Shown: positions 1 to 64,000 of the stretch, one piece after another
Numbering within the stretch: the stretch's first letter is position 1
Layout of the letters: the number at the start of each line of letters is the position of its first letter
Source of the DNA: an uncultured Acholeplasmataceae bacterium
GTDB taxonomy: Bacteria > Bacillota_I > Bacilli_A > Acholeplasmatales > Acholeplasmataceae
Direction: 5' to 3'
Assembly (NCBI GenBank): GCA_963544075.1
Contig: CAUUDV010000001.1
Span: 727-64,726, forward strand
DNA: 64,000 nucleotides
The notes under the pieces: generated by a model
What the model was told of the DNA's origin: nothing
The model's database searches: none
What the model saw: only the letters and a program-made list of their open reading frames with translations
Position numbers and translations under genes: made by a program

Positions 1-500
1 GAATCTATACTCTTGCTGATTTTGTTAAAAAAGACAATCAAAGAAAGTTGGCAGAACTTTACCGTCCGCAACATCTTTTAGAAACTATGGCAGCAGTTTC
101 TGGACGCTCTAAAGACTTTATTGAACCATATCAAACAAGTGTTCCTAAAAGTATGTCAAGAGAAGTAACCTTAAACTACGTAGTAGACTCGCTTGAAGCA
201 ATTATTGCTAAAATCAAACAAATTTACCAAGATTTAGCCGCCCAACTTGAAAACTTTGGACTTGAGGCAAAAACTGTTAACTTTAAGTTCAAAACCGCTA
301 ACTTTAAAACTTATACTCGTGCAAAAACTTTAACATACTTTATTTCTAGCGCTTTTGACATTCAAAATGCCCTTGAAGACTTCATTAAAGAAAAACTAGA
401 AATTGACGTGCCAATTCGCCTATTTGGCGTTGGTCTTTCTAACTTTAGAGAAATTAAACCAAAAAGCGACTTAAATAGTGGTTTTTTTAAAGCAGAGTAA
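1..500 (+). CDS. dinB: DNA polymerase IV (Y-family, DinB-like), C-terminal fragment; the 5' end lies outside the window
   Basis: The frame is open from the window edge (IYTLADFVKK...). The C-terminal little-finger-like region ends with PIRLFGVGLSNF, resembling the DinB C terminus. Confidence 0.65.
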   Translation, partial: IYTLADFVKKDNQRKLAELYRPQHLLETMAAVSGRSKDFIEPYQTSVPKSMSREVTLNYVVDSLEAIIAKIKQIYQDLAAQLENFGLEAKTVNFKFKTANFKTYTRAKTLTYFISSAFDIQNALEDFIKEKLEIDVPIRLFGVGLSNFREIKPKSDLNSGFFKAE

Positions 501-548
501 TTTTAAAATCAGTTTCAAATGCTTTTAAAATAAGTTAAAATTAAAGAG

Positions 549-1766
549 ATGAAAGAGTTTACAGAAATTTCACAAAAATTAAATATATCTGAGTTTACCG
601 CTTTTCAAAAAAGAGTAATAGACACAATTTTAAAACAAAAAGCCAACGTTGTAATTTCGGCTAAAACTGGAGTTGGCAAAACTTTTGCTTATTTAGTTCC
701 GCTCTACCTTAGTTTAAAACCAGAAGACAAAGCCTTAATTTTGTGTCCAACTACTGAACTTTGTTTGCAAACAACGTTAGTTTTTGAACATTTATTTGCC
801 AAAAAAGTTTATTTAGACGCCAAAAAACCAAGTTTAACTGGTAAACAAATCTTTATATTAACTCCAAAAAAAGCTACTGAGTTAATCAAATCAGGTACTT
901 TTAATCAGGCTGAGTTTAAGTTTTTAGTCACAGACGAGGCTGACTTCATGTTTGAAGTTGAGTTTATGGATGAACTTAACCAAGTTTTTTCTTACTTTAA
1001 AAAAGCCCGTTTTATCTTGGTGTCAGCCACTGTTAAAAAGTCTATGAAACCTTTTATCAAGGCTTTTTTTGGCTCCTTTTTAATGCTAGAAGAAACAAGC
1101 ACACACCTTAACTTAAAGCACTATATCGCCAGAGCAGAAAATGGCGAAGAAATCAAAACTTTAGTTGCTTTGCTGAAAGCAAAAAATCCATATACAGCAC
1201 TGGTTTTTGTTTCAAAAAAATCAGAACTTGAAAAAGTTTACAGAGAAATTGTAAAAGAAATTCCCAACACTGTTTTAATTTCTGGCAATCTAGATTTAAA
1301 AGACCGCCAAAGAATTTATAAAGACCTAACTCAAGAAAAATACTCAGTAGTGGTCGCTACTGACTTGCTTTCTCGCGGAATTGACCTAAACTTCAGTCAT
1401 GTTTTTAACTTAGATGTACCTAAAACCAAAGCAATTTTTGAACACCGACAAGGCAGAACTGCGAGATTCAACCGCTCAGGCGAAGTCTACACAATTTATA
1501 CTGATTTAGATAAGCGCCGACTTTACAACTACCAAATGCAAAACTCACCGTTTATTGAACTTAAAGTCAAAAACGGTGAGATTTTGGAGTTAAAAAAACC
1601 TAAATTAAAACAAAGCGAGTTAATTATTGCTGCCGTTAAAACCGTTAAAAAACCAACGAAAGTTAAGCCAAACTATAAAAAACAAAACAAAAAAGCCATT
1701 GAAAAAGCCATCAAAGCCGCTAAAGTCAAGCACTTTCGTGCTCAGTTTAAAAAAGGAAAAGGGTAA
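549..1766 (+). CDS. DEAD-box ATP-dependent RNA helicase with a Lys-rich C-terminal tail
   Basis: Motifs AKTGVGKT (Walker A), TDEAD, SAT, ATDLLSRGID and HRQGRTAR are present. Adjacency to nfo recalls the B. subtilis cshB-nfo arrangement (from memory). Confidence 0.9.
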   Translation: MKEFTEISQKLNISEFTAFQKRVIDTILKQKANVVISAKTGVGKTFAYLVPLYLSLKPEDKALILCPTTELCLQTTLVFEHLFAKKVYLDAKKPSLTGKQIFILTPKKATELIKSGTFNQAEFKFLVTDEADFMFEVEFMDELNQVFSYFKKARFILVSATVKKSMKPFIKAFFGSFLMLEETSTHLNLKHYIARAENGEEIKTLVALLKAKNPYTALVFVSKKSELEKVYREIVKEIPNTVLISGNLDLKDRQRIYKDLTQEKYSVVVATDLLSRGIDLNFSHVFNLDVPKTKAIFEHRQGRTARFNRSGEVYTIYTDLDKRRLYNYQMQNSPFIELKVKNGEILELKKPKLKQSELIIAAVKTVKKPTKVKPNYKKQNKKAIEKAIKAAKVKHFRAQFKKGKG

Positions 1767-1771
1767 AAAAT

Positions 1772-2626
1772 ATGAAAAACTTTAACCTGGGTTCACACAA
1801 CTCTTTTAAAAAACCAGACTATCTAAAAGGCACGATCGCAGAAGTTAAACATAACCAAGCTACTGCTTTAATGATTTTCACAGGCCCACCACAAAGCACT
1901 TTTCGTACAAACACCGAACTTTGCTTTGCCAAAGAGGGTATAGCCGAACTCAAGGCTTTGTCAATCCCTAAGCAAAACTTTGTAGTCCACGCTCCGTATA
2001 TTGCCAATCTTGCTTCTCTGGACTTAGCAAAATGGCAAAGGTCTGTTGACTTTTTTTCAAGCGAACTAAAACGTTCTCATGAACTTGGTGCTGGCATGTT
2101 TGTGCTCCATCCAGGATCTGCTTTAACTCAAGACCGCTCGCTTTCTTTAAAACAAGTTGCAAAAGCCGTAAATCTGTTAATTAAATATGTACACGACAAT
2201 AATCTAGAAATCAAAATTGCCGTGGAAACCATGGCCGGCAAAGGTAGCGAAGTCGGAATTACTTTTACGGAAATCGCCGAAATTATTCACACCTATCCAG
2301 ACCCAGATTTAGGCGTGTGCATCGACACTTGCCATATTTTTGACGCAGGCTATGACATTAAAGACCATCAAGCCGAAGTTTTTGCTGAGTTTAAAAATGT
2401 AGTCGGCATGGATAAATTATTTTTATTTCACATCAACGATTCACTACATGGCCTGTCTTCGCACAAAGACCGCCATGCTAACATTGGTAAAGGCAAAATT
2501 GGCCTTGAACCCCTTAAAGCAATTGTTCAAAACCCAGAATTTTTAGACATTCCAAAAATTTTGGAAACCCCTGTAGGTACTAACCCAGACATTTATCTTA
2601 AAGAAATTCAAATGTTGTCTGAATAA
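1772..2626 (+). CDS. nfo: Endonuclease IV (AP endonuclease, xylose-isomerase-like TIM barrel)
   Basis: Motifs HAPYIANL, LHPGS, ETMAGKGSE, CIDTCH, HINDS and DRHANIGKGKIG are present. Confidence 0.9.
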   Translation: MKNFNLGSHNSFKKPDYLKGTIAEVKHNQATALMIFTGPPQSTFRTNTELCFAKEGIAELKALSIPKQNFVVHAPYIANLASLDLAKWQRSVDFFSSELKRSHELGAGMFVLHPGSALTQDRSLSLKQVAKAVNLLIKYVHDNNLEIKIAVETMAGKGSEVGITFTEIAEIIHTYPDPDLGVCIDTCHIFDAGYDIKDHQAEVFAEFKNVVGMDKLFLFHINDSLHGLSSHKDRHANIGKGKIGLEPLKAIVQNPEFLDIPKILETPVGTNPDIYLKEIQMLSE

Positions 2627-2727
2627 CGACTTAAAAACAACCTAATTTACCCCTAAATTATGGCCTAGGTTTTTCAAAACCGGGTCATTTTTTTCACCAA
2701 AAAACAAAATCGGCCAATAGTTTTTAT

Positions 2728-2756
2728 TTGGTAAAAAATCCAATTTGTGGTATGAT
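2728..2756 (+). promoter_or_regulatory. Candidate sigma-70-type promoter for rpoBC
   Basis: TTGGTA (2728-2733), a 17-nt spacer, then an extended -10 TGgTATGAT (2748-2756), about 75 nt upstream of the rpoB ATG. A second TATAAT lies near 2801. Confidence 0.4.
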
Positions 2757-2830
2757 TTTTTCGTATATGCGCTAATCAAAAAAACGAGTTATATATTATA
2801 TATAATAAAAGCACAGAAACTGGAGGAAAA

Positions 2831-5800
2831 ATGAGTTTTAAAAACATAAAATATGGCAAAAAAACCGAACGTCGTAATTACTCAAAAATGATGTACGATG
2901 TTGACTTGCCAGACTTGATTGAAATTCAAACGCAGTCTTTTGAAAAATTTATCAAATCAGACTTACTTGAATTGCTAAAAGAACTTTCACCAATTGAAGG
3001 AAATAACGGCGACATTAAACTGTACTTTGAAAGCGTTGAAGTTCAAGAACCTAATTTCACAATTGCTGAATCTAAAACTAGAGACATCACCTACTCAGCA
3101 CAAGTGATGGCTGATGTGAAGTTAGAAAACTGCATCACCGGTGAACTTAGAGAAGCAAAAGTCTTGTTGACAGAAATGCCTTCAATGACTCCAACTGCTA
3201 CTTTTATCATCAACGGTGCTGAACGTGTGGTGGTTTCACAAATCGTGCGTTCAAGTGGAGTTTATTACACAAAAGACATCAACAAAAAAATCAACAAAGT
3301 TATCTACTCTGGCCAAATGATTCCAACCCGTGGTGCTTGGGTTGAGTTTGAAGAGGGCAACAAAGAACTTCTTTGGGCAAAATTAGACCGCTCTAAAAAA
3401 ATCTCGCTAACTACTTTTATTAAAGCCCTTGGTGTATCTTCAAACAAAGAAATTGACAAACTATTTAAGTCAGAGCAACTTAAAGAAACTCTTGAGAAAG
3501 ACGTAACCAAAACTTCAGACGACGCAGTAGTTGAAATCGTTTCCAGACTAAGACAAGGCGAAATTATTCCAGTTTCAGGCGCACGCGAGTTAATTCGCCA
3601 ACGTCTATTTGACATTCGCCGCTACAACCTACTTGGAGTTGGACGCTATAAGTTTAACCAAAAACTAGACGTACTTAGCCGCGTTAAAAACACATATCTT
3701 GCTGCTGACTTAAAAGATGCAAAAGACAAAGTAGTCATTGCTGCCAACACTTTACTTGATGAAGATGCTTTAAAAATACTTGACGCCAACCGTCATTTAT
3801 TTAGAAAAGAAGTTATTTCTGCCGATAACTCTCTGCAAAATATCGACAAAGCGGCTGTGTTAACTGAGTATGTTGGCGAAGGCGACCACGTGCAGTTGGT
3901 TACTACAGAGCCAATTTACAACATCAAAACTGGCGAAGTCGTTTTTGACGCCGGTACTCAAATTGACGAGCAAGTTCTAAGAACTCTTCGTGAACTTAGA
4001 AATGGACTTGACGAAAAAGTCTTAAACTACTTTTTAACTGGCAACGTTTTTGAAAAACCTGCACAAAGACAACCTGTCTACGCTGAAATTCTAGACGTTG
4101 TTAAGAGAACTGATTTAGGTGTATCTCAAGCAATTCGTGTAATTGGTAACGACAGCCGCGAGGCTAAAACCTATATTACGGTTTCAGACATCGTTGCTGG
4201 TATTTCTTACTTTTTGAACTTATATGAAAACATCGGGCAAACCGACGACATTGACCACCTTGGAAACCGTCGTGTACGACTAATCGGTGAACTGCTTGCC
4301 AACCAATTTAGAATTGGTATGGCTAGAGCCGAGAAAAACATTAAAGACAAAATGTCGGTTAAGTCTTTTGCAGACATCACTATTCCGGCAATTATGAACA
4401 CTAAACCGCTTACAACTGTACTTAATGCGTTTTTCGGTTCATCTCAATTGTCTCAGTTCATGGACCAGACCAACCCTTTGGCTGAACTTACTCAAAAACG
4501 CCGTGTATCCGCACTTGGAAGCGGTGGTATTTCTCGCGACCGCGCGGGTATTGAAGTCAGAGACGTTCACGCTTCTCACTACGGCCGAATTTGTCCAATT
4601 GAAACCCCAGAAGGACAATCAATTGGGTTGATTTCTTCACTTTCTTCTTATGCCAAAATTGACAAATATGGATTTATTCAAACTCCTTACTTTAAACTTG
4701 ACCGCACAAATAAAGTCAACGGAGTGTGCGTGCCAAAAGTAGTAGATCACCACCTTTATTTAACTGCAGACGAGGAATACAACGCTGTAATTGCCTCAGC
4801 CGCGACTGAGTTAAACCCAGACGGAACTATTAAAGAACCAACAGTTACTGGTAGATTACGCGGTGAAACCGGAATTTTTGCCCGCGAAGACGTTGAATAT
4901 ATGGACGTCTCTTCTAAACAAATCGTGTCTGTGGCGACTGCTACTATTCCTTTCCTTGAACACGACGAGGCGTCTCGTTGTTTAATGGGTGCCAACATGC
5001 AACGCCAGGCTGTGCCAGTTATCAAACCAGAAGCACCTCTTGTTGGAACTGGAATTGAGTATCGCGCTGCTAAAAACTCAGGTACTTCTGTGGTTGCTAA
5101 AAACGCAGGATACGCGGTATACGTGGACGCCAAACGCATAGATGTTCTTCCAATTCCTGAGAAAACCATTAAATACGACGGTGAAATCTTGTTTGCACCA
5201 AACTCAGACTGGACAGCAGAGCAAGCCATTAAAATCTATAAATATGGTCTGGCTGACACCGATGTCTACACGTTAATTAACTACGAACGCTCAAACCAAA
5301 ATACTTCTATCGTTCAAAAACCGATTGTAAACGTTGGCGACTGGGTTGACCTAAACGAAACTATTGCCGACGGTCCTTCTACCGACAACGCAGAGCTTGC
5401 ACTTGGTCGCAACGTTACAGTTGCTTTCATGACTTGGGAAGGCTATAACTTTGAAGACGCCGTTATCATTTCTGAAGACTTAGTTAAAAACGATGTCTAC
5501 ACTTCTGTGCATATTGATGAATACCAAATTCAAACCAGAGACCTTCGCAACAACATCGGAAAAGAAGAGTTTACCAACGAAGTTCCAAATGCGAACCGCC
5601 AGGCTGTGGCTAAACTTGACCAAAAAGGTGTTATTCTACTTGGTTCTGAAGTTAAAGAAGGTGATATTTTAGTTGGTAAAATTACCCCTAAAGGTGGAGC
5701 AGAGCCTTCTCCTGCTGAAAAACTAATTCAAGAGATTATTGGCGAAAAATCCAAAGAATATAGAGACACTTCTCTTCGCGTTCCACATGGTGGTGGCGGA

Positions 5801-6658
5801 ATTGTTCAAAAAATCCAATACTTTTCTAAGAAAAACAAAGACCAACTACCTCCTTCTGTAAATGAACAAATCAAAGTTTTTATTGCTAAAAAAAGAAAAA
5901 TCAGAGAAGGCGATAAAATGGCTGGTCGCCACGGAAACAAAGGTGTTATCTCTATTGTTGTGCCACGCGAAGACATGCCATACATGGCAGACGGAACACC
6001 TGTAGACATCATGCTAAACCCGCTTGGTGTACCTTCTCGTATGAACATCGGCCAAATCTTAGAGTTGCATCTAGGATATGCTGCTAAAAAACTTGGAATT
6101 AAAATCGCAACTCCAGTTTTCGATGGTGTTGAGAACGCCGATCTTGTCGATATCTTAAAAGAAGCAAACCTACCAATAAACGGCAAGATGACGCTTTATG
6201 ACGGCAGAACTGGTGAGCCTTTTAGAAATCCAGTTTCAGTTGGTGTGATGTACATGATTAAGTTATCGCACATGGTAGACGACAAACTACACGCTAGAAA
6301 CGTCGGACCTTATACTTTAGTAACTCAACAACCTATGGGTGGTAAAGCCCAAAATGGTGGCCAAAAACTAGGGGAAATGGAAGTTTGGGCGCTGTATGGT
6401 TATGGTGCCGCACACGTCCTTCAAGAAATGCTAACTATTAAATCAGACGACAAAGTTGGCAGAAACAAAGCCTACTCTGCAATCACTCAAGGCAACTTAA
6501 TTCCGCGACCTTCTCTTCCTGAGTCTTTCCACGTGCTGACCCGAGAACTGCAAGCCCTTGGTATTTACGTTGAGTTAATTAACTCAGAAACTGGCGAGAA
6601 TGACGCCGTTAAATCACTGCTTGACTTAAAGCCTGCCCGCAGTAATGGAGGTATTTAA
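2831..6658 (+). CDS. rpoB: DNA-directed RNA polymerase subunit beta
   Basis: 1275 aa with motifs GNRRVRLIGEL, SALGSGGISRDRAG, NMQRQAVP, AGRHGNKGV and GGQKLGEMEVWAL. Confidence 0.98.
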   Translation: MSFKNIKYGKKTERRNYSKMMYDVDLPDLIEIQTQSFEKFIKSDLLELLKELSPIEGNNGDIKLYFESVEVQEPNFTIAESKTRDITYSAQVMADVKLENCITGELREAKVLLTEMPSMTPTATFIINGAERVVVSQIVRSSGVYYTKDINKKINKVIYSGQMIPTRGAWVEFEEGNKELLWAKLDRSKKISLTTFIKALGVSSNKEIDKLFKSEQLKETLEKDVTKTSDDAVVEIVSRLRQGEIIPVSGARELIRQRLFDIRRYNLLGVGRYKFNQKLDVLSRVKNTYLAADLKDAKDKVVIAANTLLDEDALKILDANRHLFRKEVISADNSLQNIDKAAVLTEYVGEGDHVQLVTTEPIYNIKTGEVVFDAGTQIDEQVLRTLRELRNGLDEKVLNYFLTGNVFEKPAQRQPVYAEILDVVKRTDLGVSQAIRVIGNDSREAKTYITVSDIVAGISYFLNLYENIGQTDDIDHLGNRRVRLIGELLANQFRIGMARAEKNIKDKMSVKSFADITIPAIMNTKPLTTVLNAFFGSSQLSQFMDQTNPLAELTQKRRVSALGSGGISRDRAGIEVRDVHASHYGRICPIETPEGQSIGLISSLSSYAKIDKYGFIQTPYFKLDRTNKVNGVCVPKVVDHHLYLTADEEYNAVIASAATELNPDGTIKEPTVTGRLRGETGIFAREDVEYMDVSSKQIVSVATATIPFLEHDEASRCLMGANMQRQAVPVIKPEAPLVGTGIEYRAAKNSGTSVVAKNAGYAVYVDAKRIDVLPIPEKTIKYDGEILFAPNSDWTAEQAIKIYKYGLADTDVYTLINYERSNQNTSIVQKPIVNVGDWVDLNETIADGPSTDNAELALGRNVTVAFMTWEGYNFEDAVIISEDLVKNDVYTSVHIDEYQIQTRDLRNNIGKEEFTNEVPNANRQAVAKLDQKGVILLGSEVKEGDILVGKITPKGGAEPSPAEKLIQEIIGEKSKEYRDTSLRVPHGGGGIVQKIQYFSKKNKDQLPPSVNEQIKVFIAKKRKIREGDKMAGRHGNKGVISIVVPREDMPYMADGTPVDIMLNPLGVPSRMNIGQILELHLGYAAKKLGIKIATPVFDGVENADLVDILKEANLPINGKMTLYDGRTGEPFRNPVSVGVMYMIKLSHMVDDKLHARNVGPYTLVTQQPMGGKAQNGGQKLGEMEVWALYGYGAAHVLQEMLTIKSDDKVGRNKAYSAITQGNLIPRPSLPESFHVLTRELQALGIYVELINSETGENDAVKSLLDLKPARSNGGI

Positions 6659-6660
6659 AA

Positions 6661-9600
6661 ATGTTAAAAGCCTACGAAAAACAAAGCATTAAAGACATTA
6701 AAATCATTTCTGAAGAAACAAAAGAGTTCTTAAAAAATATCGCCGTTCACACTTTGGGTGATTTAAACTTATTTTCAGTTTCTCAATACCAAAGTATCTT
6801 TTCTGAGTGCTCAGAAGACGTACTGAAAGACATTAAAACGCTTTTGACTAAAAACTATTTACCTGAAAAAATTCAACAACTATTTACCGAAGCCGAAGTC
6901 ATTAAGTTTTTCAAAGAAAGTGGATTTACTGACCTTAAGTCAATCTTAACCTCACCTCGCTCTAACTTATTTCAAATTTTAAAAGACGATGATTTCTTGT
7001 TAGCCGAAACTAACCAACTTTTTGTCTTCTACGGTCAAACTCCGTTAACTGAGGCTGATTTTGACGAAAAACTAGACTTGGTTTCTTCACAAACTAAGGT
7101 TGCTGAAATCAACGTCGCTGAACGTTTAAAATCAGTTGACGACACTCATATCACTGGCTCTAAACTATACCGCCACATGCGAATTCGCTTAGCCTCACCA
7201 GATGAAATCAGAACTTGGTCTTACGGTGAAGTTAAGTCTCATGAAACCATTAACTACCGAACTGCCAAACCTGAAGTTGGTGGGTTGTTTTGCGAAAAAA
7301 TATTCGGGCCAACTAAAGACTTTCAATGTGCATGTGGTAAGAAACAAAGTGGCAACAAAGGCCAAATTTGTCAAAAATGTGGAATTGAGATTACTGAGTC
7401 TCTTGTTCGCCGCGAAAGAATGGGACACATTGAACTAAAAAGTCCAGTAGTGCATACTTGGTTTTTCAAAAACTCACCATCTAGACTTGCGATTTTACTT
7501 GGAATTAAGGCCAAATCATTAGAAGAGGTTGTCAACTACGCAGCCTACATCGTAACAGACCCTGGCAACACTCCACTTAAACGCAAACAAATCTTGTCAG
7601 AACAAGACTACGCCGCAATTAACGAAGAGTACTATGGCCGCTTTCAGGCGCAAACTGGTGCTGAGGCCATTCAAACCCTTTTAAAAGCGCTTGATTTAGA
7701 CCACGAAATCCGCGTACTTCGCAAGAAATTCCGCACTTCTACTAAACAAAAACGTCAAAACATCATCAAACGTCTGGAAATCGTGGAAGCCTTCTACTCA
7801 TCTGACAACCGCCCTGAGTGGATTGTTATGCCGGTAATCCCGGTAATCCCGCCAGACCTTCGTCCGATGGTCCAACTAGACGGTGGCCGTTTTGCAACAA
7901 CTGACCTTAACGACCTTTACTGCAAAATAATTAATCGTAACAATAGGTTAAAAAAAGAACTTGACCAGTTTACAACCTCACTAATTCTTAAAAACGAAAA
8001 ACGTTTAATTCAAGAAGCCGTTGACTCACTATTTGACAACTCAAAACGCGGAAACAAAAAAGCGCTCGCTTCAAATGCCCGCCCGCTTAAATCACTTTCT
8101 GATTTGCTTCGTGGTAAACAAGGACGTTTCCGTCAAAACTTGCTTGGTAAACGCGTTGACTACTCAGGTCGTTCCGTAATTATCGTGGGTCCAAACCTAA
8201 AGATGTATCAGGCTGGAATTCCGCGTGAAATGGCAATTACTTTATTTAAGCCGTTTGTAATTAACCGCCTGCAAGAAAACTTAGAAGTAACTCGCCAAAA
8301 AGCCGTTGAAATGTATGACAACCGAACTAAAGAAGTTTGGCAAGTTCTGGAAGAAGTAGTGCGCGAACACCCAGTGCTTTTAAACCGTGCACCTACTTTG
8401 CACCGCTTGTCAATCCAAGCGTTTGAGCCAAAACTAATTGACGGTAAAGCCATTCGTCTGCATCCTTTGGCAACAACTGCATTTAACGCCGACTTTGACG
8501 GTGACCAAATGGCCGTGCACTTGCCGCTTTCACCAGAAGCGCAGGCTGAGGCTAGTCTACTTATGCTGGCTTCTAACAACATCTTAAACCCAAAAGACGG
8601 AAAACCAGTTGTTACACCTTCTCAAGACATGGTCTTGGGAAACTACTTCTTGACAACCGAAGAGCGCTATATTGAGTCTGACCCTAAAACTCATCAACAC
8701 AGAAATGAAGGTATGCTAATTTCTTCAATTGACGAGGCTAAAAACGCACAAAGTGCAGGTATCATTGACTACCACACCAGAATTTTGGTGCGTCCACAAA
8801 TTCTTAATCGTCGTTTTACTGCAGACATTCAAGGCAAACTGCTAATTACTACTTTAGGTAAGTTAATTTTTAACGAAATTATGCCAGATGGTTTCTTTTA
8901 TTTAAACGAACCAACTGAGTATAACTTAACCCAAGGGGTTCCTCAATCTTACTTACTTGACTGCAACAAAGACCCAAAAGTTTATTTTGCTCAAACTAAA
9001 GACCAACCACTACCTGAACCTTTTAAAAAGTCGTTTTTAGGAAAAATTATTGACACTGTCTTTAAACACTACGATGTTACAAGAACTTCTGTGATGCTAG
9101 ATGACTTAAAAGACCTGGGCTTTAAATACTCAACTGTCTCTGCTGTTACAATTTCTTACGACGACATCAAGGTTTACTCAAATAAAGCCGCTATTTTAAA
9201 AGAATCTCAGGCTAAAATTGAGCAAATTACTAACTACTTTAACATGGGTATGTTGACCGACAAAGGTCGTTCTCGACAAATTATCAACGTTTGGGAAAAC
9301 ACTAAAACCGAAATTTCTCGCGGACTTGAGCAAGAACTTAACCGCGAAAACCCAATTTACGTAATGTCTGATTCAGGTGCTCGTGGTAACATTCAAAACT
9401 TCGTCCAATTAGCCGGAATGAGGGGTATTTTAAATAACCCTAAGGGTGAGCAAATTGAAGTTCCAGTTAAATCATCATTTAAAGAAGGTTTGACTGTTTC
9501 TGAGTTCTTTATCTCAACCCACGGTGCCCGCAAAGGTTCAACTGACACGGCTTTGAAAACCGCACAATCTGGTTATTTAACTCGCCGACTTGTAGACGTT

Positions 9601-10767
9601 GCCCAAGGCGTAATTATTACACTTGAAGACTGTGGTACTGAAAACGGGGTGTTTGTCAAAGATATACTTGATAAAGACCAAAAAGTAGTCTGCAGTTTGG
9701 AAGAACGACTACACGGCCGTTTTGCTGCTCAAAAGGCGTATGACAAAAACAATCTACTAATAGTTGACAGAAACGAACTGATTACTCAAGAGACCGCGGC
9801 TAAGATTGCTGAAAACTACTCTGAGTTTAAAATCAGAACTAACTTAACATGTTCTGCAATTGACGGACTTTGTGTGAAGTGCTATGGTCTAAACTTAGCA
9901 ACTAACTCAATTGTAGAAGTCGGAGAAGCCGTTGGTGTAGTTGCTGCGCAATCTATTGGTGAACCTGGTACTCAGTTAACGATGCGTACTTTCCACACCG
10001 GTGGTGTGGCATCAGCATCCGACATTACTCAAGGTCTTCCTCGTATTCAGGAACTTTTTGAGGCTAGAACTCCAAAAGGAAAATCTGTAATTTCTGAGTA
10101 TTTTGGTAAAGTTAGCCAAATTAGTCGTCCACAATACGGCCAGCCTAGCGTGGTTATTGAAGACCGTCAAGGCAAAACTCACACTTACTCAATTGAGTCA
10201 AACGCCGATATTTTAGTTAAAGTTGGGGATTCTGTACAACCAGGAACTTCGTTAACTCCGGGTTCAATTCACCCTAAAGAACTACTTAGAGTAACCGATA
10301 CTTTAACCGTTTCTAACTACATCTTGGCAGAAGTTCGTAAAGTTTATCAATCACAAGGTGTAGACATTCAAGATAAACACATTGAAATCATCATTAGACA
10401 AATGCTGAAACGCATTATGATTATCCATGAAGGTGACACTAACTTACTTCCAGGTATCGTGGTTTCAAACTCAGACTTCCTGAGAGCCAACCGCGTGGCT
10501 TTTGAACAAGGCACACGCCCTGCAATCGGAAAACGTATGTTACTTGGAATTACCAGAGCCTCACTTTCAAACGACTCGTTCTTGTCAGCCGCTTCCTTCC
10601 AAGAAACCACCAGAATTCTGACAGACGCCGCGATTTCTTCTAGACCTGACCAACTAAAAGGTCTAAAAGAAAATGTCATCATTGGTGGACTAATTCCAGC
10701 CGGAACCGGAATTTTAAAAGAAACTGAGTTTAACTACACCAAAGTTACTGACGATAAAAACGCTTAG
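6661..10767 (+). CDS. rpoC: DNA-directed RNA polymerase subunit beta-prime with an N-terminal extension of about 170 aa
   Basis: 1368 aa. The conserved region starts at [19 protein letters not shown] (about aa 173). It has the zinc motif CACGK...CQKCG and the catalytic [12 protein letters not shown]. The ATG lies 2 nt after the rpoB stop. Confidence 0.97.
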
Positions 10768-10795
10768 TTTATTAACCAACCAAAATAGCATAAAT

Positions 10796-10832
10796 ACACA
10801 TCCGACTTACTTTAAAGTAAGACGGATGTGTT
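10796..10832 (+). terminator. Stem-loop downstream of rpoC (probable intrinsic terminator)
   Basis: Inverted repeat acacatccgacttac / gtaagacggatgtgt with one internal mismatch and loop tttaaa, followed by a weak T/A-rich tail. Confidence 0.55.
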
Positions 10833-10873
10833 AAAATAATGGTAGACTGCTACCAAAAAAGGAGTTTATACAC

Positions 10874-11092
10874 ATGAAAAAAGCAATTCATCCTGAATTT
10901 AATGAAGTTGAAGTTATTTGTTCAACTTGTGGTTCTAAGTTCAAAACTCAATCTACTGCCAAAGAAATTAAGGTAGATACATGTTCACAATGCCACGCTT
11001 TCTACACAGGAACACAACAATTTGTCCAAGCTCAAGGTCGTGTAGATAAGTTCAACAAACGCTACAATATTGAACAAAAACCAGGAAAATAG
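10874..11092 (+). CDS. rpmE: 50S ribosomal protein L31 (zinc-binding type)
   Basis: MKKAIHPEF..., cysteine pairs CSTCGS and CSQCH, and [10 protein letters not shown]. An RBS aaaaggag lies upstream. Confidence 0.95.
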
Positions 11093-11519
11093 AAATAAAC
11101 ATTTTGCACACGCTCTTAGGCTTGCCAAAAAAGCCCTGGCTTGTGCAGAAGTGCCAGTTGGTGCGCTAATTTTGAAAGATGGTGAAATTGTTGCAACTGG
11201 CTATAACACCAAAGAACACAAACACGATATTTTTGGACACGCAGAAATCACTGCTTTAAAAAAAGCCACCAAACGTCTTAAAACTTGGAAACTAGAAGAC
11301 TGCGTGATGATATCGACACTTGAGCCTTGTGTGCTCTGTGCGGCAGCGATTGCTGTTGCTAGAATAAAAGAATGTATTTTTTTGGCCAAAGACCCGACAG
11401 TTTTTAGTCAAAAAATCAGAAAAGAGATTTTTCTGCAACCCACTGCTCACACTAAATTAACTTTTGTTAAGGTAGATGAAGCCGGTGAGTTGTTAAAAAA
11501 ATTCTTTAAACGCCTGTAA
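11070..11519 (+). CDS. tadA: tRNA-specific adenosine deaminase (CDA fold)
   Basis: Zinc motifs HAEITAL and [10 protein letters not shown] plus EVPVGALIL. The start is uncertain: TTG at 11070 overlaps rpmE by 23 nt, and there is no in-frame ATG before the conserved core. Confidence 0.85.
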
Positions 11520-11533
11520 AGGCAAAGACTTTA

Positions 11534-11650
11534 GATGTTTCCTTTTAAAAGCCATTGGCCGATTGACTTATCTGAACGGGTCAGGTCTTGATTGAAGCAG
11601 CCATCAGGGTATAGCCACTGTGGCCAATGGTCTTTAAAAGGAAACATTTT
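11534..11650 (+). ncRNA. ffs: Small (4.5S-type) signal recognition particle RNA
   Basis: A closing helix of about 25 bp pairs atgtttccttttaaaagccattggcc with ggccaatggtctttaaaaggaaacat. The apical part contains GGTCAGGTC...GAAGCAGCC, the conserved SRP domain IV signature. A T-run follows. The ends are approximate. Confidence 0.8.
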
Positions 11651-11673
11651 TTAAACCCTAGTAAGGAGGATTT

Positions 11674-12315
11674 ATGAAATTCAATTTAACTGACAGAGTG
11701 CCTGCCTACACTCAACAAATCGACAAAAGAACTCTAGAAATTTACTTTATGACTGAATCTGAGAAAGCCATTTGGCACAAAAAAGGTCTACTTAAAGTTT
11801 GGGACATTACTCCTCAAACCGCAAGACTTTTAATAGACCAGGCTTACTTTGAAACAGGTTCAATTAAAAGACTTTACGAGCAAGACGTTAACGCTGAATA
11901 CTTGGCGTACGCAGACGGGATTAACTCAATTAAAAACCGCATATTTATTCCGGTATTTTTAGGTATTTTAATTGGATTTATTGCAGCCGCCACTACTATT
12001 GCTGTGCTTTCTTCTAAGTTCCCACAAGTTAAATCTTGGTCATTTTGGGTGCTAATCGGGCTTTTGATTGTTGTTTTTGGTCTAGTTTTTGGAATTTCTC
12101 GCCAAATTACTAAAAAAATGTCAGCACTTCACAATAAGTTTTTTACAAACATTTTAGCCTTAGTTGGAGAAGATAACTTCAAAGTCTTAGAAGCAGAAAC
12201 TGAGGAATATAAAAAAACTGTGTTAAATCAAGAAGTTGCCGCAAACTCGGCAGACAAAACAGTAGAACCTGTTGAAGTTGAAGAACCAATAGCCAAAGAA
12301 TCTAAAGAAAAATAA
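11674..12315 (+). CDS. Hypothetical membrane protein (two central TM helices, acidic C-terminal tail)
   Basis: Strong RBS taaggagga. Hydrophobic segments IFIPVFLGILIGFIAAATTIAVL and WSFWVLIGLLIVVFGLVFGI. No recognisable catalytic motif. Confidence 0.6.
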   Translation: MKFNLTDRVPAYTQQIDKRTLEIYFMTESEKAIWHKKGLLKVWDITPQTARLLIDQAYFETGSIKRLYEQDVNAEYLAYADGINSIKNRIFIPVFLGILIGFIAAATTIAVLSSKFPQVKSWSFWVLIGLLIVVFGLVFGISRQITKKMSALHNKFFTNILALVGEDNFKVLEAETEEYKKTVLNQEVAANSADKTVEPVEVEEPIAKESKEK

Positions 12316-14219
12316 TGAAAACTGAAAAAGATTTAGATAAACTTTGCATAGATACCCTAAAAATGCTTGGGGTTGACACCATTAACAACGTCAACTCAGG
12401 CCATCCTGGGATAGTTTTAGGGGCAGCCGCTCCTGTTTACTATCTTTACAACTACGCAATCAATCAAAACCCAAAAGATCCACTTTGGGCAAACCGTGAC
12501 CGTTTTTATTTATCTGCTGGACACGGCTCTGCTCTACTTTACTCACTTTTGCATCTTGCAGGATTTGATTTAACAATTGATAACTTAAAGAACTTTCGCA
12601 GACCCGGAAACACACCTGGACACCCTGAATTTAGAGAAACTCCAGGAGTTGAGGCAACAACTGGTCCACTTGGCCAAGGTGTTGCAATGGCAGTAGGTTC
12701 AGCAATTGCGGAGGCTCATTTAAACAAAGTAAATGGACCCGCATACACTGATTACTATACATACTGCTTATGTGGAGACGGAGATCTGCAAGAAGGTGTG
12801 GCTATGGAAGCGATTTCTTTAGCCGGCCGACTTAAACTAAATAAGTTAATTATGTTGTTTGACTCAAACGACATTCAATTAGATGGTCCGACTTCTTTAA
12901 CATGTGAAACTAATTTTAAATTAAAGTTCTTAGCAGATGGTTGGAACTATATTTTAGTTACAAACCCATACGACAAGGCTGAGTTTTTAGAAGCAATCCG
13001 CGTGGCTAAAGAATCAGAACTTCCTACAGTTATTGAAATGAAAACCACAATTGGACAAGGTGCAACAAAAGAGGCTACCAACAAAGTTCATGGCTCTCCA
13101 CTTGGTGCACTTGAACGCGACTTACTTGCTGAAAAACTTGGATACCAATTAAAACCATTTGAAGTAGATCCGCTGGTTTACAAACATTTTCAAGATAATT
13201 TCTTAAAAAGAGGTCTGGAAAAATACACTGTCTATTCTAAATTAAAACCACTTAAAAAGCAAAGTCTAGACTTTGATTTAAGCAAATTGCTCGCCAAAAT
13301 CCCTGAGAAACAAGCAACTCGCAAGTCTTCCGGTGACATATTGACCTATATTTCTAGCCAAGTTCCTGCATTATTTGGTGGGTCCGCAGACCTTTCTTCG
13401 TCAACTTGTGTAAAAGGAGTAGACGGTGATTTTGATCACACCAACAGACTTGGTCGCAACTTAAACTTCGGAGTTCGCGAACACTCAATGGCAGCAATTG
13501 CCAATGGGATCGCACAAACCGGTGTACTTAGACCTTTTGTCTCTGGTTTTTTTGTTTTTTCTAATTATATGCTTCCAGCAATCCGTCTATCTGCTCTGCA
13601 AAAACTGCCAGTAATGTATATTTTTACCCATGATTCTGTATTTTTAGGCGAAGACGGGCCAACCCATCAACCAATTGAACATCTTACTCAACTTAGATGT
13701 ATGCCAAATGTAAACGTGATTAGACCATGTGACTATAAAGAAACTTTGGCGGCTTATAAGTTAATGCTTTCTGAAAATGACTTTCCTTCAGTTTTGGTTT
13801 TAACTCGCCAAAACGTACTTGAAAACCCAAACTCTCAACTAGACATTCAAAAAGGTGCCTACATTATTAAGCCTGAGCAAAACAAACTTTCACTTACTTT
13901 AATTGCAACTGGTTCAGAAGTTACTTTAGCAATTGAAGCGGCAAAAGTCCTTGAAACTAAAGGTCAAGGTGTGCGCGTAGTTTCAATGCCTTCTTGTTTT
14001 TTGTTTGACAGACTTACTAAATCTGAGCAAGCAGAAATTTTAGGCAACGCTAAAATTGTAGCAGTAGAAGCAGGCTCTGCTTATTCTTGGTATAAATACA
14101 CACCTCATGTTTTTGGAATAAATAATTTTGGACTAAGTTCATCTGAAGCCGAAATTCGCGAAAAATTAAAATTCACCAAAGCAGATTTAGTGGATTTTAT
14201 CGAAAATGCAGTTAAATAA
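12315..14219 (+). CDS. tkt: Transketolase
   Basis: 634 aa with NSGHPG, the ThDP motif GDGDLQEG, and EDGPTHQPIEH. Confidence 0.95.
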   Translation: MKTEKDLDKLCIDTLKMLGVDTINNVNSGHPGIVLGAAAPVYYLYNYAINQNPKDPLWANRDRFYLSAGHGSALLYSLLHLAGFDLTIDNLKNFRRPGNTPGHPEFRETPGVEATTGPLGQGVAMAVGSAIAEAHLNKVNGPAYTDYYTYCLCGDGDLQEGVAMEAISLAGRLKLNKLIMLFDSNDIQLDGPTSLTCETNFKLKFLADGWNYILVTNPYDKAEFLEAIRVAKESELPTVIEMKTTIGQGATKEATNKVHGSPLGALERDLLAEKLGYQLKPFEVDPLVYKHFQDNFLKRGLEKYTVYSKLKPLKKQSLDFDLSKLLAKIPEKQATRKSSGDILTYISSQVPALFGGSADLSSSTCVKGVDGDFDHTNRLGRNLNFGVREHSMAAIANGIAQTGVLRPFVSGFFVFSNYMLPAIRLSALQKLPVMYIFTHDSVFLGEDGPTHQPIEHLTQLRCMPNVNVIRPCDYKETLAAYKLMLSENDFPSVLVLTRQNVLENPNSQLDIQKGAYIIKPEQNKLSLTLIATGSEVTLAIEAAKVLETKGQGVRVVSMPSCFLFDRLTKSEQAEILGNAKIVAVEAGSAYSWYKYTPHVFGINNFGLSSSEAEIREKLKFTKADLVDFIENAVK

Positions 14220-16074
14220 TCGCATATTTGACTCAATCGTAATTGGGGCAGGGCATGCCGGTATTGAGGCCGCCGCTGCCCTTTCTCGTTTAGGCAAGTC
14301 AGTTTTATTTATCACAGGAGATAAATCTCAAATTGCCACCCTTCCCTGCAATCCGTCAATTGGTGGACCTGCGAAGGGTGTTTTAGTGCGAGAAATTGAC
14401 GCACTGGGTGGTTTGATGGCCAAAGTTGCAGATAGCGCCACCATTCAAATGCGTAGGCTAAACTCGTCTAAGGGTCCTGGTGTTTGGGCACTTCGTGCAC
14501 AAATTGACAAAGAAATTTATCCGAAAAACATGTTAAAAGAATTAAAGAAACTAAAAAACATAGTTTTCCTGCACGAATACGCAACTGGGTTACTAGTTGA
14601 AAACCAAACAGTAGTCGGTGCAGTTACTGAAAGCAACATAAAGTATTTTGCCAAAACCGTTGTATTGACAACAGGTACCTATTTAGCATCACGAATTTTG
14701 ATAGGCAGTGAGACTTATCAAACTGGACCTGACGGCAAACGCACAACTTCAGGAATTTCTGAGTCTTTGAGAAAGGCAGGTTTTGAAATCGTTAGACTAA
14801 AAACTGGAACTCCGCCAAGAATTGACTCAAACTCAATTGACTTTACTGAACTTGCAAATCAAGATGAGAACAACCCAGAACTTAGATTTTCATACTACAC
14901 AAAAGCGAAGCACAAAGCAAATTTAAATCTGCATACTCTCCATACTACCATGAATACTAAAGAGACGATTTTGGAAAATCTAAAATATTCACCACTGTAT
15001 TCAGGAGTAATTGAAGGTAGAGGTCCTAGATATTGCCCTTCAATTGAAGACAAGATTGTCAGATTCAAAGAAAAAGATATTCATCAAATTTTTGTAGAAC
15101 CTGAAAGTATTAAAAACAACTTAACCTACTTACAAGGCCTTTCTACATCACTTCCGCGTTTTGTGCAAAGAAAGTTAGTTTCAAGTTTACCTGGATTTGA
15201 GACAGGCAAAATCATTAGATACGGCTACGCAATTGAATACGATGCTATCAATCCTTTTCAACTATATTTGTCTTTAGAAACCAAAATCCTTAAAAACCTA
15301 TTTACTGCAGGTCAAATCAACGGAACTTCTGGATACGAAGAGGCAGCTTGTCAAGGTTTGATTGCAGGCACAAACGCTGCTGCTAAAATAGATAACATTG
15401 AACCGCTTATTTTAAAAAGAAACGAGGCCTATACTGGGGTGTTGATTGACGACATAGTTACCAAGGGAGCTGATGAACCTTATAGAATGCTGACATCTCG
15501 TGCCGAGTATAGACTACTTTTAAGAGATGATAACGCTGACTTTAGACTGTCTGAAATTGCATATAATCGGGGTCTGATAGATATCGAAACGTATCAAAAA
15601 TATTTACTTAAAAAGGGTCTTGTTAAGCGATTAACCGAGATTTTAACAAACACAAAAATAACACCAATTAAGTCGGTTTTAAACCATCTTTCTAAATATA
15701 ATGTATCGCTTTATGAGTCTATTTCTTTAGCAAATTTACTTAAAAGACCAGAGGTTAATTTAAAGGTTTTAAGTCCTTTTATAAAAGAAAAATTTCCAGA
15801 AGAAGTAAAACTTGCTGCAGAGATACAAATTAAATACGAAGGCTACATCTTAAAGGAAATCAAGACTGCTGAGAAGTTCAAGTTCCTTGAAAACTTCAAA
15901 ATTCCTGCAGACATTGACTACAGCCAAGTTGCTAACTTGGCCTTTGAATGTAGAGAAAAATTAGAAAAAGTTAAACCAAAAACTTTAGGACAAGCCTCAA
16001 GGATACTCGGAGTTAATCCAAGTGATATTCAAATTCTTTCTATCTATATTCAAAAAAGTAAAGAGAAAAGATAA
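14206..16074 (+). CDS. mnmG: tRNA uridine 5-carboxymethylaminomethyl modification enzyme MnmG (GidA)
   Basis: FAD motif VIGAGHAGIEAA, plus GPRYCPSIEDK and GQINGTSGYEEAA. It lies upstream of rsmG, as is typical. Confidence 0.97.
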   Translation: MQLNNRIFDSIVIGAGHAGIEAAAALSRLGKSVLFITGDKSQIATLPCNPSIGGPAKGVLVREIDALGGLMAKVADSATIQMRRLNSSKGPGVWALRAQIDKEIYPKNMLKELKKLKNIVFLHEYATGLLVENQTVVGAVTESNIKYFAKTVVLTTGTYLASRILIGSETYQTGPDGKRTTSGISESLRKAGFEIVRLKTGTPPRIDSNSIDFTELANQDENNPELRFSYYTKAKHKANLNLHTLHTTMNTKETILENLKYSPLYSGVIEGRGPRYCPSIEDKIVRFKEKDIHQIFVEPESIKNNLTYLQGLSTSLPRFVQRKLVSSLPGFETGKIIRYGYAIEYDAINPFQLYLSLETKILKNLFTAGQINGTSGYEEAACQGLIAGTNAAAKIDNIEPLILKRNEAYTGVLIDDIVTKGADEPYRMLTSRAEYRLLLRDDNADFRLSEIAYNRGLIDIETYQKYLLKKGLVKRLTEILTNTKITPIKSVLNHLSKYNVSLYESISLANLLKRPEVNLKVLSPFIKEKFPEEVKLAAEIQIKYEGYILKEIKTAEKFKFLENFKIPADIDYSQVANLAFECREKLEKVKPKTLGQASRILGVNPSDIQILSIYIQKSKEKR

Positions 16075-16076
16075 TC

Positions 16077-16706
16077 ATGAAAGACATTTTTAGTAAATTT
16101 AACATTGAATTAACAGATGAGCTAGTTTTGAAAATTGACAAGTATTACTCACTTTTAATTGAAGAAAATAAAAAAGTTAATTTAACTAGAATCGTTGATA
16201 AAACTGAGTTTTTAGTTAAACATGTTCTAGACTCCATTTTACCTTTTTTTAAAAAATATGACTTTATTAAGGTTAAGTCTATTTTAGATATTGGCTCAGG
16301 TGCGGGGTTTCCAGGTATTATCATTGCTTTATTTTTCCCAAGCGTTGAAGTTATTTTAACTGAGTCTATTGGCAAAAAAGCAAGGTTTTTAACATTAGTT
16401 AAAGATGAACTAAATCTGACCAATCTAAAAGTTATTAACGACAGAGTTGAAAACATTAAAGGAGTTTCAGTTGATTTAGTGACAGCCCGTGCAGTTACTG
16501 ATCTTACTTTGTTAGTTAAGTATGCTTTACCGAAATTAACTAAAGGTGGCAAGATGTGTTTCTATAAAGCGACAAAAGCCGCTGAGGAAATTGATGAGTT
16601 TAGGAAAACTAAATTAGTTAATTTAGTTAAAAATTTTTCCCTAACTAAGTTTGTCTTGCCTTTTGAAATGGGTGAAAGAGTTTGCGTATGGATAGAAAAG
16701 AAATAG
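16077..16706 (+). CDS. rsmG: 16S rRNA (guanine527-N7)-methyltransferase RsmG (GidB)
   Basis: SAM motif DIGSGAGFPGI, size of 209 aa, and position after mnmG. Confidence 0.9.
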   Translation: MKDIFSKFNIELTDELVLKIDKYYSLLIEENKKVNLTRIVDKTEFLVKHVLDSILPFFKKYDFIKVKSILDIGSGAGFPGIIIALFFPSVEVILTESIGKKARFLTLVKDELNLTNLKVINDRVENIKGVSVDLVTARAVTDLTLLVKYALPKLTKGGKMCFYKATKAAEEIDEFRKTKLVNLVKNFSLTKFVLPFEMGERVCVWIEKK

Positions 16707-18055
16707 TAAAATTAAATATTTTAAAAACTGGCAATGATGGTGAAGGCATCGCTTACTTAAATAACCAACCAGTCTACATATATGGGGCTACAGAAGGCGA
16801 AGAAGTAGAAGCAAAAATTGCGAAAAACAATCGTGGTGCGCTTGTTGGCAAAATTCTTAAAATTATTCAAAGGTCGCCAAAAAGAGCCGAGGTTTCGACA
16901 AGTTTTCCAGAAACTATAGGGCTTCCTCTAATCCACCTAACTTATCCGGCAACACTCGAATATAAATACAAAAAAATAGTTTTCCATGTTAAAGGAAAAC
17001 TAAGAAAACACATCAACCCCAAAACTTTCAAACACTTCGAAGGTGCTATAAATCCTTTAAATTATCGCAATGAAACTACAGTTTTGTTTAAACAAATCAA
17101 TAAAGCAATTGAATGGGGACTATATAGGCCGAACACTAATTTAGTTGAACCGACCAATAACTTAATTTCACAAGACGAGTTAATCACTAGTTTTTTAAAT
17201 TATTTTAAAATAACGCTAAGTGAAGTTAACTTTCCAGTAGTAGATAAAAAACCGTTTGGTCTGTTTGCAGTTTCTGTACGTAAAGCAACTAACTCAGATT
17301 TAGCAGTTAACTTACATTTTTACGGTGATTATAATTTCAAAGAACTTACTAACTTAATTTATAGTTCCGAGTTTTCACTTAAACAGTTTGGTGTTTTTGT
17401 CTATAAAGACAAAAACACAAAACAGCATGAGGCTGACTATAGATTACTTAAGGGCCAATACTTTTTTAACACTAACTTTTTAAATAAAAATTACTATGTT
17501 ACTGCTAACTCTTTCTTTCAGTTAAACTACCATACATTTCAAAACATAATTGCATACATTAAAGACTTTGAAATATTTAGACCAACTGACATCCTTTTAG
17601 ATGCATTTTCTGGAGTTGGTGTTTTTGGTCTTGAACTTGCAAGTAAAGTCAAAGAAGTGTATTGTGTTGAGTTAATTAAAGACCAAGTTTTGGCTTTAAA
17701 GAAAAACATATATGAAAACAAAATACCAAACGTTAAAGCCATGGTTTCAAATGTTTTAACTTGGGTTGACTATAAAAAGCATGATTTTGATGTCATGTTA
17801 TTTGACCCACCAAGAACCGGACTGGGCGAAACAGTGTGTAGGTTTATTTGCGCAAAAAAACCAAGAAATGTGGTTTATGTTTCTTGTAATGTTGAAACTT
17901 TAGTTAAAGACTTAAAAATGCTTTCAGAAGAATATGAAATTACTTCAATAAAAGGTTTTGATATGTTTCCATATACCGCACACGTTGAAACTGTGGCACT
18001 TTTGACTAAAAAATACAACAAAACAGTCAGCAAGGTAGATGTTACAAAATGTTAG
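16688..18055 (+). CDS. 23S rRNA (uracil-C5)-methyltransferase, RumA/RlmCD family, with a TRAM-like N terminus
   Basis: Motifs GNDGEGIAY...GEEVEAKI (TRAM-like), FFQLN, DAFSGVGVFG, FDPPRTG and YVSCN. The ATG at 16688 is preferred over the TTG at 16682. Confidence 0.85.
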   Translation: MDRKEIVKLNILKTGNDGEGIAYLNNQPVYIYGATEGEEVEAKIAKNNRGALVGKILKIIQRSPKRAEVSTSFPETIGLPLIHLTYPATLEYKYKKIVFHVKGKLRKHINPKTFKHFEGAINPLNYRNETTVLFKQINKAIEWGLYRPNTNLVEPTNNLISQDELITSFLNYFKITLSEVNFPVVDKKPFGLFAVSVRKATNSDLAVNLHFYGDYNFKELTNLIYSSEFSLKQFGVFVYKDKNTKQHEADYRLLKGQYFFNTNFLNKNYYVTANSFFQLNYHTFQNIIAYIKDFEIFRPTDILLDAFSGVGVFGLELASKVKEVYCVELIKDQVLALKKNIYENKIPNVKAMVSNVLTWVDYKKHDFDVMLFDPPRTGLGETVCRFICAKKPRNVVYVSCNVETLVKDLKMLSEEYEITSIKGFDMFPYTAHVETVALLTKKYNKTVSKVDVTKC

Positions 18056-18266
18056 ACCACATATAAAAAGGTTAAATAATTTTATAAAAAATCAAGGAAA
18101 CACATTGAAAATGCTGAGCATTGACTGTAAAACAAAATAATATACAAAAATTTAATTAGTTAAAATTATTAAAGTTGTTTTAATTAAAGAATTTTATTTT
18201 TTTGACTCTTTAACTTTTTTAAGTAAAAAAAGATTTTCATATAAATATATTGTCGAGGTGATATTT

Positions 18267-18980
18267 ATGAAAAAACTTTATTTACTTGTTTCGTTTATTT
18301 TAGTAAGCATACTGTTTTTAAGTGTTTTATATCCAAGCAAAGCAAGCGCAAAAACAAATCTATATCCATATGTTCGTTTTTACATGCTAGATAAAACAGC
18401 AAAATTGATTAACTTTTATACAGAAGAACCAAAAAAGAAGTTGTCAGACGAAGATAAAAATGAAAGGGCTAGATTAGAGATCGCAAAACGAAACACCTCA
18501 TATAGGCATATAAATAAAGAGTATGTATATTATCTTAATTATGCAAAAAAGGTTTCTTTTGTTTTACAAGTTGTATCTGAATTTTCTAATCAAGGTTCAA
18601 CTAGTACAGTACAAGAAATTACAACAGAGAGAATCGTTGAGGAAAGCGAAAAGTATACACAAAGCGGTTCTTTTAAAATGAGTATGAGCGGTACTATTAG
18701 TACACCAACCAAATCACCGCTTAGCGCAAAAGGCGAAGCAGGTGTTGAAAGTAAACTTGAAAATAAACTAGAAAAAAGTAAATCCGAAAAAAATAAAGAA
18801 ACCAAAACTATTAAAATAGAACCAGGCTGTAAACTGGTGGTTAGAAAAATGGGATACGGTTATCTTTTTAATGGATACGCAACTCGTAGTGTTTTTTGGA
18901 TATACAAAGACTGGGGTGAGTTTCAATTTGTAGAACACACTGGTATCTACATTTCTTATAGAATAGAAAGAGACTACTAG
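18267..18980 (+). CDS. Secreted orphan protein; candidate small beta-pore-forming (aerolysin/ETX-MTX2-like) toxin (function is an inference)
   Basis: RBS gaggtga, then ATG at 18267. Signal peptide MKKLYLLVSFILVSILFLSVLYPSKASA. The Ser/Thr-rich segment SGSFKMSMSGTISTPTKSPLSAKGEAGVESKLE has an alternating polar/hydrophobic pattern. The C terminus is aromatic-rich and beta-like. Confidence 0.55.
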   Translation: MKKLYLLVSFILVSILFLSVLYPSKASAKTNLYPYVRFYMLDKTAKLINFYTEEPKKKLSDEDKNERARLEIAKRNTSYRHINKEYVYYLNYAKKVSFVLQVVSEFSNQGSTSTVQEITTERIVEESEKYTQSGSFKMSMSGTISTPTKSPLSAKGEAGVESKLENKLEKSKSEKNKETKTIKIEPGCKLVVRKMGYGYLFNGYATRSVFWIYKDWGEFQFVEHTGIYISYRIERDY

Positions 18981-19865
18981 ATGACAAAGAAAACAAAATT
19001 AAAGCACCTAGTTTTTCTAACACCAATTTTGGCAATTTTAATAGTTTGTGTAGTGTTAATTACTGTGTATTTAGTTCCAAAAAACTTCAAAGTTAAAACA
19101 ATTAAACAAACTAGTGTTTTTACTGAGTATAAAAACAGACAAAACTTTTATCTTTATACTAACCGAAAAAGTCCTTGGTTTTTAAGTACCGATAAAATTA
19201 AAGGTATTTATTTAAAAGACAAAAATACAAGTGAATCAATTCAGGCCAAACACCTTGAGACAAGATACAGAGGTCCAGAAGAGGTTCAAATAAACAGCAA
19301 GAATACTAAATATTTTCAAAATATTTTAACAGTTTCAATAGTTGATGAATTTAAGAAGAATGTTACTTTTGACTCAAGTCTTTTAGTACTTAATTTTAAA
19401 AATAACAAAAGTTTATCTTTAGAAATTGGGTTAGTTCAAATAATTCAGTCTAGCTTAATTGCAAAACCTTTTGCTTTAGAATACTCAGTTAACGTAACTT
19501 ATGACAGCAGAAATTATCAAGACCGCGTAGATTATCAATTAAAAGTATATGAATTTTCTTTTTCAATTTTAAAAGAATACGCCGATAAAGTTAAAGACAT
19601 TAAAATGCTTTTAGGTAATTCAGATTACAGCTACGAAAAAATGGAACAAAATAAAAGAGTGAACTTCGTAGTTAAAAGAAGAGAACCTGCACTTAATTTA
19701 TGGCAAACTTATAGCCCATTTATTTTGATATTTGTAGACACTGAAGATGGTGTTAAAATAGCCAGACAAAGCGATTTACTGGTAAGTACCTTTGCCCAAA
19801 TTCACAATCTTTTAAAGGTATCTGAAACAACTAAAATAGTTCACACTACGAGTGCAAAACTATGA
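18981..19865 (+). CDS. N-terminally membrane-anchored orphan protein (paralog A)
   Basis: The ATG abuts the upstream stop. Single TM LVFLTPILAILIVCVVLITVYLV. Shares blocks with the next ORF (FYLYTNRKS / IYLYTDSKT; SLSLEIGLVQIIQ / LNLELGKFKIAQ). Confidence 0.6.
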   Translation: MTKKTKLKHLVFLTPILAILIVCVVLITVYLVPKNFKVKTIKQTSVFTEYKNRQNFYLYTNRKSPWFLSTDKIKGIYLKDKNTSESIQAKHLETRYRGPEEVQINSKNTKYFQNILTVSIVDEFKKNVTFDSSLLVLNFKNNKSLSLEIGLVQIIQSSLIAKPFALEYSVNVTYDSRNYQDRVDYQLKVYEFSFSILKEYADKVKDIKMLLGNSDYSYEKMEQNKRVNFVVKRREPALNLWQTYSPFILIFVDTEDGVKIARQSDLLVSTFAQIHNLLKVSETTKIVHTTSAKL

Positions 19866-20689
19866 AAAAAGCAGTACTTGTACTGCTTTTTAGCGTAGTA
19901 ATCCTTGTCTATATATTCGGTGTTTATTCTTTTACTAGTCTACTTTTAAAGAATACAGAACGTCTTTATTTAATTAAAGAACAAAGAAGTGTGATATATC
20001 GTGCTAACGGAAAGTTTAAAATTTATCTTTATACTGACTCTAAAACAACTAAAATCTCAATAAGGAATATCAAGTATTTTCGTCTAACTAGGCTAAATAG
20101 TAAGAATGAACTAACTCTTGAATTTAAAGAAATTAAGATGAGAAAAAGTTTCTTAAACCAGAAAAGAAACTTATTTAAAATCACTTTAGAGTTTTTTACT
20201 CCAAAACTGCTTGCAGATAGCGAAGAGTTTACAACACTTCGAATCACCTTTATTACTAATCAAGTTTTAAACTTAGAACTTGGCAAATTTAAAATCGCAC
20301 AAGCCGATAAGTTTGACTCGCAAGATGTACTTTTTAGTTTTAAAAAAATCCAAATTGAACAGGATTTTTTTAAAACTGGCACTAATTTTGAAGTTAAGTT
20401 TTTGACAGACTTTATCTCTGATACTGCTGAGTTTTATTTTAGTTTATTAAAAGATGATAAATACGCAGTCAGCAAAAACAACAAACAAGAAACTACTTTC
20501 TTTTTTACAAACTCAAAGTTAGCGATTCCTGTTTTAGAACCAGTTATTATTGCCACTGTTAAACTAGATAATGACAAAAAAACTATATATCAAAACTGTT
20601 TAAAAAGAGATATCAGATGCGATTTTGAAGGTTATTTAGACTTTGAAAACATTAAAGATAAAGGTTGGGTAAATACTTATGAACTCTAA
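19862..20689 (+). CDS. N-terminally membrane-anchored orphan protein (paralog B)
   Basis: ATGA start/stop overlap with the upstream gene. Single TM AVLVLLFSVVILVYIFGVY. Paralogous to 18981-19865. Confidence 0.6.
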   Translation: MKKAVLVLLFSVVILVYIFGVYSFTSLLLKNTERLYLIKEQRSVIYRANGKFKIYLYTDSKTTKISIRNIKYFRLTRLNSKNELTLEFKEIKMRKSFLNQKRNLFKITLEFFTPKLLADSEEFTTLRITFITNQVLNLELGKFKIAQADKFDSQDVLFSFKKIQIEQDFFKTGTNFEVKFLTDFISDTAEFYFSLLKDDKYAVSKNNKQETTFFFTNSKLAIPVLEPVIIATVKLDNDKKTIYQNCLKRDIRCDFEGYLDFENIKDKGWVNTYEL

Positions 20690-21248
20690 TTTAAAAGAAG
20701 TATTTATGCTTAAAGATGTAATAGTTCCTTATATTAAAAAACCTTATAATTTGGAAATTAAAGCAGGCGAAAAGGTCTTAATAATAGGTGAAAACGGTAG
20801 CGGAAAAACAACTTTAATTTATCTTTTAATTGGTTTTATTAAACCAAAATCTGGTGTTTTAATAAAGACAGATAAACCGATTTCCTATCTAGCCGAAAAA
20901 GCAGATTTGCCAAGAAATTTAAAGGCAAGTGAGTATCTTGAAATTATAGCAAAGACTAAAAAAGGTTATGTTAATAAAAAACACATAGACTTTTTAGAAC
21001 TGCCTTTAGATATAGAAACTAAAAACTTATCAAAAGGAAATAAACAAAAACTAGCCTTTTTAGCGACTCTTATCGGAGACTCAGAAGTTTTGATTTTAGA
21101 CGAACCTCTTTCTGGATTTGATCCTGAGAAAAAACAGAAAATCGTTGAAATTTTAAAACAAGAAACTAAAGACAAAACTGTGTTAATAATTTCGCACAAC
21201 CCAAAAATATTTAGCAGTTTTATAACAAGAAAGATAACACTATGTTGA
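20679..21248 (+). CDS. ABC transporter ATP-binding protein (short, single NBD)
   Basis: Walker A GENGSGKTT, signature LSKGNKQK, Walker B VLILDEP, H-loop ISHN. An alternative start at ATG 20706 (MLKDV...) gives a more typical N-terminal length. Confidence 0.85.
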   Translation: MNSNLKEVFMLKDVIVPYIKKPYNLEIKAGEKVLIIGENGSGKTTLIYLLIGFIKPKSGVLIKTDKPISYLAEKADLPRNLKASEYLEIIAKTKKGYVNKKHIDFLELPLDIETKNLSKGNKQKLAFLATLIGDSEVLILDEPLSGFDPEKKQKIVEILKQETKDKTVLIISHNPKIFSSFITRKITLC

Positions 21249-30096: not shown

Positions 30097-31902
30097 ATGA
30101 AAGACTTAATTATTGTTGAATCTCCAACTAAAGCAAAAACAATTTCTGGTTATTTAGCCGATAGTTTTAATGTTCTTTCTTCAAAAGGACACATCCGCGA
30201 CTTAAAAATCGCGGGACCAGGTGGACTTGGCATCGGCATTGAAAATAATTTTGAGCCACTCTACACTTTAATTACCAAATCTAGAAAAATTGTCTCTGAC
30301 TTAAAAAAAGCAGCCAAGGGCGCCAAAGTCTATTTGGCATCCGACCCCGATAGAGAAGGTGAAAGTATTGCCTGGCATTTAGCGGAAGTCCTAGGTCTAG
30401 ATAAAAGCGATACAATTCGTATAGTTTTTAACGAAATCACAAAACAAGCGGTTAAAAAGGCTTTAGATGAACCTAGACAAATTGACATGAAACTAGTAGA
30501 CTCACAAGAATCTAGACGCATGGTTGACCGAATTATTGGCTTTAAATTATCTAAACTTGCCAGACAAAAGATTGGCGGCAAGTCAGCCGGTCGTGTGCAG
30601 ACTGTGGTTTTAAAACTAATTGTACTTCGTGAAAAAGAAATTAAGGCTTTTGTGCCGGAGACTTACTTTGACTTAAAATTAGTAGGCCAGAGTTTTGAGG
30701 CTCCCTATATTTCTGTTAAAAAACACGAAGTTACTAAAGAAATTAAAGAAAAAGTAGAGCGAGAAGCCACTCCACTTTATTTCGTTAAAGACATTCAGGA
30801 AAGTGAGACTAAAACTTATCCAAAACCAGCACACACCACCTCTTCTTTTCAACAAGAAGTTGCAAATAAACTAGGTTGGTCTGCCAAAAAAGCCATGCAG
30901 GTTGCACAAAGCCTATACGAAGGTGTGGAAACAACTAGTGGACTAACTGGTTTAATTACCTACATGCGAACAGACTCAACTAGAGTGTCTAGCGCTTTTA
31001 TTCAAGAGGCTAAAGACTACATTGAAAAAACTTACGGAACTGAATATTTGGGTGTGTATCCAGTTAAGAAAAACCAAGCCGCTGCGCAAGACGCACACGA
31101 AGCGATTCGCCCGGTTTCGGTTTACAACACACCTGCTGCCATGGCTAGTTTTTTAACGCCTGATCAACTTAAAATCTATATACTAATTTACAACCGAGCG
31201 TTGGCTGCTAATTTGGCTGCTGCTGTTTTTAAAAACAAAACTGTGACTTTGGCTAAAAACAGCCATTTATTTCAGGCACACGAAAGTGTGTGTCAGTTTA
31301 AAGGACACCGCGTGCTTGACGAAAAAATTGAAGACAAAGTCTTGCCAATTTTTGAGTTAGGTCAAGAAATTGACGCAAAACTAGCAATTGATGAAAAACA
31401 AACCCAGCCACCGGCTAGATACAACGAAGGTTCTTTGATTAAAAAAATGGAAGAACTGGGAATTGGCCGCCCTTCTACCTACGCCCAAATTATTGAAACT
31501 CTAAAAAGCCGTGTTTACATCAACGTTGAAAAACGCCAATTTATTCCAACCGATCTGGCCTTTGATTTAGTCTCTTCGTTTGACGAGTATTTTGTTAAAC
31601 TAATGGATCCTGCCTACACTTCTAAAATGGAGACAGAACTTGACGAAATCGCGCACGCCGATATTGACAAAGTTGAGTTTTTAACTAAATTCTACCGTGA
31701 ATTTATGGAGACTTTAGCAGTTGCTGAGACTAAAATGCCGTCTAAGAAGTTTGCCCAAATTTTAGACGAGCCTTGTCCAAAATGTGAAAAACCACTGATT
31801 TTAAGAAAATCTGTATATGGGTTTTTCAAAGGTTGCACAGGTTTCCCAAAATGCCGTTATATTGAAAAAGCGGAACCTGGTCAAAATCAGGCTGATGTAT
31901 AA
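30097..31902 (+). CDS. topA: DNA topoisomerase I
   Basis: TOPRIM LIIVESPTKAKTI and ASDPDREGE, active-site YMRTDS, and a C-terminal zinc ribbon CPKCEK...CTGFPKC. Confidence 0.97.
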   Translation: MKDLIIVESPTKAKTISGYLADSFNVLSSKGHIRDLKIAGPGGLGIGIENNFEPLYTLITKSRKIVSDLKKAAKGAKVYLASDPDREGESIAWHLAEVLGLDKSDTIRIVFNEITKQAVKKALDEPRQIDMKLVDSQESRRMVDRIIGFKLSKLARQKIGGKSAGRVQTVVLKLIVLREKEIKAFVPETYFDLKLVGQSFEAPYISVKKHEVTKEIKEKVEREATPLYFVKDIQESETKTYPKPAHTTSSFQQEVANKLGWSAKKAMQVAQSLYEGVETTSGLTGLITYMRTDSTRVSSAFIQEAKDYIEKTYGTEYLGVYPVKKNQAAAQDAHEAIRPVSVYNTPAAMASFLTPDQLKIYILIYNRALAANLAAAVFKNKTVTLAKNSHLFQAHESVCQFKGHRVLDEKIEDKVLPIFELGQEIDAKLAIDEKQTQPPARYNEGSLIKKMEELGIGRPSTYAQIIETLKSRVYINVEKRQFIPTDLAFDLVSSFDEYFVKLMDPAYTSKMETELDEIAHADIDKVEFLTKFYREFMETLAVAETKMPSKKFAQILDEPCPKCEKPLILRKSVYGFFKGCTGFPKCRYIEKAEPGQNQADV

Positions 31903-31962
31903 TATTTGTGAACACAAATTCACATATTAACCTACCTTGTAATAATAAAGGAGAGCAAAATT

Positions 31963-33561
31963 ATGAAAAAAATATTATTTTTAATTACCTTAGTTTTATC
32001 TGCTTTTTTAGTAGCGTCTTGTAAAAAAGAACCCCAAAAACCAGCAGATACTCTTGATTTATCTAAACTTGCGGTGCCAAGTGGTCGAGTTGATAAAAAC
32101 TTCGCGCTACCCGCTAAGTTAGGTGACACCGAAATTAGTTATGAAATCACTAAAGGCAAAGTAGCCGCTAAATTATCAGGTCTAGAAGTTCAAATTTACC
32201 GTCAAACTAAAGACGTGGAAGTTGAGTTAACCGCTACAGCCGGTGAACTTACGCATACTTTTTTATTTACTGTTGCTAAACTAGACGCTTCAAAACTTGC
32301 TCAATATCAACAACTTGAAGAAACTTTAAAAAAAGCAGAGTTTACTGCCAAAGCCAAAGAGATTTACGAAAAAATCCCAGTGCTTAGCACCATTATTAAG
32401 TTAATTGAAAACCAAATTTCTAAACTTGGCCTTGATAAAATCAAAGACGGCGAACTTCCAAGTGATGGTGTATTTGGCAAACTTATTTCTCAATTTAAAA
32501 ACGAAAAAGGTGAGTTAGTTTTCCCTGAAAAATTAACTTTAGAAAGCCCAGGTATTCTTGAAAACTACATCGACCTTTACAACACAATTCAAAAAGCCTT
32601 AAAACAACCTGTACCTAAATTACAAAGTTTTGATTTTTCAAAACTACTTAGTCTACTAACTGCAGATGGGATTGCTAAACTAATTGATGATAATTTTGTT
32701 TTCAAAAAAGATGGCAAAGAAGACCCTGAATACAAAAAACAAGTAATTAACTTTATTAAAAGTGAACTTAACCAAAAATCAATTGACTTGCTTTTAAAGC
32801 AAGTACAAGCCTTATTTCCAAAACTGCCAAGCCTTGGTGCTTGGCAAGAAGTTGTAGCGCTTTTTCCTAGTTTTGTTGAACTTGGCAAAAACATCTACGC
32901 TTTGAAGTTAAGTCAAAGTAAACTAAGTAACTTAAAAGACCAAATTAGCGCAGGCAATGTAGTTGAACAAAGTAAAATTGACGCAGAAATTGCTAATTTC
33001 AAAGCAGCGCAAAACGCTTTAAATAAAGCAGTTTTAGCAGTTCAAAAGCTACTTAAACAAGAAAAAATTCAAGATGCACTTAAAGCAGCGTTTGACTCAA
33101 TTGGCAAGTTTTTTCATAACTTTGCCCAAAAAAATATAGATAAAATCCAAGATACAGCAGAAAAAGCCAAAGCCTTTCAACAATATCAAGATAATGTTAA
33201 AGCATTTCAAAATATTCATGAGTTTATTTTGGGCTTAGTTTTAAAAGTTGGAAATAAATCTTACACTACTGAGTTAAGACAAGGTGGCGACAAAAACTTA
33301 TATGAAGCGGTCTCTAAATGGTCTAGATACTTAGTTGACTTTATTTCAAAAGATGGTGCAAACATCCATCCAGCAATTAGTAGTATTTTTTCATTAGTTT
33401 ATGGCCAAGTTTTTGGCGCTAAGACCGGAACTATTGAAAACTACCGTCAACTTTATCAAATTGGCAAATACTTTAAAGACCCGCAAGACGGACAAGACGC
33501 CAAAATTTACACAGACTTAGTTAAACTGCTTGCAGAACTGAAAGCTATGTCTCAAAGATAA
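31963..33561 (+). CDS. Lipoprotein, helical and Lys/Gln-rich, function unknown
   Basis: Signal peptide with lipobox FLVASC. RBS aaaggagag upstream. Confidence 0.75.
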   Translation: MKKILFLITLVLSAFLVASCKKEPQKPADTLDLSKLAVPSGRVDKNFALPAKLGDTEISYEITKGKVAAKLSGLEVQIYRQTKDVEVELTATAGELTHTFLFTVAKLDASKLAQYQQLEETLKKAEFTAKAKEIYEKIPVLSTIIKLIENQISKLGLDKIKDGELPSDGVFGKLISQFKNEKGELVFPEKLTLESPGILENYIDLYNTIQKALKQPVPKLQSFDFSKLLSLLTADGIAKLIDDNFVFKKDGKEDPEYKKQVINFIKSELNQKSIDLLLKQVQALFPKLPSLGAWQEVVALFPSFVELGKNIYALKLSQSKLSNLKDQISAGNVVEQSKIDAEIANFKAAQNALNKAVLAVQKLLKQEKIQDALKAAFDSIGKFFHNFAQKNIDKIQDTAEKAKAFQQYQDNVKAFQNIHEFILGLVLKVGNKSYTTELRQGGDKNLYEAVSKWSRYLVDFISKDGANIHPAISSIFSLVYGQVFGAKTGTIENYRQLYQIGKYFKDPQDGQDAKIYTDLVKLLAELKAMSQR

Positions 33562-33614
33562 GTCAATAGCTTATTTAAAGAGATTTCGCCTTTTTTAATT
33601 TAAAAATAAACTTA

Positions 33615-33665
33615 AAACTACCAAAAATCAATGAAGTGTCAACTTCACATTTGGTAGTTTTTTTA
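33615..33665 (+). terminator. Intrinsic terminator after the lipoprotein gene
   Basis: Outer stem aaactaccaaa / tttggtagttt with an inner stem tgaagt...acttca, followed by a T-run. Confidence 0.6.
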
Positions 33666-33701
33666 TAAAAAAAGACATTTAAACTTTATAGGTGCAGTGC
33701 T

Positions 33702-33710
33702 TGATATAAT
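33702..33710 (+). promoter_or_regulatory. Extended -10 element upstream of the NTase-domain gene
   Basis: TGaTATAAT about 48 nt upstream of ATG 33758. No good -35 element. Confidence 0.35.
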
Positions 33711-33757
33711 AATTTTGAAAAGGTTGTCCAGTTAAAAACAAAAAAGAGGTTTTAATT

Positions 33758-34656
33758 ATGAATTTTAATATTGAGTCTGGCACAGAATTGATTATAAGAA
33801 AAAAACTCGCTCAATTTATTGAAAAGTATTTTCATTATCTTGGCTACGATTTTAGGCACACTTTATTTAAACAAATTATTTATATGGAAACTGATGTGCA
33901 AACTAAATTAGAAGAGAAAATAAAAAGTTCGTATGACGCCTATTTTTATTTGCTTTGCAATAATCAAAATATTTTTTCTTCTAGTCTATTGAAGAAATTT
34001 TTCTATATCTTAAAAGAAGAAGAACTGTCTGCAGACCTAATTACAAGACTAACCAATTTATTTTTCAAGACTTGTGTTGAAAATTCATTAGAAAACTTAA
34101 TTATTTTTTCACATAAAACCTTTCAAACAATGGTGGAATTAGATACCGAATATAGGTTTTTGATTAGTTTGATGTTTTTAAACTATTCGTTAGTAAAGGT
34201 TGGCATTCCTGCGTTGGTTTTTAATGAAACCGTATTAAAAGAACTAAGTGAATTATATATTTTAGATAGTTCAAATAATTTAGTTTGCTATATTACTAAA
34301 TTCATATTAGAAAGTAAAAAGCAAGATAAATCTTATTATCAAAATTTAAAGAAACTAACTTTTAAAGAAATCTTTCAAACCTTGATGAATGATAAACTTT
34401 TGCTTATTCAATTTGGAGTTAAACATTTGTATATTTTTGGTTCTTTTGCGCAAGGCACCGAAAGACTAGACTCAGATATTGATTTGCTCGCTGAGTTTTC
34501 TTTAGATATAACTAAAGAAAACAAGCAAAAAATAAAGATACTTTAAAACAACTTTATTTTGAAAAATTCAAAAGATTTGTTGATTTGATTGAAGTTGGAC
34601 CGTATTTAAGCGAAAACTTACTAAAAGAAGTAAATAACTGCATAAAGGTATTTTAA
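33758..34656 (+). pseudogene. Two-domain protein (degenerate Fic-like region plus minimal nucleotidyltransferase/MNT domain) interrupted by a frameshift at an A6 run
   Basis: NTase motif LYIFGSFAQGTERLDSDIDLLAEF. The ORF stops at 34546, but the rest of the domain (FVDLIEVGPYLSENLLKEVNNCIKVF) continues in another frame to 34656. One extra A in the run at 34527-34532 would fuse the frames. Confidence 0.6.
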
Positions 34657-34668
34657 AAAGGAGTAAAA

Positions 34669-37600
34669 ATGGCAAACAAAGGACTTAAAGGTTACTGTAA
34701 ATTTTTAACTCATTCCCTTGATAGTTTAGTAAAAACTAATGTCAATATCAACAAGAACGACGCTAATTTTCACATTATTATTCCCTTAATTGAAAATGTT
34801 GGAAGCGGCCCAATTAAAACTAGTTTAATCTACAATCACCAAAACAAAGACGAAAAAGATTTCTTTGGCAAAGGCTTTAAACTAAATTATTTTACTAAGA
34901 TTCAAAGTACTGAAGGCAAAATTTCTGTTTTTAACGCAGATGGCTCTGTTGATGAGTATCTAAAACCTGATTTTAAAAATCCAGAGACTCAAGCAGAAGT
35001 ACATAACTTTTCCGATGAATATCTTTTAAAGTCAGGTTTTGAAATTAAAGATAAATACGGAAATAAAACAATTTTTGAAGAACCAATTAGCATTAACTAT
35101 CCTAGTGAAATGATAGGAATAAACGGCGAGAGGCTTCTTTTTGATTTTGTAGACGTTGAAAAAAGAATTGTAAATAAGTATGGTGGCAAAATAATTTTTA
35201 AAAAAACTAGCGACTTTATTTCTGAAGTTGCTTACTTTCAGGACGATAAAAAAGTTTATTTTGCAACTCTTGAGTATGAAAATAGCAAGTTAACAAAAGT
35301 TACACACAAACAAAATAACACAATAATTTCTGAGTTAAAAATTATTTACCTTGACAATCAAATCACGCTTTTTAACGCGATTTCAAAACGTGGTCTTGTT
35401 TACAGATTTGTAGACGCCAAAGTAGTTGAATTTGCTGAAGTTTTTGGCGATTCCTTAACTGAAAGAAACAAAAACACAATAACATACGAAGACAGAAAAA
35501 CTACCATAACTAATTTAGCAAACCCTGCAAAACCAGAGCAAAGTTATGTGTTTTTTGACGATAAAGATTTTCCGCTTTTTGAATTTGACAGTCAAATGAA
35601 CGCAGTTGAAACTGAATACCACCACGAAACCAAACAACTGCTTTCCAAAAGCACACCTGTTTCTGTTTTAGACCAAAAAAATAATTTATTTAAGTCTGCT
35701 ATTGCTGATTTTGCCAAAAACGGAGTTGATGTTCAGAAAGTAGATTTAAAACCTGGTTTTTTAAAAAACTTCTTAAAGGATAGCGTTTATCTTGTAAAAA
35801 CTACCGGAGACAGCGGTAGTTTAACTTTTAATATTCCGGTTAGTGGCATCGCAACTGACGAAATTTTTGTAGCGATCTGGGGTAGACAATTAACGCCAAA
35901 AACAGATAAATCAAAGGTTGAAGTAAGACTGGCCGCTGGTGGCGAAGACAACGATGTATTTAAAAAAGAAATGATAGACGAAAACTTTGACTTAATGACT
36001 CTAGGAGTTTCTGCTACTAAAACTTTTGATTCAATTGAATTGAGCGTGTTGTTTACAGGAAACGCTTCAATTGAGATTGGTGGAATTCAAGTATTTAAAA
36101 AAGCATTTGGTGCTTTTTATGCATACGACAAGTCTGGCAACCCCAAAGATATTTTAAGTGGCTCTATTGGCGTCCAAGTTAAACACAATGCAAATAATTT
36201 TCCAGAAAGTGTCACAAGCCCAGAAGGAGCTGCGACTAAATACTACTACAACAAAGAAGGCAATGTTGCTTTAGTTAAATACCCCTATGGTGTGTTTTTA
36301 AAAAACAAATATTGTGATTTTCATAAATCTAATGTATTGTCTACAACAGTTTCTTCAGCAGATGGTGAAAACATTTTAAAAGTTGAAAAAAACTGGACTA
36401 AAGACGGCAGGATGTTAATCGGAGAAATAGATGAACTGCAAAATAAAAAAACTTTTGAATACGACAGTTTAGGCAGAATCACCAAAGCGGTAAACTCACT
36501 TGGTGTAGTTTCTTTAACTGAATACAACGAAGACAGCACGATTAAAAACTTTAAAACCACTTTAAATAATTTATCTGCGCACGCGGTATACGAATACAAT
36601 GAAAAGCAAGATTTAATTAAAATAAAGTTAAAAAATGGCTCAGAATATGAGTTTAAATATGATGATTTAGGCAATATCTCACAAATTTTAATAAATAAAA
36701 CCCCAATATTTATCTACGAATACTCGCCAATTTTAAATAGTTTATTAAGCATCAAATTTGGAACAAAAGGAGATGCTTACTTGTTTGAATACAATTCAGA
36801 CAATTTACTATACTCACTTTACTACCAAAAAGATAATAAAAAGTCTTTAAGATTTAAATATCAATACAACGAAGAAGGCCAAATTATTGCGGTTTTTGAC
36901 AAAAACAGTGCAAAGATTAAAGAGTTTTTTTACGACGAAGACGGTGAAATTATAAAAATCCAAAATCCAGGTATAGAAATCAACAAGTCACACGATAATT
37001 TAGGTAATGTTAACCGTAAATCAATTACTGTAGATAAACATAATTTAAATTTTGCATACGACACAGTTGAACGCTCCAAAGGTTCTTACCCTGAAACTAT
37101 TGTTGAGGCGTTTGCGGGTGAAAGATCATATATTGGTATTTTTAGTGATGATTCTAACTTAACCAATAAAAAAGGCAATTTACTTAAATCAATTGAACAC
37201 AAGGACGAAAAACCTATTGAACTAGACACTTATCTAGAAGGCATAATTCCTTATGTTAAATTAGATAACAAAAAAATGCTTAGCTACAAATTAGATATGC
37301 CAAGTCCTTTTTCTTTAGAAAACGGCGGTATTCAGTTTTGGTTTAAACAAACTGAATACGGAAATTACTATCAATGTCTGTTTAGTTGTAAAGACAACGA
37401 TGCTTACGACAGCATTGGACTATACTTGCAATACGGCAAAATCACTTTAAAGGTAGTTGATTTCGCCGGAAAGACACTCGATATTTTAACTAGTGATTTT
37501 TCAATAAAAGAAAAAGAGTGGAACTTTGTTGCGCTTTCTTTTTTCAATAGAGCAGACGGACAAGGGTATTCTGAAGTTTCTGAGTTCGCTTTTTCTTTAA

Positions 37601-40173
37601 ATGGGCATACTCAAGTTTATCAGCAAGCAGACCCAAGAATAAACTTTGACCTTGGTGCTGATTTAGTTTACAACATTGGCCACGAATATAACGGCAAAAG
37701 TAGCTATTACCACTTCTACGGGCAAGTTACTTGTCTGTATATTGCTGGAAAGACCTATATTGACGTACCAGAAATTAAAAGATATTACCGTGCTACTAAG
37801 GATTATTTGATTGACAATCAATTAGTAGATGCAGAGACCCGAACTGTTGATTTCAGTCAAACTACTTACTTTAACATCACTCAACAAAACTTAAAAGATT
37901 TTGAAATTTTCCCACTGCAAAACTCAGTAACTTCGTTAACTAGCCAAAAACCTAGTCATTTTAGCACAAGAAACGTTTCAAATTACGACAAAGACCGCAC
38001 ATTTAACTTCAACAACATAAGTAAAAGATACGCATTTGTGGCAGACGGCAACGAGTTGGTTTATGACTTTCTGACTAACGGAACTGGAACTATTTCATTT
38101 AGAGCGTTTTCAGACACTAGAGAAGACATGCAATATTTATTTGAAGCAATTGACGAAAGAAATCAAAAAATTGCTTTATTTAAAAACAAAGACGCTAAGT
38201 TAGTTATAAAATACGGAAGTGAAACTAAAGAAACTAATTTAATGTTTTCTTGCAATTCTTGGCATTTTGTTGCGCTTTCTTTCACAGAAGTAAATGAAGG
38301 CAATGGATACGGGTTTACTCAATCTACTTCTTTTAGACTAATTCTTGACGATAGTGAGTATATTTGGATTTCTAGTCAATCTGGACTAGGCAACAACTTA
38401 AAGTTATCAGTTGGCAGAAAATTAACTTCAGATTATAGCTCTTATAATTTAGGCTATCTAGCCGATTGTATGGAATTGCAAGGCCAAATCGAGATGCTTG
38501 CTTTCAGAGCTGCTTTTTGTGAAAAGAAAACTCTTGAAGCACTTAAAAAAGAAATTGTCGGTATTTCTCAAAACAAACAGTTTGATACACTTGGCATGCT
38601 TAGAAACATTGTTTTACATAAAGCTGGTAAAAACATTATGTCTACCACTTTTGATTACAAAAGAAGAGAAAATGACCATAAATATATCTCTAAGCAAATT
38701 TCAAATGAACTGCACCGTTTCAAACATTCCACTGAACTTAGCCGCACATACGAGACCGATGTACTAGGCAATGTCTTGTCAATTGAAGACAACATTTTTA
38801 AAAATCACACATACAGGTATGATTTTCGCGGATTTTTGTCAAAAGACGATGATAAAACTATCCAGTATGACGGCAACGGAAATATTTTAAAATATGGTGA
38901 TACTACTTATCAATACTCAAGTCAGATTAAGGACTTGCTTGTTAAGGTAAATGGCAGCGAAATTTTTTACGACGATAAAAACATTTTTAACCCTAAGTCA
39001 TATAAAGGCAATCAATATTTATTTGAAGGCAGAAGATTAGTTGAGTTTACGGATAGCGATGACAATACTTTTACTTATGAATATGACGATAAAGGTCTTA
39101 GAATTAAAAAAATCACACCAGACGAAACAATTTACTACTACTATGATGACGATAAATTAGTTTCACAAATTTCAGACAGTTACAGACTAGACTTTTTGTA
39201 TGATGAAGATAATCTACTTTATGGATTTATTTTAGACAAAACAAAAAATTATTTTTATCTAAAAGATAGTCTACAAAATATTTTAGGTATAGTTGATGAA
39301 AACGGCGAAAGAATAGTGGGATACGAAAGTAACGCTTATGGTGATACTTATGTTTATTTTGATAATTCTGCAAATAATCTCGCTCAAATCAACCCATTTA
39401 GATACAAAGGATACTATTTTGACGAAGAAAGTCAAATGTATTACTGCACAACCAGGTACTATGTACCTGAGTGGTGTAGATGGCTAAACATTGACAACCC
39501 TTTATTTGTAGAAAACGAATATTCATCTACCAACAACTTATTTTGCTACTGTAAAAATAACCCTGTTAATTACATTGATAAAGATGGTCAACTATTTTTA
39601 AGTGCAATAATAATTGGCGCGATTATCGGAGCTGCTGCTGGCGTTGGATATAGTTGTTATAAACAAAAATCCGAAAATGGCACAATAAATTGGAAGAAAG
39701 CGCTTCTCGCAGGTGCTTTAGGTGCAGTTAGTGGTGTTGCTGCAACTTCTGGAATTGGCACATTCGCTTCAGCAATGATAGGTGGCGCTACCAGTTTTGT
39801 AGGAAGTATCGGTGATGATTTAATTGATAATGGTGGCGATTTTTACAAGGTAAACTACAAATCAGCAGCAATTTCTGGAATTATAGGAGCAGGAATGGCA
39901 GGAATAGCATCATATGTTAGTGATCAAGCGAATGTTTTAAAAGACAAAATTGCTAGCAAATTAAGCAATATTTTAACAAAAAATATTCAAAATAGTGCTG
40001 TTGGTAAAATTAGCGCCAAAGGTGTGCAAGGGATAACTAATTCATTCGGTAAATCATTTACTAAAGCTATTAAAAAAGTACTTCCTGGCCCAATTGCAAG
40101 GAAAGCGTTGCTAAATAGTGCCATTGATCAAATTTTTAATTTTGCTTCTGAATTTTTAAAAGGTTTTATTTAA
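34669..40173 (+). CDS. Rhs/YD-repeat polymorphic toxin with two LamG/ConA-like inserts and a glycine-zipper membrane-type C-terminal domain
   Basis: 1834 aa with many YD repeats (FEYDSLGRIT, FKYDDLGNIS, YQYNEEGQII, FFYDEDGEII, YEYDDKGLRI). Rhs core end NPFRYKGYYFDEESQMYYCTTRYYVPEWCRWLNIDNP...NNPVNYIDKDGQ, followed by a divergent tail of about 190 aa. RBS aaaggag. Confidence 0.9.
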   Translation: MANKGLKGYCKFLTHSLDSLVKTNVNINKNDANFHIIIPLIENVGSGPIKTSLIYNHQNKDEKDFFGKGFKLNYFTKIQSTEGKISVFNADGSVDEYLKPDFKNPETQAEVHNFSDEYLLKSGFEIKDKYGNKTIFEEPISINYPSEMIGINGERLLFDFVDVEKRIVNKYGGKIIFKKTSDFISEVAYFQDDKKVYFATLEYENSKLTKVTHKQNNTIISELKIIYLDNQITLFNAISKRGLVYRFVDAKVVEFAEVFGDSLTERNKNTITYEDRKTTITNLANPAKPEQSYVFFDDKDFPLFEFDSQMNAVETEYHHETKQLLSKSTPVSVLDQKNNLFKSAIADFAKNGVDVQKVDLKPGFLKNFLKDSVYLVKTTGDSGSLTFNIPVSGIATDEIFVAIWGRQLTPKTDKSKVEVRLAAGGEDNDVFKKEMIDENFDLMTLGVSATKTFDSIELSVLFTGNASIEIGGIQVFKKAFGAFYAYDKSGNPKDILSGSIGVQVKHNANNFPESVTSPEGAATKYYYNKEGNVALVKYPYGVFLKNKYCDFHKSNVLSTTVSSADGENILKVEKNWTKDGRMLIGEIDELQNKKTFEYDSLGRITKAVNSLGVVSLTEYNEDSTIKNFKTTLNNLSAHAVYEYNEKQDLIKIKLKNGSEYEFKYDDLGNISQILINKTPIFIYEYSPILNSLLSIKFGTKGDAYLFEYNSDNLLYSLYYQKDNKKSLRFKYQYNEEGQIIAVFDKNSAKIKEFFYDEDGEIIKIQNPGIEINKSHDNLGNVNRKSITVDKHNLNFAYDTVERSKGSYPETIVEAFAGERSYIGIFSDDSNLTNKKGNLLKSIEHKDEKPIELDTYLEGIIPYVKLDNKKMLSYKLDMPSPFSLENGGIQFWFKQTEYGNYYQCLFSCKDNDAYDSIGLYLQYGKITLKVVDFAGKTLDILTSDFSIKEKEWNFVALSFFNRADGQGYSEVSEFAFSLNGHTQVYQQADPRINFDLGADLVYNIGHEYNGKSSYYHFYGQVTCLYIAGKTYIDVPEIKRYYRATKDYLIDNQLVDAETRTVDFSQTTYFNITQQNLKDFEIFPLQNSVTSLTSQKPSHFSTRNVSNYDKDRTFNFNNISKRYAFVADGNELVYDFLTNGTGTISFRAFSDTREDMQYLFEAIDERNQKIALFKNKDAKLVIKYGSETKETNLMFSCNSWHFVALSFTEVNEGNGYGFTQSTSFRLILDDSEYIWISSQSGLGNNLKLSVGRKLTSDYSSYNLGYLADCMELQGQIEMLAFRAAFCEKKTLEALKKEIVGISQNKQFDTLGMLRNIVLHKAGKNIMSTTFDYKRRENDHKYISKQISNELHRFKHSTELSRTYETDVLGNVLSIEDNIFKNHTYRYDFRGFLSKDDDKTIQYDGNGNILKYGDTTYQYSSQIKDLLVKVNGSEIFYDDKNIFNPKSYKGNQYLFEGRRLVEFTDSDDNTFTYEYDDKGLRIKKITPDETIYYYYDDDKLVSQISDSYRLDFLYDEDNLLYGFILDKTKNYFYLKDSLQNILGIVDENGERIVGYESNAYGDTYVYFDNSANNLAQINPFRYKGYYFDEESQMYYCTTRYYVPEWCRWLNIDNPLFVENEYSSTNNLFCYCKNNPVNYIDKDGQLFLSAIIIGAIIGAAAGVGYSCYKQKSENGTINWKKALLAGALGAVSGVAATSGIGTFASAMIGGATSFVGSIGDDLIDNGGDFYKVNYKSAAISGIIGAGMAGIASYVSDQANVLKDKIASKLSNILTKNIQNSAVGKISAKGVQGITNSFGKSFTKAIKKVLPGPIARKALLNSAIDQIFNFASEFLKGFI

Positions 40174-40174
40174 T

Positions 40175-49623: not shown

Positions 49624-50504
49624 GACTAATACTGCTTGGAAATGACAACTTCACTAAAGAAATTTTAAACAAGCTGATAATTCACCACGAAGTTTTGGCG
49701 TTGGTTGTCAAAAACTTGCCGAAGTTCAACAAAGAAACTAATGGTTTAATTGAGTTTGCAAAAGTAAATGGTATAGAAGTTATATTTAGCTCAAACTTAA
49801 AAGAAACTTTACCAGAACTGCTTAAACTTACTCCAGATAAACTAATCACTGCTTCTTTTGGGATGTGGATACCGAGAGAAGTGCTAAACTCTTTTGAAGT
49901 AATCAATGTTCACACTTCTCTGCTTCCGAAATACAGAGGGGGTGCTCCTGTTTTTTGGGCAATCTACAACCGAGATAAAACTACAGGTGTTTCTATCATG
50001 CAAACTGTTTTAAAAATGGATGCAGGCCCTGTCTATAGTCAGGTAGAAGTAGAAATTAAAGAAACAGATAATTTCACTACTTTAAATCAAAAACTCGCAG
50101 AAACAGGCGGAGACCTTTTGATTTCAGTTCTTACAAACTTAGACAAAATCAAGCCAGTTGAACAAAGCGAAAAAGACACGACTTTTGCCTATATACCTGC
50201 AAAAAAACTAGAAAAACTTGATTTTATGCAAGACAATACTCAGGTTCTTGCCCAAATCAACGCAAACGCCGATAAACCAGGTGCTTACTTTTTGCAAAAT
50301 AACACTATTTTTAAAGTCTTTAAAGCCGTGTTGTCTGAAAAAACCTTAGAACCCGGTCTAATTGAAGTTAGCACTAAGCGTATGTTTATAGGCTGCGCAA
50401 AGGGTTCTATTGAAGTCCTTTTAATTCAAAAGGACGGGAAAAAAATCCTTTCGGTTAAAGACTTTTTAAACGGCAATAACTTAAACGGGCTAAAAGCAAA
50501 TTAG
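49620..50504 (+). CDS. fmt: Methionyl-tRNA formyltransferase
   Basis: Contains INVHTSLLPKYRGGAPVFWAI. 294 aa. Confidence 0.93.
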   Translation: MRLILLGNDNFTKEILNKLIIHHEVLALVVKNLPKFNKETNGLIEFAKVNGIEVIFSSNLKETLPELLKLTPDKLITASFGMWIPREVLNSFEVINVHTSLLPKYRGGAPVFWAIYNRDKTTGVSIMQTVLKMDAGPVYSQVEVEIKETDNFTTLNQKLAETGGDLLISVLTNLDKIKPVEQSEKDTTFAYIPAKKLEKLDFMQDNTQVLAQINANADKPGAYFLQNNTIFKVFKAVLSEKTLEPGLIEVSTKRMFIGCAKGSIEVLLIQKDGKKILSVKDFLNGNNLNGLKAN

Positions 50505-50568
50505 TTTACTAAAACTTTTAGTTAAAGCCAAATAAAGCACAGTTTGTTGTATAATTACTGTGTTTGTT

Positions 50569-50643
50569 GGTTCTGTAGCCAAGTTGGTAAGGCACGGCTC
50601 TGCAAAAGCCTCATCATCGGTTCAAATCCGTTCAGAACCTCCA
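50569..50643 (+). tRNA. tRNA-Cys (anticodon GCA), CCA encoded
   Basis: Acceptor stem GGTTCTG/CAGAACC, D-loop AGTTGGTAA, anticodon loop CTGCAAA, T-loop TTCAAAT, discriminator T and a 3' CCA. There is one T-T mismatch in the T stem. A TATAAT lies about 14 nt upstream. Confidence 0.85.
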
Positions 50644-50686
50644 TTTGATTTATTTTTAAATACAACACGCCTCCGGTTGTATATAT

Positions 50687-50713
50687 AAAAAGGACAGCAG
50701 TGCTGTCCTTTTT
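50687..50713. terminator. Bidirectional terminator between tRNA-Cys and the convergent ssb
   Basis: aaaaggacagc / gctgtcctttt hairpin flanked by an A-run and a T-run. Confidence 0.6.
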
Positions 50714-50744
50714 ACTTAGTTAGTGTCGATGACCAAACCAGATA

Positions 50745-51158
50745 CTAATCTAAAGTTTTTGCGTTTTTGCCTTTTTTAGTAGGCTTATCTTCGCTTATTT
50801 CAGTGGCTTCGCTTTCTTTATTTACCTCAATTTGTTGCTTAACTGGGGAAATGAAAACTACGCGCTCACCAATGATTTCAGGAATTTGGTAGTTTTTACC
50901 ATTAATTTCGTTTTTTCTAATTTGTAGTCTACCAATTACTCCCAAAACATCGCCTTTTTTGCTGTATTGTGGAACTATTGTACATAAATTATTTCTTAAT
51001 TTGATGCTAATGTAGTCAGTGTCATAGGCGCCTTCTTGATTTTTAAAAGGGCGTCTGACAGCCAGCGTTAAGATTAAAATTTTTTGTCCATCTTCAAACT
51101 CATAAACTTTATCTTCATCAGAAACAACTCTTCCTACAATCGTGACGTTGTTAATCAT
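50745..51158 (-). CDS. ssb: Single-stranded DNA-binding protein (OB fold) with a non-canonical C-terminal tail
   Basis: MINNVTIVGRVVSD...ILTLAVRRPF...VLGVIGRLQIR. RBS aaaggaggtg. The C terminus is ...KGKNAKTLD rather than an acidic D-D-D-(I/L)-P-F tip. Confidence 0.85.
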   Translation of the reverse strand: MINNVTIVGRVVSDEDKVYEFEDGQKILILTLAVRRPFKNQEGAYDTDYISIKLRNNLCTIVPQYSKKGDVLGVIGRLQIRKNEINGKNYQIPEIIGERVVFISPVKQQIEVNKESEATEISEDKPTKKGKNAKTLD

Positions 51159-51184
51159 TTAATTACACCTCCTTTTCAAAAACT

Positions 51185-51213
51185 AGTATAGATAGGCTTC
51201 TAATTTTAGTCAA
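51185..51213 (-). promoter_or_regulatory. Sigma-70-type promoter for ssb (50745-51158)
   Basis: On the minus strand: TTGACT, a 17-nt spacer, then TATACT, about 25 nt upstream of the RBS. Confidence 0.5.
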
Positions 51214-51276
51214 AGTCAGCAAAAAAAATGTGGTTTAACAAACCATTAACAACAAAACACATTTTTAAATAAAACC

Positions 51277-51309
51277 AGAAAAAAAGCGATATTTTTAAAA
51301 ATATCGCTT
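51277..51309 (-). terminator. Intrinsic terminator after the upstream ssb-like gene
   Basis: Palindrome aagcgatattttt/aaaaatatcgctt, followed on the minus strand by TTTTTTC. Confidence 0.6.
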
Positions 51310-51347
51310 CACTTATTTTAAAAATAGTATTTTTAAAGCAAATTAAA

Positions 51348-51764
51348 TTAAAGGTCTAAATCAGAGTTTTGGTCTTTTATTTCAACATCATAGTCACTTT
51401 CTGAAAAATCTGAATACATTGAATCTGTGTTGTCATAAAAACTGTTTGTTTTTTCTTCTTGTAGTTGTTCTAATTTAATAACTTCAAAATCAACAACGTT
51501 CACACTATAGCGTGTTTTGTTAGTGTTTGTGTAGTTATCAACATAACTGTATGCAGTAAAACGACCGTGTAGAGAAATATATTGGTCTTTAACTAAACTT
51601 GCTGCGTCTTCGGCTTTTTGGCCAAAAAAATAAATTTTAAAGTTATCTCTTATTTCACCAAATGATCTTTTTACAGAAAGCACCATACTAGTAATTTGTC
51701 TGTCACCTGTTTTGTTTACAAAAGGCTCTGAAACTATTTGCCCTGATAGAAATATATTGTTCAT
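51348..51764 (-). CDS. Divergent SSB-like OB-fold protein with an acidic C-terminal tail
   Basis: MNNIFLSGQIVSEPF...MVLSVKRSF...ISLHGRF pattern resembles the SSB N terminus. Acidic tail ...SDYDVEIKDQNSDLDL. Confidence 0.6.
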   Translation of the reverse strand: MNNIFLSGQIVSEPFVNKTGDRQITSMVLSVKRSFGEIRDNFKIYFFGQKAEDAASLVKDQYISLHGRFTAYSYVDNYTNTNKTRYSVNVVDFEVIKLEQLQEEKTNSFYDNTDSMYSDFSESDYDVEIKDQNSDLDL

Positions 51765-51924
51765 TTCGTGTTTACCTCTTTAAAAATTATACCATAGCCA
51801 AAACGGTTTAATTGCAGAAAAAAAGTTAGGTTTTTAAGTTGTAAAAAGACACAAACTTAGCAACTAACTTTTTGCCAAAAATTGCGCTATTCTTTCTTAA
51901 AAACTCAAAAACTTCACATTTTAC

Positions 51925-51954
51925 TTGAAAAAAAAAAAAAAAAACGACTATCAT
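51925..51954 (+). promoter_or_regulatory. Candidate promoter whose spacer is a poly(A) tract (possible phase-variable element)
   Basis: TTGAAA (51925-51930), an 18-nt spacer that is mostly poly(A), then TATCAT (51949-51954). It lies upstream of RBS aggag and the lipoprotein ATG at 51987. Confidence 0.45.
51928..51944 (+). repeat. Homopolymeric A17 tract
   Basis: Run of A residues. The length of 17 is cross-checked against the ORF-track translation E-K-K-K-K-K-R through this region. Confidence 0.9.
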
Positions 51955-51986
51955 ATACTTTGTTTGAAAAAGGAGTGATTTTACAT

Positions 51987-53297
51987 ATGAAAATCAAAAA
52001 AATCTTAATGTATCTGATGCTTCCAGCATTATTGCTTACTTTAGTTGCGTGTGGTGGCGAGAAGCCAACCCCAACACCTCAACCTGCGCCAATACCTACC
52101 CCAACACCTCAACCTACACCAAAACCAGATGAAAACCCAAAACCTTCTAAAGTTGAATACAGTGTTAAGTTCTTTGATGGTCAAACTTTACTTGCTGACA
52201 AGACAGTTGAAAAAAATAAAACAGTTGTCTTACCTGCAAACCCTGTAAAAGAAGGACATGAGTTTAATGGTTGGTATCTAGATAAAACATTTGCCCAAAA
52301 ATTTGAAGCAACTCAAAAAGTTGCTAGCAATTTAAATATCTACGCTAAGTTCGCCCCACTTAAATACAACGTAGACTTCTTTGATGGCGCTAACAAAATC
52401 GCCAACAGAGTAGTTGAATATAACCAAACAATTCAACTACCAGATGCTCCTAAAAAAGATGGACATAACTTCGTTGGTTGGTTTCAAGACAGCGAACTTA
52501 CTAAAAAACTAGATTTATCTACTAAAGTTACAAAAGATACTAAAATCTACGCAAAATATCTAACAGACTTAGAGTATTTCTTAGATGCAAGAACTAACAC
52601 GGTTGAAAAAGATACTTTTAAATACAACTACAGTCTTTCTTTTACTAATGTTTTTGAAAACAAAATTAAAAACGTTCCGCTACTAGGCGCTTTCTTCAAC
52701 GGAACTACTTACTACAACCGCAACAACAGTCTATCTTACCTAAGAGATGAAATCACAAGTGGTGCTTTACTAAAAGATCAACACAACTACCATTTCTTAA
52801 AAGACGGAAAACTACACAAAGTAGCCTACAAACACAATAAAAAAACTAATAAAGACACAGATCCAAAAGAAACAATTAAAGAAAACTTCAATGAACCGTA
52901 TGAATACTCAATTTACGCAAAAGCCTTATTTAAATACGCTAAAGATAAAATTAGTTCAGCTACCAAAAAGGGTTCAGTTTACGAGCTTACTTTTACAGAA
53001 AGCCAAATTGATTTAATTAAAGAATTCTTAATTTCACACGGACAAGAAAAAGTAGCGGGTAAGCTTAAACAAGAAAACATCCGTGAAATTGAAGTTAGCG
53101 TAGAAATTGATGCACAAACCCACACTATTTCTAAGTTCAGATATAGTTTTGAGTTTGCTCAAGAATTTGAACAAAAAATTTTTGGCAAAATCGTAAAAGG
53201 TACTTTAGTTTCTAAATTAAACTACGAACTTGCATTTGACAAAGCATTCAATGGAGAAATTCCGCTTGACAGCAATGTTAAACCTTTTGTTAAATAG
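51987..53297 (+). CDS. Surface lipoprotein with a Pro/Thr-rich linker and two Listeria-Bacteroides (Flg_new-type) repeats
   Basis: Signal peptide MKIKKILMYLMLPALLLTLVAC (lipobox), PTPQP linker, and repeats EGHEFNGWYLDKTF...NIYAKF and DGHNFVGWFQDSEL...KIYAKY. Confidence 0.8.
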   Translation: MKIKKILMYLMLPALLLTLVACGGEKPTPTPQPAPIPTPTPQPTPKPDENPKPSKVEYSVKFFDGQTLLADKTVEKNKTVVLPANPVKEGHEFNGWYLDKTFAQKFEATQKVASNLNIYAKFAPLKYNVDFFDGANKIANRVVEYNQTIQLPDAPKKDGHNFVGWFQDSELTKKLDLSTKVTKDTKIYAKYLTDLEYFLDARTNTVEKDTFKYNYSLSFTNVFENKIKNVPLLGAFFNGTTYYNRNNSLSYLRDEITSGALLKDQHNYHFLKDGKLHKVAYKHNKKTNKDTDPKETIKENFNEPYEYSIYAKALFKYAKDKISSATKKGSVYELTFTESQIDLIKEFLISHGQEKVAGKLKQENIREIEVSVEIDAQTHTISKFRYSFEFAQEFEQKIFGKIVKGTLVSKLNYELAFDKAFNGEIPLDSNVKPFVK

Positions 53298-53318
53298 ATA
53301 AAAAACTTTTGACTTTTA

Positions 53319-53372
53319 AAAAAGCCGCTACAAACTTATTTTTTGAAAAATAAGTCCTAATGTGGCTTTTTT
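53319..53372 (+). terminator. Compound hairpin terminator after the lipoprotein gene
   Basis: Inner stem acttatttt/aaaataagt, outer partial stem aagcc.../...ggctt, then a T-run. Confidence 0.5.
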
Positions 53373-53491
53373 CATACACAAACTACATAACAAAGCCATT
53401 TATTCTAGCAAAAAAATTAGTTTAGATTATTATTGCGTTTTTTTTGACTATATGATATTATTATAAAAATACCCAAAAGGAGGAGTAAAAA

Positions 53492-56344
53492 ATGAAAAAA
53501 ATCTTACTTATTATTGTCACTATTTTCTCATTATTAACACTAGCCTCATGTGGTGGGGGTGAAAGACTACTTACCAATGGTGGGGTTCAAACCATCTCAG
53601 TTATAAAAGGTGGCAAACGTGTAGTTGAAAAACTAGACGAAAATAAATATAAACCACAAGCAAGCGGTGACTTGCGTTTTGAAGGTTGGTTTAAATCAGC
53701 GCGTGGACGTTGGTGGGGTGAACAAAACCCGATTAAATTTCCACTTGAGTTAAAAGAAGGCGAAAAAGACCCAATTCTTTACCCAGTTTTTCGTCCACTT
53801 GATTCAAAAAATCACAAGTGGTCTAAAGCAGAGACTTATCGTTCTGGGGTAACTATGTCTACAGAGCCTATTTTAAATCCACTAACTTATACACAAAATT
53901 ATGAAAATGCTTTCATGAATATGCTTTCAACTTTTCTTTATGATAGAGACATTGACTGGGATAAAGCAATTAAAGACAAAATTGCTGACCACGTTGGTGA
54001 TTTTTCTAAAATCCAAGGTTCAGCGATTAATAAGTTTGTCACAAAATATGAACTAAAAGGTGCAACTTCTTACCCAACTATTCAAGATGGTGAGTTTGAA
54101 GGAAGAGATGGAACACACGCAGGTAAATTCAACGAAAACATCGCGTCTACTCAAAAAGGAAAAAGATACCGCATTACTTTAAACCCAAACATTAAATGGG
54201 AAGACGGAACTCCAGTTACTGCCCATGACTATGTGTATTCATATCTACAATACATTGACCCAGTTCAATTAAACTCACGTTCAAATGGTATGTATCCATC
54301 TGGTAGTAGAAAAAGTGGTGTTGCTATTGTCAATGCTCGTAAATACTTTTCACAAGGCCAAACTATTGGTGCAAAAGACAAAGACGGTAAATACATTGAC
54401 AAGGAATCTAACTTCGACTTTAGTGAAAAGATTTTAACTAAGTTAACAACTAGCAAAGCTACTAAAATAGAAATTAAAGTCGGTACAGTTAACTATGAAT
54501 TAACTTTACCTGTAAATACAATAGTTTGGGAAGGCTCACAAACTACATCTGGAATAGTTGACAAAACTGTTTTAACTGAAGCACAAGTAAAAAGTCTATT
54601 TGGTCAAATCATCAACAGTATGATTCAAAAAAATGACGAACTTTACGGGGCTATTGTATCTGCAATTAAACAAGGCAAAAAAGCCGAGGCCTTCGATGCA
54701 CTTACTAAAGCCTTAATAAAAGCCGCAATCCTGCCTTCAGTTTCTCAAAATGAATATTATGTAGGTAAAGAAGGCGATAAATTCCCTGAAGTTAAAAAAG
54801 AGGATGTTGGAATTCGTGCAATTGATGACTACACTCTTGAAATTGAATACGAAAAAGAAGTTACAGTTAAAGATGTATTTAGTGACTTTGGCCAATTTAA
54901 ACTAGTTAACAAAAAAGCCTATGAAGCGTCTTTAGACAAAGACGGTAAAAACTCAACTTACGGAACTGAGAAAAACCATCCAGTTAGCTACGGTACTTTT
55001 ACAATCGCAGACTGGGCACCAGGTAAATACTTAAGATTTAACAAAAACTTTGCACATGAATACGCTTGGCATACTAACTACAAGTCAGTTCAATATACTT
55101 ACTTTGCTAAAGAAAATGATTTTTTAAATGCTTTCAAACAAGGTGAAATTGATAACTTAAGCATCAGAAAAGACTACTATAAAGAAAGATATTCTGAAGA
55201 AAAAGTTAAACAAGGTTTAATTAGAAAATCAATTACTGGTGCACCAACTATTATGGTTCCAAATCCACTGACTGATACAAAAGACGAATATGTTAAGAAA
55301 CTAATTAAAAACGTAAACTTCAGAAAAGCGCTTTATATGGCGGTTAACCGAGAAGGTCTAAAAGGAATTCACCCAACTTCAGATCCAATTTACGCACCAG
55401 TTCCGGCCAACGCTACTCAGTTTGATACAGATGAACTTTACTATGTTCAAAGACCTCAATACAAAGCCTTGCTTGAAAAATCCGGAATCGGCTCTGGCTA
55501 CGACCCAGTTAAAGCAAAAGAACTTTACGAAAAAGCCTTAAAAGAAGTAGGTGTACCGGAAAACCATAAAATGACTTTCCGTTTGTCTGCCCCTGATATT
55601 GAATACTTAGAACGTGCATCTAAATACATCAAAGAAACTTTTGAACGCACATTTAAAAACATTACTATTGATGTTAAGTTAGAAAAAGACAATGACAACA
55701 CGATTGTAACTAACCAATTTGAACTACAAATCACCGCTGTTGGTGGTTCAAACGCAACTAACTTATCTGTTATGAACCCGCTATTTATGTTCTTCTTTAG
55801 ATCTGAACTTAGTGCAAAATTTGGTATTGCTGATCTTGCTGATTTCGGTGAAAACTTCGATGATCAAAAATACTGGGTACAACCTGAAGATAAAATTGAC
55901 CTTACAGCAACTTATAGATTCTTACAAGAACTTGAGGCTCAAGGCAAAATCAACAAGGAAACAGATGGCGGAACTCTGTGGCCACTTTACGAAACTCTAA
56001 AGAAAAACAACGGCTACTTTGTAGGTAACCTACGCCAAGTTGTTGAGTTTGGTATTAAATGTCAAACTGTTTGGGCAGGTTCTGCTCCACAATATCCAGG
56101 TGAAGTTGAAGACCGTAACCGTTTAGTTGATGCTTTCTTAAAAATCTACTTCCAAACTTTCACTCAAATTCCACTATTTAACAACGTATCTTACTCAGAA
56201 CTTTCTGAACGCGTAATTTCTCCTCGCATCAAAGTTGAACACAATATCTTTGGTTTTGGTCAACAAAGATACTCACATCTAAATACCGACCCAGACTGGA
56301 AAAACTTAACTCCAGCAGACTACGGTTGGACTAACCCAAAATAG
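53492..56344 (+). CDS. oppA: Oligopeptide ABC transporter substrate-binding lipoprotein (family 5), unusually large
   Basis: Lipobox LLTLASC. SBP family-5-like core (YRITLNPNIKWEDGTPVTAHDYVYSY). N-terminal Flg_new-like module (DLRFEGWFKS...ILYPVF). 950 aa. Confidence 0.85.
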   Translation: MKKILLIIVTIFSLLTLASCGGGERLLTNGGVQTISVIKGGKRVVEKLDENKYKPQASGDLRFEGWFKSARGRWWGEQNPIKFPLELKEGEKDPILYPVFRPLDSKNHKWSKAETYRSGVTMSTEPILNPLTYTQNYENAFMNMLSTFLYDRDIDWDKAIKDKIADHVGDFSKIQGSAINKFVTKYELKGATSYPTIQDGEFEGRDGTHAGKFNENIASTQKGKRYRITLNPNIKWEDGTPVTAHDYVYSYLQYIDPVQLNSRSNGMYPSGSRKSGVAIVNARKYFSQGQTIGAKDKDGKYIDKESNFDFSEKILTKLTTSKATKIEIKVGTVNYELTLPVNTIVWEGSQTTSGIVDKTVLTEAQVKSLFGQIINSMIQKNDELYGAIVSAIKQGKKAEAFDALTKALIKAAILPSVSQNEYYVGKEGDKFPEVKKEDVGIRAIDDYTLEIEYEKEVTVKDVFSDFGQFKLVNKKAYEASLDKDGKNSTYGTEKNHPVSYGTFTIADWAPGKYLRFNKNFAHEYAWHTNYKSVQYTYFAKENDFLNAFKQGEIDNLSIRKDYYKERYSEEKVKQGLIRKSITGAPTIMVPNPLTDTKDEYVKKLIKNVNFRKALYMAVNREGLKGIHPTSDPIYAPVPANATQFDTDELYYVQRPQYKALLEKSGIGSGYDPVKAKELYEKALKEVGVPENHKMTFRLSAPDIEYLERASKYIKETFERTFKNITIDVKLEKDNDNTIVTNQFELQITAVGGSNATNLSVMNPLFMFFFRSELSAKFGIADLADFGENFDDQKYWVQPEDKIDLTATYRFLQELEAQGKINKETDGGTLWPLYETLKKNNGYFVGNLRQVVEFGIKCQTVWAGSAPQYPGEVEDRNRLVDAFLKIYFQTFTQIPLFNNVSYSELSERVISPRIKVEHNIFGFGQQRYSHLNTDPDWKNLTPADYGWTNPK

Positions 56345-56427
56345 GCCAAAATTCACCTATATATATTTATATAAATAGGCTAAAAAATGCTATAATGCTT
56401 TAAACACATTTAAGCAAAAACTACTAA

Positions 56428-56476
56428 AAAAAGATAGAAAACCGCGAAAATTAGTGTGTTTTCTATCTTTTTTATA
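56428..56476 (+). terminator. Hairpin between oppA and oppB (partial terminator/attenuator)
   Basis: aaaagatagaaaac / gttttctatctttt stem with a loop of about 15 nt and a T-run. An extended -10 TGcTATAAT lies at 56388-56396 just upstream. Confidence 0.5.
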
Positions 56477-56509
56477 TCAAATACACAGAAAAACGAAAGG
56501 AATTTGCCG

Positions 56510-57460
56510 ATGCTAAAATACTTTTCAAAAAGATTCGGATTAATGTTAATTACTTTTGCAATCGTAATTTTTATCTTCTTTGCCTTCATTCACATGTTGC
56601 CAGACTACAACAAGTCTCTTGGCAACGACCCACTTTACGACATAATTCGTGAGCGAGAAGGCCTAGATAAACCAATCATTGTTCAGTTTTTTTATTGGTT
56701 GAGAAATATTTTTGCACATGGTGACTTTGGTTTCTCTGCGCATAAACGCCAATCGGCGGGTTCTGTGGTTTTCTCAAAAATCCCAAATACTTTGGCATTC
56801 CAAATCGTGCCGTATCTTATTACAGTACCACTTGGCATTATGCTTGGAGTGGTTGCCGCACTTTATAAAAACAAAACTGCCGACAATGTCATATCTGTCG
56901 GTATTATGGTGTTAATTTCTATTCCTACTTTTGTTTTAGCCGTGGTATTTCAGTTAATTTTCTACTGGAAATTACACTGGGCGCCGAGTCTCGGCGTGGC
57001 TTCGTCAAGTGAGTTTAAAGCAAATGCTCTTTACGGTATTTCTACCTACATCATGCCAACTGTTGTCATGGTTTTCGGAGGAATTGCTGGTTGGGCTCGT
57101 TCAATTCGCGCAGAGTTAACTGAACAACTTACTCAAGACTACATGCTTCTCGCTCGTTCAAAGGGTTTATCTAAACGACAAGCTGTATACAGACACGCTC
57201 TTAAAAATGCCTTAGTTCCTTTCGCTCCTGCTATTTTTTTAGGTTTCCTTGGCCTGATTTCTGGATCTATTATTCTTGAAACTATTTTTAAAGTAGACGG
57301 AGTTGGAAAAGTTTATTTGACTGCCTTTAGTCAAAAAGACTACCCAGTACTTTTGCTTAACATGGTGTTTTTTGAGTTTTTAGGCTTAATTACCTCAATT
57401 TTAGCCGACATGAGTTACACAATTTTAGACCCTCGTGTCAGAATTGGAAGTGGTAAATAA
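56510..57460 (+). CDS. oppB: Oligopeptide ABC transporter permease
   Basis: The ATG at 56510 follows RBS gaaagga. BPD-type permease with an EAA-like loop (ARSKGLSKRQAVYRHALKNA). Confidence 0.9.
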   Translation: MLKYFSKRFGLMLITFAIVIFIFFAFIHMLPDYNKSLGNDPLYDIIREREGLDKPIIVQFFYWLRNIFAHGDFGFSAHKRQSAGSVVFSKIPNTLAFQIVPYLITVPLGIMLGVVAALYKNKTADNVISVGIMVLISIPTFVLAVVFQLIFYWKLHWAPSLGVASSSEFKANALYGISTYIMPTVVMVFGGIAGWARSIRAELTEQLTQDYMLLARSKGLSKRQAVYRHALKNALVPFAPAIFLGFLGLISGSIILETIFKVDGVGKVYLTAFSQKDYPVLLLNMVFFEFLGLITSILADMSYTILDPRVRIGSGK

Positions 57461-57462
57461 TT

Positions 57463-58770
57463 ATGCAAGACCTAGATAGAAGTAAATTTGTTTTAATTAA
57501 CGAAGACAAAGAAATTAAAGACAAACCGCTTGAAACTAAGCGAGTTGGTTACTACAAAGACGCCTGGAACCGCTTTAAGAAAAACAAGATGTCGCTAACC
57601 GCTTTTATAATCATTTGCATTTTGATGTTTTTCGTGGTTTTTGGCCCGATTTTAAAAAACTACAAGGAGCCTACTCGCCTGGAGTTTAAAAACGACTTAA
57701 GTTACTTACCTCCAAGAATCCCAGGTATATTTTCTGGAACTCGCTTTACTGAACTGCCACGTGAGTTTATTGAAAAAGCCAAGGCTCACCCTAAATACAA
57801 CAATATGTTTCTGTCAGACACCAGTAAAGAGTACATGGACGAAGTTCACAAAAAAACTCCAAGCGCTAATATTCCGGTTAAAGTTGATCAGTATAAGTTT
57901 CTAGACTTTACCAAATCTTACTTTGGCACTGACTTAAAGCCAAACTACTATACCTTTACTAAGGCTGAGTTTGAAAACCTACTTAAGCGAAACTTAATTA
58001 CCGCGATTCACGAAGTAGACCACCAAAAAGACATTTACAAAGTTTCGGTTAAATTCTTTGAAACTGCCTTGGGCCAAACTGTAGATCAAGTTAACTTTTG
58101 GTTTGGAACAATTGGGACTGGCGAGGACCTTTACACCCAACTTTGGCAAGGCGCCCGCATTTCTTTCATGGTAGCGCTAGCCGTAATTTCGGTAAACGCG
58201 CTAATTGGCCTTACAGTTGGTGCAATTTCTGGCTACTATGGCGGAACTTTTGACTTACTGTTTGACCGATTTGTAGAAATTCTTTCAGGTATTCCTTTTA
58301 TTGCCGTGTTAACTCTGCTTGTAATTAAATACGGTACAACTTTCCCAGTTATTATTTTTGCATTTACTATTACTGGCTGGATCGGCTACTACTCAATGGC
58401 AAGAATGCAGTTTTACCGTTTTAAAAACCGCGAGTATATTCTAGCTGCCCGAACACTTGGTGCGTCAGACGCGAGAATTATGTTTAGACACATTTTCCCG
58501 AATGCCATTGGTTATATGGTTACGTCTTTTGCGCTAGCCCTGCCTTCTTTTATATTTTCAGAGGCTTCTTTTGCCTACCTTGGAATTTTAAAATATGGCA
58601 ACACAATTTCAGTCGGTCAACTGCTTGAACAAGGCCAAAGCGTGATGCAATCACAACCCCACGTTCTGGTATTTCCGGCTATCTACATTTCTATTTTAAT
58701 GATTACCTTTAACTTATTTGGAAACGGTTTAAGAGATGCATTTAACCCAAGTTTAAGAGGTGTTGAATAA
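57463..58770 (+). CDS. oppC: Oligopeptide ABC transporter permease with a long extracytoplasmic loop
   Basis: EAA-like loop AARTLGASDARIMFRHIFPNA. An insert of about 150 aa follows TM1. Confidence 0.9.
   Translation: MQDLDRSKFVLINEDKEIKDKPLETKRVGYYKDAWNRFKKNKMSLTAFIIICILMFFVVFGPILKNYKEPTRLEFKNDLSYLPPRIPGIFSGTRFTELPREFIEKAKAHPKYNNMFLSDTSKEYMDEVHKKTPSANIPVKVDQYKFLDFTKSYFGTDLKPNYYTFTKAEFENLLKRNLITAIHEVDHQKDIYKVSVKFFETALGQTVDQVNFWFGTIGTGEDLYTQLWQGARISFMVALAVISVNALIGLTVGAISGYYGGTFDLLFDRFVEILSGIPFIAVLTLLVIKYGTTFPVIIFAFTITGWIGYYSMARMQFYRFKNREYILAARTLGASDARIMFRHIFPNAIGYMVTSFALALPSFIFSEASFAYLGILKYGNTISVGQLLEQGQSVMQSQPHVLVFPAIYISILMITFNLFGNGLRDAFNPSLRGVE

Positions 58771-64000: not shown

Follow-up and report, generated by a model that had tools for sequence, protein, structure and literature searches.

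The Rhs protein encoded in this 64,000-nt stretch of DNA (the whole of which was analysed and is here called the window) ends in a hydrophobic, glycine-rich tail, raising the question of whether the payload is a membrane-inserting toxin or an enzyme. We consider the tail to be, probably, a Rhs polymorphic-toxin payload that is delivered from a cocoon, depolarises membranes, and is paired with a membrane immunity protein, rather than an enzyme. The reading as a membrane-inserting toxin is supported, with all computational tests agreeing. The flanking genes in the window are housekeeping genes, and the features of the locus are as follows.

33758..34656, + strand: MNT-type nucleotidyltransferase (NTase)-domain protein (C-terminal domain), with Pfam NTP_transf_2 and Polbeta matches.
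34669..39591, + strand: Rhs N-terminal region, YD-repeat shell, and C-terminal plug (residues 1-1641; RHS_repeat, TIGR03696, TIGR01643).
39493..39591, + strand: degenerate aspartyl-protease/cleavage motif of the Rhs plug, consisting of D1609 (RWLNID-NPL), 24 residues, and D1637-KDG-Q1641.
39592..39921, + strand: conserved core of the tail (aa 1-110), four uncharged Gly/Ala/Ser-rich helices in a tandem duplication.
39922..40173, + strand: variable Lys-rich part of the tail (aa 111-193) and stop codon, predicted to form three helices, of which two are cationic and strongly amphipathic.
40175..40771, + strand: candidate immunity protein of 198 aa, polytopic (3-4 TM), with its ATG 1 nt after the Rhs stop.

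The Rhs gene is an uninterrupted open reading frame (34669..40173, + strand) of 1834 codons for amino acids, with 39592-40173 in frame; the original prediction had translated this segment and placed it directly after DKDGQ, and both statements were exact. The 1834-aa protein has the YD/RHS shell and the Rhs-associated core of the Rhs/YD-repeat polymorphic toxins. It matched RHS_repeat (PF05593, 1.8e-19) in Pfam, TIGR01643 and the Rhs-associated core TIGR03696 (3e-16, residues 1557-1641, ending at DKDGQ) in NCBIfam, and the solved Rhs shells 8h8a, 8cp6_B (Tse5), 7q97, and 7pq5. Because TIGR03696 ends at residue 1641, the start of the tail was placed at L1642 (nt 39592), at the DKDGQ/L junction, and the toxin tail comprises the last 193 aa of the protein. 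The plug motif is degenerate in comparison to DPxG-x18-DPxG (DNPL...DKDG), but both aspartates are kept, with a 24-residue spacing as in other low-GC relatives. When the plug was aligned to 50 family members, the second Asp proved invariant (52/52) and the Asp of RF..xD was conserved. Autocleavage of the plug is predicted after Q1641; Tse5 requires D1141 and D1164 and is cut between L1168 and I1169, right after DPxGL (PMC10684867). Residues 1-1641 gave no sign of a signal peptide, a TM segment, or a PAAR or LXG domain, hydropathy analysis gave no hydrophobic segment before residue 1642, and the N-terminal 480 aa had no Pfam match. LamG/ConA-like domains were suspected in the middle of the Rhs protein and were dropped for lack of Pfam support in the window protein; Laminin_G_3 was matched by a single relative in a Pfam scan of 105.

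The hydrophobic segments of the protein are confined to the tail, where hydropathy analysis identified one strong TM-type segment (aa 1-23, KD 2.9) and three moderately hydrophobic Gly/Ala/Ser-rich segments (approximately aa 37-52, 55-75, and 92-109). An AF2 model of the tail was all-alpha (pLDDT 73.8). Three to four hydrophobic Gly/Ala-rich helices had been anticipated; by hydropathy and AF2 there are four, H1 (aa 2-29) being strong and H2 (34-52), H3 (57-79), and H4 (89-111) moderate (KD 1.3-1.6). The first helix carries the canonical zipper G9xxxG13xxxG17xxxS21 and the second G44xxxG48, glycine-zipper patterns (Kim et al.) start at tail aa 5, 9, 13, 40, and 44, and a small-xxx-small ladder with nine rungs runs from A40 to S72. 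These helices fall into tandem units (aa 9-51 and 60-106), each with the order helix, polar loop, (I/V)N(W/Y), helix, and comparison of unit 1 with unit 2 by hhalign gave a probability of 97% (E 4.5e-11). The Lys-rich amphipathic end that had also been foreseen consists of two helices, one at aa 119-136 (hydrophobic moment 0.49, net charge +3) and one at aa 142-163 (0.57 and +5). Moments as high as these were reached by at most 0.7% of shuffles. No further copy of the tail or of the immunity protein was found in the 64,000-nt window.

Relatives of the tail make up about 100 clusters, and neither Pfam nor NCBIfam has a model for the domain. In the 82 relatives inspected, the domain lies directly or nearly directly after the Rhs core motif, most being fused straight to an NNPV..D(P)xG motif and the others having one intervening hydrophobic helix. 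Neither LXG, CdiA, nor other carriers were present among the relatives, the third profile search yielding Rhs-fused members only, and the Pfam scan of 105 relatives returned only Rhs-type families and isolated sub-threshold matches. Judged by these alignments and searches, the relatives constitute a real Rhs tail family. The GxxxG-type spacing noted in the original prediction exceeds the expectation from Gly/Ala-rich composition only marginally in the window tail alone (shuffle P ∼0.06) and is conserved in a 43-sequence family alignment, where G13 and G44 show no variation, conservation of G9 and G48 is at least 90%, and the four core helices are nearly devoid of charged residues. Because the glycines are conserved and the helices are essentially uncharged across the alignment, the zipper motif is under selection. 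The tail thus has what defines a glycine zipper, a motif situated in a hydrophobic helix and kept in relatives. Polar loop motifs are conserved as well (Q25, NG..INW, and SVGxDLI..GD..VNW).

The second half of the tail behaves differently: aa 111-193 are poorly conserved across the family, differ between subfamilies, and form the fastest-evolving part of the toxin, whereas the N-terminal half is kept over the roughly 100 clusters. This pattern would fit a tail of two modules, in which the Gly-rich core (aa 1-110) is a translocation or entry device and the C-terminal ∼80 residues are the toxin, with a cytoplasmic or membrane-associated target. Precedents include Tde1, whose glycine zipper is required for translocation into prey (PMC10240207), and CdiA-CT ionophores with separate entry and toxin domains (PMC11630599). 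We regard such a division as unlikely, however, since the C-terminal half is short (83 aa), its three predicted helices are dominated by Lys, Ala, and Ser, and it has no family match and no conserved catalytic-type residues. The candidate immunity protein is moreover a polytopic membrane protein, whereas cytoplasmic enzymes usually have a soluble inhibitor (PMC12744356), and Tse5-CT, in which hydrophobic helices likewise precede a basic one, is itself a pore former (PMC9637101).

Searches for an enzyme agree with the original prediction, in which no nuclease, deaminase, or ADP-ribosyltransferase catalytic motif was visible. No enzymatic Pfam or NCBIfam family matched the tail or any of the 105 relatives, and a Foldseek search of PDB and BFVD with the AF2 tail model had no match with E below 0.3, none of the listed matches lying on an enzyme catalytic domain. 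The weak matches of the tail were all to membrane proteins or Gly-zipper segments. In the PDB, those of the family profile that bear on the membrane reading were an OmpA-family glycine-zipper segment (6x65_N, E 0.006) and Tse5-CT (E 0.028), and the colicin-type pore domain (a ten-helix globin-like bundle) was absent from both the PDB profile matches and the Foldseek matches. One of the 105 members reached E 0.009 with PF05433, and none reached the gathering threshold. The best weak Foldseek matches were a phage holin and 4-TM bundles of the NDUFA11/Tim22 type (E ≥1.9, not significant). The latter, together with a moderate hydrophobicity like that of membrane-complex subunits and conserved polar loop motifs that exceed the needs of a simple zipper peptide, could suggest that the tail disturbs the membrane by attaching to and blocking one particular membrane protein or lipid-linked process, perhaps a transporter, a lipid carrier, or a component of respiration or of an ATPase, and forms no discrete oligomeric pore. 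We consider this distinctly improbable: the structural matches are non-significant, no target can be named, and the known Gly-zipper toxins that have membrane immunity proteins form channels (PMC9637101, PMC12744356).

The comparison of loci covered 20 from Acholeplasmataceae, found with a single-protein search, the reach of which was this family only; the identities given below are from 18 loci, and 19 extend far enough to show the downstream gene. The Rhs cores are 88-94% identical between loci, the exception being the truncated L023 copy (79%), and the tails are 48-82% identical (65-82% in the N-terminal half and 48-66% in the C-terminal half). The adjacent 198-aa protein is 40-52% identical and co-varies with the tail. 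A conserved core, a hypervariable tail, and a co-varying downstream gene are the signature of a polymorphic toxin/immunity system. A homologue of the 198-aa protein lies directly downstream of the tail in 19/19 loci, with the junction in the window being TAA-T-ATG and the start codon thus coupled to the Rhs stop, and its family shares the motifs GRLLKENLFFKEN and KKILETNPHFF. It belongs to no curated family, the DUF3667 match being sub-threshold only, and its AF2 single-sequence model was of low confidence (pLDDT 61). A polytopic membrane immunity protein had been proposed to fit a membrane-targeting payload, and this neighbour, with 3-4 TM, constant adjacency to the tail, and parallel divergence, answers to that description. 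On the other side, the NTase-domain gene is directly upstream of Rhs in every locus with upstream sequence (84-90% identity), and the pairing occurs at at least two genomic positions. The NTase gene, Rhs, and the immunity candidate form a conserved three-gene cassette. When judged against the intact copies in L001 and L004, the NTase gene of the window is frameshifted at an A-run near 34520-34546, with the ORF stopping at 34546 and the other frame continuing to 34656. Orphan modules composed of a core fragment, tail, and TM-ORF are present in other genomes (L002 and L003). Several sister loci hold decayed copies, so the Rhs system is not always maintained. That the tail is instead a non-toxic C-terminal anchor tethering the Rhs shell to the Acholeplasma membrane, e.g. 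as an adhesin, might be argued from the strong TM character of the first helix, the lack of a signal peptide, and the lack of a wall to hold surface proteins, but is highly improbable given the sharp divergence that sets in past the cleavage motif and is shared with the following gene, the orphan modules, and the retention of both catalytic aspartates of the release protease, all unexpected for an anchor, and given that anchoring by the tail would strand the 1641-aa shell in the cytoplasm.

For the reading that we favour, a cocoon-delivered depolarising toxin, the following course of events may be envisaged. The YD-repeat shell would enclose the hydrophobic tail and spare the producer membrane, as suggested by the Tse5, RhsA, and Rhs1 structures, and the plug aspartates D1609 and D1637, present in the observed motif, would cut after Q1641. 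At the target membrane, the released cationic amphipathic helices would dock on anionic lipid head groups, after which the four Gly/Ala/Ser-rich helices would insert. By analogy to Tse5-CT, TelE, and EsxX, the GxxxG faces (G9/G13 and G44/G48) would pack tightly into an oligomeric ion-conducting channel, and this channel would dissipate the membrane potential. We infer pore formation and depolarisation from these analogies. The adjacent, co-transcribed 198-aa protein is expected to bind the tail in the producer membrane and block assembly, and its observed rapid co-divergence with the tail would set strain specificity. The Rhs protein would need an export route; neither the protein nor the window yielded a trafficking domain or any apparatus for export or delivery (no PAAR/T6SS, LXG/T7SS, or Sec signal). 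The proposal that such a payload would suit wall-less targets holds as far as the host is concerned, Acholeplasmataceae being wall-less, but the link to the targets is speculative, as in most relatives the Rhs core motif preceding the domain differs from that of the Acholeplasmataceae.

The closest known system is Tse5 (PA2684)/Tsi5 of Pseudomonas aeruginosa, Tse5 having been correctly named as a pore-forming precedent in the original prediction: Tse5-CT is a depolarising Rhs tail whose pores are ion-selective, and a membrane protein, Tsi5, neutralises it (PMC9637101, PMC10684867). Both systems have an Rhs cocoon, a two-Asp plug motif, cleavage (predicted here) directly after D-x-x-G-x, tails of ∼150-190 aa without an enzymatic motif, and a TM immunity protein encoded next door. 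The tails share an N-terminal hydrophobic Gly/Ala-rich helix and a "(D)INWK" motif leading into another Gly/Ala helix, which is followed in turn by one rich in Lys/Ala. They differ in that the sequence likeness is at the motif level only, the hairpin unit is duplicated here (four helices) whereas Tse5-CT appears to have one, and Tsi5 has 2 TM compared with 3-4 TM in the candidate here, which has no detected similarity to a named family. In addition, a PAAR-like N-terminus, VgrG, and T6SS were not detected here, and the host is a wall-less Mollicute. In the hmmsearch of the PDB with the family profile, Tse5-CT scored 17.6 bits (E 0.028), a score reached by 0/2000 global shuffles and 1/2000 local shuffles of its sequence. 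Comparison of the two families by hhalign gave a probability of 9-16% with a thin Tse5-CT alignment of 4 sequences, and the profile-profile comparison put the Tse5 INW motif on either repeat unit. The reciprocal Tse5-family HMM gave 5.5 bits on the window tail, with 37% of the family members above the 95th percentile of shuffles and a maximum of 18.5 bits. Given the hhalign probability and the ambiguous INW placement, we did not adopt the tail as a member of the Tse5-CT family; homology of the two is not established by these comparisons.

More distant parallels are found in the T7SS LXG toxins TelE (S. gallolyticus), EsxX, and TspA (S. aureus), here compared by description only, in which the C-terminal polymorphic toxin domain is likewise defined by a (G/A/S)xxxGxxxG zipper that extends along a hydrophobic helix. 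The glycine-zipper toxins TelE and EsxX depolarise membranes, as does TspA (PMC12744356), and the same activity is suggested for the tail. Protection against channel-forming effectors comes almost always from a polytopic membrane protein, as for EsxX (ExiCD) and TspA (TsaI) (PMC12744356), and the candidate here is of this type. Their carrier is an LXG helical shaft rather than an Rhs cocoon, no LXG or Lap genes occur in the window, and no soluble cytoplasmic immunity protein of the DUF5085 type was seen, which would be unnecessary here because of the cocoon. CDI ionophores (CdiA-CT EC93 group) and pore-forming colicins are helical toxins, delivered by contact or through a receptor, that collapse the proton-motive force; their immunity proteins are small membrane proteins, and some of the toxins have a putative glycine zipper (PMC11630599). 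Unlike the tail, they are carried by CdiA or colicin, and in the PDB searches colicin-type pore domains were matched neither in sequence nor in fold. Gly-zipper_Omp (PF13488) and Rick_17kDa_Anti (PF05433) share the composition of a Gly-x3-Gly-rich helical hairpin but are lipoprotein or outer-membrane segments, whereas the tail is an Rhs payload.

Rhs toxin/immunity cassettes are documented here in wall-less Mollicutes, where they occur in multiple copies and are actively diversifying; the literature searched gave no link between Rhs and Acholeplasma. The results also define an uncatalogued Rhs tail family (∼100 clusters) from which a Pfam-type model could be made; some of its glycines are invariant, its core is internally duplicated, and a membrane immunity family goes with it. 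A 200-kDa cocoon would here have to leave, and to attack, cells that have one membrane and neither T6SS nor T7SS. A more ambitious and rather doubtful reading is that the cassette is a self-sufficient three-gene Rhs weapon of wall-less Acholeplasmataceae, exported and delivered independently of known secretion systems, in which the cocoon would dock directly on the naked membranes of wall-less neighbours and release a channel former built of duplicated glycine-zipper hairpins, the tail being a deep Tse5-CT relative not recognised before and the NTase protein a new Rhs accessory factor. To our knowledge, Tse5 is the sole Rhs-delivered pore-forming toxin characterised so far, and we know of no Tse5 relatives outside Pseudomonas-type T6SS loci. 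If this reading is true, Tse5-like Rhs pore toxins would reach beyond Gram-negative T6SS into lineages of Gram-positives and Mollicutes.

The Rhs gene of the window is a single intact ORF whose product was identified as an Rhs protein by Pfam RHS_repeat (1.8e-19), TIGR01643, and the Rhs-associated core TIGR03696 (residues 1557-1641); the body of the protein matches solved Rhs shells, among them that of Tse5, the pore-forming Rhs toxin of Pseudomonas aeruginosa.

Features of the Rhs cassette
33758-34656, + strand, gene with a C-terminal MNT-type nucleotidyltransferase (NTase) domain
34669..40173, + strand, Rhs gene, single intact ORF of 1834 aa
39592-40173, + strand, putative toxin tail, residues 1642-1834 (193 aa after ...NNPVNYIDKDGQ)
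39616-39744 and 39769-39909, tandem duplicated units of the tail, helix - polar loop - (I/V)N(W/Y) - helix

Translation of 39592-40173 after NNPVNYIDKDGQ was identical to the sequence quoted in the original prediction, which had described three to four hydrophobic Gly/Ala-rich helices with GxxxG-type spacing and a Lys-rich amphipathic end. Hydropathy analysis bore out the helices as one strong TM-type helix (tail aa 1-23) and three moderately hydrophobic Gly/Ala/Ser-rich stretches (approximately aa 37-52, 55-75, and 92-109), and nothing similar was found by this analysis in residues 1-1641 of the protein. Canonical glycine-zipper patterns are located at aa 5, 9, 13, 40, and 44, including G9xxxG13xxxG17xxxS21, and a small-xxx-small ladder of nine rungs extends from A40 to S72. 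For the window tail alone, the zipper spacing is only marginally above the expectation from composition (P about 0.06). An alignment of 43 relatives revealed that G13 and G44 are invariant, that conservation of G9 and G48 is 90% or higher, that the ladder positions hold small residues in 72-100% of the sequences, and that charged residues are essentially absent from the four helices; beyond the single-sequence statistic, we take this family-level conservation to be the decisive evidence for the predicted zipper motif. The Lys-rich end was recovered as two strongly amphipathic cationic helices, aa 119-136 (hydrophobic moment 0.49, net charge +3) and aa 142-163 (0.57 and +5). AlphaFold2 supplied with the family alignment predicted an all-alpha tail of seven helices (pLDDT 73.8, pTM 0.52), and the conserved core is internally duplicated, with aa 9-51 matching aa 60-106 at an hhalign probability of 97% (E 4.5e-11).

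An exhaustive phmmer search with the tail returned 102 representative clusters at E <= 1e-3. The Rhs core motif (NNPV...D(P)xG-x) precedes the domain in 82 of the 82 relatives inspected, either directly or via one extra hydrophobic helix; in a subgroup of the family (P0037, P0043, P0048, P0055, P0058, P0062, and P0068) an additional, very hydrophobic Ala/Val-rich helix lies between the cleavage motif and the conserved domain. Two related loci from other genomes (L002 and L003) carry orphan modules made up of three elements (core fragment, tail, and small multi-TM ORF), an arrangement typical of Rhs toxin/immunity arrays. A second orphan core-fragment module in L002 (10643-11738) has a different Gly-rich, multi-helix hydrophobic tail that is only weakly similar to the window-tail family and is followed by a 143-aa ORF with two TM segments; in these metagenomes, Gly-rich membrane tails seem to be a recurrent type of Rhs payload. 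The Rhs plug has kept its two catalytic aspartates (D1609 and D1637), and on the basis of these residues and by analogy with Tse5, which is cleaved at L1168|I1169 (PMC10684867), the predicted cleavage site is after Q1641.

The suggestion that the tail lacks enzyme motifs held up, in that Pfam and NCBIfam assigned no enzyme family and, across 105 members, had no model covering the domain, and in PDB and BFVD a Foldseek search with the tail model gave no match with an E value under 0.3. Among the weak Foldseek matches, the best were four-TM bundles of the NDUFA11/Tim22 type (small helical membrane proteins) and a phage holin. When the family profile was compared with PDB sequences, six weak matches were obtained, the two relevant ones being an OmpA-family glycine-zipper segment (E 0.006) and the Tse5 toxin fragment 8cp6_C (E 0.028). 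The Tse5 toxin tail (Tse5-CT), in a sequence reconstructed from database fragments, scored 17.6 bits; none of 2000 global shuffles and only 1 of 2000 local shuffles reached this score. With a Tse5-family HMM, 37% of the tail-family members scored above the 95th percentile of shuffles (the window tail itself, 5.5 bits), and the profile-profile probability between the tail family and Tse5-CT was 9-16%. Both tails present a Gly/Ala helix, a (D)INWK motif, a second Gly/Ala helix, and a basic helix, whereas Tse5 has a single INW unit, alignable to either copy, and the window core has a duplicated unit. From these comparisons, homology of the tail with Tse5-CT is possible but not established.

The ATG of the gene for a 198-aa protein follows the Rhs stop codon after 1 nt, and among 20 Acholeplasmataceae loci a homologue directly follows the tail wherever the contig reaches far enough. 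Its three to four hydrophobic TM segments, accompanied by two conserved polar motifs, fit the polytopic membrane immunity protein that had been anticipated. Compared with the window copy, the Rhs N-terminus, middle, and last 300 aa are 88-94% identical (79% for the last 300 aa of the truncated L023), the N-half of the tail is 65-82% identical, the C-half 48-66%, and the downstream protein 40-52%, the tail and immunity ranges excluding the two near-identical loci L004 and L005. This drop from core to tail to 198-aa protein shows the classic step of polymorphic toxins. Several Acholeplasmataceae MAGs carry two Rhs-tail-immunity cassettes at different genomic positions (L006/L007, L009/L017, L015/L019, L008/L012, and L014/L023). 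One copy neighbours a P-type ATPase, like the window cassette, the other an ABC transporter, and the two differ in their alleles of tail and immunity gene. Some cassettes are decayed: L001/L006 (8001-9460) has a split Rhs ORF (1530 + 312 aa) and an immunity gene in three pieces, the immunity gene is split in L014 (5728-6317) and L018 (8596-9188), and Rhs is truncated in L023 (1584-3455). These may reflect pseudogenisation or assembly errors.

The membrane-inserting toxin interpretation of the tail is supported computationally, and the mechanism we propose agrees with that of the experimentally characterised Tse5/Tsi5 toxin-immunity pair (PMC9637101, PMC10684867), Tse5 being the precedent named in the original prediction for a pore-forming Rhs tail. 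The Rhs cocoon would shield the tail and autoproteolysis would release it; the released tail would then insert into the target membrane and oligomerise via its conserved GxxxG faces, resulting in depolarisation, while the polytopic membrane protein encoded by the next gene would protect the producer. We judge this full scheme to be probable. The tail's anatomy, its conservation in the family, its modularity, its co-divergence with the 198-aa protein, and the lack of enzyme signatures were observed directly, and cleavage, insertion, channel formation, and binding by the immunity protein are inferred. Polytopic membrane immunity proteins generally accompany channel-forming effectors (PMC12744356), and the putative toxin/immunity pair of the window would agree with this rule. 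The main rival assigns entry to the conserved core and toxicity to the variable C-half; it agrees with the conservation pattern but is ill-matched both to a membrane immunity protein and to the featureless 83-aa C-half, and we consider it unlikely. Action of the tail on a specific membrane target is somewhat less likely again, and a role as a plain membrane anchor is very improbable.

The closest genome records are uncultured Acholeplasmataceae MAGs (96% identity), consistent with the long ORFs under code 11 and the 30-40% G+C of the window, so the host is a wall-less Mollicute. The proposed suitability of a membrane payload for wall-less targets is plausible, although not specific; most relatives have an Rhs core motif unlike that of Acholeplasmataceae. 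Housekeeping genes flank the cassette (ProRS, FtsK, signal peptidase, a YlqF-type GTPase, and topoisomerase I; then a P-type ATPase, NusA, and IF2). A 532-aa protein with a lipoprotein signal (MKKILFLITLVLSAFLVASC) and without a family match (31963-33561, + strand) is a probable Mollicute surface lipoprotein; its gene is outside the cassette, being confined to loci at the window's genomic position. Wherever a related locus includes the sequence upstream of Rhs, the NTase-domain gene is found immediately before it (84-90% identity). This holds for two or more genomic positions and for each of the two cassette copies of a MAG, and for these reasons the gene looks like part of the cassette. The window copy carries a frameshift in an A-run (near 34520-34546), with its last ~37 codons in another frame to 34656; the gene is unbroken in L001 and L004.

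A signal peptide, TM segment, PAAR, and LXG domain were sought in the window Rhs protein and none was found, and the window contains no secretion-system genes. Rhs residues 1-480 (34669-36108, + strand) have no Pfam match or signal peptide, and the N-terminal ~50 residues are resembled in two low-GC Rhs relatives, P0018 and P0022; this stretch possibly represents a trafficking or plug region that has yet to be characterised. Our literature search yielded no paper connecting Rhs with Acholeplasma. The combination of an Rhs-delivered, membrane-depolarising toxin and a membrane immunity protein is already known, as is the glycine-zipper toxin; the tail family described here is uncatalogued and has a distinctive duplicated architecture, and it occurs in Mollicutes without a known delivery route.

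What the first reader, a model, noticed from the sequence alone, without database searches (positions are those of the whole stretch)
51925..51989. A17 homopolymer forms the promoter spacer of a surface lipoprotein gene, a candidate phase-variation switch
Seen: TTGAAA (51925-51930) runs straight into a 17-nt A tract (51928-51944). TATCAT follows at 51949-51954, giving an 18-nt spacer, then RBS aggag and the lipoprotein ATG at 51987. Losing one A would give the optimal 17-nt spacing. Established: in Mycoplasma hyorhinis vlp genes and other mollicute surface-antigen genes, slipped-strand changes in a poly(A) promoter spacer switch expression on and off. Inference: the Flg_new-repeat lipoprotein may be phase-variable.
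Basis: partly seen in the sequence, partly recalled or inferred. Interest (0 to 1): 0.6.

Follow-up and report, generated by a model that had tools for sequence, protein, structure and literature searches.

The report
Variable poly(A) tract in lipoprotein promoter
A run of 17 A's lies between the two predicted promoter boxes of a surface-lipoprotein gene in an uncultured, small-genome Acholeplasma-like bacterium that has lost mismatch repair. Its length ranges from 7 to 19 in sister lineages, so it is very probably a slippage-driven expression switch of a well-known kind, not yet shown to switch.

Summary

- **Not chance.** Homopolymer runs in this 737-kb genome stop at 9 nt and resume as seven tracts of 14-23 nt.
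- **Not Mycoplasma.** The organism uses the standard code (TGA is stop).
- **Fast-evolving.** In 17 other independent assemblies of the locus the flanks TTG and TAT(C/T)AT stay fixed. The tract reads 7, 7, 8, 8, 8, 12, 13, 14, 14, 14, 14, 16, 17, 19, 19, 19 and at least 18. Length difference is uncorrelated with gene divergence, and 98%-identical genes carry A7 versus A14. Five assemblies break at the tract.
- **Spacing matters.** Its own promoters show TTG enriched exactly 17 nt upstream of -10 boxes.
- **No mismatch repair.** The genus lacks MutS1 and MutL.
- **Recurring design.** Homologues carry A12 or (TA)7.5 in the same spacer.
- **Self-contained unit.** The gene is monocistronic with its own terminator.

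The short alleles (7-8 A) have intact ORFs, which does not fit a strict ON/OFF reading.

Verdict: a well-supported new member of a known kind, of moderate interest.

The parts
51925..51930 (+). Predicted -35 hexamer TTGAAA (TTG plus the first three A's of the tract)
   Evidence: TTG is kept in 15 of 16 aligned alleles; L071 has TTA. Genome-wide, TTG is enriched exactly 17 nt upstream of -10-like boxes.
51928..51944 (+). Uninterrupted A17 homopolymer, the hypermutable element
   Evidence: Length is 7-19 in orthologous loci. Contigs break at or in it in L007, L011, L017, L001 and L022.
51945..51948 (+). CGAC linker between the tract and the -10 box
   Evidence: CG is invariant and the next two bases vary (CGAC, CGAA, CGCC, CGAT). 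A 3' 'CG' follows 6 of the 7 long tracts in the genome.
51949..51954 (+). Predicted -10 hexamer TATCAT. An overlapping alternative, TATACT, lies at 51954-51959.
   Evidence: TATCAT is found in 15 of 16 alleles and TATTAT in L097. The 61%-identical homologue has CGA-TAAAAT after an A12 tract.
51961..51962 (+). Inferred transcription start, about 7 nt after the -10 box (not mapped)
   Evidence: Inference from promoter geometry only.
51967..51975 (+). Short A5 run followed by the ribosome-binding site AAGGAG (51970-51975), 11 nt before the ATG
   Evidence: The short run is A4, A5 or A6 in relatives.
51987..53297 (+). Lipoprotein gene of 436 aa. It has a signal peptide with lipobox LVAC (Cys22), a Pro/Thr-rich linker, two InlB-B-repeat-like (Flg_new) domains and a C-terminal beta-rich domain of unknown function.
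   Evidence: Structure model and fold search: (2y5p, TM 0.85 for the repeats). The family is restricted to this lineage.
52068..52126 (+). 30-nt tandem repeat (2 copies) encoding the PTPQP linker; linker length differs among relatives
   Evidence: The N-terminal sequences give proteins of 424-436 aa.
53318..53377 (+). Intrinsic terminator-like compound hairpin with a U run downstream of the lipoprotein gene, which makes the unit monocistronic
   Evidence: -19.5 kcal/mol, z = -4.25, 0 of 200 shuffles as stable.
51348..51764 (-). Divergent SSB-like gene bounding the intergenic region.
   Evidence: A TGgTATAAT lies about 25 nt before its start. In five relatives this neighbour is replaced by an inserted cassette while the promoter module is kept.

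Best explanation
The A17 run is a slippage-prone simple-sequence repeat that forms the spacer of the sigma-A promoter of a single-gene unit encoding a surface lipoprotein.

The lineage has lost the MutS1/MutL mismatch-repair system. One-base gains and losses made during replication therefore go uncorrected, and the tract changes length far faster than the surrounding DNA.

Each change moves the fixed TTG (-35) relative to the fixed TATCAT (-10). This organism's promoters prefer exactly 17 nt between the boxes. A16 should give the strongest promoter, A17 (this genome, 18 nt) a weakened one, and longer or shorter tracts little -35-dependent transcription. The outcome would be heritable, reversible, stochastic variation in the amount of this lipoprotein on the cell surface (phase variation, or a graded 'volume' switch).

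Shown here: the anatomy, hypervariability between lineages, the genome's spacing preference, loss of mismatch repair, and recurrence of repeat-in-spacer designs at homologues.

Inferred: the transcription start, within-population switching, and the effect of length on expression.
For: - **Anatomy:**
- **Tract is exceptional:** runs stop at 9 nt, then seven tracts of 14-23 nt.
- **Variable tract between fixed flanks:** n = 7, 7, 8, 8, 8, 12, 13, 14, 14, 14, 14 (with TTA), 16, 17, 17, 19, 19, 19 and at least 18.
- **Length is saturated against divergence:** Spearman rho 0.03, p 0.75. Pairs 96-98% identical differ by 5-7 A's.
- **A8 confirmed by a second assembler** on the same run.
- **Assemblies break at the tract** in 4 of 17 species representatives plus one ENA contig.
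- **Canonical spacing is used here:** TTG occurs 24 times at 17 nt, against about 5.5 background and 9 at 18 nt.
- **Mismatch repair lost:** MutL is absent in 5/5 genomes of the genus sampled in that search. The only MutS is MutS2.
- **Long tracts confined to two repair-less, reduced-genome genera:** tracts of 14 nt or more recur in every sampled genome only there. Fourteen of the other 18 sampled genera have none, and four genera have one to four in single genomes.
- **The design recurs:**
  - The 61% homologue has TTG-A12-CGA-TAAAAT.
  - The 63% homologue has TTGATT-(TA)7.5-TAAACT.
  - A second copy, TTG-A11/15/16-CAC-TATGAT, sits before a DUF262-like gene.
  - The sister genus has TTGC-A14-CGG-TATAAT before a membrane protein.
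- **Monocistronic unit with its own terminator**.
- **No RNA family and no leader structure**.
- **Literature precedent:** M. hyorhinis vlp poly(A) and M. mycoides Vmm (TA)n promoter spacers (PMC10502178).
Against: - No reads could be examined, so heterogeneity inside one population is unproven. Contig breaks can also come from poor sequencing of long homopolymers.
- The transcription start is unmapped.
- The hexamer match alone is at chance level.
- Only 3 of 17 measured alleles fall in the predicted ON window (15-17 A).
- Five alleles of 7-8 A (spacer 8-9, with no alternative -35 that I could find) keep intact ORFs. Either transcription does not strictly need this -35, or these are recent locked-off states.
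- The other long tracts in the genome are not in promoter spacers. Tract accumulation could therefore partly be a mutational by-product of losing mismatch repair.
- Illumina-based MAG consensus lengths of 17-19 are uncertain by about +/-1.
Confidence: 0.62

Rival explanations
1. The tract is hypermutable but functionally neutral. It would be a by-product of mismatch-repair loss in an AT-rich intergenic region. The gene would be transcribed from a -10-driven promoter that does not care about the position of the TTG, so length changes have no phenotypic consequence.
For: - Short alleles (7-8 A) keep intact ORFs.
- Only 3 of 17 alleles have a 16-18-nt spacer.
- Long tracts also occur at places that are not spacers.
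- Tracts are concentrated in the repair-less genera.
Against: - A neutral run should decay by point mutation. Instead it stays pure at the same place in 17 other assemblies of this locus up to about 12% diverged, between an almost invariant TTG and -10 box.
- Runs of 10-13 nt are absent from the whole genome, so long runs are not tolerated at random.
- All long tracts sit before surface, defence or methylase genes.
- Repeat-in-spacer designs recur independently at homologues, including a dinucleotide repeat.
- The organism does use a 17-nt -35/-10 spacing.
Confidence: 0.2
2. The tract acts as a graded modulator rather than a binary switch. A rigid, curved A-tract spacer or UP-like element would tune promoter strength over many lengths, possibly with helical phasing. 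Lengths of 7-8 and 17-19 differ by about one helical turn.
For: - The length distribution is bimodal, with a cluster at 7-8 and a broad cluster at 12-19.
- At the cas9/Na-H exchanger locus the tract lies 6 nt upstream of a -35 box, which is the UP-element position.
Against: - No -35-like hexamer is brought into register in the short alleles (my own inspection of the sequences).
- After the tract there is room only for a -10 box and a 25-nt leader, so the tract cannot be an UP element of a downstream promoter here.
- The phasing idea rests on 17 data points.
Confidence: 0.12
3. The tract lies inside an N-terminally extended coding sequence, as a poly-Lys stretch, and works as a translational frameshift switch. 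Gene callers produced 444-454-aa versions that start upstream of the tract.
For: - An ORF from TTG 51882 runs in frame through the tract into the lipoprotein.
- Longer products are on record for three relatives.
Against: - The upstream extension is read in different frames in different relatives and is not conserved as protein.
- It would bury the signal peptide and lipobox 35 residues inside the protein.
- A strong AAGGAG lies 11 nt before ATG 51987.
- Tract lengths are not related by multiples of 3.
Confidence: 0.02
4. The run belongs to something on the other strand, such as the T-tail of an intrinsic terminator or a small RNA, or it is an assembly artefact.
For: One of the seven tracts (contig C26) is preceded on the T strand by a perfect 7-bp hairpin.
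Against: - There is no hairpin next to this tract: -0.7 kcal/mol, weaker than the shuffles.
- No gene ends here on the minus strand.
- There is no Rfam hit and no structure (z = +1.85).
- The tract is present in 17 other independent assemblies made by three pipelines.
Confidence: 0.02

Closest known systems
Mycoplasma hyorhinis vlp genes (poly(A) tract in the -35/-10 spacer; Citti & Wise 1995, as summarised in PMC10502178)
   Same: - A pure poly(A) run of about 17 nt forms the promoter spacer of a single-gene unit.
- The gene encodes a surface lipoprotein.
- The lineage is wall-less, has a reduced genome and lacks mismatch repair.
- An added in-frame tandem repeat in the coding region could give size variation (52068-52126).
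   Different: - There is no sequence relationship to Vlp proteins. This protein carries InlB-B-repeat/Flg_new domains.
- It is a single gene, not a cluster of paralogues.
- The organism uses the standard genetic code and is labelled Acholeplasmataceae.
- ON/OFF switching has not been observed.
Mycoplasma mycoides Vmm, with a (TA)n repeat in the promoter spacer (PMC10502178). Haemophilus influenzae hif fimbrial promoter is a further example, from my own knowledge.
   Same: Repeat-length changes alter -35/-10 spacing. A 63%-identical homologue of this lipoprotein in another lineage carries TTGATT-(TA)7.5-TAAACT.
   Different: The window's own gene uses a mononucleotide run, not a dinucleotide repeat.
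Neisseria meningitidis promoter homopolymers. These are porA poly-G and opc poly-C (own knowledge) and the nspA poly-A tract (PMC6389960; only its title and abstract, as listed, were seen).
   Same: A homopolymer in or next to the core promoter sets the expression level of an outer-surface protein. Graded as well as ON/OFF outcomes are known.
   Different: These are Gram-negative pathogens that retain mismatch repair. The tracts are mostly G/C and shorter (9-14 nt).

Membership tests
Slipped-strand promoter-spacer phase-variation switch (vlp/porA type, a functional class) | An uninterrupted simple-sequence repeat lies between the -35 and -10 boxes of the promoter that drives the gene | tested here: met
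   TTGAAA-18 nt-TATCAT, with the tract filling the spacer. It is the only promoter-like site on the + strand of the 222-nt intergenic region. The boxes are conserved in 15-16 of 16 alleles. The transcription start is not mapped.
Slipped-strand promoter-spacer phase-variation switch (vlp/porA type, a functional class) | Repeat length varies among closely related strains while the flanks are conserved | tested here: met
   Length is 7-19 A across 18 assemblies of the locus, the window's own included. Genes 98% identical carry A7 versus A14. There is no correlation with divergence.
Slipped-strand promoter-spacer phase-variation switch (vlp/porA type, a functional class) | Length heterogeneity within a single population at high frequency (reversible switching) | not testable with these tools
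The only indirect hint is contig breaks at the tract in 5 assemblies.
Slipped-strand promoter-spacer phase-variation switch (vlp/porA type, a functional class) | Expression level depends on repeat length | not testable with these tools
   Indirect support: the genome's own promoters show a sharp 17-nt spacing preference. Caveat: alleles of 7-8 A keep intact ORFs.
Slipped-strand promoter-spacer phase-variation switch (vlp/porA type, a functional class) | The controlled gene encodes a surface-exposed or host/phage-interacting product | tested here: met
   Signal peptide with lipobox LVAC (Cys invariant). Two InlB-B-repeat-like domains.
Vlp lipoprotein gene family of Mycoplasma hyorhinis (homology) | Sequence or domain relationship to Vlp proteins and a clustered multigene vlp locus | tested here: not met
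   Pfam finds only Flg_new. All homologues are Flg_new proteins of uncultured relatives. The gene is single-copy next to opp. No direct comparison with a Vlp sequence was run.
Bacterial lipoprotein (Lgt/Lsp substrate) | N-terminal signal peptide ending in a lipobox [LVI][ASTVI][GAS]C | tested here: met
   MKIKKILMYLMLPALLLTLVAC, with Cys22 invariant in 14 of 14 homologues.
Rho-independent terminator (T run on the minus strand) | A GC-rich hairpin lies immediately 5' of the T run, downstream of a gene | tested here: not met
   No hairpin: -0.7 kcal/mol against a shuffle mean of -2.7. No minus-strand gene ends here.

The most novel reading that the evidence does not exclude
The tract would be one locus of a genus-wide 'phasome'. 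Two reduced-genome, mismatch-repair-less genera of this Acholeplasmataceae-labelled family keep 3-40 long A/T tracts per genome. These sit almost only in front of a few kinds of gene:
- Flg_new surface proteins (this lipoprotein and a family of 1500-1900-aa membrane-anchored giants);
- a Dam-like D12 methyltransferase, which would make a possible phasevarion;
- a DUF262-like gene, possibly a GmrSD-type restriction/defence gene (named from sequence motifs only);
- cas9, where a T run of 10-21 nt lies 33 nt before the ATG in 14 of 14 complete loci.

Stochastic gating of Cas9 and of surface proteins together would be a bet-hedging strategy against phage and host. It would have evolved convergently with Mycoplasma in a standard-code lineage.
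Probability: 0.3. Interest if true: 0.65.

Novelty: new member of a known kind. Interest (0 to 1): 0.42.

Why it matters
Slippage switches in promoter spacers are textbook for cultured pathogens such as Mycoplasma, Neisseria and Haemophilus. They are hardly documented for uncultured commensals.

Comparative metagenomics alone shows a vlp-like design here. It lies in a standard-code, Acholeplasma-like lineage with a genome of about 0.7 Mb. It comes with loss of MutS1/MutL and a small set of similar tracts before surface and defence genes.

If confirmed, it would mean that surface-coat randomisation is a general consequence or strategy of genome reduction in host-associated wall-less bacteria. 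It would also mean that MAG consensus sequences hide functionally important length heterogeneity at such sites. They also fragment there.

Tried and rejected
- **Reads.** The look-up of sequencing runs and read laying were both closed, so there is no within-sample test.
- **Exact-protein look-ups for more samples.** The window's own protein is not on record. Places with the same neighbouring genes are collapsed, so alleles from the same species in different samples were mostly not shown.
- **JGI metagenome pattern scan**. It gave two hits, and the one printed was unrelated, with the gap filled by non-A bases. It was a dead end.
- **Code 4.** ORFs were first read with TGA=Trp. In-frame TGAs pile up at ORF ends, so the code is 11 and later ORF calls were redone.
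- **Terminator on the opposite strand.** Rejected for this tract.
- **Structured leader or known RNA.** Rejected.
- **Upstream-extended ORF with a poly-Lys stretch.** Rejected.
- **Alternative -35 for the short alleles.** None was found by inspecting the sequences. TTGAAA-16-TATTTT fits the A8 alleles only weakly and does not fit A7.
- **Promoter-spacer reading for the other tracts.** It does not fit the giant-surface-protein or cas9 loci, where tracts lie 80-230 nt or 33 nt upstream with no -10 box after them.
- **C-terminal domain function.** The model is poor there (pLDDT 40-88) and gives only a weak LolA-superfamily match.

Full report
**Observation.** The sequence is as described.
- TTGAAA lies at 51925-51930 and a pure A17 at 51928-51944.
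- CGAC follows, then TATCAT at 51949-51954, giving an 18-nt spacer.
- AAGGAG lies at 51970-51975 and the ATG at 51987.
- The consensus scan returns the same pair (10 of 12 matches) as the only +-strand promoter-like site between the divergent SSB-like gene and the lipoprotein gene.
- Such hexamer pairs are no more frequent here than in shuffles (5 found against 7.6 +/- 2.7). The hexamers alone therefore prove nothing.
- The ORF (436 aa) has a signal peptide with lipobox LVAC and two Flg_new repeats.
- A structure model places the repeats on the InlB B-repeat fold (2y5p, TM 0.85). The C-terminal half remains uncertain.

**The tract is not chance.** In the 737-kb, 34% G+C genome, A/T runs decline steeply. 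There are about 60 runs of 8 nt and two of 9 nt for each base. None are 10-13 nt long, and then there are seven tracts of 14, 15, 17, 17, 18, 21 and 23 nt. All seven are intergenic.

**The organism.**
- In-frame TGAs cluster at the ends of TAA/TAG-delimited frames. TGA is therefore a stop codon and the code is standard.
- Related records are titled 'uncultured Acholeplasmataceae bacterium' MAGs.
- The genus holds 19 species-level genomes of about 0.5-0.8 Mb. Most other genera of the family have genomes of 0.8-2.2 Mb.

**Comparative anatomy of the locus.**
- The lipoprotein gene was found in 17 species representatives (86-93% protein identity) and in further assemblies from other studies.
- Sixteen promoters could be aligned, the window's own among them. 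TTG is kept in 15 and TATCAT in 15; L071 has TTA and L097 has TATTAT.
- The A run reads 17 (window), 8, 19, 14, 8, 19, 16, 14, 12, 14, 13, 19, 7, 14 (TTA plus A13), 7 and 8. L001 has 17, and L011 has at least 18 at a contig end.
- The A8 allele is reproduced by an independent assembler on the same run.
- Length difference is uncorrelated with gene divergence (rho 0.03, p 0.75).
- Close pairs still differ in length. L070 and L071 are 97.6% identical with 7 versus 14 A's. L003 and L009 are 96.2% identical with 19 versus 14.
- Contigs end in or within about 30 nt of the tract in four of 17 species representatives and in one ENA contig. This is expected for a heterogeneous or poorly sequenced homopolymer.

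**Does spacing matter in this organism?** In 279 upstream regions I looked upstream of 245 -10-like hexamers. TTG occurs 24 times at a 17-nt spacer and 9 times at 18 nt, against about 5.5 at every other spacing from 8 to 27 nt.
- The organism therefore uses a canonical -35 box with a sharp 17-nt optimum.
- A16 would be optimal.
- Most alleles seen in relatives are far off.

**Mutational context.**
- MutL is absent from all five genomes of the genus sampled in that search and from the sister reduced-genome genus, but present in 16 of 20 genera of the family.
- The only MutS-family protein in this genome is MutS2. It scores 628 bits on TIGR01069 and 138 bits on the MutS1 model, whose cut-off is 642. 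Other genera have MutS1 next to MutL, plus MutS2.
- Tracts of 14 nt or more recur in every sampled genome only in these two repair-less genera: 3-7 and 7-42 per genome. Fourteen of the other 18 sampled genera have none; four genera have one to four in single genomes.

**Recurrence of the design.**
- A 61%-identical homologue has TTG-A12-CGA-TAAAAT.
- A 63%-identical homologue in another lineage has TTGATT-(TA)7.5-TAAACT, a dinucleotide repeat in the spacer.
- A 57% homologue has an ordinary TTTAAG-17-TATAAT promoter.
- In several genomes a cassette lies between the SSB-like gene and the lipoprotein gene. It holds a DUF262-like gene plus a leucine-rich-repeat gene (both named from sequence motifs; no Pfam run).
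- That cassette has its own copy of the module..TTTT(A/G)CTTG-A11/15/16-CAC-TATGAT.
- In the sister genus, TTGC-A14-CGG-TATAAT precedes a membrane-protein gene.

**Unit boundaries.**
- A compound hairpin with a U run follows the gene (-19.5 kcal/mol, z = -4.25).
- oppA has its own promoter-like TTGCGT-17-TATTAT.
- The tract therefore controls this one gene.
- There is no Rfam family and no leader structure (z = +1.85).

**Interpretation.** The best reading is a vlp-type slipped-strand promoter switch. M. hyorhinis vlp and M. mycoides Vmm are the precedents (PMC10502178).

**Caveats.**
- The transcription start is unmapped.
- Only 3 of 17 measured alleles give a 16-18-nt spacer.
- Five alleles of 7-8 A keep intact ORFs. 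Basal -35-independent transcription, a graded effect, or recent locking remain open.
- Three relatives carry nonsense or frameshift lesions in the ORF (L001, L004, L017). This fits a dispensable contingency gene but could also be MAG error.

**The other tracts.**
- Four lie 80-230 nt upstream of a paralogous family of 1500-1900-aa, N-terminally anchored proteins that also carry Flg_new repeats. There the T run is on the sense strand.
- One lies 36-42 nt before a D12-class adenine methyltransferase that is present in only 4 of 19 genomes.
- One lies 33 nt before cas9 in most relatives, about 116 nt before the first ATG in this genome. It is present in 14 of 14 complete loci with 10-21 T's.
- These six are not obviously promoter spacers, so the class is mechanistically mixed. 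The window's tract is the only one in this genome with the classical spacer geometry.

**Verdict.** This is a new member of a well-known kind, of moderate interest. Interest would rise if the genus-wide set of tracts, including the one before cas9, is shown to switch.

Noticed in passing
whole genome (genome.fa); e.g. window 47617-49629: The genome uses the standard code. In-frame TGAs pile up in the first and last 10% of TAA/TAG-delimited frames (88 and 43 of 151). It is therefore not a TGA=Trp mycoplasma, although it is wall-less-like and only about 0.74 Mb.
   Followed up: yes
genome contigs C2:26872-26889, C12:231-244, C26:8039-8053, C27:643-659 (outside the window): Four other A/T tracts (14-18 nt) lie 80-230 nt upstream of paralogous giant (1500-1900 aa) N-terminally anchored Flg_new surface proteins. 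The T run is on the sense strand. The tracts are conserved but length-variable (13-21) in sister species. They are not in a -35/-10 spacer, and one follows a perfect hairpin.
   Followed up: partly
genome contig C22:1876-1896 (L100); relatives L110-L125: A T run of 10-21 nt lies 33 nt upstream of the cas9 ATG in 14 of 14 complete loci of the genus, and two contigs break at it. On the other strand it lies 6 nt upstream of the TTGATT-16-TATGAT promoter of a Na+/H+ exchanger, which is the UP-element position. In the window's genome the usual cas9 ATG region is replaced and no ATG precedes the RuvC-I motif.
   Followed up: partly
genome contig C6:1409-1431 (L099): An A23/T23 tract lies 36 nt before a D12-class N6-adenine DNA methyltransferase. 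The gene is present in only 4 of 19 genomes of the genus; the other three have T16. The tract is preceded by ATTTTACTTG or, in this genome, ATTTTGCTTG, matching the lipoprotein promoter. It is a possible phasevarion.
   Followed up: partly
genome contig C4:36092-38410 (L130) and family-wide searches: The mismatch-repair genes mutS1 and mutL are missing from this genus and from the sister reduced-genome genus, and only MutS2 remains. Sixteen of 20 genera of the family keep MutL.
   Followed up: yes
all seven long tracts of the genome and about 100 in the genus: The flanks are not random. The base 5' of the A run is C or G (never T in this genome, and mostly C genus-wide). The 3' flank is C in 7 of 7 tracts and CG in 6 of 7. 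Part of this comes from paralogy of the upstream regions. The rest is unexplained.
   Followed up: partly
window 52068-52126: A 30-nt tandem repeat (2 copies, 89% match) encodes the PTPQP linker after the lipobox. Linker length differs among relatives, giving proteins of 424-436 aa, and two assemblies break there.
   Followed up: partly
window 51967-51971: A second short A run just before the ribosome-binding site is A4, A5 or A6 in different relatives. It changes leader length but not the RBS-to-ATG spacing.
   Followed up: no
L092/L093:330-500 (63%-identical homologue from other studies): The homologous lipoprotein gene has TTGATT-(TA)7.5-TAAACT. This is a dinucleotide repeat in the promoter spacer, as in M. 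mycoides Vmm.
   Followed up: no
L004, L008, L009, L015; L149-L151: In several sister species a cassette is inserted between the SSB-like gene and the lipoprotein gene. It holds a DUF262-like gene (possibly a GmrSD-type defence gene) and a leucine-rich-repeat surface protein gene; both names come from sequence motifs, not a Pfam run. The poly(A) promoter module is present on both sides (A11/15/16 and A13-16). The synteny breakpoint is about 35-40 nt upstream of the tract.
   Followed up: partly
L001:73-129, L004:3001-3816, L017:21-701: The lipoprotein ORF is interrupted in three species representatives. The lesions are TTA to TAA at codon 19, a nonsense at codon 272, and a frameshift. This could be gene decay or MAG error.
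   Followed up: no
G019 (sister genus, complete 880-kb genome), L073-L089: About eleven copies of one repeat carry an A14-15 run at the same internal position (..gaaaccttagaaactc-A(n)-caacaaaatcaactg..). They possibly lie inside a multicopy gene.
   Followed up: no
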